A stretch of DNA of 64,000 nucleotides, from positions 49,414,001-49,478,000 of the forward strand of contig OX597826.1 of the NCBI GenBank assembly GCA_951406725.2. Reading direction: 5' to 3'. This document shows positions 1 to 64,000 of this stretch, one piece after another (within the stretch, counting starts at the first letter, position 1; every line of letters begins with the position of its first letter). The stretch is from Octopus vulgaris. Taxonomy: Eukaryota. A program made the translations under genes and the position numbers. The notes below the pieces were generated by a model. The model searched no databases and was not told the DNA's origin. It saw only the letters and a list, made by a program, of their open reading frames with translations.

Positions 1-39
<39 letters not shown>

Positions 40-40
40 T

Positions 41-205
41 ACGACGGGCTTCTTTCAGTTTCCGTCTACCAAATCCACTCACAAGGTTTTGGTCAGCCCG
101 AGGCTATAGTAGAAGACACTTGCCCAAGGTGCCACACAGTGGGACTGAACCCGGAACCATGTGGTTGATAGACAAGCTACTTACCACACAGCCACTCCTG
201 CGCCT
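41..205 (-). mobile_element. tRNA-derived SINE family A, 5' half
   Basis: Reverse complement of the head of the full copy at 3162-3635 (GTGGCTGTGTGGTAAG A-box-like, GGTTCAGTCCC B-box-like, GGCACCTTGGGCAAG); runs into (TA)n at the window start. Confidence 0.85.
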
Positions 206-284
206 ACGTCAATATATTTTATACTCGATATTTCTCATGTTTTGGTTATGAATGGATACCACAAGTAAGTTCTACATTTAGTCG

Positions 285-445
285 TGGCGGGTGGCTGTGT
301 GGCAAGAAGTTTGCTTTTCAGTCACACGGTTCCGGGTTCTGTCCTTCTGCGTGGTACCTTAGGCAAATGTCTTCTACTATAACCTCGACCCGACAAATTT
401 CTTGTGAGTCGATTTAGTTAGCAGAAACTGAAAGAAGCCCGTTGT
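285..445 (+). mobile_element. SINE family A, diverged 5' half
   Basis: GTGGCTGTGTGGCAAGAAG...GGTTCCGGGTTC...GAAACTGAAAGAAGCCCG matches family A head. Confidence 0.75.
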
Positions 446-609
446 ATGCATGTATGTATGTATGTACGTACGTACACACACACACACACACACTTACATA
501 TAGAGTACTGTTCGGTGATGGTAAGATTAAAAATAAGTATTCCATCTGGTGATATACATATACATATACATACATATACATATACATACATATACATATA
601 CATACAGGG

Positions 610-828
610 ACGCCATGATAGATCGTTATCTACTACACACATTTTTTTCTCTCCTTGTTTCTCTCCTTGTTTCTCTCCTTGTTTTTTTCTGTGTATCTTT
701 CTGTCGAAGAGCGTAGGCTCGAAACATAAAAGACTTTTTCTATTCCTGAGTGCTATACTAATACATTTGTTTGTTTGTACTCCACCTGCCTTCGTCTTTT
801 GTTTATTTTCGTAAACTTCTCCTTTACA
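610..828 (+). mobile_element. Short non-autonomous PLE-type element (pLTR-like) with minimal hammerhead motif
   Basis: Near-identical to 56057-56245; ends at (TA)n; contains the HHR-like motif at 696-733. Confidence 0.7.
696..733 (+). ncRNA. Minimal type I hammerhead-like motif (variant core)
   Basis: TCTTT-CTGTCGA-A-GAGC-GTAG-GCTC-GAAA-CATA-AAAGA: stem I TCTTT/AAAGA, stem II GAGC/GCTC; stem III mutated from CGTA. Confidence 0.6.
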
Positions 829-849
829 CATATATATATATATAATTCA

Positions 850-1025
850 AATTTGCAGAAAACAACAGACGAAGACAGGTAAAGGAACAACAAACAGGTA
901 TGTTAATTTAACGCTCGGGAAAAATGGAAAAGTCTTTGACGTTCTGTACCTATGCTTCGACAGAAAGGATTAAGAGGAAAAACCCAAAGAGAATGGAATA
1001 AAAAGGAGAGAGAAATGTATAGGGA
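850..1025 (-). mobile_element. Diverged copy of the short HHR element
   Basis: Minus strand reads CTTT-CTGTCGAAGCATAGGTACAGAACGTC-AAAG (~932-968); resembles 58110-58313; tail-to-tail with 610-828 across (TA)n. Confidence 0.55.
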
Positions 1026-1029
1026 TTAA

Positions 1030-1420
1030 TAACCCACAACCTCACCCCCAACCCACACCTCACCTCTGCATCCCCCACCCTCACATCCCTCACACCCCAA
1101 CACCATCACACCACGCCACATCATGCCACACCGCACCACACACAACCACACCGCGCCACACACCACCACACCACAACACAACATACCACTCCACAACACC
1201 ACATCACCACACCCAAACCACACCACACCATCACACCACAAAACAACACACAACACACTATACATCACCGACCACACCACACCACCCCGCACATACTAGC
1301 ACTGACCACTTCCCAGCATCCACACCATCATCCACACACCTACACATGCACACCCCCACACATCAAGGTCACCAGCTCATATCCACACGCACACACACGC
1401 TCTCACATACACAAGCACTC
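1030..1420. repeat. CA/CAC-rich low-complexity tract
   Basis: Degenerate (CACAC/CACCA)n. Confidence 0.8.
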
Positions 1421-1737
1421 GCACCTTCGTTTTTCGGATCACCACTCCTTTATTATCTCCCCCTCTTCCTAGCTCTCCTGTCTGACCACGTCTGCCCGGC
1501 CATCGCTCAGTCAAGTTCCAGATCATCTTTGCAGTTTCAGCTGGTTATACTCGAGACTGCTCAATTTTTTGCCAGCCCCAAGGAAAAAAAATGGAGAAAT
1601 GGTGCAGAAATACAAATGCAAACAACAGGACATTAACAACAGGTGTCTTTCGACTAAGGACGAATTAAATAATTAAGCTGGTGTGTGTGAGGGACATAAG
1701 TGATGACAGGCATGGGAAGGAATATAGATGTTACACG

Positions 1738-1807
<70 letters not shown>

Positions 1808-3161
1808 CGTGTGTGTGTCTTTGTGTCTTTGTCCCCCGCCACTGCTTTACAACTGGTGTTGACGTGTTTATGTAACCGTAACTTAGTGGTTCGGCAAAGA
1901 AACCGATAGAATAAGTAACAGGCTTTAAAAGAAATGAAGTACTGGGGTTGATGCACTCTTCAATGCGGTGCCTCAGTATGGTCGCAGTCTAATAAGCTTA
2001 AACAAATATAATATAAAAGATACTATAATATATAACAGATTGCAATGTTATAATTTAACCCCAAGACAACCCTGAACGTATAACTTTGCGATCAAAGGTA
2101 ATCCCACCGTGGTCATTCCGTCTCTGAATTCAATTATACTCTATAGAGAAATATATAATCGTACATTGCTTAGGTTGGGTAGCCAAGGATGAGCTCCTGG
2201 TGTACCCCGAAATAAATCTATTGGTTGTCCACAAAGTCATTAGATAAATAGAAACATTTATTAAAATCACAACATTAACGGCAGTTTGAAACGTGAACAT
2301 AACATTAATAAAACTATTAATATCTTTTATCTGTTATCTTTTACTCGTTTCAGTGTGGAGGTGCAATGGCCCAGTGCTTAGGGAAGCGGACTCGTGATCG
2401 TTGGATCGCGGTTTCGATTCCCAGACCGGGCGTTCTGAGTGTTTATTAATACACCACACAAACACGCAACACAGATTATTGATGTATGAGTATGTGTGGG
2501 CGTGTATGTCTTTGTATGTATGTATGTATGTATGTCTTTGTATGTATGTATGATCGGTAATTGAAGGATAATTGGGCACGTTTACCTCTATTGTGTGTGT
2601 GTGGGGGGTGTCTTCGTTCTTTTTGCCGTAAATTTCTGTCTTATTGGTGTGCACATACATATACACATCTATAGATGCTTAGATAGATAGATAGATATAT
2701 ATATAGATAGATAGATAGAGAGAGAGATAGAGAGCGATATAGATATGCAGATATACAAACTTCTAAACGCAAAAAGATACTTCAAGAAACTTTAAAATTT
2801 TTCTGTACATTCACTCGATCACCAAACAAGAAATCTCTTATATAGTCTCTGAGTACAATAAAGGATATTAAAGACTGCAAGATATTTTAAGAACGATATA
2901 AAAGCTAAGCAGCGCAAGAGGAAAGGATAATAATAAAAAAAAAACAACATAACAACAAAATATCAAACAGCATTTTCCTAATCTCTGATATCTTGCAATA
3001 GACATGTCAGGTGAACAAGAGGGAGAAATTGGATGACATCAAACTAATTACTGTTGTTGTTCTTGTTATTGCTGATGTTGTTCGCACATAAAAAAACTTC
3101 AATGGTTTTTATGTTCCTCCTTAATCCCGCCATTAGTGCGCTTTTGATGAATAATTTGTTT

Positions 3162-3323
3162 CAGGAGTGGCTGTGTGGTAAGTAGTTTGCTAACCAACCA
3201 CATGGTTCCGGGTTCAGTCCCACTGCGTGGCACCTTGGGCAAGTGTCTTCTGCTATAGCCCCCGGGCCGACCAATGCCTTGTGAGTAGATTTGGTAGACG
3301 GAAACTGAAAGAAGCCTGTCGTA

Positions 3324-3410
<87 letters not shown>

Positions 3411-3635
3411 ATATGTTTGTGTGTCTGTGTTTGTCCCTCTAGCATTGCTTGACAACCGATGCTGGTGTGTTTACGTCCCCGTTACTTAGCGGTTCGGCAA
3501 AAGAGACCGATAGAATAAGTACTGGGCTTACAAAGAATAAGTCCCGGGGTCGATTTGCTCGACTAAAGGCGGTGCTCCAGCATGGCCGCAGTCAAATGAC
3601 TGAAACAAGTAAAAGAGTAAAAGAGTAAAAGAGTA
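3162..3635 (+). mobile_element. Full-length SINE family A with internal (TA)n/(TG)n microsatellite
   Basis: tRNA-like head, internal microsatellite 3322-3410, 3' body ending GACTGAAACAAGT(AAAAGAGT)n; roughly 20 full or partial copies in the window. Confidence 0.9.
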
Positions 3636-3817
3636 TTTCTACAGTTAAAAAAGATAAATCATAACACTAATTGTTTATATTAAAGTGACGATAGAGGCTA
3701 GAATATGCTGCAATCGTTGCTTGGTTTTTGCGCGATGTGGATTTGGTAAATGAAAACATATTTCGTTGTACGTGCGAATAATAACTGAAGCAAAACCATT
3801 GAACATTTAACTGAAAT

Positions 3818-4204
3818 GGATGGAAGCACTCCGTCGGTTACGATGACGAGGGTTCCGGTTGATCCGATCAACGGAACAGCCTGCTCGTGAAATTAACGTG
3901 TAAGTGGCTGAGCACTCCACAGACACGTGTACCCTTAACGTAGCTCTCGGGGATATTCAGCGTGACACTGAGAGTGACAAGGCCGGCCCTTTGAAATACA
4001 GGTACAACAGAAACAGGAAGTAAGAGTGAGAGAAAGTTGTGGTGAAAGAGTACAGCAGGGATCACCACCATCCCTGCCGGAGCCTCGTGGAGCTTTAGGT
4101 GTTTTCGCTCAATAAACACTCACAACGCCCGGTCTGGGAATCGAAACCGCGATCCTACGACCGCGAGTCCGCTGCCCTAATCACTGGGCCATTGCGCCTC
4201 CACG
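3818..4204 (-). mobile_element. Young full-length tRNA-derived SINE family B with 12-bp TSD
   Basis: Head GGAGGCGCAATGGCCCAGTG...GGTTTCGATTCCC; TSD TTTAACTGAAAT at 3806-3817 and 4205-4216; partial second head at 2354-2448 (+). Confidence 0.9.
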
Positions 4205-4727
4205 TTTAACTGAAATATTTATTGCCAGACACAAGGACATTTACAGTTTATAACATTAACAATTACTGACTGGGAGAGAGAGAGGAAAACCTCACATCAG
4301 TAGAATTTACTTATGAAACTGTGTGAATGTCCAGTTCGGTTTGTCCAAGAACTTGGAGATGTCTGTATGAATGTTTTATAAGGCGGTGCCCCAGCATAGC
4401 GGCAGTCCAATGACTGAAACAGATAAAAGATAAACGTCTGGAACTGTTTGATGATAAGAATGGAAGCGCATGCTACTCATTCACTTTCAGCATTCTGCAA
4501 TTAAAAAGCCTGTTGTCAAACTTCCAACAAAGGGACCTTGGATCTAGGTTAGAAACCGGCTCTTTCTCTATTGGTAAGAAATTTTGAAATAGAACTGAAC
4601 AATGACATACATACATACGTACACGCACATATACGAATATACATTCATACACATACATACATATATACATACATATACACATACATACATACGTATATAC
4701 GCATCACACTCGCATACGTATCTCTTT

Positions 4728-4946
4728 CTCTTTTACTTGTTTCAGTCATTTGACTGCGGCCATGCTGGAGCACCACCTTTAGTCGAGCAAATCGACCCCG
4801 GGACTTATTCTTTGTAAGCCTAGTACTTATTCTATCGGTCTCTTTTGCCGAACAGCTAAGTGACGGGGACGTAAACACACCAGCATCGGTTGTCAAGCAA
4901 TGCTAGAGGGACAAACACAAACACACAAACATATACACACAAATAC

Positions 4947-5014
<68 letters not shown>

Positions 5015-5168
5015 GACAGGCTTCTTTCAGTTTCCATCTACCAAATCCACTCACAAGGCTTTGGACGGCCCGAGGCTACAGCAGAAGACACTTGCCCAAG
5101 AAGCCACGCAGTGGGACTGAACCCGGAACCATGTGGTTGGTTAGCAAGCTACTTACCACACAGCCACT
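4728..5168 (-). mobile_element. Full-length SINE family A
   Basis: Reverse complement of 3162-3635 at high identity. Confidence 0.9.
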
Positions 5169-5849
5169 AGCTTTTAATAAATATTTCACAGTTAACTTGA
5201 AAAGTACTTAATTATGCCATCAAATTAACAAGAATGTTCTTTAGTAAAAAAAATTTTTAAAAAACTATATGGAGCTTGGAGCAACTTGTTAGCGAAAATA
5301 GAGAAACTCGCAAAAAGTGTAATTGAGATAAAATTATATTATCTACCACCCAAATCGAGTTACCAGACAAGGTCATTGTTCCCGTCAGTCAACTAAGCAT
5401 TGCCATGTTGTTGAGTGCTTCATCAGATGTTGTGACCGGTTCAAGGCCGTTTATATACGGCATGAATCGACGAAACTGACGAAAGTCGTTAAGTAAATAC
5501 TAATGAATTACTAACTGGTAAAAACAATGACGTTTTTCGGTGACTTGGTATAGACTGCAGATATTGTAATTCTATATAACTAGAATTTGGTTTTTTTTTG
5601 GAGTGTCACTTGGTTTGGTGCACGCGCGCATGTGAGGGTGGGGATTGTATGCGTGAGAATGTATGTGTGTGTGTGTATGCGTGTGTTTGTGTGCGTGTAC
5701 GTGTGTGTGTTTGTGTGAGCGTATGTGTGTGCATGTACGTGTGTATCTATGTATGTCTCAGTATGTTTTAAAGGTAGGAAGAGCATACGCGTATGTGTTT
5801 GCGCATATATATATATATATATATGCTCGGGTTTGTAAGGGAAATACCT

Positions 5850-6202
5850 ATATAAGCATTTTTAGAGATGTAAAGTATAATACCCATCTCAATATGGCTA
5901 ACCACAAAGGGGGGGGGTGTTACTGTAGCTTTTTACGTTCTGAGATTTAATAATACATTTTTAGAGAGTTACTTCCCTTATATATGCCAAAAATGCATTA
6001 AAAATGGAAAAAATTGATGGTAATTTTTTTTAAAATCGTAGACTCATCGTAGACGCGCGCTAATACCCAGAAGGGCTGGATATGAATCACGACTATAAGA
6101 TACCCAGTTTTGGTTAAACTGCACAGCAAAATGTGGGAGTAGTTAGGAATCTAAATCGTAGGAGACAGACAGCACACAACCTTACTTTTATATATAAAGA
6201 TA
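5850..6202 (+). mobile_element. Probable Helentron/DINE-1-like non-autonomous element, 3' part
   Basis: Ends ...GGAGACAGACAGCACACAAC...TTTTATATATAAAGAT, resembling this class's terminus. Confidence 0.4.
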
Positions 6203-6274
6203 TGTATGCATGTATGTATGTATGCATGCATGTGTGTGCGTGTGTATAAGTGTGTGCGTGTATATAAATATTTT

Positions 6275-6527
6275 TTCTTTTATTTGTTTCAGTCATTTGA
6301 TTGCGACCACGCTGGAGCACCGACTTTAGTCGAACAAATCGACACATGGACACACACACATACGACGGGCTTCTTTCAGTTTCCGTCTACCAAATCTACT
6401 CACAAAGCTTTGGTCGGACCGAGGCTATAGTAGAAGACACTTGATCAAGGTGCCACACAGTGGGACTGAACTCGGAACCATATGGTTGGGAAGCAAGCTT
6501 CTTATCGCACAGCCACTCCTGCACCTA
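6275..6527 (-). mobile_element. SINE family A, internally deleted
   Basis: Head and tail both match family A; middle missing. Confidence 0.8.
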
Positions 6528-7018
6528 TGTATGTATGTATGCATGTATGCATGTATGTATGTATGTATGTATGTATGTATGTATGTATGTATGTATGTAT
6601 GTATGTATGTATGTATGTATTTGTGTATTTTTAAAGTTGCATTTCGTTTTCGGCATCTTTTTCTAATATAATATCAAATGAAAGTATACCGGTCGAAAAA
6701 GCTCATTTGGAGGGCATTAGACTGAACACTTAAAGGTCGCTGGATGAAACCCGCATTTCAGCATCTGGTTCCTCGACTGCTTTCTTCTTCGTTCTTCATA
6801 TTCTATTTTCGTTCAAATTTTAATTTAAGGCCTGAAAGACTTTTCTTTTCAATGATTTCATTTCCGTTCATTTCATCTCGGATTCGACCCCACTTTCATT
6901 TCAGGTCCCAGTTATTCCATGTAAATTCTCCGTCTAACATTAGATCAATAATATTATATTGCATCAAATTCCTGGGGCTGCCTACCATTTTCATGGTGCA
7001 CGCATGGCTGTGTGGATG

Positions 7019-7473
7019 GCGCAGGCATCGATGTGTTGTAAGAAAATTACTTCCCAACCACATGGTTCCGGGTTCGGTGCTGCTGCGTAGCACCTTGAAC
7101 AAATATCGTCTTCTATAGTCTCTTGTCGATCAAAACCTTGTGAGTGGACTTAGTAGACGGAAACTGAAAGAAGCCTGTTGCTTGTATGTGTGTGAGTGCG
7201 TGCGTATGCGCGTGTTTGTGTGTGTATGCATGTACGTATATGTGCGTCTTTGTTCGTATGTGTGTATGTATGTGTTTGTGTATCTGTGTTTGTCCCCCTA
7301 GCATCACTTGACAACCGATGGTGGTGTGTTTACGTCCCTGTAATTTAGCGCTTCGGCAATAGAGACGGATGGAATAAGCACTAGGCTTTAAAAAATGTAC
7401 TGGACTCGATTTGTTCGACTAAAAAATTCTTCAAGGCATTGCCCCAGCACGACCGCAGTCAAATGACTGAAAC
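7019..7473 (+). mobile_element. SINE family A, diverged full-length
   Basis: Head, internal (TG/TATG) tract and tail ...GCAGTCAAATGACTGAAAC. Confidence 0.8.
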
Positions 7474-7497
7474 GTCAAACGGATACTCGACAGGTAT

Positions 7498-7572
<75 letters not shown>

Positions 7573-7657
7573 ATACTCGTATAGATAGATGTGTGTATGC
7601 ATTTACTCTTTTGCTTGACCAGACATTAGACTTGCAGCCATGCTGGGGTATCGCCTC

Positions 7658-7690
<33 letters not shown>

Positions 7691-8144
7691 TGCGTGCATA
7701 ATGTTACTTTTTTCATTTCAAATATCTTTGTCTTGTCTTGCAATCATTTCTTTGCCACCGATAACGTACTTATGTCGTATACCTACAGACCTTCACCACA
7801 CATCCGTTTTCTCTCCTTTCCCATATCCCCCCTCTCTCTCTCTTTAACGTTTCCCTTCTTTCTTTTCACAAACACAGACACACACACACATACACACACA
7901 CATATATGCGTGAATGTGTGTGTGTGGCGGGTTGCAGCATATATACATAATATCTATCAACCTGTGTTTCTATCTACCTGTGTGTATGGGTGGTATGCCG
8001 ATTATATTTCGCGCAATCAAATGTATGGTCACTTCTACTCAACAGTGCCTTAAGAAAACAATGACGGAGTGTAAATGAATGGTTTAAATGTTACTTGATA
8101 CCTTTCGCTGAATTACATGGTCTATTACTTCAAATGCCCATTTA

Positions 8145-8490
8145 TCTTGCTTCAAAAGGAATTTAATCATGTGTTGGCATACTGAAATTAGTTCCGCTTT
8201 TGTTTTTCCTTATTATTGTAGCGGAGGTGGTGAATGATGTTTATCTGCCGGACAAAGCTTACAACTACTTTGGCCAGTTGTAAATGTTTGTGATGCGACC
8301 AGGATTGCTAATCTAATCTTGTGTTTATCCCTATATCTTTTGATCTCTAAATAAATTTGGAGAGTGACGTGGTATTTTCGGGATGTCACTGACAAATGGA
8401 GTTATGTTTGGAGCTGTCGAGTTTTTAATAGATGCTCCTTGAGGCTGGACACGTTATATTGTGGGAAGATCTTAGTATGGGATACAATCT
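8145..8490 (-). pseudogene. Degenerate Penelope-like GIY-YIG endonuclease C-terminus
   Basis: Frameshifted minus-strand translation: ...KTR..KHNS...TTSLSKFI*RSKDIG...ILVASQTFTTGQSSCKLCPADK...KAELISVCQHMIKFLL, matching the PLE pattern T.LSKYIW.LK / CxLC..EK / NKRSELISKCRH..KFLL. Confidence 0.65.
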
Positions 8491-8910
8491 TCTTTTTCTG
8501 TGTATTATCGTTATATAACCCTATAACAATAAGCAATGTAACAAGAGTTGGTTATCCTATTATAAGCGTTCGCACAGTGACAATCCAATACTCCAACGCA
8601 AAGTCTATAACGAGACTAACGCTCTCACAGTTCGACGTCAACTGTCTACTGCCTTAATCTATTTATAAGACGCGCCAAGTCCACCGACAGTCACGTGCGA
8701 GGGTTTCACTTCACTTCACAACAATTATCAAGGAACAGAACCCTATACATAGCTGATTTTGCTCTCGCTTTGATCGTCTTCTGACTCTCGATATCATAAG
8801 ATATGGTTTACATGAATTGATGTTGACGTTTATATTTTTGTACAGATGATGGAATTGTTGACAATTCGAGAAACCTTTGCTTTTAAGGGATATGAAATAT
8901 ATATATATAC

Positions 8911-9068
<158 letters not shown>

Positions 9069-9189
9069 ATATATTTATATATATATATATATATATACAG
9101 AATATACATATAGTATATATATATATATATATGTCAAAAATTTTTTTTTTATTTGAAACCAAGGTATAACCGTAAAAAATAACAAGGTA

Positions 9190-9321
9190 AAAGTTTTTAT
9201 TTTTCATTCCCTTCGAAATTGCTCTTAAATGTGGTTTCGGTCGTTTTGACTGCTTCTTTTAGCATGTATAAGTACCTGTTAAAGGTACTTTTCTCTTGTG
9301 TTTAAATGTACACTATTTTAT

Positions 9322-9325
<4 letters not shown>
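9190..9325 (+). mobile_element. Diverged fragment of the ~487-bp HHR element family
   Basis: TTCCCTTCGAAATTGCTCTTA...CCTGTTAAAGG...TGTACACTATTTTATAT resembles 20200-20261 joined to 19777-19839; flanked by (TA)n. Confidence 0.6.
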
Positions 9326-9382
<57 letters not shown>

Positions 9383-9905
9383 GACAGGCCTCACTGCTAC
9401 CATGCTGAGGCACCGCTTTCAAGAGATTTTTAGCGGAAAGAATCGACTCCAGCACTTATTCTGTCATTCTCTTTCGCTGAACTACTAAGTCCGCGGACGT
9501 AAACGCAGGTTATGAAGCGTTGCTAGGTGGACATATATAGACACAAGGACATGTACAAATCCCCTCTCTTTCTCTCTCTCTCTCCCTCTCACACACACAC
9601 ACATATGATGATCCTGTTTCAGTTTCCATCTATCAAGGCTATACGAAAAGATATGTACCCAAGGTGCCACGCAATTGGATTGAACCCGCAACCATGTGGT
9701 TGAGAAGCAAGCAATCACATGAATATATATGTATATAACATAATTTACATATGCATAACGCGTACGTACCTACATACATACATACACACGCATGCACACA
9801 CTCTCTCACACACACACACACACACGCACAAGCATGCACGCACACACATACACACACACATACACAAACACATATATATATATAGGTATATATTTATGTA
9901 TGTAC

Positions 9906-9949
<44 letters not shown>

Positions 9950-9970
9950 TATATTGATGTATGTACATAA

Positions 9971-10007
<37 letters not shown>

Positions 10008-10249
10008 GTTATATGCATAAGGGATCACACGCACTTGCATACACACATTATTTTTTTATTTTTATTAAAGAAACTAAAGTTAAACCGTTAATGTTGCCAA
10101 ATGTTCCAAGTCGTCAGAAACTCGTGGTATAAAGGGCATTTATTAACTAACAGGATATATGTGTAAGCCTTTATAATCCGGAATTACATGACAAATATGA
10201 TTGGTGCACAGAGAGAATATCATTGCTGAAATGAACGTGTGACATGCAC

Positions 10250-12110
10250 CCTCTTTGGTCTTTTCGGCACCGTCATTCATATCTGTCGGCACACCTCTTT
10301 GATCTCTGTCGGCACCCTCTTTGATCACTTTCGGCACGCTCGTTGATCTCTGTCGGCACGCTCTTTGATGTCTGTCGGCACGCTCTTTGATCTATGTCGG
10401 CACCCTCTTTGATCTCTTTCGGCACACCACTTTGATGTCTGTCTGCACACTCTTTGATCTCTGTCGGCACACCTCTTTGATCTCTATCGACACGCTCTTT
10501 GATCCCTGTCGGCACCCTCTTTGATCCCTGTCGGCACCCTCTTTGATCCCTGTCGGCACGCTCTTGATCTCTGTCGGCATACCTCTTTGATGTCTGTCGG
10601 CACGCTCTTTGATCTCTGTCGGCACACCTCTTTGATGTCTGTCGGCACGCTCTTTGATCTCTGTCGACACACCTCTTTGATGTTTGTCGGCACGCTCTTT
10701 GATCTCTGTCGACACGCTCTTTGATACCTGTCGGCACCCTCTTTGATCCCTGTCGGCACGCTCTTGATCTCTGTCGGCACACCTCTTTGATGTCTGTCGG
10801 TACGCTCTTTGATATCTGTCGGCACACCTCTTTGATCTCTGTCGGCACGCTCTTTGATCTCTGTTGGCACCCTCTTTGATCCCTGTCGGCACCCTCTTTG
10901 ATCCCTGTCGGCACGCTCTTTGATCTCTGTCGACACACCTCTTTGATGTCTGTCGGCACGCTCTTTGATCTCTGTCGACACGCTCTTTGATACCTGTCGG
11001 CACCCTCTTTGATCCCTGTCGGCACGCTCTTGATCTCTGTCGGCACACCTCTTTGATGTCTGTCGGTACGCTCTTTGATCTCTGTCGGCACACCTCTTTG
11101 ATCTCTGTCGGCACGCTCTTTGATCTCTGTTGGCACCCTCTTTGATCTCTGTCGGCACCCTCTTTGATTCCTGTCGGCACCCTCTTTGATCCCTGTCGAC
11201 ACACCTCTTTGATATCTGTCGGCACCCTCTTTGATCTCTTTCGGCACGCTCTTTGATCTCTGTCAACACGCTCTTTGATCTCTGTCGGCACCCTCTTTGA
11301 TCTCTTTCGGCACACCACTTTGATGTCTGTCGGCGCGCTCTTTGATCTCTGTCGGCACCCTCTTTGATCTCTGTCGGCACACCTCTTTGATCTCTGTCGA
11401 CACGCTCTTTGATCCCTGTCGGCACGCTCTTTGATCCCTGTCGGCACGCTCTTGATCTCTGTCGGCACACCTCTTTGATGTCTGTCGGCACGCTCTTTGA
11501 TCTCTGTCGGCACACCTCTTTGATGTCTGACGGCACGCTCTTTGATCTCTGTCGACACACCTCTTTGATGTCTGTCGGCACGCTCTTTGATCTCTGTCGG
11601 CACACCTCTTTGATCTCTGTCGGCACTCTCTTTGATCTCTGTCGGCACCCTCTTTGATCTCTGTCGACACCCTCTTTGATCTCTTTCGGCACGCTCTTTG
11701 ATCTCTGTCGGCACCCTCTTTGATCTCTTTCGGCATGCTCTTTGATCTCTATCGGCACCCTCTTTGATCTCTGTCGGCACCCTCTTTGATCTCTTTCGGC
11801 GGGCTTTTTGATCCATGTCGACACGCTCTTTGATCTCTGTCGGCGCGCTCTTTGATCTTTGTCGGCACGCTTTTTGATCTCTGTCGACACGCTCTTTGAT
11901 CTCTGTCGACACGCTCTTTGATCTCTTTCGGCATGCTCTTTGATCTCTGTCGACACGCTCTTTGATCTCTGTCGGCACCCTCTTTGATCTCTTTCGGCAC
12001 GCTCTTTGATCTCTGTCGGCACGCTCTTTGATCTCTGTCGGCACGCTCTTTGATCTCTGTCGGCACGCTTTTTGATCTCTGTCGGCACCCTCTTTGATCT
12101 ATTTCGGCAT
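10250..12110. repeat. Minisatellite, ~22-bp unit (20/22/24-bp variants), ~1.86 kb
   Basis: Consensus CTCTTTGATCTCTGTCGGCAC(G/C) repeated ~80 times; generates the spurious long minus-strand ORFs. Confidence 0.97.
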
Positions 12111-12334
12111 ACGATTGCTACATTACGATTAATCTGGGATTAAAGAATATGCAACAGAAAGTCTGTTGGTGTCTCTAAAAGCTCTAGTTCACTACATAGC
12201 GTAATATCAAAGCTCAACACGGCTTATGTTACATAGTCTCACAAACACAACACTCTAGTTCATTGCACTATGGCTATATCTCATCCTCGATCCTGCTATT
12301 TATCATTCCACGAACTTATTGAAGATAGACAGAG

Positions 12335-12337
<3 letters not shown>

Positions 12338-12413
<76 letters not shown>

Positions 12414-12439
12414 CAGACAGATTGATAGATAGATCGATC

Positions 12440-12509
<70 letters not shown>

Positions 12510-12514
12510 TGGAC

Positions 12515-12553
<39 letters not shown>

Positions 12554-12558
12554 TAGAC

Positions 12559-12634
<76 letters not shown>
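12338..12634. repeat. (GATA)n/(GACA)n microsatellite
   Basis: Direct. Confidence 0.95.
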
Positions 12635-12722
12635 TCATATGCATACACATATACATGTATATGTATGAATATATATAGATAGATATAGATACATATATAT
12701 GTGTGTGTATGTATATATATAT

Positions 12723-12723
<1 letters not shown>

Positions 12724-12758
<35 letters not shown>

Positions 12759-14056
12759 ATTTGGCTCAAAAGCAAATAGCAAGGCCATGTAGGGAGACAT
12801 GGAGTTAAGTACAGGGTGGTGTTCATGTAAAGAGTTCAGGCCACTTGAGGTCAAGGGAGGCTTTGAACAAAGCGGTCGTCGGCATCTTCACCATCTCGTC
12901 TGGCAGCTTGTTCCACGGATCCGCAACCCGGACGGAGAAAGCTCCTCTCCTTCGATTGAGATGAAATCGTCGCAGGTAGAGCTTTTCGGAATGACCCCGC
13001 AGCCGACGCTCTGGAGCAGGAGTGAAGAGCAGCTCTTTCGAGAGGTTACACTTTCCGCTTATGATGTTGTGGGCGAGAATGAGATCACCACGGCGGCGGC
13101 GTTTTTCAAGAGAATAAAGGTCGAGCGTCCTCAGCCTTTCTTCGTAGGACAAATTTTTGAGACCATGAATCATGCGGGTAGCCAGCCTCTGGACTCTTTC
13201 GAGATGCTGTATGTCTTTGAGGAGATAAGGAGAAGAGGCTTGAATCCCGTACTCCAATATGGGTCTCACCAGCGTGACATAGAGTGGTAGGAATATGGCT
13301 GCTGTGAGCATTCCGAATGACCGTCGAATCAAGAACAGAATTCCGCGTGCTTTGTTGGCAGCATGGACGCACTGGGCCGAAGGCGAAAAGGAGGAATCCA
13401 CCAAGATACCCAGGTCCTTTACCTGATCGGTCCTCTCCAGCAGCAGACGACCCGGCTCGAAATCAAGTTGAGTTGCAGGAGGAGAGCCAACAGGCAGATG
13501 ACAGCACTTTGACACGTTCAGACACAGGTCCCATTCGTTAGACCACTTCCAAATTTGGTGGAGGCATCGACGAAGATCCTCTATATCACCGCGAGGAGCG
13601 ACCAGTTTGATATCGTCGGCAAATAGAAGAGTGTGTTGCGTGAGGTCGTCGGGCAAGTCATTTATGAAGACTAAGAACAACAAGGGCCCAAGCACTGAAC
13701 CTTGAGGCACGCCACTGCTCGCACTGGAGACGTCGGAACGCGAACCATTAACTTGGACTTGGAAGGAGCGATCTGAGTGGAAGGCACCAACCTATCGTAC
13801 AATATCCGGATGGAAACTATATGCTTGAAGCTTGACAAGTAATAGGCGGTGGTTTACCGAGTCAAAAGCTTTGGCAAAGTCCAATAAAACGATGTCAACA
13901 GCATCACTATCATCGAGGATGCGCGTCACCAATTCTTCCATTACCAGTTAGTTGGTCAAGCATGATCTCTTCGGCACGAAGCCGTGTTGGGAATCAGAGA
14001 TAGAGGCTGTGTTTTGGAGGTGGAGCATCATACTTTTCTTAGGGATGGTTTCGAAC
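12724..14056 (-). mobile_element. 5'-truncated CR1-clade LINE (reverse transcriptase C-terminal half) with (TAAC)n tail
   Basis: SQHGFVPKRSCLTN*...LDFAKAFDSVNH...GVPQGSVLGPLLFLVFINDLP...LFADDIKL...LVRPILEY...LERVQRLATR...RRRRGDLI...FSVRVADPWNKLP; in-frame stops upstream of 13710; tail (GTTA)n on + at 12724-12758. Confidence 0.95.
12823..13710 (-). pseudogene. Open RT segment of the CR1 LINE (295 aa)
   Basis: ORF track; PQG and FADD RT motifs. Confidence 0.9.
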
Positions 14057-14534
14057 ATATGTATGCATGTATGCATGTATGTATGTACGTATGTATGTAG
14101 GTAGGTAGGTAGGAAGGTAGGTAGGTAGGTAGGTAGGTAGGTAGGTAGGTAGGTAGGTAGGTATATATACACCCACACGGATTTGTATTCTTGTGCATAG
14201 AAGAATATTTTACTCAAAGAAATTCCAACTTTGATTTTCACATTTTATTAACAATATTATGATAATATAAGATAATATAATGAAATGAGAGAATATTGAA
14301 TGTCCATTCTGATTGAACTAGTATTTCCATGCAATAAACTATGCAATCTCCAGGTTCGTGTAGTAGTGATGGCAGTTATGTTTTACAACTTACAACTGTC
14401 TATATATATATATATATATATGGATGGATTTATATATTATGCATGTATGTATGTATGTGTGCATATATGCATATATGTATATATATATGTGTGTGTGTGA
14501 GTGTATGTATGTATATGTATATATATATACATAC

Positions 14535-14628
<94 letters not shown>

Positions 14629-14681
14629 GTATGTATGCATATACGCATATATGTATATACATATATATGTGCGTGTGTACG

Positions 14682-14723
<42 letters not shown>

Positions 14724-14737
14724 GATATAAATATAAA

Positions 14738-14950
14738 GTTAATCCACACAAGAAAGCACAAAAAACACAACAACGCGAGGACGTGGAACAAATATAGTAT
14801 TATTGAACGCTCAGAAAAGAAGGAAAGAAGGAGGGTTTAACGTTTCGAGCGGAGCTCTTCGTCGGAAACATAGAAGGAAACATAGAAGGAAAGATACAGA
14901 GAAGGGAAGACAGAGAAAAAAAGTCGCCAACGGTACACACGCTGTCGCAT
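14738..14950 (-). mobile_element. Short HHR-bearing PLE-type element (subfamily 2)
   Basis: HHR at 14835-14869: GTTT-CCGACGA-A-GAGC-TCC-GCTC-GAAA-CGTT-AAAC; similar to 15317-15535 and 62638-62842. Confidence 0.75.
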
Positions 14951-15120
14951 ATGCATGTATGTCACTTTTGCCGTGCCACCAAGTTACAAAGACATAAAAA
15001 GACTAACAGCGTTTGTTGAGTGGTAGTGGGTAATCAACACAAAAACAGATGCACACACATCCACACGCACATCGACACACATTGTATATATATATATATG
15101 TATATACATACATATATATT

Positions 15121-15594
<474 letters not shown>

Positions 15595-15596
<2 letters not shown>

Positions 15597-15962
15597 CTCC
15601 GTCGGTCACGAATGACCGTGGGTGCACATAAGAGGTTCCCGTCCGGGGTACAAGTCTGGGCAGAAAGTCGGCTCACTGGCGAATAAACAACCTAGGTTTG
15701 TTTTTATGGAAGACCAGCAGTCGCCCATGCATACTAGCCTCCTCTTTCTACGCCACCGATGTTATCCAAGGGAAAGGCAAAGGGGCCGATACAGTTTGGC
15801 ACCAGTGACGTCGCAGCTCATCTCTGCAGGTGAGCGAACTGGAGAATCGTTAAACAAAGTGACTTACTCAAGAACAAAACACGCAGCCCGTTCAGGGAAT
15901 CGAACGCACAACCTCACGATTGTAAGCTCGACGCTCTAATCACTGTGTCATGCGCCTTCACA
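15595..15962 (-). mobile_element. tRNA-derived SINE (family B-related tail)
   Basis: Head TGTGAAGGCGCATGAC...GCGTTCGATTCCC; tail ACCGACGGAGT shared with 3818-4204; related degenerate copy at ~24740-25065. Confidence 0.75.
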
Positions 15963-15969
15963 ATGTATG

Positions 15970-16848
<879 letters not shown>

Positions 16849-17013
16849 TAGGTAATCCACCATCAAGACTTTGGTCGACCCAGAGCTACCACAGAAGATA
16901 CTTGTCCAAGGTGCCACAAAGTTAGACTGAAACCGCAAATAGTCGCTGGGAAGCAAGCATCATACGCCTCTATATAATGCATAATTTTTATAATACATAG
17001 GTATGATAAAACT

Positions 17014-17054
<41 letters not shown>

Positions 17055-17135
17055 GTATATGTTCATATATATATATATAGGCGTATATGAGCACACACAT
17101 ATATATACGTACATATATTTATATATGTACGGTCA

Positions 17136-17390
17136 AAGGATGTTGAATGAAACACCCATGTTTCCAGAGGTGAATTATTCAAACTCCAAAGAATCCATCT
17201 CAACATATGACTATGATGCTCCCCCACTACTTCTGCTCATGATCAGAGATGCTCATATCGTCAGCCACTAAGGGACATGATCAACTGGTTAAGGTCAAAC
17301 AACTGACAAGCAAATCTGTGGTATTGAGCAGAATATTTGCTGTCGCCCATCTTTAATTCCAAGACAACACAATGTACATGATAATAAACA
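17136..17390 (-). mobile_element. Fragment of repeat family D
   Basis: Matches 17984-18287 and 32528-33064. Confidence 0.8.
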
Positions 17391-17983
17391 AGTGAAAACC
17401 AGTATACTGTGTGTGTGTGTTTATTCGGCAAAAAAAATAAGATGACTATCCGAAATATTTGTTTCAACACACGGTTTCACATCAGGGATCTTACAAAACA
17501 AACTCATAAACGTAAGGTGTATATACATACATACATACATACATAATACACACTTACATACACACACACACATGGATATAGACACATACATATATATAGA
17601 TGTATGCTTTTATATAGTTATACATGTACACATATTTACTGATAAATGCATACATATTTACGCATGTAGGTATGTATGGTTGTATGCATACATTTAGCTC
17701 TGTGTGTTAGTATGTATACATGCATATATGTATATCTTTATGTATCTATTTATATGTATGTATGCATGTATGTATATGCCTATGTCTGTATATTCGAGAC
17801 CCATGAAAGTATCTTTACGTTCCAACATGATCAGATGCCATATACGATTGGGCAATTGAGAACAATGTTCCCTTCAAGTCCACAAAAAAAAAACCGTGTC
17901 CCTAGCTAGGGACAGAAACCCACCCACCAATGGCTCTATCTTGTCTCCCAACAAGCAATCCATTCAAAACACCGAATCTTTTG

Positions 17984-18287
17984 CCAGTTAGAATTTTCTT
18001 CTTGTCGAGTAACCCATCCCGCTCAAAAGGTCCCTGAATAAGGGTTGTTTAATGATGTTGAACGAAACACCCATGTTTCCAGCGGTGAATTATTCAAACC
18101 CCAAAGAATCCCTCTCAACACATGGCTATGATGCTCCCCCACTACTTCTGCTCGTGATCAGAGATGCACATATCGTCAGCCACTAAGGGACATGCTGAAC
18201 TGGTTGGTTAAGGTCAAACAACAGACAAGCAAATCTGTGGTATTGAGCAGAATATTTGCTGTAGCCCATCTTTTATACCAAGACAAA
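17984..18287 (-). mobile_element. Fragment of repeat family D next to a trinucleotide tract
   Basis: CAGAGATGCACATATCGTCAGCCACTAAGGGACATG core shared with the other copies. Confidence 0.8.
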
Positions 18288-18343
18288 TATTCTTCTTCTT
18301 CTTCTTATTCTTCTTCTTCTTCTTCTTCTTCTTATTCTTATTC

Positions 18344-18402
<59 letters not shown>

Positions 18403-18652
18403 GTTATTATTATCATCATCATCATCATCATCATCATTATTGTTGTTGTTGCTGTTAATTTTATTCTGGAAAGCACGACAACGCAGGCTGCACCCAAAGT
18501 GTTCACCGTTGAGCGGGTCCAATTAAAGAGATATAAGTAACAAACTGTACATGTTCATTCTTCCGTCTTGATTCATTATAACAAACGCCGTCCTCAAGCA
18601 CTTCATTGTTCGCTTCTGTAAATTTAAGAATTTAACAAACACACACACAAAC

Positions 18653-18699
<47 letters not shown>

Positions 18700-19005
18700 C
18701 ACACACACAAACAGAAACATACACACACACACATACACACAGACACAAACCCGTACGCACACACAGGCACACGCAGGCATGCACACGCGCACGCACACGA
18801 ATATATGTGTACGTGTATGTGTGTGTATATTTATATGTATGTGTGTAAGTGGGTATGTCTGTGTACATACCCACTTACATATATATATATATACACACAA
18901 ACACACACACATATATATATACAAATCACTGTAAATGTATGTCTAAGCATGTATATGAATATATCAACCTGTGTACATATGTATATGTGAGCGTGGACTG
19001 CCATG

Positions 19006-19069
<64 letters not shown>

Positions 19070-19078
19070 GTATGTATG

Positions 19079-19147
<69 letters not shown>

Positions 19148-19386
19148 GTGTGTGTCTATGTGTGCAAGTACATATGTACATATGTGTGTATGCTAATTCA
19201 CATATATTTCATACTAATGAAACGGACATTGAACCCGCTTCTATCTGTTATGTCATGAATTATATTTGTGATTGTTCAACTTAGGCAAGAAATGGAGAAA
19301 TTAAAAGACACATTTAGTTAGAATATTCCCTTTTATTCCAGTCACACGAAATTCCATAGTACCAAATACTAACTGCGTTATGTCTA

Positions 19387-19456
<70 letters not shown>

Positions 19457-19511
19457 GTCCTCATGTTTCGTTTATTCAAATTTCTTTTTCAGCCAAAGTG
19501 AACCTAAAAGT

Positions 19512-19560
<49 letters not shown>

Positions 19561-19566
<6 letters not shown>

Positions 19567-20261
19567 TACAAATAATTTATGTATTTATACACAAAAGAGG
19601 TGACCTTTAACAGGACGTCTTACGTGCTGGAAAGAGTAGTTAAAGCCCAAACCACGAATAAGAGCAATTTCAAAGGGAATGAAAATAAAAATAATTTTTG
19701 TGGTTACCCTCAGGCTCAAGTTTCTGCATCAATGTGCAAGTAAATTCATTTGCCATCCGTACTTCTTCAGTGAGGTGTCCTGTTAAAAGGCACCTCTTTT
19801 GTGTATAAATACATAGATTGTTTGTACACTATTTTATATGAAAATATGCTGTCTATTGACTTCATTATGCATGCTGGCCACCGATATGAAAATTTCTCTA
19901 AATTTTTCACCGTTATTATTTTCACTGTAAAATGTTCGTAGTTTCGAAGTCCTTTGGTACGCAGTTTTAATTTTTTATATTATTACCATCTACTACCGAA
20001 TGTAACTGCGCTTGCGCAGTGGATTTGAAAATTATAATGCATAAATATGTAGCACATATATTTTCAGTGCTATTTGCTGCATAAATATGCATTAATTTTA
20101 GCGCCCTCACTGAAGAAGTACGGATGGCAAATTAATTTATTTGCACATTGATACAAGAACTTGAGCCTGGGGGTAACTACAAAAATTATTTTTATCTTTA
20201 TTCCCTTTGAAATTGCTCTTATTCGAGGTTTGGGCTTTAACTGCCCTTTCCAGTATGTAAG
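19561..20261. mobile_element. ~487-bp-unit HHR element: permuted inverted partial copy (-) plus one unit (+)
   Basis: 19561-19616 is the reverse complement of 19777-19832, and 19619-19775 is the reverse complement of 20105-20261; degenerate HHRs at 19708-19775 (-) and 20105-20172 (+): CCUCA-CUGAAGA...GAAA-CUUGAGCC-UGAGG. Confidence 0.8.
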
Positions 20262-22347
20262 GTGGGGTGGTAGTTGTTGTTGTTGGTGTTGTTGTTTGGG
20301 CTGAGTCAGTTCTGTTTCAACAGGCTCTCGATTGACGGTGTCCCAGCTTTGACCTTCCCATCTGTATTTTGTCAACCATAATACATCCTAAACTATGCAG
20401 TCAAATGTGTTCTTCATCTTTTAACACGGTATAATGTGATTTGTGGGAGATTTAGCAACTATTTCTAACAGAATGAGTGACAGTGTAGCGGCTCCATTAC
20501 TGTCACAAATTATTAAATGTTGATAGTGTTTATACTCAGATCATTCCAATCTTCTATTCATATGTGCTATATCCAGGACTACATTATCCAACACTGTTGG
20601 ATAAAAACACCTGGCTGCTTTGCTTTTGGTGTTCTGGATTCAAACTTCGCTGAGGTCAAATTCACGAGAAGGAAAGATAAAAAAAAGTACCGATCGACGA
20701 CAGCCGATAGACAGAATAGCCATGTTGTTTTTGTACCATTTTTTTGCATTTTAGGATCTTAGTTGGTAGACAATCTATCACCTGATGTGTTACCATCACC
20801 TGGCGATCCTAGGTTAACTTATAAGGACGTTCCACTCAGTTGCAAGGTTTCGTTTGCTGGCTCTGGCTTGGGGATAACTTTCCCCTCCTTCTTACGATCC
20901 GCAGAAGCCCTGAAAAAAATAAGGGATTCCGGGCACTTATACTTTTCTCCCCATTTTGAAGAACATCCCAAAACTAGGCAGAGTAACGTGCAGCCTCGGC
21001 ACCATCGCAATGAAGGAAACGTCCACTTCGAATCAGAAATCGTAATCTTTTAGCTTATCCAACACATGCTCTCCTTTCTCTTTCTCAATGTCTCATTTTT
21101 TATTTTCTTTACTCCTGTTTCAACCTTCCATTCGGCTTCTCCGCCTCTGTCTCTCTCTATATATCTCCCTTTTTGTTACTCTATGGTAGGGAAGGGAAGG
21201 GAAGGAGGGCAAAAGGGATCAGAAGACCGGAAGAGAGTAAATCAGTCCACCATATTTACATGATGTTACACAGAAGACGGAAATAAGAGACTCCCATTTA
21301 AAATGATTGTAGTTAATTATTTGATAGTTAAGCCGAATGTACAGATACACACATGCGCTCATATACATGCACTATGCGTATATGAATACACACACACATA
21401 CATTCATACACACACACACACATACATACATACATACATACATACATACATACATACATACATACATACATACATACATACATACAAACATTCATACATA
21501 CCTCCGTTCACATACATATATATATATATGCGTATATACATAGATAATTGCATACACACGTACATATATACATGCACACATAAACATGCATACTTACATA
21601 AACACATAAATACTTACATACATACACATGCACACACACACATATACATACTCACATATATACATGCATACATATATACATACACATAGATAAGTACACA
21701 CGCTTAAACAATACGTATATTTATCTACACATACAAATTTCCATTAAAAAGTTATATCTCCGCACGCACAGACACGCGCACACACACACAAACACACACA
21801 TACGCACTCTTAGACACATGCACATTCTTACAAATACACACATATATATACACGCACAATTGCAGCTGTCTATCAACATAGACAACACTCGAGAACATCA
21901 GAGAGAAATTTGCAGTCAATAGACAGAGAGAGAGAAAGAGTGGGCGGCAAGAGAAGAGAGAGGAGGAAGGGAGAGACAGAAAGAAAGAAAGAAAGAATAG
22001 AAAGCCAGTACGGTCAAAAAGCAAGAAAGCAAAAACCCATGTATGTGTGGGGATGGGTGGGGTTAGTATGTGTGCATCAGGTTTATAATGTGTGTGTGTG
22101 TATGTGTATGTATGCGAGCATGGGCGTGTATGTGTGTGGGTGTATGTCCGGATGCGTATGTGAGTGTGTACAGATAATAACAGAGACCAGAAATTATGGT
22201 TCATATATTCATGAAATTATATACATAGTTACCTGTCTATTCAGGTGCATGTATGCAGTATTTATGTGCATACAAATCTGTCTATGTATGCGCCTGTTGA
22301 AATATATCTGCATATATATATATATATATATATATACATACATATAT

Positions 22348-22380
<33 letters not shown>

Positions 22381-22397
22381 CGTACATACATACATGC

Positions 22398-22446
<49 letters not shown>

Positions 22447-22533
22447 CCATATATATATATATGTATATATATTCATATATTCATGTAGAAGTATATACAT
22501 ATGCATGTATATATATGTATGTGTATATACGAA

Positions 22534-22607
<74 letters not shown>

Positions 22608-22629
22608 GAGAGATAAATATATAGGTAGT

Positions 22630-22692
<63 letters not shown>

Positions 22693-22729
22693 TCAGACAC
22701 GCACATAAATACATTTATATCGATATATT

Positions 22730-22817
<88 letters not shown>

Positions 22818-22961
22818 ATAATTTAGGTGAATTACATCGTGAATATATCCTTCTGTCTGAATGCATATGCATACACACCTTGAGTATAGTTATCCATACC
22901 AAAGCGGCAAGAAGAACACGCCACGCGTCCTATTTTGTTAATAACAACAACAACGACAACG

Positions 22962-22994
<33 letters not shown>

Positions 22995-23331
22995 TTTACC
23001 ATGTAATGGCCTATTATGGCATTATCTATGTTTTGACTTTGTCATGTCTGCTATCAACCTTTATCGAATTAGCAGTCAACCTTAAATTAATGCCTTCATT
23101 AACAGACAATATCTTAGGAAGCTCTTCACCATTTGATTACTGCTATAAAAACTATAATTAGTGACTAACCTGTTACACCGCACGAAGTTATTGATCTGCA
23201 CACCTTTGGCTGAGGGTCCTCTCCCTCCCTCCCTACTTCTCCTCTCTCTCTCCCTCCCTCTTACGCTCTCCATTTTTCTGTGTGTGTCTGTGCATATATG
23301 TATGTACGTAAGTATATGAATATATCTATGT

Positions 23332-23381
<50 letters not shown>

Positions 23382-23503
23382 ATAGACGCACACGCATATG
23401 CATATACATGCACACATACACACACATAATTATTATTTGTACTTGCATTTTGCAGTTCCCTGTTCCACTGTTATGGTGGATTTATTGCTATAATTTTAGA
23501 GTT

Positions 23504-23571
<68 letters not shown>

Positions 23572-24339
23572 CATACATACATACATATATATATACATAC
23601 ATATACATATATATACATTATACATATATATATACACACATATATATATATGTATATAGATATATATAATATATATAGACATATATATGTATATATTTGT
23701 ATATGCGTGTATATATATGTGTGCGTACATATTCATATATATAATTTACAAAGTATTTTATTTATCCTATATTTTTTTGCTTTTGTTTTCTTTCGGTTTA
23801 CTGTGTTGTCGCGTTTGTTTTGTTGTATGTTTTTAATGTTGTTTTGTTCTTTTATTTGTTTTTTTTGTTATTATGTTGGTCGGCATTTGGGTTTTTTTTT
23901 CTTGTTTTTCGAGTTTGCTTCATTTATTTATTACTTTCTGATTATATCTGATGTTATTTTTTTCTGTTGTTGGTTGTTCGTATTTGTTGACGTTGTTGTT
24001 GTTACTGTCATTATTTTCATTATTACTATTATTAACATTAATAAGATTATTCAAATTTCAATCCTCACGCTATTAATGCTAATAACGTTGCTTTCGTTGT
24101 TGTCATCATCGTCGTTGTCGTCGGTATCTTTATCATCATCAGCAGCAGAAGCAGCATTATCATCGTCATCATCGTCATAAGTAATGTTGTTATTGTAGCT
24201 GCTGTTATTTTCAATAGACAAGTGAACTCTCCAAATATTTTTATGATATTTGATAATCAATGCCGAATTTTACGCTCTTGCTAGAACGTACATTAGGTTT
24301 ACATTGCGATTATGATTATTTATTTATTTATTTATTTAT

Positions 24340-24396
<57 letters not shown>

Positions 24397-24414
24397 GTCA
24401 TTATTATTATTATT

Positions 24415-24636
24415 TTATATACGCACAATAGATTAAGCTGTTAGGAAAGAAAAATTCCCAACATCGGGGTACAACAAGTAACCTTAGATGCCAAGAACCC
24501 TCCTATGTATTCTAGCTGTCCCTAATAACACTGTTTTCTGGAGTTATGCTAAACTAGGTTTTATGCCTATTTCCTTTATCTATCTGTTCAAATCTTTAGG
24601 GATAGTTCCTAACGCGCCTATAACAACAGGGATACG
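24415..24636 (-). mobile_element. 3' end of an R4/Dong-clade LINE in (TAA)n
   Basis: RIPVVIGALGTIPKDLNR*IKEIGIKPSLA*LQKTVLLGTARIHRRVLGI* (stop 24484-24486); (ATT)n on both sides. Confidence 0.85.
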
Positions 24637-24655
24637 TTATTATTAATCATCATCA

Positions 24656-24719
<64 letters not shown>

Positions 24720-25898
24720 GATATGAATCAAAACCGTAGCCTTCACTTGCAAGCGAGTGTGACCTAGCTGCATTTATCATGGCTTCCACTAATTGTTTTA
24801 GATGCCTGTATAGTCGTAAGCAAATTATAGACACTGTTTTGGGTTTCCCACCCTTGACCTTGAAGAATATGAATAAAGTGACAGTTAAAAGGAGAAAATG
24901 TTGCTTCAGAACTTCGTTGGTTTTCATTTTCAGCTGAGCAGACTGAAGAAACCCGAAATCTAACGCCTTACTCAAGGACTCACCGCATCCCATTGGCTCA
25001 GGAATAGAACTCACAGTCTATGAGCATGAGACCAACCCCGTAGACTTTAGGCCATACGCCTTCACATACTATAATAAAGTCAATCTGAATAAAGATTACT
25101 TTTTATCGAGAGCTCGGAACTAGTGTTCCATGCATTTGAGTGCTACGGATTGGCAGATCGTTAGAGCTGCGGACACAATGCTTATCTGTATTTCTTATTG
25201 TTCTTTACGTTAAGACCAAATTCCTGACGAGTTCAACTTTGCTCTGCATCCTTCTGGGATCAAGAAAATATAGTATCACTCAAGTAATGGAGCCAATGGT
25301 ATCGACTTACCCCTCTCTCAAAAATTGCTGGCCCCGAGCCTAAATTATAACAAGCATAAACAGACGAACATCAAAGAAAACGTTAACAATATCAACAAGA
25401 ACAACAGCAACAGAGACAACACTATCAGAGACGACGACATATGATCTTTTGCAATCGTTATGAATCATAAGAAACTTCTCGATATGAGGTAATTCAGGGA
25501 AAGGCAATGAAATGAATGTGGTTTGTCTAGAAAGGTAATACTTCCATTCCCGAAGAAATTTACTCAGAGGATAGGGAGGAGGAAGGTAATTTGCTTCTGA
25601 TTTTCAAACAAGGTGGAGGGTTTCCATATGCCCTTGAAGGAGGACCTAGATGAAGCCTTAACCGACAAGCAATAGGATGTGTGCTCTTCTCGGCATGAGG
25701 CAAAGCACAGCCTTTAGTACAGGGGAAAGGGAATTGATGAGTCACAGATAAAAATGTTGATAGTGACATTGTTTCTTGATGTTTTGTCAACATTGCATCT
25801 CAAGAATAGTAACTACTGTTTGAGGAATAACCCAAACAATATATATATATAGATAGATAGATAGATAAGAAAGTTGGTTTGTGAAAGCACGTGGGTGA

Positions 25899-26070
25899 AT
25901 ATATAGAAAATAGTAAAGAGTGAAAAAACTACAGAAGGCTTAAATGTTAAAAAATATATATATTTGCGTCAATATGTCTGAAGAATATTAGACATATTGA
26001 CGCAAATATATATATTTTTTAACATTTAAGCCGTCTGTAGTTTTTTCACTCTTTACTATTTTCTATATAT
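25899..26070. repeat. Fold-back palindrome, ~80-bp arms, 10-nt loop
   Basis: 25899-25979 vs 25990-26070, one visible mismatch; right end runs into (TA)n. Confidence 0.92.
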
Positions 26071-27170
26071 ATATATATATATATACATATGCGTGTGTAT
26101 GTGTATGCATAAAATCCTTAAAATCCTTTAAAATGTTTTAGCCCGAAGGCTGCGGCCATGCTGGGGCACCACCGTATATACATACATTCATATATATATA
26201 TATGAATAAATAGTGTCGAAAGTAAGAGGGTGTACGATCCGACAGTTATTTAACCCTTGGTCTACCAGAGAAAATGTATGTCACTAATTACCAAATGGAC
26301 CCAATATTTTTCTTTTAATTAAATTTTATTCCTGAATTGGCGAAGAAATCTGAATGCTTATGTGACCAGACACCATTTTTGTGTTTAGAGAAAATGTTAG
26401 CAATCTCTAGCAGTCTCGTTATGTTGTGGATATAACTTGAATACAATTTAAAGTCAACGATAAATACGTGTAAGGGACATTAATTTACTTCACCCAACAC
26501 ATAGCCTTGGCATTTCCACAAAAGGGCTCATAAGGAGTGCATTGCCAAGCTAAACAGCAACACACACACACACAAGCTGTTAACTTGGAATATTGCCATC
26601 GATAATCCTATTCTGTCTGTTATAATAAAGTGGTTTTAGTTCCTTGTGATAGTCGTGCGAACTATTTTTGTTACTGTTACTAAAGCCTCTCACAACATTC
26701 CTAGACGTGTTTGGCATTCGTCTGATAAATAAAATGGATTTTCTCTGATATTTTATGGCAGCTGGGCTGTGTAGTTTACCAGGGTGCCTATCTCTGGTTA
26801 GCACTCAGAGAATACATTCCAAGGAGTAAGTTTTCGACATCTATGATTCTGTTTGCTTCATGTAAGTCGACTTGACCCATGGTTAATAACTTGGTGGTTA
26901 ATAACTTCTGCCGGACGGATGCGATGCAACGTTGACAGACCGTTTACTTAGAAGTACACAATATCATTGCTGATGGGAAAATCTTGGTGATATTTCCGAG
27001 TTTTCGCACCTGAACGTCTATAGTACTGCCCGTCTTCGCGTCCAGTCAAATAGTCTCAAAATTGGTACGATAGCTGCTATAGCAAATACATCGCGGCTCA
27101 CTAATTTAGTGTCCAAGAACTGCTTCTGAAGTGGTATTTTTACATCCGAGTGTAATATCGGAGAGAGAGA

Positions 27171-27209
<39 letters not shown>

Positions 27210-27619
27210 GAGAGAAAGAGAGGGACAGAGAGAGAGGGGCAGAGAGAGAGAGATTATGTGTGTATTAGCGATTAGAATGCTTGATTCACGATCATAAGGT
27301 CATGACTACGATTCCTAGACGGGGCGAAGTGTTGTGTTCTTGAGCATGGTACTTCATTTTTACGTTGTTCCAGTCTATTCAGCCGTAAAGAAGTACCAAC
27401 AAACTGAAGACACATACCTCTCTTTCCCTCTTTACAACATCCTTGATGTACCGCTGGGTCAAAGATGGAAGACCCGAGAGGATGTCTTGCGTACTAATGA
27501 TTAAACAGGGACAAAAAAACAATTGATGAAAGCATGGTACATGCTTTCAGACAAGACTCGCTTGTAAGTGACGGCTATGTTTTGTTTACTTTTTTGCATA
27601 AAGTATGCGTGTATGTACA

Positions 27620-27820
27620 TAAGATGACCAGCTGGCAAAATCGTCAGCGTGTCGGGTAAAATACTCAGCGGCGTTTCTTCCGGCATTTTACATTCTGCGT
27701 TCAAATCCTGTCAAGATCCACTTTACCTTTCAACTCTTCGGAGTCGATAAAATAAGTACCAGTCAAACAGTGAGGTCAATGCGATCGACTTTTCCCCTCC
27801 CTTAAAATTGCAGGCTTTGA
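27620..27820 (+). mobile_element. SINE family C (tRNA head plus Nin-like domain), diverged
   Basis: Similar to 50792-51024; other copies at ~25135-25355, 35325-35490, 35520-35655, 35672-35887, 37512-37728, 55665-55847. Confidence 0.7.
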
Positions 27821-27894
27821 CTCTTGGAACGGGCTGGTGGACTTAAGAGTCCTAGGGCTAAATAAAACAAATACACATATGTCTATGCCTATAT

Positions 27895-28054
27895 ATGAGG
27901 GGCTTCTTTCAGTTTCCGTCTACGAAGTCCACTCAAAAGATTTGTCGGCCCGGGGCTATAGTAGAAGACACTTGCCCAAGGTGCCACGCAGTGGGACTGA
28001 ACCCGGAACCATGTGGTTCGGAAACAAGCTTCTTACCACATAGCCATGCCTGCG
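27895..28054 (-). mobile_element. SINE family A, 5' half
   Basis: Match to family A head. Confidence 0.8.
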
Positions 28055-28186
28055 CTGCACACACACACGCACGCGCACACACACATACGTACGCGCACGC
28101 GCGCACACGTACACACACACACATATATATATATATACATATAATATATATATATAAGTTGGTTCTTAATATATATATATATATAT

Positions 28187-28381
28187 ATATAAAACTTATA
28201 TATAAAATGTACAAAAGGGGACAAGAACGCAAACTACACAAAGAGACGACACAAAAAAAAAAACAGACAGGTCATTGGAAGCCTCTAATCTTCGAATGAC
28301 CTGTCTGTTTTTTTGTGTCGTCTCTTTGTGTAGTTTGCGTTCTTGTCCCCTTTTGTACATTTTATATATATAAGTTTTATA
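28187..28381. repeat. Fold-back palindrome, ~93-bp arms, 8-nt loop
   Basis: 28187-28281 vs 28290-28381; differences limited to homopolymer/TA length and one substitution; left end in (TA)n. Confidence 0.92.
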
Positions 28382-29441
28382 CATATATTATTGCGGTGTA
28401 ACGTACCCCTTTCTCCTATGTGTATATATATATATAGAGAGAGAGAGAGACAGAGAGAGAAAGAGAGAGAGAGAGAGATGTATGTATATATGTATATATG
28501 TATGTTTGTATGCATGTATGTATGAATATGCGTGTATGCACCTATATACTCTTGAATCTTCTTCCAAATCATTTATATATCGGCCGCATCCTATGACTAT
28601 AATTATCTGAAAAAAAAAATGAATTAAACAAACATACGGATATAAACTACTTCTTAGTTGATGCCATATCTTGAAAGAAATTGGAGAGGAAGAGTGCGGG
28701 GTGGGGTGGGGTGGAAGATATCAAGGGAAGTGCAGATTAAGAAGAAAAAGAAGATTTGCAGAATAAGGAACGGTCGATGCTGGAACTTTGGTAGCACCTT
28801 CAGTTTTGTTCGCGGTTTGTAATTTTGTCTGTTAGCGGTGTGAACCAGTGCAAAACATAGACTTGTGGTCAGAGATGCACTTGACATTTATCTCTGATTT
28901 ATCTTATCTCTCTCTTTCTCTTTCTCTCTTTCCTTGTTTATTTTTGTTGGAAGATGTAGTTAACAATGGCGGTGATGGAGCTGGTAGGAGGTGGTAGTGG
29001 TGGCGGCGGTACCAACCAGCAGTATGTAGTCTATGTTATTAGGATTAACATTGTTGAAGAATATCTTTAAGTATGTATGCACGTGTGTATTTATAAATAT
29101 TATAAGCACATACGCAAATATACATATAAAATTGATTAGCCCTCTGGCCAGATACCCAAGAGGTGGTTGAATGGTTTAAGCTTCTAGAAATTAGTAACAA
29201 TTGTATATCTTGCAACAAGATATAGTGAACTGTTATATCACTATTAACCTGATCGTCTTTAATAAAGCCTTGATTTATAGCATGAGAAATTCCGATTTGT
29301 CCCGAATTGAAATAGATATAATATTTTCTGCGTGAGTGACTTTAGTAGATTTTGATTACAGATTATGGAGTAGATTAGATAGGGAGATTGCTTTTGATAT
29401 AGCAATGGGGTAATCTGACTCTGCACAAGTCACTGACCTAA

Positions 29442-29516
<75 letters not shown>

Positions 29517-29868
29517 TCTGTGTGGAAATTCCTCAAAATTTTAGTAAGAATCATAGACTGGAAGAAAATGACATACCTGAACAATGAAACGGTCCTGCTC
29601 CCAGATTCATCTCCAACAAACACTAAACCTCTTTGTTACACTTATTTTTCTAGCTCTCAACCTTCACGGTTGCCTCTTCCGTTCATGGGCACATTTCGTA
29701 TTTTAAAATTTTTTGTGAAACAAAGAATCTGTGGTGACGTGGAATCCATTCTCCTACCTTACCTGACACCAACAAGAGAGATACCAGGTGACAATAACAT
29801 AGAGTTATTATTTCACAATTCCTGCGATTTCATAAAATGTCCCTAACGGTTCCTCGATTCTTGTAACC

Positions 29869-30177
29869 CAATGTTTTTCAACCGGGGTTCATATAGTCCT
29901 CGGGGATCTTTATCAGGTTTTGTGGTTAAAATTTGTGCAATAAACTGGTTATACTTCTGCAACACTTGAAATATTTTAACAGTTACTCTTTTACTCTTTT
30001 ACTTGTTTCAGTCATTGGAGCACCGCCTTTAGTCGAGCAAATCGACCCCGGGACTTATTCTTTGGAAGCCTAGTACTTATTCTATCGGTCTCTTTTGCCG
30101 AACCACTAAGTTACGGGGACGTAAACACACCACCATCGGTTGTCAAGCGATGTTGGGGGACAAGCACAGATATGCAA

Positions 30178-30244
<67 letters not shown>

Positions 30245-30544
30245 CGACGGGCTTCTTTCAGTTTCCGTTTACTAAATCCACTCACAAGGCTTTGATCGCC
30301 CCGCGGCTACAGAAGAGACTTACCTAAGGTGCCACGCAGTTGGACTGAACCTGGAACCATGTGGCTGGTATGCAAGCTACTTACCACACAGCCACTCCTA
30401 CGCTCATTCTTAATACAATATCTTATAAATTTTGATTATGAAAATATAACCGGATTTTTAAAACCTAGAATGCCTATGAGGGTCCATTGGAATCAAATAG
30501 GAATCAGAGGGGTTCTTAGGTAAAAAAATTGTTGAAAGCCACAG
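29869..30544. mobile_element. hAT-like MITE interrupted by a family A SINE (29984-30403, -)
   Basis: Degenerate TIRs CAATGTTTTTCAACC / TGTTGAAAGCCACAG; related 5' end at ~53057-53205. Confidence 0.55.
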
Positions 30545-30976
30545 TTTTAATCATTATCACCAATGGTGAAAAAACAGACCTTTGATCAAAGGCGTTCTAG
30601 TCATAACAGTCCTGCCTTTTTTGTAGATATTGTATGTATTTTCGAATAACAGTTATCTAGAATTTATTTATTTACTTATTTATTTGTTTATTTATTTATT
30701 TTGGCTAAGACTGAGAGAGATTTGATTGCTATTTCTAGCTGAGTGATCGAGCGAGCAGCTAGCGGTTCTCTCGTGAGCCGGAGGACATTTGACTGAAGTA
30801 GGATCTCTTAAGTTTCCATCTTAAAGACATAAAGATGGGATGGTCATGGCTGGAGCGCATTTTGGTTACTGGTGCATTCGATCGAGGCTAATCTGAAGCT
30901 GAGCAACGTAACTAGAACATAATGACAACAGCAACAACAACTGCTACTACTACCTCTGCTCCTGCTCCTGCTGCTG

Positions 30977-31045
<69 letters not shown>

Positions 31046-31610
31046 TTTCTACTACTACTATAGTTGTTATCACTACTTGGCATTCTCTCTTCTTCCACAT
31101 CAGTACCACAGACACAGAGTCTGAATTTTCTTCTTTTTTTTTACTATTTTGACCTGTCAGCGCTAATTAAATATTCTCCTATACTTGTACCCCTGACCAG
31201 TGGTGCTATATTGACTCAACAAGTACTCTTGACATCTTTAGTACCTCCAGACCAACTTTAACCCAATGGGTCATTGCCTCCGTCTGCATCGGATCATCTC
31301 ATTAATAATGTCCATTTATGTCTAATGATACTTTCATTTAACTATCATACTGCTTCTCCTCCGAGTAACTGCCTTAACACGATTCTGTCGGAATAACTAT
31401 AGATTTCAATAAATTTTGAGAAAATATTCAACAAAAAGTATTAGGAGTTCAATAAAAATCATGTTTGTTTGGTAGTATCACATCGCCTAACTGGACCTAG
31501 TTCTATTCAGGTCTAAGTTGATTATCCATCTTTGGCAGCAAATGTGTTTCGCCTCTGAACATTTGGAATATATAAGAGTGTGACTGATAACACTGTGTAA
31601 CCCGCTTATA

Positions 31611-31795
31611 AGGCGGCTGTCAAGCAGGACCTCGCTCGAGCTGAGTTATAGCAAAGGTTTGGCAACCAGGCAGTTGCAGAAGCAGCCAGCAGAACCATGG
31701 AAGAATGGCGAGTACATATGATACAACAGGTCGCAAGGCGTTGCATCGACGCTATCACTCCAGAAAATTGTGTTCAATGGTATAGGCACACCTAG
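31611..31795 (+). pseudogene. Tc1/IS630-like transposase C-terminal remnant
   Basis: PAYKAAVKQDLAR...MIQQVARRCIDAITPENCVQWYRHT*. Confidence 0.6.
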
Positions 31796-32527
31796 ACCAA
31801 TTGAGATGCCTCGACCGCCAGGAAATAGACGGCTAAATCCTCTCAAACGAACTCTCCTTATCAAGACTGTAAATCAATAATTATCTTAGTGTACCCTTTC
31901 CCCGATGAAAGAGAAAAGTGCAAAATCAAAGAAATATATACTTTATCTAACAAGACATATTAGGCAAAGGAAGAACAAATATATCACAACATAATGTATT
32001 CAAAATTCAAAGGAACTGAGCAATTGTTGTAATTGCGAGTTTCCTTAAAAAGATTGAAAAGGCTGGAATGTGATTTCATGAAGTCTTTAACAATAAATAT
32101 TTGTACCTGTGCAAAAATAAAAGAATGCATAGAAAAGACATGGGTACGAAAGAGTGCTTACAACAAAAACAATGGATGAAAACACATGATTATGATAACA
32201 ATGATCATGAGATAAAACCAAAAGAGCTATCGTGCTAATTTGATTGCTCAAAGTGTTAAATTCCGGAACGAATTTGAATGCTCGAAAAGACGCTTCCTCA
32301 CATTCTGATTAATTTGAATGCTGTCGACGGGCATTTTAATTTGACTGATGTAAATGCTAAATTCTTTGACTGAAGTGCAAAACTAAATGATCGAAAAACG
32401 AATTTGAAGGACTAACTTCATGGCACTAATTTTTTCGCTATTTTGAATGACCCGATTATCAAATTGACTGACAAATGTACGAAAATGACTGCAAAACCTA
32501 TATTATTATTATTATTATTATTATTAT

Positions 32528-33062
32528 TGAGTGAAAGAGCAGTGCATGCCATCCAAGTGACACTGGGGTAAAATATACGAAGCTCAGTATACCCATCATG
32601 ACTACCCGTCTCATAAGGGTACACCAGGCATATGCATCACAACCATATGCGTGCAACATGGTGATCTCATATCATGATAAACAGCGCATGACCTTGCAGG
32701 TGGGGCCCAGTTAGAATTTTCTTCTGGTCGAGTAGCCCATCCCGCTCAAAAGGTCCCTGAATAAGGATTGTTTAAGGATGTTGAACGAACCACTCATGTT
32801 TCCAAAGGTGAATTATTCAAACCTCTAAGAATTCCTTTCTACCCACTATTTCTGCTCGTGATCAGAGATGCACATATCGTCAGCCACTAAGGGACATGTT
32901 CAACTGGTTAAGGTCAAACAACTGACAAGCAAATCTGTGGTATTGAGCAGAATATTTACTGTAGCCCATCTTTTATACGAAGACAAAACAATATACATGA
33001 TAACACTTCCAATGAGTTAAGATCAGAAACCATGAGAGCCACTGTCTGGTACTTCATCAGGG

Positions 33063-33064
<2 letters not shown>
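32528..33064 (-). mobile_element. Near full-length non-coding repeat family D, flanked by (TAA)n
   Basis: Three copies in the window; (ATT)n on both sides; no meaningful ORF. Confidence 0.8.
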
Positions 33065-33093
<29 letters not shown>

Positions 33094-33254
33094 GTTGTTG
33101 TTGTTGTTGTTGTTGTTGTCGTTGTTGTTGTTCTTCTTCTTATTATTGTTGTTGTTGTTCTTCTTATTATTATTATTACTATTATTATTATTGTTGTTGT
33201 TGTTGTTGCTGTTATTGTTATTATTATTATTATTATTATTGTTGTTGTTGTTGA

Positions 33255-33302
<48 letters not shown>

Positions 33303-33735
33303 TCGCATTATACGTTTGTAATATACAAGAGCAGTAGTGAGGTGATAATAAAGACGATAAGGATGATGAGGATGGTGAGGATAATGACGATGACGATGAC
33401 AATGGCAATGATGGGGATGAGGTGACGATGACAACGCGGAGGAGAACGAGGACGATAGCGCTGACTATGACGATGATGATGACGATGAGGATTGTAGCAA
33501 TGTTGCCCAGCACCGACTCTAATGGTTGTTGTTGTTGTTCTTGTTGCTCTGGTGGTGGTGGTGGTGGTGGTGGTGGTCGTCGTCGTCGTCGTCGTAATGG
33601 TGATGGTGTTGGTGGCGGTGGTGACGGCGATGATGGTGGTGGTGATGGTGTTACTGCTGTTGTTGCTGCTGCTGCTGCTGATGATGATGATGATGAGGAT
33701 GATGATGATGATGCTGGTAGTGATGATGGTGTTGA
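33065..33735. repeat. Compound trinucleotide microsatellite (ATT/GTT/GAT/GGT/GCT)
   Basis: Direct; similar tracts at 18290-18455, 30920-31070, 40670-41010, 52590-52765, 54930-55215. Confidence 0.95.
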
Positions 33736-33904
33736 TACACTGGAGTCAGACGGCACGTGGCACGTCTTTTCACCCAACCAACACAATTGCTTATGTAATA
33801 GAAGAACTAGCGAGATGTCAAGTAGCGGTTTCCTAGATTAACGATGTTTTTATAAATCCTTCCGTCACATCATTAAAATAAAACACCCTTATCCTAACAG
33901 ACAA

Positions 33905-33940
<36 letters not shown>

Positions 33941-33943
33941 TTG

Positions 33944-34054
<111 letters not shown>

Positions 34055-34337
34055 CGTTATCAATGTGTTCCTATAAGTATGTATGTAATGCATGCACAGG
34101 TGCGTGTATGTATAAATGAGTATACATATATATGCATATACGCATATGTATGTGTGTGTATATGTGTGTATATGTGTGTATGTGTATGTATGTGTGTGTG
34201 TGTGTGTATAGTCCATGACAATAGGCAAACGGAAACTTTAATGTGCGTGTGTGTGTGTGTGTGTGTGTATGCGCAAGTGTGTGTATAAATAAACACGCAT
34301 ATACATATATATTTACATATGTGTATATGTATATGTA

Positions 34338-34790
<453 letters not shown>

Positions 34791-34798
34791 AAATAAAT

Positions 34799-34992
34799 GA
34801 GGTCAGGTATGGGGGTATGTGCCGTTACAGCGCGTTGCAACATTCATCATTTGTTAGTATACTCCCGGGTCCTCCCGGGTGACCCACCGAACAGAGTCCC
34901 GGCCACTCCCCATCTCCGCGAGGTACTTCCTCATCTGTTATGATCATGTGGTATGCAGTCGACCAACGCGAGTTGTCAACCCAGCCTGGGAT
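34799..34992 (-). mobile_element. Degenerate RTE-clade LINE 3' end
   Basis: ...RVGR.HTT...[43 protein letters not shown] resembles RTE C-termini. Confidence 0.55.
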
Positions 34993-36954
34993 CTAACCTA
35001 TAAAATCGAACAACATGGCCAAGCAGTCTAAGCTGGCACTTTTGAATTATACAAGTAACAGGACGCATCCCAGTTCCTGAGAAGAGTTGTTGGTTGCCGC
35101 CAGCCTCTTCAGTCGCAATCTCAACTCAGCCACAAGCTTGTGGCTGATACCATAGAAACTAAAACTCAAAAAAAAAAAAAACCTTGCAGTTCTCTAGGAG
35201 TCTCCAGTGGCCATCTACAAGTACGTGGTCGATCTCCTTTGTCACACGACCAGTACTGGAATACGAAGTCCAGCGATGCAAAGTCCATGGCTTTTGGCAA
35301 AGTCCAGGATCATCACACCCCTTTCATTCCTTACACGCTGGGCAAAATGCCAAGCGGCACTTTGTCCGTCTTTACATTCTGAGTTCAAATTCCGCCGCGG
35401 TCGACTTTGCCTTTCATCCCCAACTGAGCACTGGGATCAACTTACCCACTTACTCGAAATTGCTGGTCTTGTGCCAACATTTAAAATCATTATTATTATC
35501 ATTATTATTAATGATAATAATATTCCGCCAAGGTTGACTTTGCTTTTCATCCTCTCGGGGGCGATAAATTAAGTACCAGTCAAATACTGAGGTCGATGTA
35601 ATCGACTATCTCCCTCCCCTCAAATTTCAGGCCTTGTGCCTATAGTAGAAAGGATTATTGTTATTATTAGTGCGGCAAACAGGCATAATAGTTAGTGCGT
35701 CGGACAAAATGCTTAGCGGCATTTCTTCCAGCTCTTTACGTTCGGACTTCACAATTCGCCAAGGTCGACTCTACTTTCCATCATTTCGGGGTCGATAAAA
35801 TAAAGTACCAGTTAAACAATGGCGTCAATGAAATCGACTTAGACTTCTCCTAAAGTTGCTGGCTTTGTGCCAAAATTTGAAATCAAACTTAGAGAGAAGT
35901 ATTACTATTTTTGTTGTTGGTGTTGTCTGTCTCTAGATCAGTCCTGATCGGATAGGGTTTAGGATCAAAAGTTTTCAACGTAAGACCATCCCGTCCATCT
36001 TTCATCTTCTCTCCCCGCCATCATCACCAGGCTATGTTTATCTGTATAAATTCCCCCTTGGCTCAATTGTCTTCCGTGTATTTTGAGTATAAAAATCTCG
36101 ATACACCAAACTTGGAAAATGTGTGATCTTCCCTTCCCTTCCCCACATTTTGTTTTTTAAAGAATAAGGTGTGGTTTGAGGGAGAAATTGACTGCTATTT
36201 TTAGTAGCTCTAGCGATAGCATAGAAGCTTCCTCCGCTACCTTTGAGCTCTACGTTCAATACCTTCGTGCCGATACGGTCCATATCTGTTCTGTTACACG
36301 ATGAACGCGTTTGACTTCTTAGTACTACCGGTGTGTGTTCTTAAGATCTGTTCTGTGTAACATTACCAGCGTACCAAACACTGCCCAACCCCTCATCACC
36401 ACGTCCTTGCCAATACTTTTGGAAACAATTACCTCGTTTGATGCACAACAGATAAATTACTTCCGAGACCCATATTATGCCATTCCCATTCTTCTGAAGA
36501 ATTTTCTCGAACAATTAGGAAACGAGATGAAACTTAAATCCCTTTGATCTTTTGCAGAGCTTTCTTGCTTGGAGATGTGAAGCTGAAATTCTTTCTAAAC
36601 ACTTCATTCTGTTTTTTCTTCTCTTCTTTTCTTTCAAGTTTTCTTTCATTCTTCGAGCTTTCTTTTTATTATCTGAAATTTGAAGACTGCGAGTTGGCAA
36701 AAGGGATGGAACCCCCGATTAAATATGTTACACTAAATATTTTCTTTCTTCTTACATCCTAGGTTCAAATTCACTTTGAGTTCGACTTTTTCTCCCGTTC
36801 TACCAAGGGTCGTTAAATTCAACCCCAGTAATGTATTCTTTGGAATTCCATTGTCCCTACTTCCTCTACTTGAAATTCTTGGTCTTCTGCCAAACCATCG
36901 CTCTCTCTCTCTCTCTCTCTCTCCTTTTCTCTCTGTCTGTCTGTCGTTTCCCAC

Positions 36955-37019
<65 letters not shown>

Positions 37020-38806
37020 TCTCTTTCTCTCTCGCTCATATGTGAAACTTCGTCGTCTGAATAACAACTTGGATATTCTTTGTTGTTGTTGTTTTTGCCC
37101 AAGTGTAGCCCTAAACGCGCAAATCTATGACCAGCTGCTTTACTCTACGCAGTTTTGCAGTCTGCTAGAAATAGCAGTAAAATCTCCCTAAGGCCACTCC
37201 CTGCCTTATTAAATAGGCAAAAGCTCAACAGTCTTTGATTCATAATCCGAAAACAAAGTTATACTGACCATTGAAACAATTGTAGATCTGTTTGATCATT
37301 GCTGACCTGGGGCTAAACAAGAACAACAAACACCACTATAAATACTAAAGAAATTGTAAGCTAATGAAGGACATGCCATTTCAAAGTGAGAATAACGATT
37401 TTAAAATGAAAACATGCTCCTTTAAAGTGCAAAAACTTATTCCAAAGTGGGGTTATGTCACCTTAAAATGAGTCTAGCTATTTTAAAACGAAGTCATGAA
37501 TTTAAAAAATTTAAGGCGGCCAGTTGGCAGAAACACTAACATGCCGGACAAAACGTTTAGCGGCGTTTCGTCCGTTTTTACGCTCTGGGTTCAAATTCCG
37601 CCGGTGTCGACTTTGCCTTTTCTCCTTTCAGGGCCGATAAAATAAAGACCAGTTGAGCTCTGGGGTCGATGTAATTGACTTAGCCCCTCCTCAGAAATTG
37701 CTAGCTTTGTGCCAAAATTTGAAATCAAAGTGATGTAATTATGTCACTGGTCAAGAATACAAAAATTTATCTTCACTTTGGGAAGTGTAGCAGGGAAGAC
37801 TTTATAAATTGGAAAATATAATCATCAACCCCTGGACATTATGTCTTGGTCCTGAGACTCATAGGGCTGATTACCAGGTTTCCATAGCGTATAAGGGGCC
37901 AAGATCACAACATTCTGTTAGCTTGCTTTCTTCGTTTCAACACGTTGTGTATTTATAGCGAAAAATATTGTATATGGTCAGACGATCTAAAGTCTATATT
38001 TCAGCATATTGGCATAGAAAATTGTTTTCTTTTGCCCTTATTTTATAATTGTTTATAATTTTCACCTTAAAAGATATTTTAGTATGCTGGCCACTGATAA
38101 AATTCTTTTTTGAAAAATTTTATCCCTATATTGGAAGTGTATATATATATATATAAATAGAAATTCCTTCGTACAGTACTATATTTCTGAAAAAATGAAT
38201 TTTTCTGATAATTTTTCCACTTCAATAATTAGATGTTCATAAGTTATTAGGTGCTATTAAAGTGGAAAAATTATCAGAAAAGCCATTTCTAATCAACTAA
38301 TTATAAATCTCTGGGCGAGAAAACTGTAGTAACAGTACCGTACAATGGTCTTTTTGCCCCATTATAGCAAAGAAGAATGCGATGACCAAAGATATGGTCG
38401 TGTTCTCTCCTGCATCAACTGAAGCATGAACGATACATAAAAACCCATCAAAACGAAATCAAAGCAAGAACCAGGGCTTGAACTCGTAACGGCTGTTTCT
38501 ATGATTACGATGCTTACAAAACTTTCCTGAGCGAGCTGTTTACGTCTGGCGCGTATTAATTATGTATTCCATTATCTTTTAAGACTATTTATAAATCAAG
38601 AAATACAATCACCACAACATCTTATCATAGAAGTACCCGTTGACATCTTCGAGAATTTTTTGTTTTTATTTTTCATACGTACCCGGAGAGACCTAGATAT
38701 ACGCATTCATCCACGCACACACAAGCGCACGCACATACACACATTTACAGATATATATTTATACATAGACATTTATATATATATGCATCTCTCTCTAACA
38801 CACACA

Positions 38807-38849
<43 letters not shown>

Positions 38850-38990
38850 ATTTATTTATATATTTAAATATATATATATACATATATATATACACATACA
38901 TACATACATACCTGCATACATACATACATACATACATACCTACATACATACCTACATACATACATACATACATACATACATACATACATT

Positions 38991-39040
<50 letters not shown>

Positions 39041-39173
39041 TAAACATTACGTATTTGACTAAATATACGTGTATATAAGCATAAATATATATATATAGAT
39101 ATGTGTAAATATATATGCATATTTGCAGACATGTATGTATATATGTACATGCATGCAAATATAAGGTGAGAGT

Positions 39174-39207
<34 letters not shown>

Positions 39208-39335
39208 TGCAGACAGACCAAAACACAAAGAGAGAAAAAGATAAAAGATATGTCAGTGCACGTGTGCGTGTATATATATATATGTGTGTATGTACATAAG
39301 CACACAAATATATACAGGCATATAGATATAATATA

Positions 39336-39404
<69 letters not shown>

Positions 39405-39414
39405 GTATGTATAT

Positions 39415-39445
<31 letters not shown>

Positions 39446-39674
39446 AGCAGACATAATCAAAAGTAGATTTTCTTCGTCGACGATAATTGAAAAGAGAAAA
39501 CATATAAAGCAAGTATAATATTAAAAAAAAAATTTAACTACAAAAAGCATTTAGGTGTTGTCATGACGTCATCAAGATTGGATTTCAGTTGAGTATAGGT
39601 GAACATTATTATTGTCATCTTTTAAAAGAGCGTTTTTGCTGTTATTGCTGTTGCTGTTGCTGCTGTTGCTGTTG

Positions 39675-39706
<32 letters not shown>

Positions 39707-39880
39707 GTTGTTGTTGGTGGTGTTCTTATTGTTGTGGTTGTTGCGTTATGTCGATCGTTATTACATTCGTTCAACTCCACATCACACTTACACACACTGA
39801 GGAACACACATAGACACAATATATGTATTTGAGTGTGCGTGTATGTATGGCTATATATATATATATACATAGATAGACAG

Positions 39881-39920
<40 letters not shown>

Positions 39921-39960
39921 GTATATATGTATGTATATATGTATATATATGTATATATAT

Positions 39961-40002
<42 letters not shown>

Positions 40003-40094
40003 AATGTATATATATATATACGCACACATATATATATATATGATGTATTTAATATACACATATACATACATACATTCAGCATGTGTGTGATATG

Positions 40095-40131
<37 letters not shown>

Positions 40132-40260
40132 TACATATATATATTTGTGTATATATTTATATATATATATCTTTATAAAGATAATACATATGTGTATTAC
40201 ATGTAATACCTGTATTATAAATATATATGTATTTATACATACATAAATACATACGTACAT

Positions 40261-40337
<77 letters not shown>

Positions 40338-41303
40338 TACGTGCGTACTTACTGCATAAGCACACAGTCATAATAATGGTAGGCACACAACAGTCTTGTA
40401 AAAGATCTGTTAAGGGTTTTTGACGTGTATGATGTATTGTTTGAATTCTTAAACGAACAAACCAAAACAGGCAGAATGAAAGAAAAGAAAAACGGAAAGA
40501 AAGAAACGGGTAGAAAAGGAAGAAAAAGGAGAAAGGAAAGGAAATGATACCAGAACAAAAAGAAGAGAAAAAGTTGTTATTCATTATATAAGAAACAATT
40601 AACTTAACCAAGTGGCATCGTTAAAAGTCTATATAACATTATCCATATGTGTGTATGTGTGTGAATGCTGCGATGATGATGATGGTGGTGGTGATGGTGG
40701 TGGTGGGGAGAGGAGGAGGTGGAATGTTGATGAGGGGAGAGGAGGGAAATATTGTTGTTGGTGGTGGTGGCGGCGGCGGTGGCGGTGGTGATGATGATGA
40801 TGATGATGATGATGGTGATGATGACGACAACGAAGAGGATTGTGATGGTAATGACGACAACGACGACGACGACGCAAAGATGGTTGTGGTAGTAACGATG
40901 ATGATGATGATGATGATGATGACTATGGTGGTGATTGTGGTGGTGGTGGTGGTGGTCGTCGTCGTCGTCGTCGTTGTGGTGGTGTTGGTAGTGGTGGGTG
41001 GTGGTGGTGGTCTTATTTAGCAACAATGCTGTATTCTGACAATACCCAAGAATGCCATACCAAAATCATTTGCCTGGCAATGGCATACACTCTGTCCTTA
41101 CCCACTCCCACCTCCCGGTAACCTCGCACTTACCTACAGCTTGCCCCCAGTTACCTCCGGCTTCCGCACACATACACACACACGCACATGCACACGTACA
41201 TAGATATACATGCATAGATTCTCACATTAAAAAAACCCCATATATACTTATATTTAGGCACATATACATACATACGTGTGGATAAGTACATATATATATA
41301 TAT

Positions 41304-41368
<65 letters not shown>

Positions 41369-41436
41369 CAGATACACATACACACATTATAGTATATTAG
41401 ATTATATTAGGTAGCTAGACAGTCATATAGATTGAC

Positions 41437-41472
<36 letters not shown>

Positions 41473-41485
41473 TATGTACTTATAG

Positions 41486-41570
<85 letters not shown>

Positions 41571-42620
41571 GTATACAGGGACACACAAACACATACATAT
41601 ATACACACATATATGGATGCCACTATGTATGTATGTATGTATATATGCATGTATGTATGTATGTATGTATGTATGTATGTATGTATGTATGTATGTATGT
41701 ATGTATGTATGTATGTATGTAGACTCTATAACCCATATATACAGTTGAACGATTTCGTGGAAACGAAACGAGCAAACGGTGCTTCAGTTATTTGAGCTTA
41801 ATTTAAGACTCGAAGACATCCCTCTACCCAAAATTATTCCTGTTCAAGAAGGAAGAACCTTCAGAAAAATTTGGCAGAAATAAATAAATAAATATGTAAA
41901 ACAATGACAGTAACAATAAAAAGTCGCAACCAAACAAAACAGCAAAAACATTTTGCTTTTGGGGTTTTTTTTGTATTTAGATGTTTTTTTGTTGATTTTT
42001 CTTTTGTTTACGTGTGTTTGATTTTGTTGTTCGTGTTACAGTTATTATTAATGCTTGTCTTTCCTTGATGAATAGTGGTGGTGGCAACGGAGGTGGTGGT
42101 GGTGGTGGTGGTGGTGGTTGCGACGGTGACGGTAAGGGTAAGTTGGATGTTGGGTGGTGGGTAAAAAACAAAGTAAATTTAGTGGACCATTAAAATAGAA
42201 TTCCTTCAGGAAAGTATAGCCTTTCTGGGTAAGTATATTTATATGTGTGTGCGTGTGCGCGCGCGTGCGTATAACATATATATATATATCTATACATATA
42301 TATATATATATGCATTTGTATAATTGTGAATATATGTAAACATATATATATATATATGCATATATACATACATATCTATATGTGCATGTTTGTGTATATA
42401 CAAATACATAAGCACAGGTATACATATGTATATCTCTCGCTATATATATATATATACTATTATGCATCTAAGTTTATAATTATTCATATATATGTTTATC
42501 ATATGTTTATAATTATATATATAAAGTTATTATACAGTTTCATCAGCTATTGACTGATGGTCAAGGGAATATTGGAGCACTAATCAACTGTGCACTCGCC
42601 CAAGTTCATATATAAATATC

Positions 42621-42690
<70 letters not shown>

Positions 42691-42741
42691 ACACACACAC
42701 ACACTTTATATATACGTATGTGTATACACACACACACACAG

Positions 42742-42780
<39 letters not shown>

Positions 42781-43364
42781 TCTCTCATGCACCAAATGTC
42801 AATTGCTAAAGAGCATTCGTGAAATAAAATCATGTAGCAACACCGAATAGCGGTGCCCCAGCATGGCCACATCTTGTGAGCTGAAACTAGATGAAAATGA
42901 AAAAAAAAAATGAAAATACGTGTGTATATATATATATATACACATATACATGCACAATCACACACATATACATACACACACATACATATATATAATGAAA
43001 ATAAGCTTAGAGGAATCGCTCCAGATTGGCCAGTGGTATTTATTTGAGCAACAAAGACGAATAAAGGAGTATTAAATGCTCCAAGCGATAAATTCCTGCT
43101 TTATTGAAATTGTTGAAAATATCGAAAGAGCGGGAAAATAGAATTACTTCATGCTATCTTGCACCAACTCCAAAGGAGAAAAAAAAGATAATTTCAGGAA
43201 CCGAGATTGCTCCATTAGAGAAGAGAAAACTTGACTGTCTAAAGACAAGAGGAGGGAAACGAGGACGTGTTTTTCTGCCTCAAAATGTCTCGTCAGCACA
43301 GCAATTGTTCAACATTATTTTCTACTGTGAACGGAGTACTTAGAGGTATATGTAGATGTATGAA

Positions 43365-43421
<57 letters not shown>

Positions 43422-43487
43422 TTATATGTATGTATATATATATATACATATATATATGTATGTATATATATATATACATATATCTTC

Positions 43488-43783
43488 AATAATAAAAGGG
43501 TAAAATTAATTAATTATTAATTAATAATTTTACCAAGTAGCGTTCAGTATGTAAAAAGACCATTTACGGTATATTTAAAACATTACATTATATAATTAGG
43601 GTTCAGTAAAAAAATTTTTCGTTATTTTTCCCTCTATACCTGCATGAATTATTTTTGAGTATACATTGTCTGGGAGACTTTTCTTATAGTAGAGGAAATA
43701 GCTAAAATTTTGGGGCTGCTATTTCTAAAAGTTCGGTGTGTGGTAAAGAAAATTTTTTTTACTGAACCCTAATTATATAACGT

Positions 43784-43791
<8 letters not shown>
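43488..43791. mobile_element. Truncated inverted-pair element of the HHR-unit family (no HHR retained), in (TA)n
   Basis: Inverted arms 43577-43620 / 43748-43791; family 3' hairpin at 43499-43534. Confidence 0.65.
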
Positions 43792-43842
<51 letters not shown>

Positions 43843-44155
43843 ACAAGGCATTGGTCAGCCGGAGGCTATGGTAGAAGACACTTGACCAAGGTGCCAAAAG
43901 TGGGACTGAACCCAGTACCATGTGGTTGGTAAGCAAGCTACTTATCACACAGCCACTAGCTGCTAACAGTTTCATGCACTGCAACCTGAAGATTGCCTGA
44001 AGAAGACAAGGGCATTAAGCGTAAAAGGGTATATTAAAAAAAACATACAAATTTAATACTTGATATCTGAAATCATATATATGTGTCTATGCGTGTTGGT
44101 GTGTGTGTATGTATGTATGTATCAGTATGCACATAGATATATGCATTATATATAT

Positions 44156-44619
44156 ATTGTTAGAAAGGATCACAAAAATACAGCATCCAAAATTACTGCA
44201 GAGCTTAATGACCACTTCGAGAACCCAGTCTCCACAAAAACTGTTCGCTGGGAGCTGCACGAAGCCGGGTTTCACAGAAGGGCTGCAGAAGCTGTTACTG
44301 AATGGCACGAAGAACATTCTCGTGAAGTTGAATAACTTATCTAGTCTCCACAGTCCACAGATATCAATATTATTGAAAATTTATGGTGCATTTTAGAAAT
44401 ACAAGGAGTCGATATCCTCCACCATCATCACAACAAGAACTGAAGGCTGTTTTAGCTGAAGAATGGACAAAAAATTCCTTTGGAAACAATTCAAAACTTT
44501 GTATGAGTCCATATCTTGTAGTATTCCAGCTGTCATTACTGCCAAAGGCGATCCTACCTCGTATTAAAATTAATTTGTTTGAAATTTTAAGATGTTTCCA
44601 TTAATTTGTTCAATCACTG
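44156..44619 (+). mobile_element. Internally deleted Tc1 transposon remnant
   Basis: IVRKDHKNTASKITAELNDHFENPVSTKTVRWELHEAGFHRRAA // SPQSTDINIIENLW...ELKAVLAEEWTK...AVITAKG; ends CACTG-TA. Confidence 0.85.
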
Positions 44620-44783
<164 letters not shown>

Positions 44784-45011
44784 AGGTTGAAAAGGAACAC
44801 ACGAGTTGATATATATAAGGAAAATAAGACAAGGTAGAAATTGCTAAAATAACTTTATCATGAAGAACATTTTAGTAACGGTTTCAATCTTTGCGACATT
44901 TTAGGGTGAAAGACTATTATATTATGGAAAATTAAATGAAATGCTTTTTTAAAATATTTCCATAGTTTTCAAATGCAAGTGTATGCAAGTGCGTCCGAAT
45001 ATATATATATA

Positions 45012-45269
45012 TATATATTAGAAAAATTGAGGTAATCAGATCAGATGGTTCATATTTGTAGATATTTATTTATATATTACATTTTTTACATATATATCAT
45101 ATCATTCGGATTAGCGCTTGCTCCCATTCTAGTGGGTTTTCAAATCCCACTAGAATGGGAGCAAGCGCTAATCGAATGATATGATATATATGTAAAAAAT
45201 GTAATATATAAATAAATATCTACAAATATGAACCATCTGATCTGATTACCTCAATTTTTCTAATATATA
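45012..45269. repeat. Fold-back palindrome, ~125-bp arms, in (TA)n
   Basis: 45012-45136 vs 45146-45269, one 1-nt indel visible. Confidence 0.93.
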
Positions 45270-45296
45270 ATACCTGTACATCATCTCCAAACCTTC

Positions 45297-45344
<48 letters not shown>

Positions 45345-45625
45345 TTAATAAGGGTGAGAGAATTAGATACTAATTTAATAGTATGTCCATTCAACACCAA
45401 GTGGCCCAGTGCCTCGAGAAACCTGGATTATTATAATATTTTATAATATATTATAATATTATTTTATACAAAAATAAATATAAGAGAATGGTCACTATGT
45501 GGCTCATTCTAGCACTAGAAAATCCAAAAGGTTTCAACCACAAAAATACATGTTTCACATGAAAGCCAGTACGATTGTTAGCTCACACGAACAGGGCAAA
45601 TAAAAAATAACAAAAATACAGATTA

Positions 45626-45706
45626 TTTTGGGACAATTGTTTCGCTATTAATGAATTAAATGCAATTTTACTTACAAAAAACCCACTTGTAGCTCCTCAG
45701 CCAAAA
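45626..45706 (-). ncRNA. Type I hammerhead ribozyme
   Basis: Reverse complement of 46252-46332. Confidence 0.88.
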
Positions 45707-46251
45707 CTATCTGGATGAAATCCACTCAATCACACGCCAGATTTTACCATAACGATAAATACACGTGTGGTTCAATTGATTACATCCGACGTTATAATTA
45801 AAATGCCCCTACTAACAGCGCGCCAAACTTTCACGGAAACAAATACTACATTTAGAAATAAATGTAGCATGTATTTTTGTGGTTGAAACCTTTTGGATTT
45901 TCTAGTGCTAGAATGAGCCACATAGTGACCATTCTCTTATATTTATTTTTGTATAAAATAATATTATAATATATTATAAAATATTATAATAATCCAGGTT
46001 TCTCGAGGCACTGGGCCACTTGGTGTTGAATGGACATACTATTAAATTAGTATCTAATTCTCTCACCCTTATTAATTAATTATAATTATGCTACATTTAT
46101 TTCTAAATGTAGTATTTGTTTCCGTGAAAGTTTGGCGCGCTGTTAGTAGGGGCATTTGAATTATAACGTCGGATGTAATCAATTGAACCACACGTGTATT
46201 TATCGTTATGGTAAAATCTGGCATGTGATTGAGTGGATTTCATCCAGATAG

Positions 46252-46332
46252 TTTTGGCTGAGGAGCTACAAGTGGGTTTTTTGTAAGTAAAATTGCATTT
46301 AATTCATTAATAGCGAAACAATTGTCCCAAAA
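46252..46332 (+). ncRNA. Type I hammerhead ribozyme, canonical core, predicted cut after C46326
   Basis: UUUUGG-CUGAGGA-GCUA...(42 nt)...UAGC-GAAA-CAAUU-GUC-CCAAAA; palindromic stem III ACAAUUGU. Confidence 0.9.
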
Positions 46333-46789
46333 TAATCTGTATTTTTGTTATTTTTTATTTGCCCTGTTCGTGTGAGCTAACAATCGTACTGGCTTTCATG
46401 TGAAACATGTATTTTTGTGGTTGAAACCTTTTGGATTTTCTAGTGCTAGAATGAGCCACATAGTGACCATTCTCTTATATTTATTTTTGTATAAAATAAT
46501 ATTATAATATATTATAAAATATTATAATAATCCAGGTTTCTCGAGGCACTGGGCCACTTGGTGTTGAATGGACATACTATTAAATTAGTATCTAATTCTC
46601 TCACCCTTATTAATTAATTATAATTATGCTACATTTATTTCTAAATGTAGTATTTGTTTCCGTGAAAGTTTGGCGCGCTGTTAGTAGGGGCATTTGAATT
46701 ATAACGTCGGATGTAATCAATTGAACCACACGTGTATTTATCGTTATGGTAAAATCTGGCATGTGATTGAGTGGATTTCATCCAGATAG

Positions 46790-46870
46790 TTTTGGCTGAG
46801 GAGCTACAAGTGGGTTTTTTGTAAGTAAAATTGCATTTAATTCATTAATAGCGAAACAATTGTCCCAAAA
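46790..46870 (+). ncRNA. Type I hammerhead ribozyme, predicted cut after C46864
   Basis: Identical to 46252-46332, 538 nt downstream. Confidence 0.9.
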
Positions 46871-47051
46871 TAATCTGTATTTTTGTTATTTTTTATTTGC
46901 CCTGTTCGTGTGAGCTAACAATCGTACTGGCTTTCATGTGAAACATGTATTTTTGTGGTTGAAACCTTTTGGATTTTCTAGTGCTAGAATGAGCCACATA
47001 GTGACCATTCTCTTATATTTATTATTTTATTTTTATATATATATATATATA

Positions 47052-47941
47052 TACTAGCTGAATAGCCCGTAGTTGCTGGGCAATTTTTACAATAGAATGT
47101 CTTATATAAATTTTTGTTTATTCCATGTCAGAGCATGCCTTCCTCGACAGATTTGTACAATTTTTCGCGAAGGTAAATTCTTTGACGATCTTTTTCCTTT
47201 ATAAATTATTTACTTGTCTGTTCGACTGTTTCACATGACTTTATTCATTAAAACTTCAGATGCTTTTACAGATTTAATGATCGTAATGCTTTGCTTTCGT
47301 TTGTTTGATAACATTACCTCCTCGTAATGATTTTGCTTTCATTTTGTGATAGACAGCTATCAAGCAGAAAATGCCAGCTTCCAAATCCTGTTTTCTGATT
47401 AGGTAAAATTAATTAAATTTTAAACCTCAATAACATTTTCCTGCAATTTTTCTGGAACAAATGGATAACAATATCGGATTTAAGGTGGGAAAATTATCTT
47501 AATATACCAAATTTGAAAATTTTGACGTAATTATAAAATTTCACAGCAACAAGGAAGACAGATAGACAGATAGACAGTAATAGCACGTGATATACCCCCC
47601 CACACACACACACACACATACACAGAAACACAGAGACACAAACACACACTCATGCACACACTGAAACATATACACACGAGTTTAAAATGGTGTATAGTAG
47701 ATGTATGTATGTATGTATGTATGTATGTATGTATGTATGTATGTATGAATGTATGTATGTATGTATGTATGTATGTATGTATGTATGTATGTATGTAGAT
47801 GTATGTCTGTGTGTGTGTGTGTCTGTGTGTGAGTGTTTCTTTGCGACGGACAGCAGAAAACCACTTACCCCGCTCTCCTTAAAGCTACGTATTCTTCACA
47901 CTCACCTTTCTTTCCCTTACCCGGCGTTTTAAAGTTACTTA

Positions 47942-47974
<33 letters not shown>

Positions 47975-48377
47975 TTATGCATGTATGCATGTATGTATGC
48001 ATGTATGCATGTATGAATGCATGTATCCATATTTTTACGAAAGTATGTATGGAGCGTCACGTGTATATGACAACTTTATTAACGTTACATCACACTGCCA
48101 CTCCATATTTGTCGCTTGCTCAACGCTGTTCTCCTTTTCTCTGATATCAGACACACTCACTATGCTACCTCATTTCCCTTGCACTAACACTCTTTTCACC
48201 CTTCCCATTTTATCATATAACCCTGCTAGGGAACCCATTATAAATGTAATTAGCATATAATTGAACTGGGTGTTAGTTTAACATGTATGCAAAGTTTCGT
48301 CAAGATTTGTTCACTGGTGTAGGCAGTAAGACGGTAACAGACAGATCGACAGACAAAAATTGCCATTTATGTATAAG

Positions 48378-48380
<3 letters not shown>
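47052..48380 (+). mobile_element. Probable Helentron/DINE-1-like non-autonomous element(s) with internal microsatellites
   Basis: Starts ACTAGCTGAATAGCCCG; ATGCAAAGTTTCGTCAAGAT...ACAGACAGATCGACAGAC...TTTATGTATAAGAT near the end. Confidence 0.4.
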
Positions 48381-48408
<28 letters not shown>

Positions 48409-48413
48409 CATAT

Positions 48414-48546
<133 letters not shown>

Positions 48547-49423
48547 AATATTGGTAACGTGAAACCTATGGGCTGTTTCGGGAGCAATTTTAATTTAAGT
48601 CTCCTGGCGCGAACTAGTTCAGCGACACGGTTCGTACCTGCGTATAATTACATTATCAATATCAATGGACACACACATACACGCACGCACACATGCACAC
48701 ACATACACACACCCGAGTGCGTGCACATGCTCATGAGCTCAGGCACACATAAACACTGATACACACTCACGCGCACACACAATCTCCATATGGCTCTACT
48801 ATCAATGGACAATATCCAACAGCTAGATGGAATGTTTATTGTTTGTTTAAAGATTTCTTTGAGGAATCTGAGGAATCTCTGTGTATCTTTTCGCTTACAT
48901 GAACTTCACTCTACGAACAGAGCCGATACACGGTTGCTTAACTAGCTAGATATAACAGCCAAATCTCTCTCACATTAAATGCATGTATTTCAAATAGGAC
49001 ATATATTGAAACAACATGGTCACTGATCTATGAATAAAATGTTATCTTGAATGCCTTTCGTCACATCTTAAATGCCTTTCGTCGTAGATCTGTTAGATAA
49101 TTGTCTTGCGGGTGGATGTGATAGACGGAAACTGAGGGAAACCTGAGGTACATATATACACACACACATATGTATTTGTGCGTGCGCTTGTACATATTTG
49201 TGTGCGTGTGGAGTCTTTGTGTTTGTGTCTGTTTCTCAACCAATTGACAACTAGTGTTGTTTCTTTATGCCCCTTGTAAATTAGCGGTTTGGCAAACGAG
49301 ACCAGGCTTTAATAGAAATAAGTACTGGAGCCCAATTGTTCAAGACAGTATTCCATCATGGCCACACTCCAATGACTGTAGCAAGTGTGTTTACACACAT
49401 ACGCACACGCACAGACACACACA

Positions 49424-49502
<79 letters not shown>

Positions 49503-49504
<2 letters not shown>

Positions 49505-50104
49505 CCCAACTAACGAGTTTTTGGAGATACGAGCCGTCTCTTGGTCGATTTTTTGCTTTGAATTGCAAGCTAAAATAAGGGTTATGAGCCAGCTTCAGAT
49601 ACTCTTCTGTTAGTTGGCGTTGCGAACCCCACAGTGAATGCCGTAACATCCGCCCAGTATCTAATGTCTCACTCGATAACTAGACAGACATGCGCGTTAG
49701 CAAGTACGAAGACCGTTAGTAGATCGATAGCTAGACAGGCACGCACGTTAGCATGTACGAAGATCGTTAGTGGAACGTTAGCTAGCGAGTGGTATAATGC
49801 TTACTTAGTCGTTGCAGGCTACAGAAGCATCAGTGTTGTATTCGCAATTGTACATGCAGTTATTTTGCAAAACTTCGTTTTCCCAACCATGGGTCCGAAG
49901 AAAGTGAGTGCGAAGGACAGTGCTGAGCAGAAGAAACAGATGATGTGCATTGAATTAAAGAATGAAATTCTCGAAAAACATGACCAAGGCGGATCAATGG
50001 CATTTCAAGTCATTTCAATGTGGAAAATTGATTTGACATACGAATAATTTGAGTTACGAGCTCCGTCACGGAACGAATTAAACTCGTAAGGCAAGGCACC
50101 ACTG
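49503..50104 (+). mobile_element. Tigger/pogo internally deleted derivative
   Basis: ATG at 49889: MGPKKVSAKDSAEQKKQMMCIELKNEILEKHDQG (TIGD1/Tigger-like N-terminus); ends GGCACCACTG-TA. Confidence 0.8.
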
Positions 50105-50149
50105 TATATATATGTATATAATGCATGTATTCTTTTGTTCTGTTTTGTT

Positions 50150-50349
50150 TTTGTTTCAGTCATTTGACTGTGGCAATGCTGGACTTATTCTTTGTAAGCC
50201 TAGTACTTGTTCTATCAACCTCTATTGTCGAACTGCTAAGTTACGGGAACGTAAAAACACCAGCATCGGTTGTCAAGCGATGATGGGGATACAAACACAG
50301 ACACACAAACATATATATATATACATACATACATACATACATACATACA

Positions 50350-50382
<33 letters not shown>

Positions 50383-50460
50383 GCATATATATACGACGTG
50401 CTTCTTTCAGTTTCCGTCTACCAAATCCACTCACAAGGCTTTGGTCGACCAGAGGCTACA
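50150..50460 (-). mobile_element. SINE family A, truncated
   Basis: Tail and mid-body match; internal (CATA)n. Confidence 0.75.
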
Positions 50461-50791
50461 CTATATACATAGTCAAAAAAGAGAGATTGTTTAAAAGATA
50501 TTCAGTTACACCAGCTTACGTACATTTCCTTAACAAACAATTAAGATTAGTTATATATTGTAAATTACATAATCAACACATACTGCCAAATCTTCAAAGC
50601 GTGCAACCATTATGTGTGGCATACAGGCTGTATGGAATCCTTGACAAAATTTACTATGGTAGGGGTAATAATGGAGTTTATTCAATTAACTCAGGGAAGC
50701 ATTTTATATTCGGCATTAAGAGGGTGAAAGCCTCATAAAAATTAACACGAATAATAAAAATTAACGAGATACACAAGGGTTTCTAAATACT

Positions 50792-51037
50792 TATTTCTTT
50801 ACTACCCACAAGGGGCTAAACACAGAAGGAACAAACAAGGACAGACAAACTGATTAAGTCGATTATATCGACCCCAGTGCTTAACTGGTACTTAATTTAT
50901 CGACCCCGAAAAGATGAAAGGCAAAGTCGACCTCGGTGGAATTTAAACTCAGGACGTAACGGCAGACGAAATACGGCTTCGCATTTCGCCTGGCGTGCTA
51001 ACGTTTCTGCCAGCTCGCCGCCTTGAACGACTACTTA
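50792..51037 (-). mobile_element. Full-length SINE family C with 13-bp TSD
   Basis: Head AAGGCGGCGAGCTGGCAGAA; GTCGACTTTGCCTTTCATC...GGGGTCGATAAATTAAGTACCAG domain; TSD GTTTCTAAATACT at 50779-50791 and 51038-51050. Confidence 0.88.
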
Positions 51038-51906
51038 GTTTCTAAATACTGCACGGGATATGGTGTGTGTGTGTGTGTGTGTGTGGATGTATGTGTGTCG
51101 GTATCATGTATATATGTTTATATTCTGTATTTATGGAGCCAGTTTTCTAACTTATAGGATTTAAACTCTGCTGACTCTCTTTAATTTCTCTTCTGTCAAC
51201 TTCTTTCTGAAGAATTACTTTATCCGAAACGTTGGCTTTTCCACTCACAGTGGCAATTTCACTATACTCTTTTTTGTCAGTTTTTCCTCGCAGAACAAAT
51301 GGCAGTGGCTTTGGAGTTTGTCATACATACATACATACATACATACATACATACATACATACATACATACATACATACATACATACATACATACATGCAT
51401 ACATACATACATTTTAAAGTAAGTTACAAGTGTATTTATAGGTTTCTGCCAACCAACCAATTCAATGATTTTACTAAAGTTTGATGCTCAAGAAGTACCT
51501 GTACAGATGAATAATTTCCAGTGGGCATAGCTTGCACTGTACAACCCACACCTATTCGCCCAAGAATACTTTCGCCGGTGTGACATGGAAATTGACAAAA
51601 CTAGGAACTTCCAAGGTTTCGGGTTTTATTTTGGAGATTTCTTTCTCCTGAGTAGATTACCAACCAAGGTTAAAGAGCTTCTATCTGCTTATAAGGTAAG
51701 CTATCCCATTCCAGACACCAAACCGAACTCAAACACTCTATAAAGTGATTAAATATCACTCCGGTGACCGACACGGAATAGCTCATTCATACAAGGATAG
51801 TATGATATGTGATTTGCAACTGTAAATAAGTAAATATAAATAATATATATAAATATAAAAAGTAAAAGATATGCACTTTAAAAATATAAATAAAGATTTA
51901 AATATA

Positions 51907-51956
<50 letters not shown>

Positions 51957-52122
51957 CATAAAAATATACATATATATGCATATAAGAAAAATATATATAC
52001 ATATTTACAGATATTTTTGGGATACATACATTCATATATACATAAATACATACATATGACGGCTGGTAAGTCATAACTTCGAAGTTACAATTAACCTTCC
52101 CATTATAAAGCACACACACACA

Positions 52123-52173
<51 letters not shown>

Positions 52174-52619
52174 ATACAAACATGTATTTGGTATCGGATC
52201 GTGTTCTGTGGAGTGAGGGCGGGGGAAAAATGCTATTGTTATGAAATATCTTTCTTGCCTTTGTGACAAATAAAGAATAACTTCATTCTTCTTCCTTCCA
52301 TCTCCTCTTCCTCCTCCGCCTCCGCCTCCTCTTTATTATTATTATCATCATCATCGTCGTCATCATCATCATCACAATCATCATAATCATTACTATTATT
52401 ATTATTATTATTATTCATTCAGTCGTATCGTATTATATTGGCCCGACCGGATGCGAACTCGTATTTGTCCATTGTTTGCTAAGTAGTCGTTTAAAATGCT
52501 TATTGTGTAAAAACGAGAAATTCGAGGTATCGTCTATTTTCCACGCGTTTATGATTGCGTGTACTTCTTTTTGTTATTTTTATTTTCTCATCATCATCAT
52601 CATCATTATTTATTATTAA

Positions 52620-52745
<126 letters not shown>

Positions 52746-53205
52746 TACTATTATTATCATTATTTTTAATGATACCAACTTCACGCTAGTCAAAGCTCAG
52801 ACGGAATATCGTCGTAAAAATACATGTTTTCAATACATAACAAAAATGTAAAAAAAAAAAAAAGGAAAAACAAAATAAAATAAACACATACGTGCCAAAA
52901 CGCACACATAGGGGCGAACCTCCAGATCACTGGATCTCAGACTTTTGTAACTTAGCGCCCTTTTCATAGAATAGTGTAAGTGGCGGAGCGCTCCACACCC
53001 AAGTTTTGCAAACGAAAAATGTCAGATTATTTTAATTAACACTTTAGCATTTCAGCCAGTGGTCCTTAATCGGGGTCCACATGGCCCTTAGGAGTCCATG
53101 TAACATTTTCTAGTTAAATTCGTCTGCAATACATTGTTTGTATTTTTACAATACACCAAATATTTCAACAATCTTTTAATATGATCCTTAATAATATTTA
53201 ATTAT

Positions 53206-53370
53206 AGGCGTGGGGTGGGTGCGTGGTAAGTAGCTTGCTTACCAACTACATGGTTCCGGGTTCAGTTCCACTGCGTGGCACCTTGGGCAAGTGTCTTCTA
53301 CTATAGCCTCGAGCCGACCAAAGCCTTGTGAGTGGATTTGGTAGACGGAAACTGAAAGAAGCCCGTCGTA

Positions 53371-53408
<38 letters not shown>

Positions 53409-53654
53409 CATACATATATGTATGTATGTGTGTGTGTATGTTTGTATGTCTGTGTTTGTCCTCCCAACATAGCTTGGCGACCGATGCTGGTGTGTTAATG
53501 TCCCGTAACTTGTCGGTTCGGCAAAAAGAGAGCTATAGAATAAGTACTAGGCTTACAAAAGAATAAGTGCTGGAGTTAATTTCTTCGACTAAAAACCCTT
53601 TCAAGGTGGTGCTCCAACATGGCCGCAGTCAAATGACTGAAACAAGTAAAAGAA
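53206..53654 (+). mobile_element. Full-length SINE family A
   Basis: Match to 3162-3635. Confidence 0.88.
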
Positions 53655-53657
53655 TAT

Positions 53658-53741
<84 letters not shown>

Positions 53742-54154
53742 GGACAAACTCGCATACATATACGCACATACACACACGCATACACTTACACATACACACA
53801 CAGTCACACACGCGCACATTCACATACATATACTCATACCACAATGCGCTTTATACCAAATCATAGTTTTGCGTGACATCATGAAAAAAAATCAAGATAT
53901 AAGAAAATGGTTCGAAAAAAATTTCTTTAAAATAAAGGAAAAAGGAAAGAAAAGGCAAAGAGAAACGAAAAAATTATAAAAAAAAAAACAAAGCAAGCAG
54001 TTACAACTCATAAAACAAGAATACAAAATGGGTGAATCCGTATATAAAGGCATGTGTTCGTATGAGTTGGGTGTGCGTATATGTATGTAGTATATTTGTG
54101 TATGTGTGTGCGTGTATATATATATATGTATATATGTATGTATATTAATGTATG

Positions 54155-54201
<47 letters not shown>

Positions 54202-54977
54202 CTAGATAGTCAGATAAATAGATAAATCGATAGATATATAGATAGATACATACATACATACATACATACATACTTACACAATACATGCATACAAAGATAC
54301 ATAAATAGATATATAAACATGGATATAGTTATAGATATAAAGAGTGCGTGAGAGAGAGAGAGGGGGGTGGAACTGGAGATAAATATCTAAGCCAAATAAA
54401 TAAGAATAGAATATGAGGAAAATGAACTGATAAAGTCCTACGTACGCACGTTTAACATCTATATACACATATGTGTGTGTGAGTGTGTATATGAGTATAT
54501 ATATACATATATATACATATATATGTGTATATGAGTATATATATATATATACATATATATACATATATATATACATACGCTCACAGAGGCACACTCACAC
54601 ACACTCACACATACACACAAACATTATACATGTATTTTTTTTTCTATACCCTGGCCGAATGTACCCAACTGTTCACTTGAAAAACGCAACAGGATACCCT
54701 CAGAAATGAAGGTAGACGCGTGCGACCCTTGCCGTGCGTTCATGTGCGTTCGTCAGAGAGAAAGCGAATCTTTAAATAATTACTTTCGACTAAAACATAT
54801 CTCGACAATCTCATTGGAAACACATTATTTTGCAGGATACGTAACCGTAAATTTCGTTGCCCGCCCGTCGTCACTTAAACGAAACAAGAGCTCGTGAATT
54901 TTACTTGATAACAGACTGATAAATCTATAATAATGATGATGATGATGATGATGATGATTATGATGATGATGATGATG

Positions 54978-55008
<31 letters not shown>

Positions 55009-55016
55009 TGATGATG

Positions 55017-55054
<38 letters not shown>

Positions 55055-55085
55055 TATTATTATTATTATAATAATGATAATAATG

Positions 55086-55119
<34 letters not shown>

Positions 55120-55283
55120 TAATAATAGTAATAATAAAATAATAAAAATATGAATAATAATAATAATAATCAGAAGAAGAACAACAACAACAACAATAAT
55201 AATGAAAATAATAATTGCAATCTTATATATATTTGTTTGCATATATGACAGTATGTATATATACATATATACATATATATATA

Positions 55284-55321
<38 letters not shown>

Positions 55322-55842
55322 TATATATATATATGTACTTCTACATGTATACTCTTATCTCTTCCACACACGTATAATATGTATAAGAATGTATTATATA
55401 TATGTCTGTGTGTGTGTGCGCGCGCTTCACATCACTTGGCAACCGATGTTGATGTTTTTATGTCCATGTAACTTAACGGTTCGGTAAAAGGAAACATGCA
55501 AGAAGTACTCGGCTTATAAAGAATACGTCTTGGTGTCTATTTCCTCGAGTAAAACACCTTAAGTCGGTGCTCCAGCATGGCCCTAGTCAAATGACTGAAA
55601 CAAGTAAAAGAATACAGAACACACACACACATATATATGCATATATATGTATATATATATATATAACCTTTCTAATTTTGGCACAAGGCCAGAAATTCTG
55701 AGGTGGAGGGGGATATTGATTACGACTACCCCAGTCCTCAAAGTGAAAGTCTACCTCAGCGGCATGTGAACTGAGAATGTAAATCCGGAAGAAAAACCGC
55801 CAAGCATTTTGTCCTGCGTAGCAACGAATCTGCCTGCTTGCC

Positions 55843-55932
<90 letters not shown>

Positions 55933-55957
55933 CACACACACACACACACACACACAC

Positions 55958-56055
<98 letters not shown>

Positions 56056-56056
56056 T

Positions 56057-56243
56057 CGACGCCATGATAGATCGTTAGCTCCTACGTGCATTTTTCTCTC
56101 CTTGTTGTTTTCTGTTATCTTTCTGTCGAAGAGCGTAGGCTCGAAACGTATTTTCTATTTCTATTCTGAGCGCTATACTAATACATTTGTTTATTTGTAC
56201 TCCACCTGCCTTCGCCTTTTGTTTATTTTCGTAAACTTTCCCG

Positions 56244-56245
<2 letters not shown>
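56057..56245 (+). mobile_element. Short HHR-bearing PLE-type element (subfamily 1)
   Basis: CTGTCGA-A-GAGC-GTAG-GCTC-GAAA-CGTA at 56123-56150 (3' stem I strand deleted); near-identical to 610-828. Confidence 0.7.
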
Positions 56246-56316
<71 letters not shown>

Positions 56317-56362
56317 CATATATATATGTATATATATATATTATTCATTTTTAATTCATTTA

Positions 56363-56487
56363 TTTGTTTCAGTCATTTGACTTATTCTTCGTAAACCTAT
56401 TCCTTCTTCTGCGTGTATCTTTTGCCGAACCGCTAAGTTACGGGGACATAAACACACCAAAATCGGTTGTCAAGCGATGGTAGGGAG

Positions 56488-56524
<37 letters not shown>

Positions 56525-56911
56525 AAACTTAGAGCTTCTTTCAGTTTCCGTCTAGCAAATCTACTCGCAAGGCTTTGGTCGGCCCGAGGCTATAGCAGAA
56601 GTCACTTGGTCACTTGCCCGAGGTGCCACTGAACCCGAAAGCATGTGGTTGGTAAGCAAGCTACTTACCGCCACCCCTGCGCCTATATATATAATTATAT
56701 ATATATGTATGTGTGGGTGTGTGTACATATATATAAAATATTCTGAAGTTAGATACAAGATTTTGTGTGGTAAGTAGCTTGTTTACCAACCACATGGTTC
56801 CGGGTCCAGTCCTACTGCGTGGCACCTTGGGCAAGAGTCTTCTACTATAACCTCGGGCCGACCAAAGCCTTGTGAGTGGATTTGGTAGACGGAAACTGAA
56901 AGAAGCCCGTC

Positions 56912-56960
<49 letters not shown>

Positions 56961-57194
56961 TATATCTGCGTGTATGTGTGTGTCTGTGTTTGTTCCCCCA
57001 ACATCGCTTGACAACCGATGCTGGTGTGTTTATGTCCCCGTCACTGAGTGGTTTGGCAAAAGAGACTGATAGAATAAGTACTAGGCTTACAAAGAATAAG
57101 TCCTGAGGTAGATTTGCTCGATTAAAGGCGGTGCCCCAGCATGGCCGCAGTCAAATGACTGAAACAAGTAAAAGAAAGTAAAAGAAAGAAAGAA
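56363..57194. mobile_element. Two family A SINEs head-to-head (56363-56684 -, 56764-57194 +)
   Basis: Both match the family A consensus. Confidence 0.85.
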
Positions 57195-57538
57195 TACATA
57201 CACACACACACATATTCATGCATATACAAAAAAAGAATATAAAATCTCATAATTAACATAAGAATATAAATATTTTATTTTCATTTTCAAAGTGCGTTGT
57301 AGGAGATCATTAACCTTCTTTTATGTGAAATGAACTATAAGGAAGCTGACCCACAAAATCAGTATGATGCTGCCAAGCACCAAACGCTCGATATGCCTTC
57401 GTAACTCCTACACAAATGGTACAAGTGAAAATCTTTCATCGAATTTGATCGCAATTAACCAATATTTGAACTGACGGCAGGCAAGTATTAATTGGTAAAA
57501 TCCCACCATGAATATTCCGTTCCCTTTACTAACGCCAT

Positions 57539-57569
<31 letters not shown>

Positions 57570-57573
57570 CTTT

Positions 57574-58108
57574 TGTATGTATGTATGTATGTATGTATGC
57601 ATGTATGTATGTATGTATGCATGTATGTGCATGCATGCATGTATGTATGTATGTATGTACATGTATGTATGTACGTATGTATGTATGTATGTATGTATGC
57701 ATGTATGTATGCATGTATGTATGTATGTATATACATGTATGTATGTACGTATGTATGTATGTATGTATGTATGCATGTATGTATGCATGTATGTATGTAT
57801 GTATGTATATACATGTATGTATGTACGTATGTATGTATGTATGTATGTATGTATGTATGTATGTATGTATGCATGCATGCATGCATGTATGTATGTATGT
57901 ATGTATGCATGCATGTATGTATGCATGTGTATGTATGTATGTATGTATGTATACATGTATGTATGTACGTATGTATGTATGTACGTATGCATGCATGTAT
58001 GTATGTATGTATGTATGTATGTATATATGTATTTATGTATGTATGTATGTATGTATGTATGTATGTATGCATGTATGTATGTATGTATGTATGTATGTAT
58101 GTATGTAT
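57574..58108. repeat. (TATG)n microsatellite with variants
   Basis: Direct. Confidence 0.95.
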
Positions 58109-58109
58109 A

Positions 58110-58313
58110 TACACCGTCATCTCACTTTGTTGGACCGTTGAACTCTGCACATTTTTTTCTCTATCCGTTTATTTCATTCTCTCTTCATTTTTTTCTCTCT
58201 TAATCCATTTTGTCAAAGTGCGTAGGTTCGAAACGTAAAAGACATTTCCATTTTTCCCGAGTGTTAAACTAAAACACCAGCTAGTTGTTACTACACGTGT
58301 CTTCATCTTTTGT
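58110..58313 (+). mobile_element. Degenerate short HHR element (subfamily 1)
   Basis: TTGTCAAAGTGCGTAGGTTCGAAACGTAAAAGAC at ~58210-58243; ends at (TA)n. Confidence 0.55.
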
Positions 58314-58450
58314 TATATATATATATATATATATATATAAATTATCAATTTAATATATAAATTACCTACAAATTTTTATCTCATGCCGACTACTTGATAA
58401 AATCATTAACGTGATTTTATCCTCCTATTATATATATATATATATGTATA

Positions 58451-58511
<61 letters not shown>

Positions 58512-59452
58512 CATACATACATATGCATACGTATCTGCATTTGGATATGAATATATACATATATGTATGTGTGTGTATGCGTCTATGTGTGTTTGTACTC
58601 ATGTGTGCGTTTGTACTCGTACGTTTGTGATCATCTTCTGTATATATTGGGCTTCTTGATGTCCAATAACCTAGTAGGTCATTGAGTGGCTATCGATAGA
58701 ATAAGCACCAGACAGAAATTAGAACGAAGTTCGATAGAAATGACCAAAATGACTGCCTTAAGACAATGTCCCAGCATGGCAGCAGTCAACAGAGCGAGAC
58801 CAAAACACAGTTTGAAGAATATATTAAAAATCTCTTCGACTAAGGAACTGGCAAAGGGAAATTGTTGTTGTTGTTGTTGTTGTTCTTCTTCTTCTTCTTC
58901 TTCTTCTTCTTCTTCTTCTTCTTCTTCTTCTTCTTCTTCTTCTTCTTCTTCTTCTTCTTCTTCCAGCTTTGCTATATAAATTTTTTGTCTGTATCTTTCG
59001 TGGGTCCGACGGTAGACTCTGATTTGGAGGAGATTTGGCTACTATCTTTGGCATGTCAATAACTGCTTACAGGTTCACATCCATTGACCCCAGCAACGCA
59101 AAAGTGGGTAACCATTGGCTGCAAGGAATTCTAATTAAGTCTATGCTGAAAGAGCTTGGTCGATATTTTTGCTGTTTAGCTACGCTCCTGGAGAAGTTCC
59201 TTAACTCTTAACTAAATAATTAAATGTCAATGTTTGACTTCAAGATACAATTTCGACTCCCTTCAATTTCTTCTTTGCAACAATTTTCTCGGCAAGAAAC
59301 TTCCTGAAATATCGCTTTCATGTTTGTTATAAGTTTGTGTGTGTATGTATATGTGTGTTTGTATGTGCGTGTGTTTGTGTGTGTGTATGTTTGAGCGTAT
59401 GTATGGATCTGTGTATGCCTGTGTTCATTAATAATAAACTGCTGGAACGATG

Positions 59453-59522
<70 letters not shown>

Positions 59523-59589
59523 TGTTTGTGTGTGTATATATTATACATATACGAATATATACTATATATATGCATATATATATACATAT

Positions 59590-59628
<39 letters not shown>

Positions 59629-59690
59629 CCTATTTATATATACATATACATAAATATATACATATATATACGTGTATGTACGTATGCATG

Positions 59691-59724
<34 letters not shown>

Positions 59725-59902
59725 TGAATATATGTATGCATGTATGTATGTATGTATGTATGTATGTATGTATGTATGTATCTACGTGTGTGTGTGTATC
59801 TGCCTCTGTGTGTGTTTAGTAATGATAAACTGCTGGAATGATGCAGCTACAAAAAGATATTCGTTTATTACGCGTGTAAGAAAATGAAAGAGTCAAAGTT
59901 AG

Positions 59903-59947
<45 letters not shown>

Positions 59948-60624
59948 AGTGAGAAAATGGTGGTAGCGGGGATGATAGTAAGGAGAAAAATAGAAGGTAA
60001 AAGTTTGTGACCCTAGTATGTGATGTTCTGTCCTCATTTTATGATAATTATTATGTTTGTGTATATCTTTTTTTTTATTTATGGTTGTAATTTTTCTTTT
60101 GATGTTATTTATACATAAAAAGAAAGAAAAGAAATCAATGTGTGTGTGTGTGTGCGGGCGTGAAGGTGTGTGTGTGTGTGCGTGCATGTGTATGTGTGTG
60201 TGTCTGTGTGTGCGTGTGTATGTGTGATGGCAGATATATCAAACACGCGGTCGAATCATTCTCAACAGTTGTTCTGAGCGCAACTATTTGCAGACGACAA
60301 CATGGCCACCGATAACACGGCAGACGATAACAATGTTCAAACTACTGAAGATAGGAAAATGCCTGTTTAAGTTTTTATATGTTAATTTTATTTGTAATCT
60401 GAATAGTTAGAATTTATGTTGAAGCACAAATAATAAAATAAGATCTCCTCGTTTACTATTGTTATTGAATAAGAAAAATAAAGCGAAGAAAGATTAAAAA
60501 CTATCATAATGTCTGAAGAGATATACATTGCCTTTATTCACAATTTCAAACATTGTTCAGAGGACATAAACTTTCAAACTAAAGTTTATAATAAATGTTT
60601 AAACTTTATATTTGTATGTGTGCG

Positions 60625-60689
<65 letters not shown>

Positions 60690-60869
60690 TTGTGTGCGAG
60701 TGTGTATGTATGTGTGTGACTGTGTGTGTGTGTATGTCTGTATGTGTGTATACGTATGTATATGTCTATATGTATAAGTGTGTGCGTATATATAAATATG
60801 TATGTATGTATGTATGTTTGTATGTATGTATGTATGTATGCAATTACACACGCTCTCACACACACACAG

Positions 60870-60938
<69 letters not shown>

Positions 60939-61216
60939 TAAAGCTGTATGAAATAGGATATATACATAATTCTGAGTATTGTATGTACAAATATAAAGCA
61001 CTATAAATGATCTAGAACAGAGAAGGAAGAGAATGTGGACATTAGTGAAAATCAGTTGTCTTGCAGGCGTTAACAGAATGTTTCAGATAAAAGGTAAAGG
61101 AGAAAAATCTATGAGTTGCATAACAGAAATCTGTAGATATGAAAGCTGAAATATAAGTATAGATTCATACATGTGATTGTTAGGAAACCTGGTTGTGTGT
61201 GTGTGTATGTGTGTGT

Positions 61217-61279
<63 letters not shown>

Positions 61280-61286
<7 letters not shown>

Positions 61287-61492
61287 TTGTCCCCCCCCCC
61301 CAAAAAAAACATCGCTTGACAACCAATGCTGATGTGTTTACGTCTCCGTAATATAGCGGTTCGGCAAAAGAGAACCGATGGAATAAGTACTAGGCTTACA
61401 AAGAATAAGTCCTGGGATCGATTTGCTCGACTAAAGGCGGTGCTCCAGCATAGCCAGAGTCAAATGACTGAAACAAGTAAAAGAGTAAAAGA
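61280..61492 (+). mobile_element. SINE family A, 3' half
   Basis: Match to the family A tail; similar halves at 1805-2020 and 55400-55612. Confidence 0.8.
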
Positions 61493-62595
61493 GGAGCTAA
61501 AAGTTGCCAGTTTGTTGAATATAGTCATACACAATGGCCTTATCCAACTAAATGGGACCAGTGGTAAAGTGGGATTTGAAATTATTTTCAACCATTGGAT
61601 TCATAAAACATAACAAATTTGGAAGCTAAAACGATGTGGGCTTTTATTAAACGATACTTTTATTAACATATTTCTTTAAGCATTTTCAACGTCAGTAAGG
61701 TATTTTCAACTATTAAAGAACAGAGAAAGTAAGACAGAGACAGAAGGCGGAGAAAAAGAGAGAGGAAGCGAGAGAGAGAAAGAGAGAGAGGGGAAAGAGC
61801 GAGAAATATAGTGAAGGAGACACGAATGTCTTCCGTATTTTTCCTTCCGTTCTTTCTCTCTCTGCTGTAATTTTTGAAAAGGCCCTCACGGGGATTGAAA
61901 ATTTTAAAGAAAAAAGAAAATTATAAATCTCTCTTTAATTAAAACGACGTTATTTTAGCTTTTAAGTCTGTTTAATTTCGTTGATACAACGCTTGGAAAT
62001 AACCTCAAACACATTGGAAATGTGTGTGTTGTGGGCGTATGTACATCATACCAAGTCACACTTAACGCTACTGGTAACATGTAGCCCAGTATCACCTGTT
62101 GCATGGTCGGGTCATCAATGACTAAATCGGCAACCCTACAAGGGCTACTCGGTAAGGAGAGTGGTTTTCGTTGGACATTCCGCAGGACGAGGAACAAAAC
62201 CTTTCAAAGGGCAGATGAATTCTGTAAAGTCAACAGCAATCCAATAGCTGCGAATGAGAGATATCAAGTCTTTGTTTGGACACCTCTCCCTAGCGATGTA
62301 GACTAGTGCTCTGACGTAGACTGGTTTTTCTTGGGCAATGTATGCGTTGTACAGAGTGAGACTGGCTTGCATACTATGGTTGGCCGTACCTAAAAAAAAA
62401 AAAAAAGGCAAAATATTGTATGGAATATTCCATGACAAAACGGTGGGTATCTTATTAAATTTCATCCAACCACTTGAAGTATTTCATAATGCATGGGCAT
62501 ACAGATATCGGCAGACCATGAAGAGCATGTATGGATCAACTTGTGGAAGACAGGTTGAGAGCATATAGAGACGGCTACAGAAAATTAGGATATAA

Positions 62596-62630
<35 letters not shown>

Positions 62631-62637
62631 TGTATAT

Positions 62638-62842
62638 ACCGCGTATGTATCGTTGGCGATTTTCTTTCTCCGTCTTCCCTTCCTTGGACCTTTCCCTTTT
62701 TATGTTTCTGACGAAGAGCTCCGCTCGGAATGTTAAATCCTCCTTCTTTCTTTCCTTTCCTGAGCGTCCAATAACACTATACTTGTTCCACGTCCTCGTG
62801 TTGTTGTGTTTTCTCTTCGTGTTTTCATGTTTGGATTAACTA
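62638..62842 (+). mobile_element. Short HHR-bearing PLE-type element (subfamily 2)
   Basis: GTTT-CTGACGA-A-GAGC-TCC-GCTC-GGAA-TGTT-AAAT at 62704-62738 (canonical CUGANGA, decayed GAAA and stem III). Confidence 0.7.
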
Positions 62843-62856
62843 TACATACTTATATA

Positions 62857-62914
<58 letters not shown>

Positions 62915-62958
62915 TGTATGTATGTATGTATGTATGTATGTATGTATGTATGTATGTG

Positions 62959-63028
<70 letters not shown>

Positions 63029-64000
63029 CATGCAGAAACGTACTTTTCTTTCTCTGTGCAAGTCAAAGAGCCATTCGTTGTTAGGAACACAAAAATCCAA
63101 GATAACCACCACCAAAACTACAAATGTTCATTACTAATGCATGCAAAAAAAAAAAAAAAGACGATATTTAAATATTAAAAAAAATCAAAAACATGATTAG
63201 CCCTTGAGACATAACAAGAACCCTACTAGTTGTTTCAAGAAAAAGACAAGATATAAAAGAAAACTGAACGAACAGAATATTACACATTATATTCGTGGCC
63301 TTTTGAAGTTTTGTCGTAGGAAAACCTCCCTTCGCTTCCAGGCAATAGTAATTCTTATTACATGGAAGCACCATTTTGTATTTTCTTTTTCTTTTTTTTT
63401 TCGTCTTCTTCAGTCTCCCTGCAGGAATCAAGTCAAATCACACACACCCTCCATCAAGTTTATCATCCAGAAGCTGGCCACCCAACGCGATATTTGCTCT
63501 CTGATCGCTGTACTTTCTTGCTCGCTATATTTACTTCGCCATTACCAGTACTGTGACTAGCCAGTAAGTCAGCCATTATACCTGGTGGCGGTAAAGTTAA
63601 AAATAACCCCAGTTATCTTGTACTCAAAAACACTTCCTTCCGCTTCGGATTATCATTGAAAAATTTCCACAATTATTTTTATGTTGTTGTTGTTGTTGTT
63701 GTTCTTATTGTAGCAGTAGTAGTTGTTGATTTAGTTCTTGCTATTCTGCTCACTAAGTATTTCACTTGTTGCCCTAGAAATGCCATTCATTTATTTTCTG
63801 TGCCACGCAAGTATGTATGCAGCGCGCGTGCGTATGTGTACATACATACATACATACATACATACATACATACATACATACATACATACATACACACACA
63901 CACGTATTTCACGTTCTCTCGGAAGTTTATAAAATTCTTGTGACGTCAGCAACAAACAATACTCGCAAGAAGAAAGTTACTAAAACAGAAATTCGAAAAT

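Follow-up and report, generated by a model that had tools for sequence, protein, structure and literature searches.

How did a short repeat unit come to lie, at positions 19561-20261 of the 64,000-nt stretch of Octopus vulgaris DNA analysed here (the window), as two head-to-head copies that begin and end at different points of the same unit, and what kind of template would have produced them? The forward arm (19777-20261, plus strand) is 485 nt long and reads A-middle-B, with A at 19777-19832, a middle part of 272 nt, and B at 20105-20261. A matches the minus strand of 19561-19616 and B that of 19619-19775, and the homology between the arms ends sharply at each of these boundaries. The inverted arm, read on the minus strand from 19775 to 19561, consists of B (157 nt; the 5' part B', 19619-19775, with 14/157 differences from forward B), 2 nt that link B to A and close the unit (19617-19618), and A (56 nt; the 3' end or "tail" A', 19561-19616, with 4/56 differences from forward A), 215 nt in all, and then runs into (TA)n. 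The two arms are separated by a single base (19776), with no microhomology. An earlier note on this DNA had given the A and B coordinates, which the arm comparison reproduces to the base; it had also described a unit of ~487 nt, which is what the arms give (485+2 = 487 nt), and an inverted copy that reads B into A, as is seen on the minus strand with the 2 nt in between. The middle part is present in the forward arm and absent from the inverted arm, and the B-to-A join is present in the inverted arm and absent from the forward arm.

Measured from the predicted hammerhead cut site, the forward arm is permuted, starting 97 nt and ending 94 nt downstream of it (+97 round to +94), and the inverted arm runs from 63 nt upstream, at the start of B', to 152 nt downstream, at the end of A' (-63 to +152). 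The unit has a GC content of 0.33 and contains no ORF, the longest Met-ORF on either strand being 41 aa. On the left the composite is bordered by a (TA)n microsatellite (19510-19560), the presumed target, in which all 30 flanking bases are TA repeat; the right flank (20262-20295) is a G/T-rich simple repeat and not (TA)n. Since the right end at 20261 is without (TA)n, it may reflect breakage after insertion and not a site of priming. Comparison of 121 nt of left flank with 119 nt of right flank revealed no target-site duplication, only a single common 6-mer. An imperfect hairpin (20028-20099; self-match of 70% over 74 columns, E 0.037) occupies the part of the middle that immediately precedes the hammerhead. 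Beside stem I, 3 nt upstream of B, there is a T-rich stretch with AG at its end (20096-20104), possibly due to chance; in Drosophila Penelope the 3' end of an intron lies at helix I (PMC4209133).

The join is not peculiar to this locus. A diverged solo fragment of the same family (9194-9323, plus strand) extends across it and ends in (TA)n ~159 nt after the cut site. By BLAST, 19583-19691 aligns with 9307-9194 at 75% over 114 columns (E 1e-14), collinearly across the join; the earlier note had seen the same junction at 9190-9325, of which 9194-9323 is the convincing part. When the B half and the A half of this fragment were each compared with the inverted arm, none of 1000 doublet shuffles scored as high. 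The A half is the weaker (score 36 vs a shuffle maximum of 33), and against forward A plus 15 nt it was equalled by 2/1000 shuffles. A possible 3' half of a hammerhead at 9134-9193 was rejected, the signal being weak (13/500 and 25/500 shuffles) and the alignment not convincing. Solo monomers are a recognised class of retrozyme derivatives (bioRxiv 10.64898/2026.07.22.740005).

The join is also found in a related family, in a head-to-head composite at 16121-16786. Its minus arm (16626-16121) is 506 nt long, i.e., a 489-nt unit plus 17, with a hammerhead at 16442 (minus strand), and its plus arm (16627-16786) is 160 nt long and ends inside the AT-rich loop of stem II. The match to the inverted arm at 19.6 kb (127/184 identity, 0/1000 shuffles, nhmmer E 3e-4) runs from the ribozyme across the join. 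The join is thus found at three loci in the window (9.2, 16 and 19.6 kb), and the finding that would have spoken against the permutation in the earlier note, namely its absence from other copies, did not materialise within this window. No further convincing copies in the 64,000-nt window were detected by nhmmer, whether the query was a four-sequence profile or a single unit, and prokaryotic genomes scanned for exact 25-nt matches yielded 0.

A third composite (45336-47022) is built on a 538-nt unit with no detectable sequence relation to the others; homology to the other families was considered and rejected as not significant (88, 531, 99 and 876 of 1000 shuffles). The minus arm (45870-45336) covers 535 nt of the unit, and the plus arm (45868-47022) covers 2.15 units. 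The composite as a whole carries three intact-looking type I hammerheads with a perfect 8-nt palindromic helix III. The arms share 3 nt of microhomology where they meet, and the minus arm begins, at its 5' end, with a short hairpin. All three composites in the window are head-to-head, with an inverted 5'-truncated copy directly adjoining the 5' end. (TA)n lies on both sides at 9, 16 and 45 kb, and on the left only at 19.6 kb. Five fold-back hairpins (45012-45269, 25899-26070, 28188-28381, 43576-43792 and 38201-38281) may represent head-to-head insertions of other families in which both arms were truncated; four of the five adjoin (TA)n of at least 13 nt on one side or both, and the one at 25.9 kb has CUGAAGA in its loop.

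The hammerhead of the inverted arm (19708-19775, minus strand) comprises a 5-bp stem I, CUGAAGA, a long stem II, GAAA and a GCC triplet, with an unpaired A on each side of stem II and a 2-nt helix III closed by a non-palindromic loop. It matches a relaxed type I descriptor and fails the strict one. Among 38 CUGANGA sites in the window, the strict descriptor keeps 3, all at 45 kb, and the relaxed descriptor keeps 5 (the three at 45 kb, 16442(-) and 19770(-)), all of which fall inside the three composites. Relaxed matches average 0.05 in the shuffled window (40 shuffles of 44,198 unmasked bases) and occur in 1/5000 shuffles of the inverted arm, figures that are somewhat generous because the descriptor was loosened to admit this very motif. 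The forward copy (20103-20174, plus strand) has a 7-bp stem I and the same core defects, has also lost the GAAA box through differences at 20156-20157, and folds with a z of -3.7 (0/200 shuffles). Taken together, these results support the motif as a real, damaged type I hammerhead. Rfam gave no hammerhead match on 19561-20261 at E up to 10; it also missed the intact-looking motif at 46258 when run on 46100-46460, where stem II is likewise long, so the negative result at 19.6 kb is uninformative. A whole-window Rfam run was swamped by microsatellites, with no hammerhead among the matches listed (150 of 384).

Both arms depart from the consensus in having C instead of U at 16.1, an extra A before G12 and a loop III that is not a palindrome, and an A-A apposition stands at the base of stem II in both. 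The core defects were therefore probably in place before insertion, in the template RNA, as the same non-CpG change occurring twice is unlikely at ~4% per arm; gene conversion between the arms is an alternative source. The two arms agree on the non-palindromic form, and the alignment of the 9.2 kb fragment does not extend convincingly to helix III, so that a reversion of helix III to a palindrome, the check proposed in the earlier note, is not seen among these copies. The hammerhead quoted in the earlier note is that of the inverted arm, the GAAA box being lost from the forward copy, and its description as decayed is only partly right, because the core defects probably predate insertion. Its placement of the start of B exactly at stem I was mistaken: the forward stem extends to 7 bp from 20103, and B begins 2 nt inside it; none of the other five arm starts in the window is at stem I either.

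In the relative at 16 kb, too, stem II is flanked by an extra purine on each side, with a G-G apposition at its base, and helix III is longer and near-palindromic. The extra purines may be a family trait, and the family at 16 and 19 kb may have a variant hammerhead in which purine faces purine at the foot of stem II. Motifs with defects like those common to the two arms at 19.6 kb were discarded in a large survey as non-functional (PMC3088659), although an NHH rule has been described for the hammerhead (PMC3884650). Three further CUGANGA sites with GAAA-like boxes, at 62708 (+), 51207 (+) and 43296 (-), resemble minimal PLE hammerheads by eye and failed the descriptors; the region of the first, 62646-62798, has relatives at 14776-14937 and 15357-15480. 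Conserved structure after the ribozyme was considered and rejected, as a consensus fold of three sequences gave a positive covariation term with double changes in only 3/23 pairs.

The insertions appear to differ in age. The arms at 19.6 kb differ at 18/213 sites (8.5%; 15 transitions and 3 transversions, JC 0.09 +/- 0.02), those at 16 kb at 3/160 (1.9%), and those at 45 kb at 2/535 (0.4%), where the tandem copies show 0/617 differences and the insertion is very young; identity over 617 nt is possibly an assembly effect. The greater divergence at 19.6 kb than at 45 kb, claimed in the earlier note, is significant (Fisher P 9e-9). Differently aged insertions thus coexist, in keeping with its suggestion of long-lasting activity, but not with the activity of one system, as there are at least two families and the one at 45 kb is not detectably related. 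As a clock, arm divergence is only rough, and the two arms at 19.6 kb may possibly derive from two different source RNAs. When the changes were polarised with the 9.2 kb copy, 7/9 fell on the forward arm (P 0.18), namely 5/7 of those within 20189-20261 and two in A; seven upstream sites were dropped because the alignment there is unreliable.

What can be said of the template follows from the contents of the arms. The inverted arm contains the join, and the two arms each continue across the predicted cut site; hence the template exceeded one unit in length and was intact at that site. To this extent the earlier proposal of a circular or multimeric template holds. By itself the join does not show a circle, since a linear partial-tandem transcript has it as well.

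More specific to topology is the length of the arms. In each of the three composites one arm is close to one unit (485/487, 535/538 and 506/489), the second figure including the 3-nt microhomology and a few ambiguous AT bases. The minus arm at 45 kb runs from +300 round to +296, and its plus arm ends at +158; the minus arm at 16 kb runs from ~+222 round to +238, facing the plus arm of 160 nt. As cDNAs, the three one-lap arms would start at +94, +296 and +238, which are unrelated, and stop at +97, +300 and ~+222. Because the starts are unrelated and the lengths are nearly one unit, each stop tracks the start of its arm rather than one fixed position. In a simulated null, an element has an arm within 17 nt of a whole unit with probability 0.12-0.14, and all three composites do so with P 0.0017-0.0028 under four length distributions, this being a simple model conditioned on the unit being readable, with the tolerance set from the data, and a post hoc test with n=3 in which only 3/6 arms fit (the others measure 0.44, 0.33 and 2.15 units). 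The one-lap arms favour a circular template. In such a reading, a PLE enzyme would prime at a variable point on the retrozyme circle, go round once and tend to stall on its own anchored cDNA, and the product would be a permuted one-unit arm joined head-to-head to a second cDNA. We give a circle, or an end-to-end jump on a monomer with the same product, slightly less than an even chance. The fuller proposal, that the insertions preserve in the genome, as fossils, the product of a PLE enzyme that reverse-transcribed circular ribozyme RNA for one lap, is offered more tentatively.

The strongest rival, which we likewise hold to be possible but short of probable, dispenses with the circle. An uncleaved linear tandem, i.e., a read-through B-A-middle-B transcript, would be copied from two internal starts, the near-unit arms being due to chance or to template switching between repeats. 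Partial tandems are the normal state of PLEs (PMC2377424), PLE RNAs with a mutated ribozyme still insert as usual, the substrate in vitro being mainly unprocessed RNA (PMC11167929), and only 1/9 Xenopus retrozyme dimers was cleaved in vitro (bioRxiv 10.64898/2026.07.22.740005). The defects shared by the arms fit here, since they probably predate insertion, and they are awkward for a circle made by that ribozyme. Against a linear template stand the three coincidences of length that it needs (P about 0.002) and the stop offsets, of which a fixed roadblock would give one where three are observed. A circle is thus the simplest account of the one-lap arms, and an uncleaved linear tandem is the simplest account of the dead ribozyme.

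That a single linear RNA was copied by L1-style twin priming and the interior was inverted afterwards appears improbable. The signature of twin priming is that the 3' end of one arm abuts the 5' start of the other. Flipping the segment between the B copies does give A-middle-B-A facing B, with this signature, and to judge from the offsets the two forms, flipped and one-lap, are equivalent in geometry for all three composites; however, all three stand in the one-lap form, and the very young composite at 45 kb leaves little time for an inversion. We think it very unlikely that the structure arose at the DNA level, as a MITE or other fold-back DNA element or as a local inverted duplication, or that it is a mis-assembly. 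Its outline does combine inverted repeats with a TA context, and PLE structures are known to trouble assemblies (PMC8557442), but the outer ends of the composite do not match each other, so the inverted repeats are not terminal, the arms are 8.5% different and hence not collapsed reads, and the join recurs at two other loci while hammerhead motifs coincide with all three composites; a MITE or fold-back transposon was rejected on its unmatched ends and lack of a fixed target duplication. The least likely explanation, with hardly any weight left to it, is fold-back self-priming, in which the first cDNA would serve as template for the inverted arm, a route suggested for Penelope elements of rotifers (PMC3846280). 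It would suit the composites at 16 and 45 kb, in both of which one arm lies within the other, and also the near-perfect hairpins at other places in the window. Neither arm at 19.6 kb is contained in the other, however, each having what its partner lacks, so simple fold-back copying is excluded there unless the right end was later deleted.

Whatever the topology, the composite at 19.6 kb is very probably a non-autonomous, ORF-less 487-nt hammerhead retroelement that was inserted in trans by a Penelope-like (PLE) reverse transcriptase (RT)-endonuclease; as to its class, it could be either a non-LTR retrozyme or a derivative of a PLE pseudo-LTR. The enzyme would have cut at the edge of the (TA)n run, and both DNA ends would have primed internally on the element RNA, at points 152 nt and 94 nt downstream of where the ribozyme cuts. 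Synthesis would have ended after 215 nt in the first cDNA and after one lap of the unit in the second, and the 3' ends of the two cDNAs would then have been joined head-to-head; the element RNA would have been longer than one unit and uncut at the ribozyme. A PLE protein from Anolis cleaves and extends both strands, is predicted to form a dimer, and makes internal starts at two sites that define the tail, with ribozyme cleavage dispensable (PMC11167929). It starts at ORF position 111-118, with the cut at 26 (PMC11167929), which by our arithmetic is 85-92 nt past the cut, as against 94 at 19.6 kb.

The known insertions of PLEs have much the same anatomy, namely a partial tandem, an adjoining inverted 5'-truncated copy, a tail and a bias to (TA)n without discernible duplications (PMC8557442, PMC3846280). 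Pseudo-LTR hammerheads, opposite-strand pairs 100-700 bp apart and a circular-RNA template hypothesis for more-than-unit copying have also been described (PMC4209133). Like EN+ PLEs with pseudo-LTRs (Penelope/Poseidon, Neptune, Naiad), in which the tail is optional and the repeat carries a hammerhead (lacking in Naiads), the 19.6 kb element has an inverted 5'-truncated copy at its 5' end and a more-than-unit partial tandem. (TA)n is present on the left flank and absent from the right, and some adjacency is expected where ~31% of the window is simple repeat. Unlike those PLEs, the element has no RT or GIY-YIG ORF, and its forward arm is one bare unit without an upstream direct pseudo-LTR; the tail is 58-65 nt in this family vs 30-40 in published PLEs, with the extension at one end only. 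The ribozyme resembles the PLE hammerhead variants of PMC4209133 in its long helix II, extra base after position 9 and very short helix III, and differs from them in the extra unpaired purine before G12 (also present at 16 kb), C at 16.1 and the non-palindromic loop III. Non-autonomous Chlamys elements such as MRC1 are comparable as PLE derivatives that form pseudo-LTRs and head-to-tail insertions (PMC8557442), but they are algal, mostly without hammerheads, and have other microsatellite targets.

Metazoan non-LTR retrozymes are the other point of comparison. They share with the present element a short ORF-less unit (487 nt, within the reported 51-972 bp), a GC content below 50% (here 33%) and, probably, a type I hammerhead; they occur as monomer or dimer copies, and a circRNA template and a PLE helper have been proposed for them. 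ORF-less hammerhead repeats are expressed as circles (PMC7229834, PMC7761336), and a derivation of retrozymes from PLEs has been argued (bioRxiv 10.64898/2026.07.22.740005). The pair at 19.6 kb is head-to-head, not a head-to-tail array, and its ribozyme core is defective. The type I motif in its inverted arm is recognised, above chance, by the relaxed descriptor and not by the strict one or Rfam. At least two tandem units with complete hammerheads are found only at 45 kb, where the strict descriptor also matches. The element therefore fits the definition neither of an active retrozyme nor of an autonomous PLE; by analogy, it appears to work like a PLE insertion of a retrozyme-type unit. The locus is largely explained by known PLE and retrozyme biology. 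No report of unit-length permuted arms or of a head-to-head retrozyme insertion was found in the main texts consulted, among which there were few subscription papers; the word "inverted" is absent from PMC7229834, and PMC13282606 mentions neither "ribozyme" nor "retrozyme".

How PLEs build tandem and inverted repeats has been called unresolved (PMC8557442, PMC2377424), and the circular-template model rests on the abundance of circRNAs and not on insertion products (PMC4209133, PMC7229834, PMC7761336). The link between retrozymes and PLEs has so far been one of co-occurrence and phylogeny (bioRxiv 10.64898/2026.07.22.740005), to which ORF-less hammerhead units with PLE-type footprints lend mechanical support. 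The one-lap arm offers a cheap genome-wide statistic for distinguishing circular from linear templates from genome sequence alone. If the one-lap reading is true, arm length would reveal from DNA alone the circRNA intermediate that has long been proposed for both retrozymes and PLEs, and would be a direct trace of the mobilisation of retrozymes by PLEs. The 19.6 kb locus is the informative one, since fold-back copying is excluded there. If the statistic fails, the locus is an ordinary decayed PLE-type insertion.

The surrounding window is AT-rich (GC 0.357) and rich in short dispersed repeats, and 19,802 of its 64,000 bases were masked as simple repeat, an unmasked self-BLAST being swamped by microsatellites. 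A scan of 87 of its 196 ORFs detected no PLE ORF (RT or GIY-YIG). The only RT match is a LINE 3' fragment at 12826-13791 (minus strand; 322 aa open, Pfam RVT_1 E 5e-14), which from its motifs looks CR1-type and not of PLE type. Coding in a stop-free antisense frame across B was rejected, as there is no third-position bias by eye relative to the 9.2 kb copy and no Pfam match in two frames. A decayed Tc1/mariner transposase fragment lies at 44057-44570 (HTH_Tnp_Tc3_2 E 3e-7 in 44057-44332), and a pyrimidine-rich minisatellite at 10246-12112, with a period in multiples of ~22 nt, has long stop-free frames on the minus strand. Two abundant families of dispersed SINE-like repeats of ~150-180 nt are represented by 49-204 plus ~12 other places and by 1840-2023 plus ~10 other places, and an inverted pair at 44-442 consists of two copies of the first of these families.

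Follow-up and report, generated by a model that had tools for sequence, protein, structure and literature searches.

An ORF-less, hammerhead-bearing tandem insertion in the Octopus vulgaris genome and its probable copying by a Penelope-like reverse transcriptase

What kind of element left the insertion at 45336-47023 of the window, the whole stretch of 64,000 nucleotides of Octopus vulgaris contig OX597826.1 that was analysed, and by what machinery was it copied into its place? On the evidence presented below, we consider it rather probable that the locus is a young insertion of an ORF-less family of non-LTR retrozymes, likely self-cleaving and circularising, whose RNA would have been copied into (TA)n by a Penelope-like reverse transcriptase (RT).

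Anatomy and relatives of the insertion

The insertion is composed of two arms. The direct arm (45868-47023, plus strand) is a perfect tandem of period 538 with zero mismatches, in which 2.15 identical units run from unit position 80 to 159, and its 3' end corresponds to the first of two fixed ends (unit ~160); the period-538 match breaks first at 45867 and at 46486/47024. The inverted arm (45336-45870, minus strand) comprises 535 nt and runs from unit position 300 across the cut site to 296, where its 3' end corresponds to the second fixed end (unit ~296); two positions, 45735 and 45800, set it apart from the plus copies. The arms meet head to head in a 3-nt overlap, CAT (45868-45870; plus unit 80-82, minus unit 300-302), and both insertion ends run into (TA)n, with a target run at 45299-45339 on the left and an A/T-rich joint with a (TA)n run at 47024-47052 on the right. 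The initial annotation had described about 2.15 plus units, about one inverted unit differing at about two sites, a CAT joint and a (TA)n setting, and this layout is matched base for base. Its predicted cuts, after 46326 and 46864, also agree with the recomputed coordinates and would release exactly one 538-nt monomer (46327-46864, plus strand); the cut-to-cut unit has a GC content of 31.6%, and its RNA is predicted to be highly self-paired.

Once the unit is circularised, its longest frames starting with Met have only 23 aa in the sense and 50 aa in the antisense direction, in keeping with the earlier description of the unit as ORF-less, and a search of the unit for a tRNA and for an LTR pair found neither. 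With the plus units identical and the nearest other sampled locus 6 substitutions away from the 45336-47023 insertion, the label 'young', given to it at the outset, is a fair one. A separate head-to-head inverted repeat at 45010-45298, with arms of ~130 nt, shares the same (TA)n run; it carries a 33-nt extension on one arm only and looks like a truncated insertion of a Penelope-like element (PLE) with the classic tail. The window also contains an 84-copy 22-bp minisatellite (10246-12109) and, at 12823-13791, a frame of 322 aa for the C-terminal part of a LINE-type RT.

Relatives of the unit were sought in the 2.8-Gb assembly of 227 contigs. Exact matches to a 21-mer that spans the cut site number 2,148 in the genome, versus 0 for its reversed control, so that the recurrence of the 21-mer is not due to chance. 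Searching with the unit yielded 1,583 candidates, of which 39 were scored, and the 51 best full-length copies match at 94–100%; elsewhere in the genome, arrays reach ~13 units. A motif search revealed three sister families, each with more than 1,000 candidates, which are colinear with the unit at 62–82% identity and measure 491–538 nt. Locus L291, considered as a possible 'parent' end, turned out to represent a fifth ORF-less family, more distant from the unit of the present locus. All five related families are ORF-less circular permutations.

Non-LTR retrozymes have been described as ORF-less type I hammerhead tandems, with linear and circular RNA detected in coral, mussel and axolotl, and PLEs have been considered strong candidates for their mobilisation (PMC7229834). 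Like them, the unit forms an ORF-less, low-GC tandem (the class lies below 45%) and has one type I hammerhead, a 6-bp stem I, a weak palindromic stem III and a self-paired monomer, and PLEs are present in the same genome. By such sequence-level criteria the element at 45336-47023, known here from DNA alone, fits a non-LTR retrozyme, and the term 'retrozyme-like' used in the initial annotation is borne out by a dispersed, ORF-less, low-GC tandem with a type I hammerhead. The companion term 'replicon', if taken to mean RNA-to-RNA replication, finds no support, as the opposite strand of the unit has no hammerhead core: a viroid-like ribozyme in both polarities was looked for, and no CUGANGA occurs on the antisense strand.

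The unit differs from the retrozymes described in 2020 (PMC7229834) in exceeding their 150–450 bp, in its 50-nt stem II and in having no detectable parent pseudo-LTR. However, its size, put forward earlier as a novelty, is not one, since 538 nt falls inside the range of 51–972 bp reported for non-LTR retrozyme families (mean of 650 bp in ray-finned fish; bioRxiv 10.64898/2026.07.22.740005). The same report links Xenopus retrozymes to PLE pseudo-LTRs and describes cleavage in vitro of one of nine dimers. Inverted arms and two fixed ends are features of the unit family, while the words 'inverted' and 'target site' are absent from the available text of PMC7229834; 'tail', cephalopods and molluscs are absent from the available text of bioRxiv 10.64898/2026.07.22.740005, where no mollusc was sampled. 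Like plant LTR retrozymes and hammerhead viroids, the unit would be a non-coding structured RNA, released by a hammerhead and with a circular intermediate proposed; unlike plant LTR retrozymes, it has a type I rather than a type III hammerhead and is a simple tandem with no LTR pair with PBS/PPT. A literature search of main texts, with paper supplements, Repbase and Dfam outside its scope, found no paper on a cephalopod retrozyme, and the giant squid genome paper, in its available text, merely counts 235 hammerhead matches.

The hammerhead and the fold of the unit

Every unit presents the same order of motifs, namely stem I (UUUUGG/CCAAAA), CUGAGGA, a 50-nt stem II, GAAA, ACAAUUGU and GUC, with GAAA-CAAUUG-UC terminating at 46326 and 46864. 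The first type I hammerhead (46252-46332, plus strand; predicted cut after 46326) consists of stem I at 46252-46257/46327-46332, CUGAGGA at 46258-46264, an extended stem II at 46265-46314, GAAA, and a palindromic stem III at 46318-46325. The second (46790-46870, plus strand; CUGAGGA at 46796, predicted cut after 46864) is identical to it, and the inverted arm carries a type I hammerhead at 45626-45706 on the minus strand that mirrors 46252-46332 (CUGAGGA at 45694-45700, predicted cut after 45632). The motif had been called fully canonical at first; this applies to the present family and one sister, whereas two other families (15 of 38 aligned rows) show U.U, not G-C, as the basal pair of stem II, and stem II itself is a 50-nt extended hairpin. 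The length of stem II is probably the reason why Rfam gave no hammerhead match in the window at the gathering score, with just hairpin-type matches to the neighbouring palindrome at E values up to 10.

When the whole plus arm was folded, stems I and II formed with a probability of 0.96–1.0 and the monomeric 2-bp stem III with a probability of 0.01, while the active fold is predicted to become the one of minimum energy once an 8-bp stem III is provided in trans. This combination of a weak monomeric stem III and an 8-bp stem III formed in trans matches the dimer-dependent layout that is usual for metazoan type I hammerheads (PMC4209133).

Conservation was assessed in an alignment for which 51 hammerheads were picked and 13 excluded (wrong register, truncation or redundancy), leaving 38 from four families. 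C3, G5, A6, G8, A9 and GAAA are invariant, double-sided changes occur in all six stem I pairs (6/6), and pairing holds in 91.5% of cells versus 35–43% with the partners slid, a comparison in which relatedness inflates the shuffle control. The alignment fold of 12 units reached −126.7 versus −49.6 ± 5.9 for 25 column shuffles, and −99.9 for the antisense; for the circular monomer, z values of −3.9 to −7.4 were predicted in four families (20 shuffles each). In the conserved fold, long helices pair unit 21-81 with 329-379, and stem I joins both ends of the monomer; in four families these long helices, which place the monomer ends side by side, show covariation. Two conserved hairpins on the plus strand, unit 122-147 (46986-47011) and unit 234-279 (46560-46605), are located just 5' of the first and the second fixed end, respectively. 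Judged from the alignment, the hammerhead core and stems are under selection, and it is quite likely that the ribozyme is active in vivo.

Several other short motifs were noted in the unit. Promoter-like words, which we take to be E2F-, CHR- and E-box-like, are not invariant and are sited within paired stems, and for these reasons no promoter is claimed. The apical region of stem II (46285-46290) keeps GURAGU, the consensus of a 5' splice site, in each of the five unit families as well as in two termini of Hydra-clade PLEs (L290 and L293). Near unit 117, a pyrimidine-rich AG is likewise common, and an intron overlapping the hammerhead is known for Drosophila Penelope (PMC4209133). An unpaired U1.7 (46333), seven bases past the cut, is retained in three of four families, and an A lies just before the 3' strand of stem II, in the CA/AA internal loop of this stem; the two may be candidates for a Hoogsteen contact of the kind that speeds hammerhead cleavage (PMC11875169).

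Insertion ends and the Penelope partner

The ends of the insertions were analysed in a sample of 33, namely all those to which the first 100 matches of the pattern on contig C1 belong; shorter insertions are missed by this sample, since it requires an intact cut site. All 33 insertions end near unit 160 or 296, nearly all of them into (TA)n. Ten of the single-arm insertions (n = 17) use the first site and seven the second, and the other 16 of the 33 are inverted, each having one arm per site, head to head (16/16), with a junction overlap of 0–6 nt in 14 of 16 cases. Both fixed end sites lie in A/U-rich linkers just 3' of the conserved hairpins, and the distance between them, that is, the tail, is ~135 nt in the unit family.

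Insertions of PLEs are recognised by an inverted copy truncated at its 5' end and by a tail confined to one end (bioRxiv 10.1101/2021.04.23.441226; PMC3846280). This tail has been attributed to two internal start sites of the RT, both strands being nicked and extended (PMC11167929). The insertions of the unit show the marks of Penelope: a partial tandem, an inverted copy, one site per arm and a microsatellite target. As in Poseidon PAc of Anolis (PMC11167929), the target is A/T-rich, both strands appear to have been cut and extended, and two internal RT starts would define the tail; unlike the unit, with its ~135 nt, PAc has a tail of 30–40 bp, and it is autonomous. From these marks, Penelope-type mobilisation of the unit family is very probable, and the copying mode suggested in the initial annotation gains support from the two fixed 3' ends, the inverted arm and the (TA)n target. 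This insertion anatomy, with two fixed ends and one site per arm, is what is new here.

The unit contains no ORF for an RT with a GIY-YIG nuclease, and a TBLASTN comparison with four PLE proteins found none joined to it in 175 family loci, a set that includes overlapping loci. PLE fragments are present in 12 of the 175 loci; one of them, a Hydra fragment that lies upstream of an array on the same strand and was considered as an ORF junction, was inspected in full and turned out to be an independent insertion with an end of its own. Across the 5' flanks of 21 non-inverted insertions only common repeats recur, with no shared coding body. For the PLE families sampled, the absence of an ORF junction in the 175 loci and of a coding body in the flanks makes it unlikely that the unit is a truncated PLE end, and in no sampled locus is it merely the end of an ORF-bearing element.

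Two kinds of young intact PLEs, Neptune-type and Hydra-clade, occur in the genome. One family, which by its motifs we take to belong to the Neptune-type clade, has a 781-aa RT-nuclease frame, a ~40-nt tail, its own minimal hammerhead and 4-nt stem III palindromes; considered as the partner, it was rejected, having no similarity to the unit beyond an A/T palindrome. The families of the Hydra clade have frames of 838–962 aa with DKT, YRDD, CxCx5C and a C-terminal nuclease. Their elements show two ends in (TA)n, ~85–150 nt apart, and head-to-head inverted arms, and their stems III are 6-nt palindromes, with CAAUUG in Hydra-1 as in the unit. The 6-nt stem III and the two (TA)n ends of Hydra elements, versus 4 nt in the Neptune-type family, favour the Hydra clade, and by this behaviour only it is reasonably likely to be the partner of the unit family.

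Four unit families were compared with seven termini (5 Hydra and 2 Neptune-type). No significant homology was found between the unit and the five Hydra termini (z of −1.0 to 3.1), and the sole high score (z of 8.2), obtained with a Neptune-type end, stems from a palindrome of A/T only; short end motifs that appeared by eye to be common to the unit and Hydra were no better than dinucleotide shuffles. Like the Hydra-clade PLEs described previously (bioRxiv 10.1101/2021.04.23.441226), the unit family has a (TA)n target and a 3'-end hammerhead with a 6-nt palindromic stem III, as well as two 3' ends and head-to-head inverted arms; unlike them, the unit has no RT/nuclease ORF and closes as a 535-nt tandem. 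Non-autonomous elements of Chlamys, such as MRC1, resemble the 3' end of their autonomous partner and are mostly without hammerheads (bioRxiv 10.1101/2021.04.23.441226), whereas the unit family has a conserved hammerhead and no detectable homology to a partner.

The PLEs of this genome have some further features. Several intact Hydra-clade families (Hydra-1: L237, L234 and L298; Hydra-2/3: L281-L293) have Asn-rich inserts, and the Hydra-clade families here exceed the described length of <3 kb and have 3' UTRs of 2–4 kb. About 2,000 short-stem-II hammerheads with the same CAAUUG stem III were also found. Given identical stems III in Hydra and retrozyme, one could speculate that hybrid dimers are formed. 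Loci L061-L070 represent an abundant two-ORF PLE (479 + 781 aa) with a minimal hammerhead having a U3-A8 core variant, and a CCGAAGA hammerhead core was found in one D-type subfamily and in other PLEs.

Template of copying and competing explanations

In only 10 genomic copies is unit position 1 preceded by a base different from C, which indicates that the RT almost always crosses the cut junction, and thus that the template would be a circle or an uncleaved multimer. Divergence was calculated for 82 cut-to-cut units from 34 loci; the mean number of substitutions is 1.5 within an arm (139 pairs), 0.45 between arms (29 pairs) and 21.2 between loci (3,153 pairs, minimum 0). The two arms of a 10-unit inverted insertion are identical. 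The 1.5 differences within arms versus 21 between loci favour rolling-circle copying of one monomer. However, units of the same locus are all closer to each other than to any other locus in just 41 of 63 units. Ten arrays of at least three units contain 28 variable sites; when the family allele is used for polarisation, 23 of these are private, and derived alleles at the other five are common to part of the array. Moreover, a derived A at unit 435 is present in both plus units of the 45336-47023 insertion and absent from its minus arm. These sites argue against the pure version of the scheme, since one circle copied once cannot give them, and they need later conversion or more than one template. 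Taking both sets of observations into account, a circle would probably have been the usual template.

The 10 copies with a non-C base consist of three point mutants, one internal deletion and six with an arm start exactly at the cut. The last figure compares with three arm starts among nine matches at a control position (p = 0.33, with the intact-copy count of the control word not included), so the piling up of single 5' ends at the cut is not significant. In three of five inverted cut-start loci both arms begin within 3 nt of the cut, versus 0 of 16 unselected inverted loci (closest 5 nt), the 3-nt cut-off having been chosen after the data were seen and arm starts being generally close (within 18 nt in 6 of 16 inverted loci). 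At one locus the arms start at the cut after crossing the junction, as from a linear oligomer. These cases are a hint that the RNA may be cut in vivo at the predicted site and that linear cut RNA may be an occasional template. Contigs of three sequencing runs, putatively of RNA, span much of the unit; they may hold DNA and are without strand, end or circle information.

The observed family, anatomy, two fixed 3' ends and head-to-head arms could be accounted for by the following mechanism. The hammerhead strand of a tandem copy would be transcribed, and stems I and II would form. Two hammerheads would pair via the palindromic ACAAUUGU, giving an 8-bp stem III, and cleave after GUC, and the resulting 538-nt monomers, their ends held by stem I, would be ligated. 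A Penelope-like protein with RT and GIY-YIG domains, most probably from the Hydra clade, would nick both (TA)n strands and prime from each nick at the internal RNA sites unit ~160 and ~296. How far each RT circles the template would vary (2.15 and 0.99 turns in the present case), and both cDNAs would be fused head to head at a short microhomology.

The same Penelope-mobilised family could also have been copied from a linear, partly uncleaved multimer, with arrays homogenised by local duplication or gene conversion, the hammerhead only trimming 5' ends and circles arising as a by-product. This would account for the derived alleles common to part of an array (5/28 sites and unit 435) and for the arms beginning at the cut, in one case after junction crossing. 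It would also be in line with the PAc system in vitro, where hammerhead cleavage is dispensable and uncleaved RNA is the main Poseidon substrate (PMC11167929), and with the local amplification of terminal sequences that has been proposed (bioRxiv 10.64898/2026.07.22.740005). Nevertheless, divergence within arrays should then accumulate, yet it is 1.5 versus 21 between loci; the 10-unit inverted insertion has identical arms, most array-variable sites are private, and the long end-joining helices covary across four families. Overall, copying from a linear multimer appears unlikely, though it deserves serious consideration.

It is considerably less probable that the unit is a mere pseudo-LTR, or the truncated 3' end of an unsampled autonomous PLE, with occasional local tandem growth. 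Its ends, tail and inversion are the same as those of PLEs, pseudo-LTRs bear type I hammerheads with a palindromic stem III (PMC4209133), and matches to PLE termini are reported for about 24 of the 57 retrozyme families of Xenopus (bioRxiv 10.64898/2026.07.22.740005). However, what lies upstream of the 3' ends is either more units (up to ~13) or an unrelated flank, with no common coding body in the 21 5' flanks and no ORF junction in the 175 loci; in addition, the five related families are all ORF-less circular permutations, and the seven sampled PLE termini have no homology to the unit beyond the A/T palindrome. Finally, an assembly artefact or a neutral satellite with a relic hammerhead is highly improbable: homopolymer length does differ among units, as could be expected in such a case, but the same layout and the same two ends recur at independent loci on many contigs, inversion joints are located at many unit positions, in contigs of an independent run too, and the core and stems appear to be under selection.

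A wider version of the retrozyme explanation is offered more tentatively. At least five ORF-less RNA circles of ~490–550 nt could be long-lived parasites of the Hydra clade without resemblance to a parent pseudo-LTR, and their insertions could result from rolling-circle reverse transcription of a single circle from two fixed starts, on both nicked (TA)n strands, with rare stops exactly at the ribozyme cut. If this is true, the family would provide direct genomic evidence for the proposed circle-templated retrozyme/PLE mobilisation, and the same genome would contain both the substrate and an intact enzyme.

PLEs have already been named as the likely mobiliser on the basis of co-occurrence and terminal homology; here, the insertion ends bear the PLE signature, the arrays seem to have arisen from one monomer in a single event, and the genome also encodes intact candidate enzymes. 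The role of the PLE hammerhead and of the circle as an RT template could be addressed by direct assay with a short natural substrate, and the repeat content of the genome gains thousands of hammerhead-bearing units missed by Rfam models. The retrozyme class is already known, and the junction and array evidence for PLE-driven, probably circle-templated insertion is beyond routine. One family-A insertion (L027:1336-2422) is located outside (TA)n, between direct repeats of 9 bp, a length that matches the target-site duplications of PLEs.
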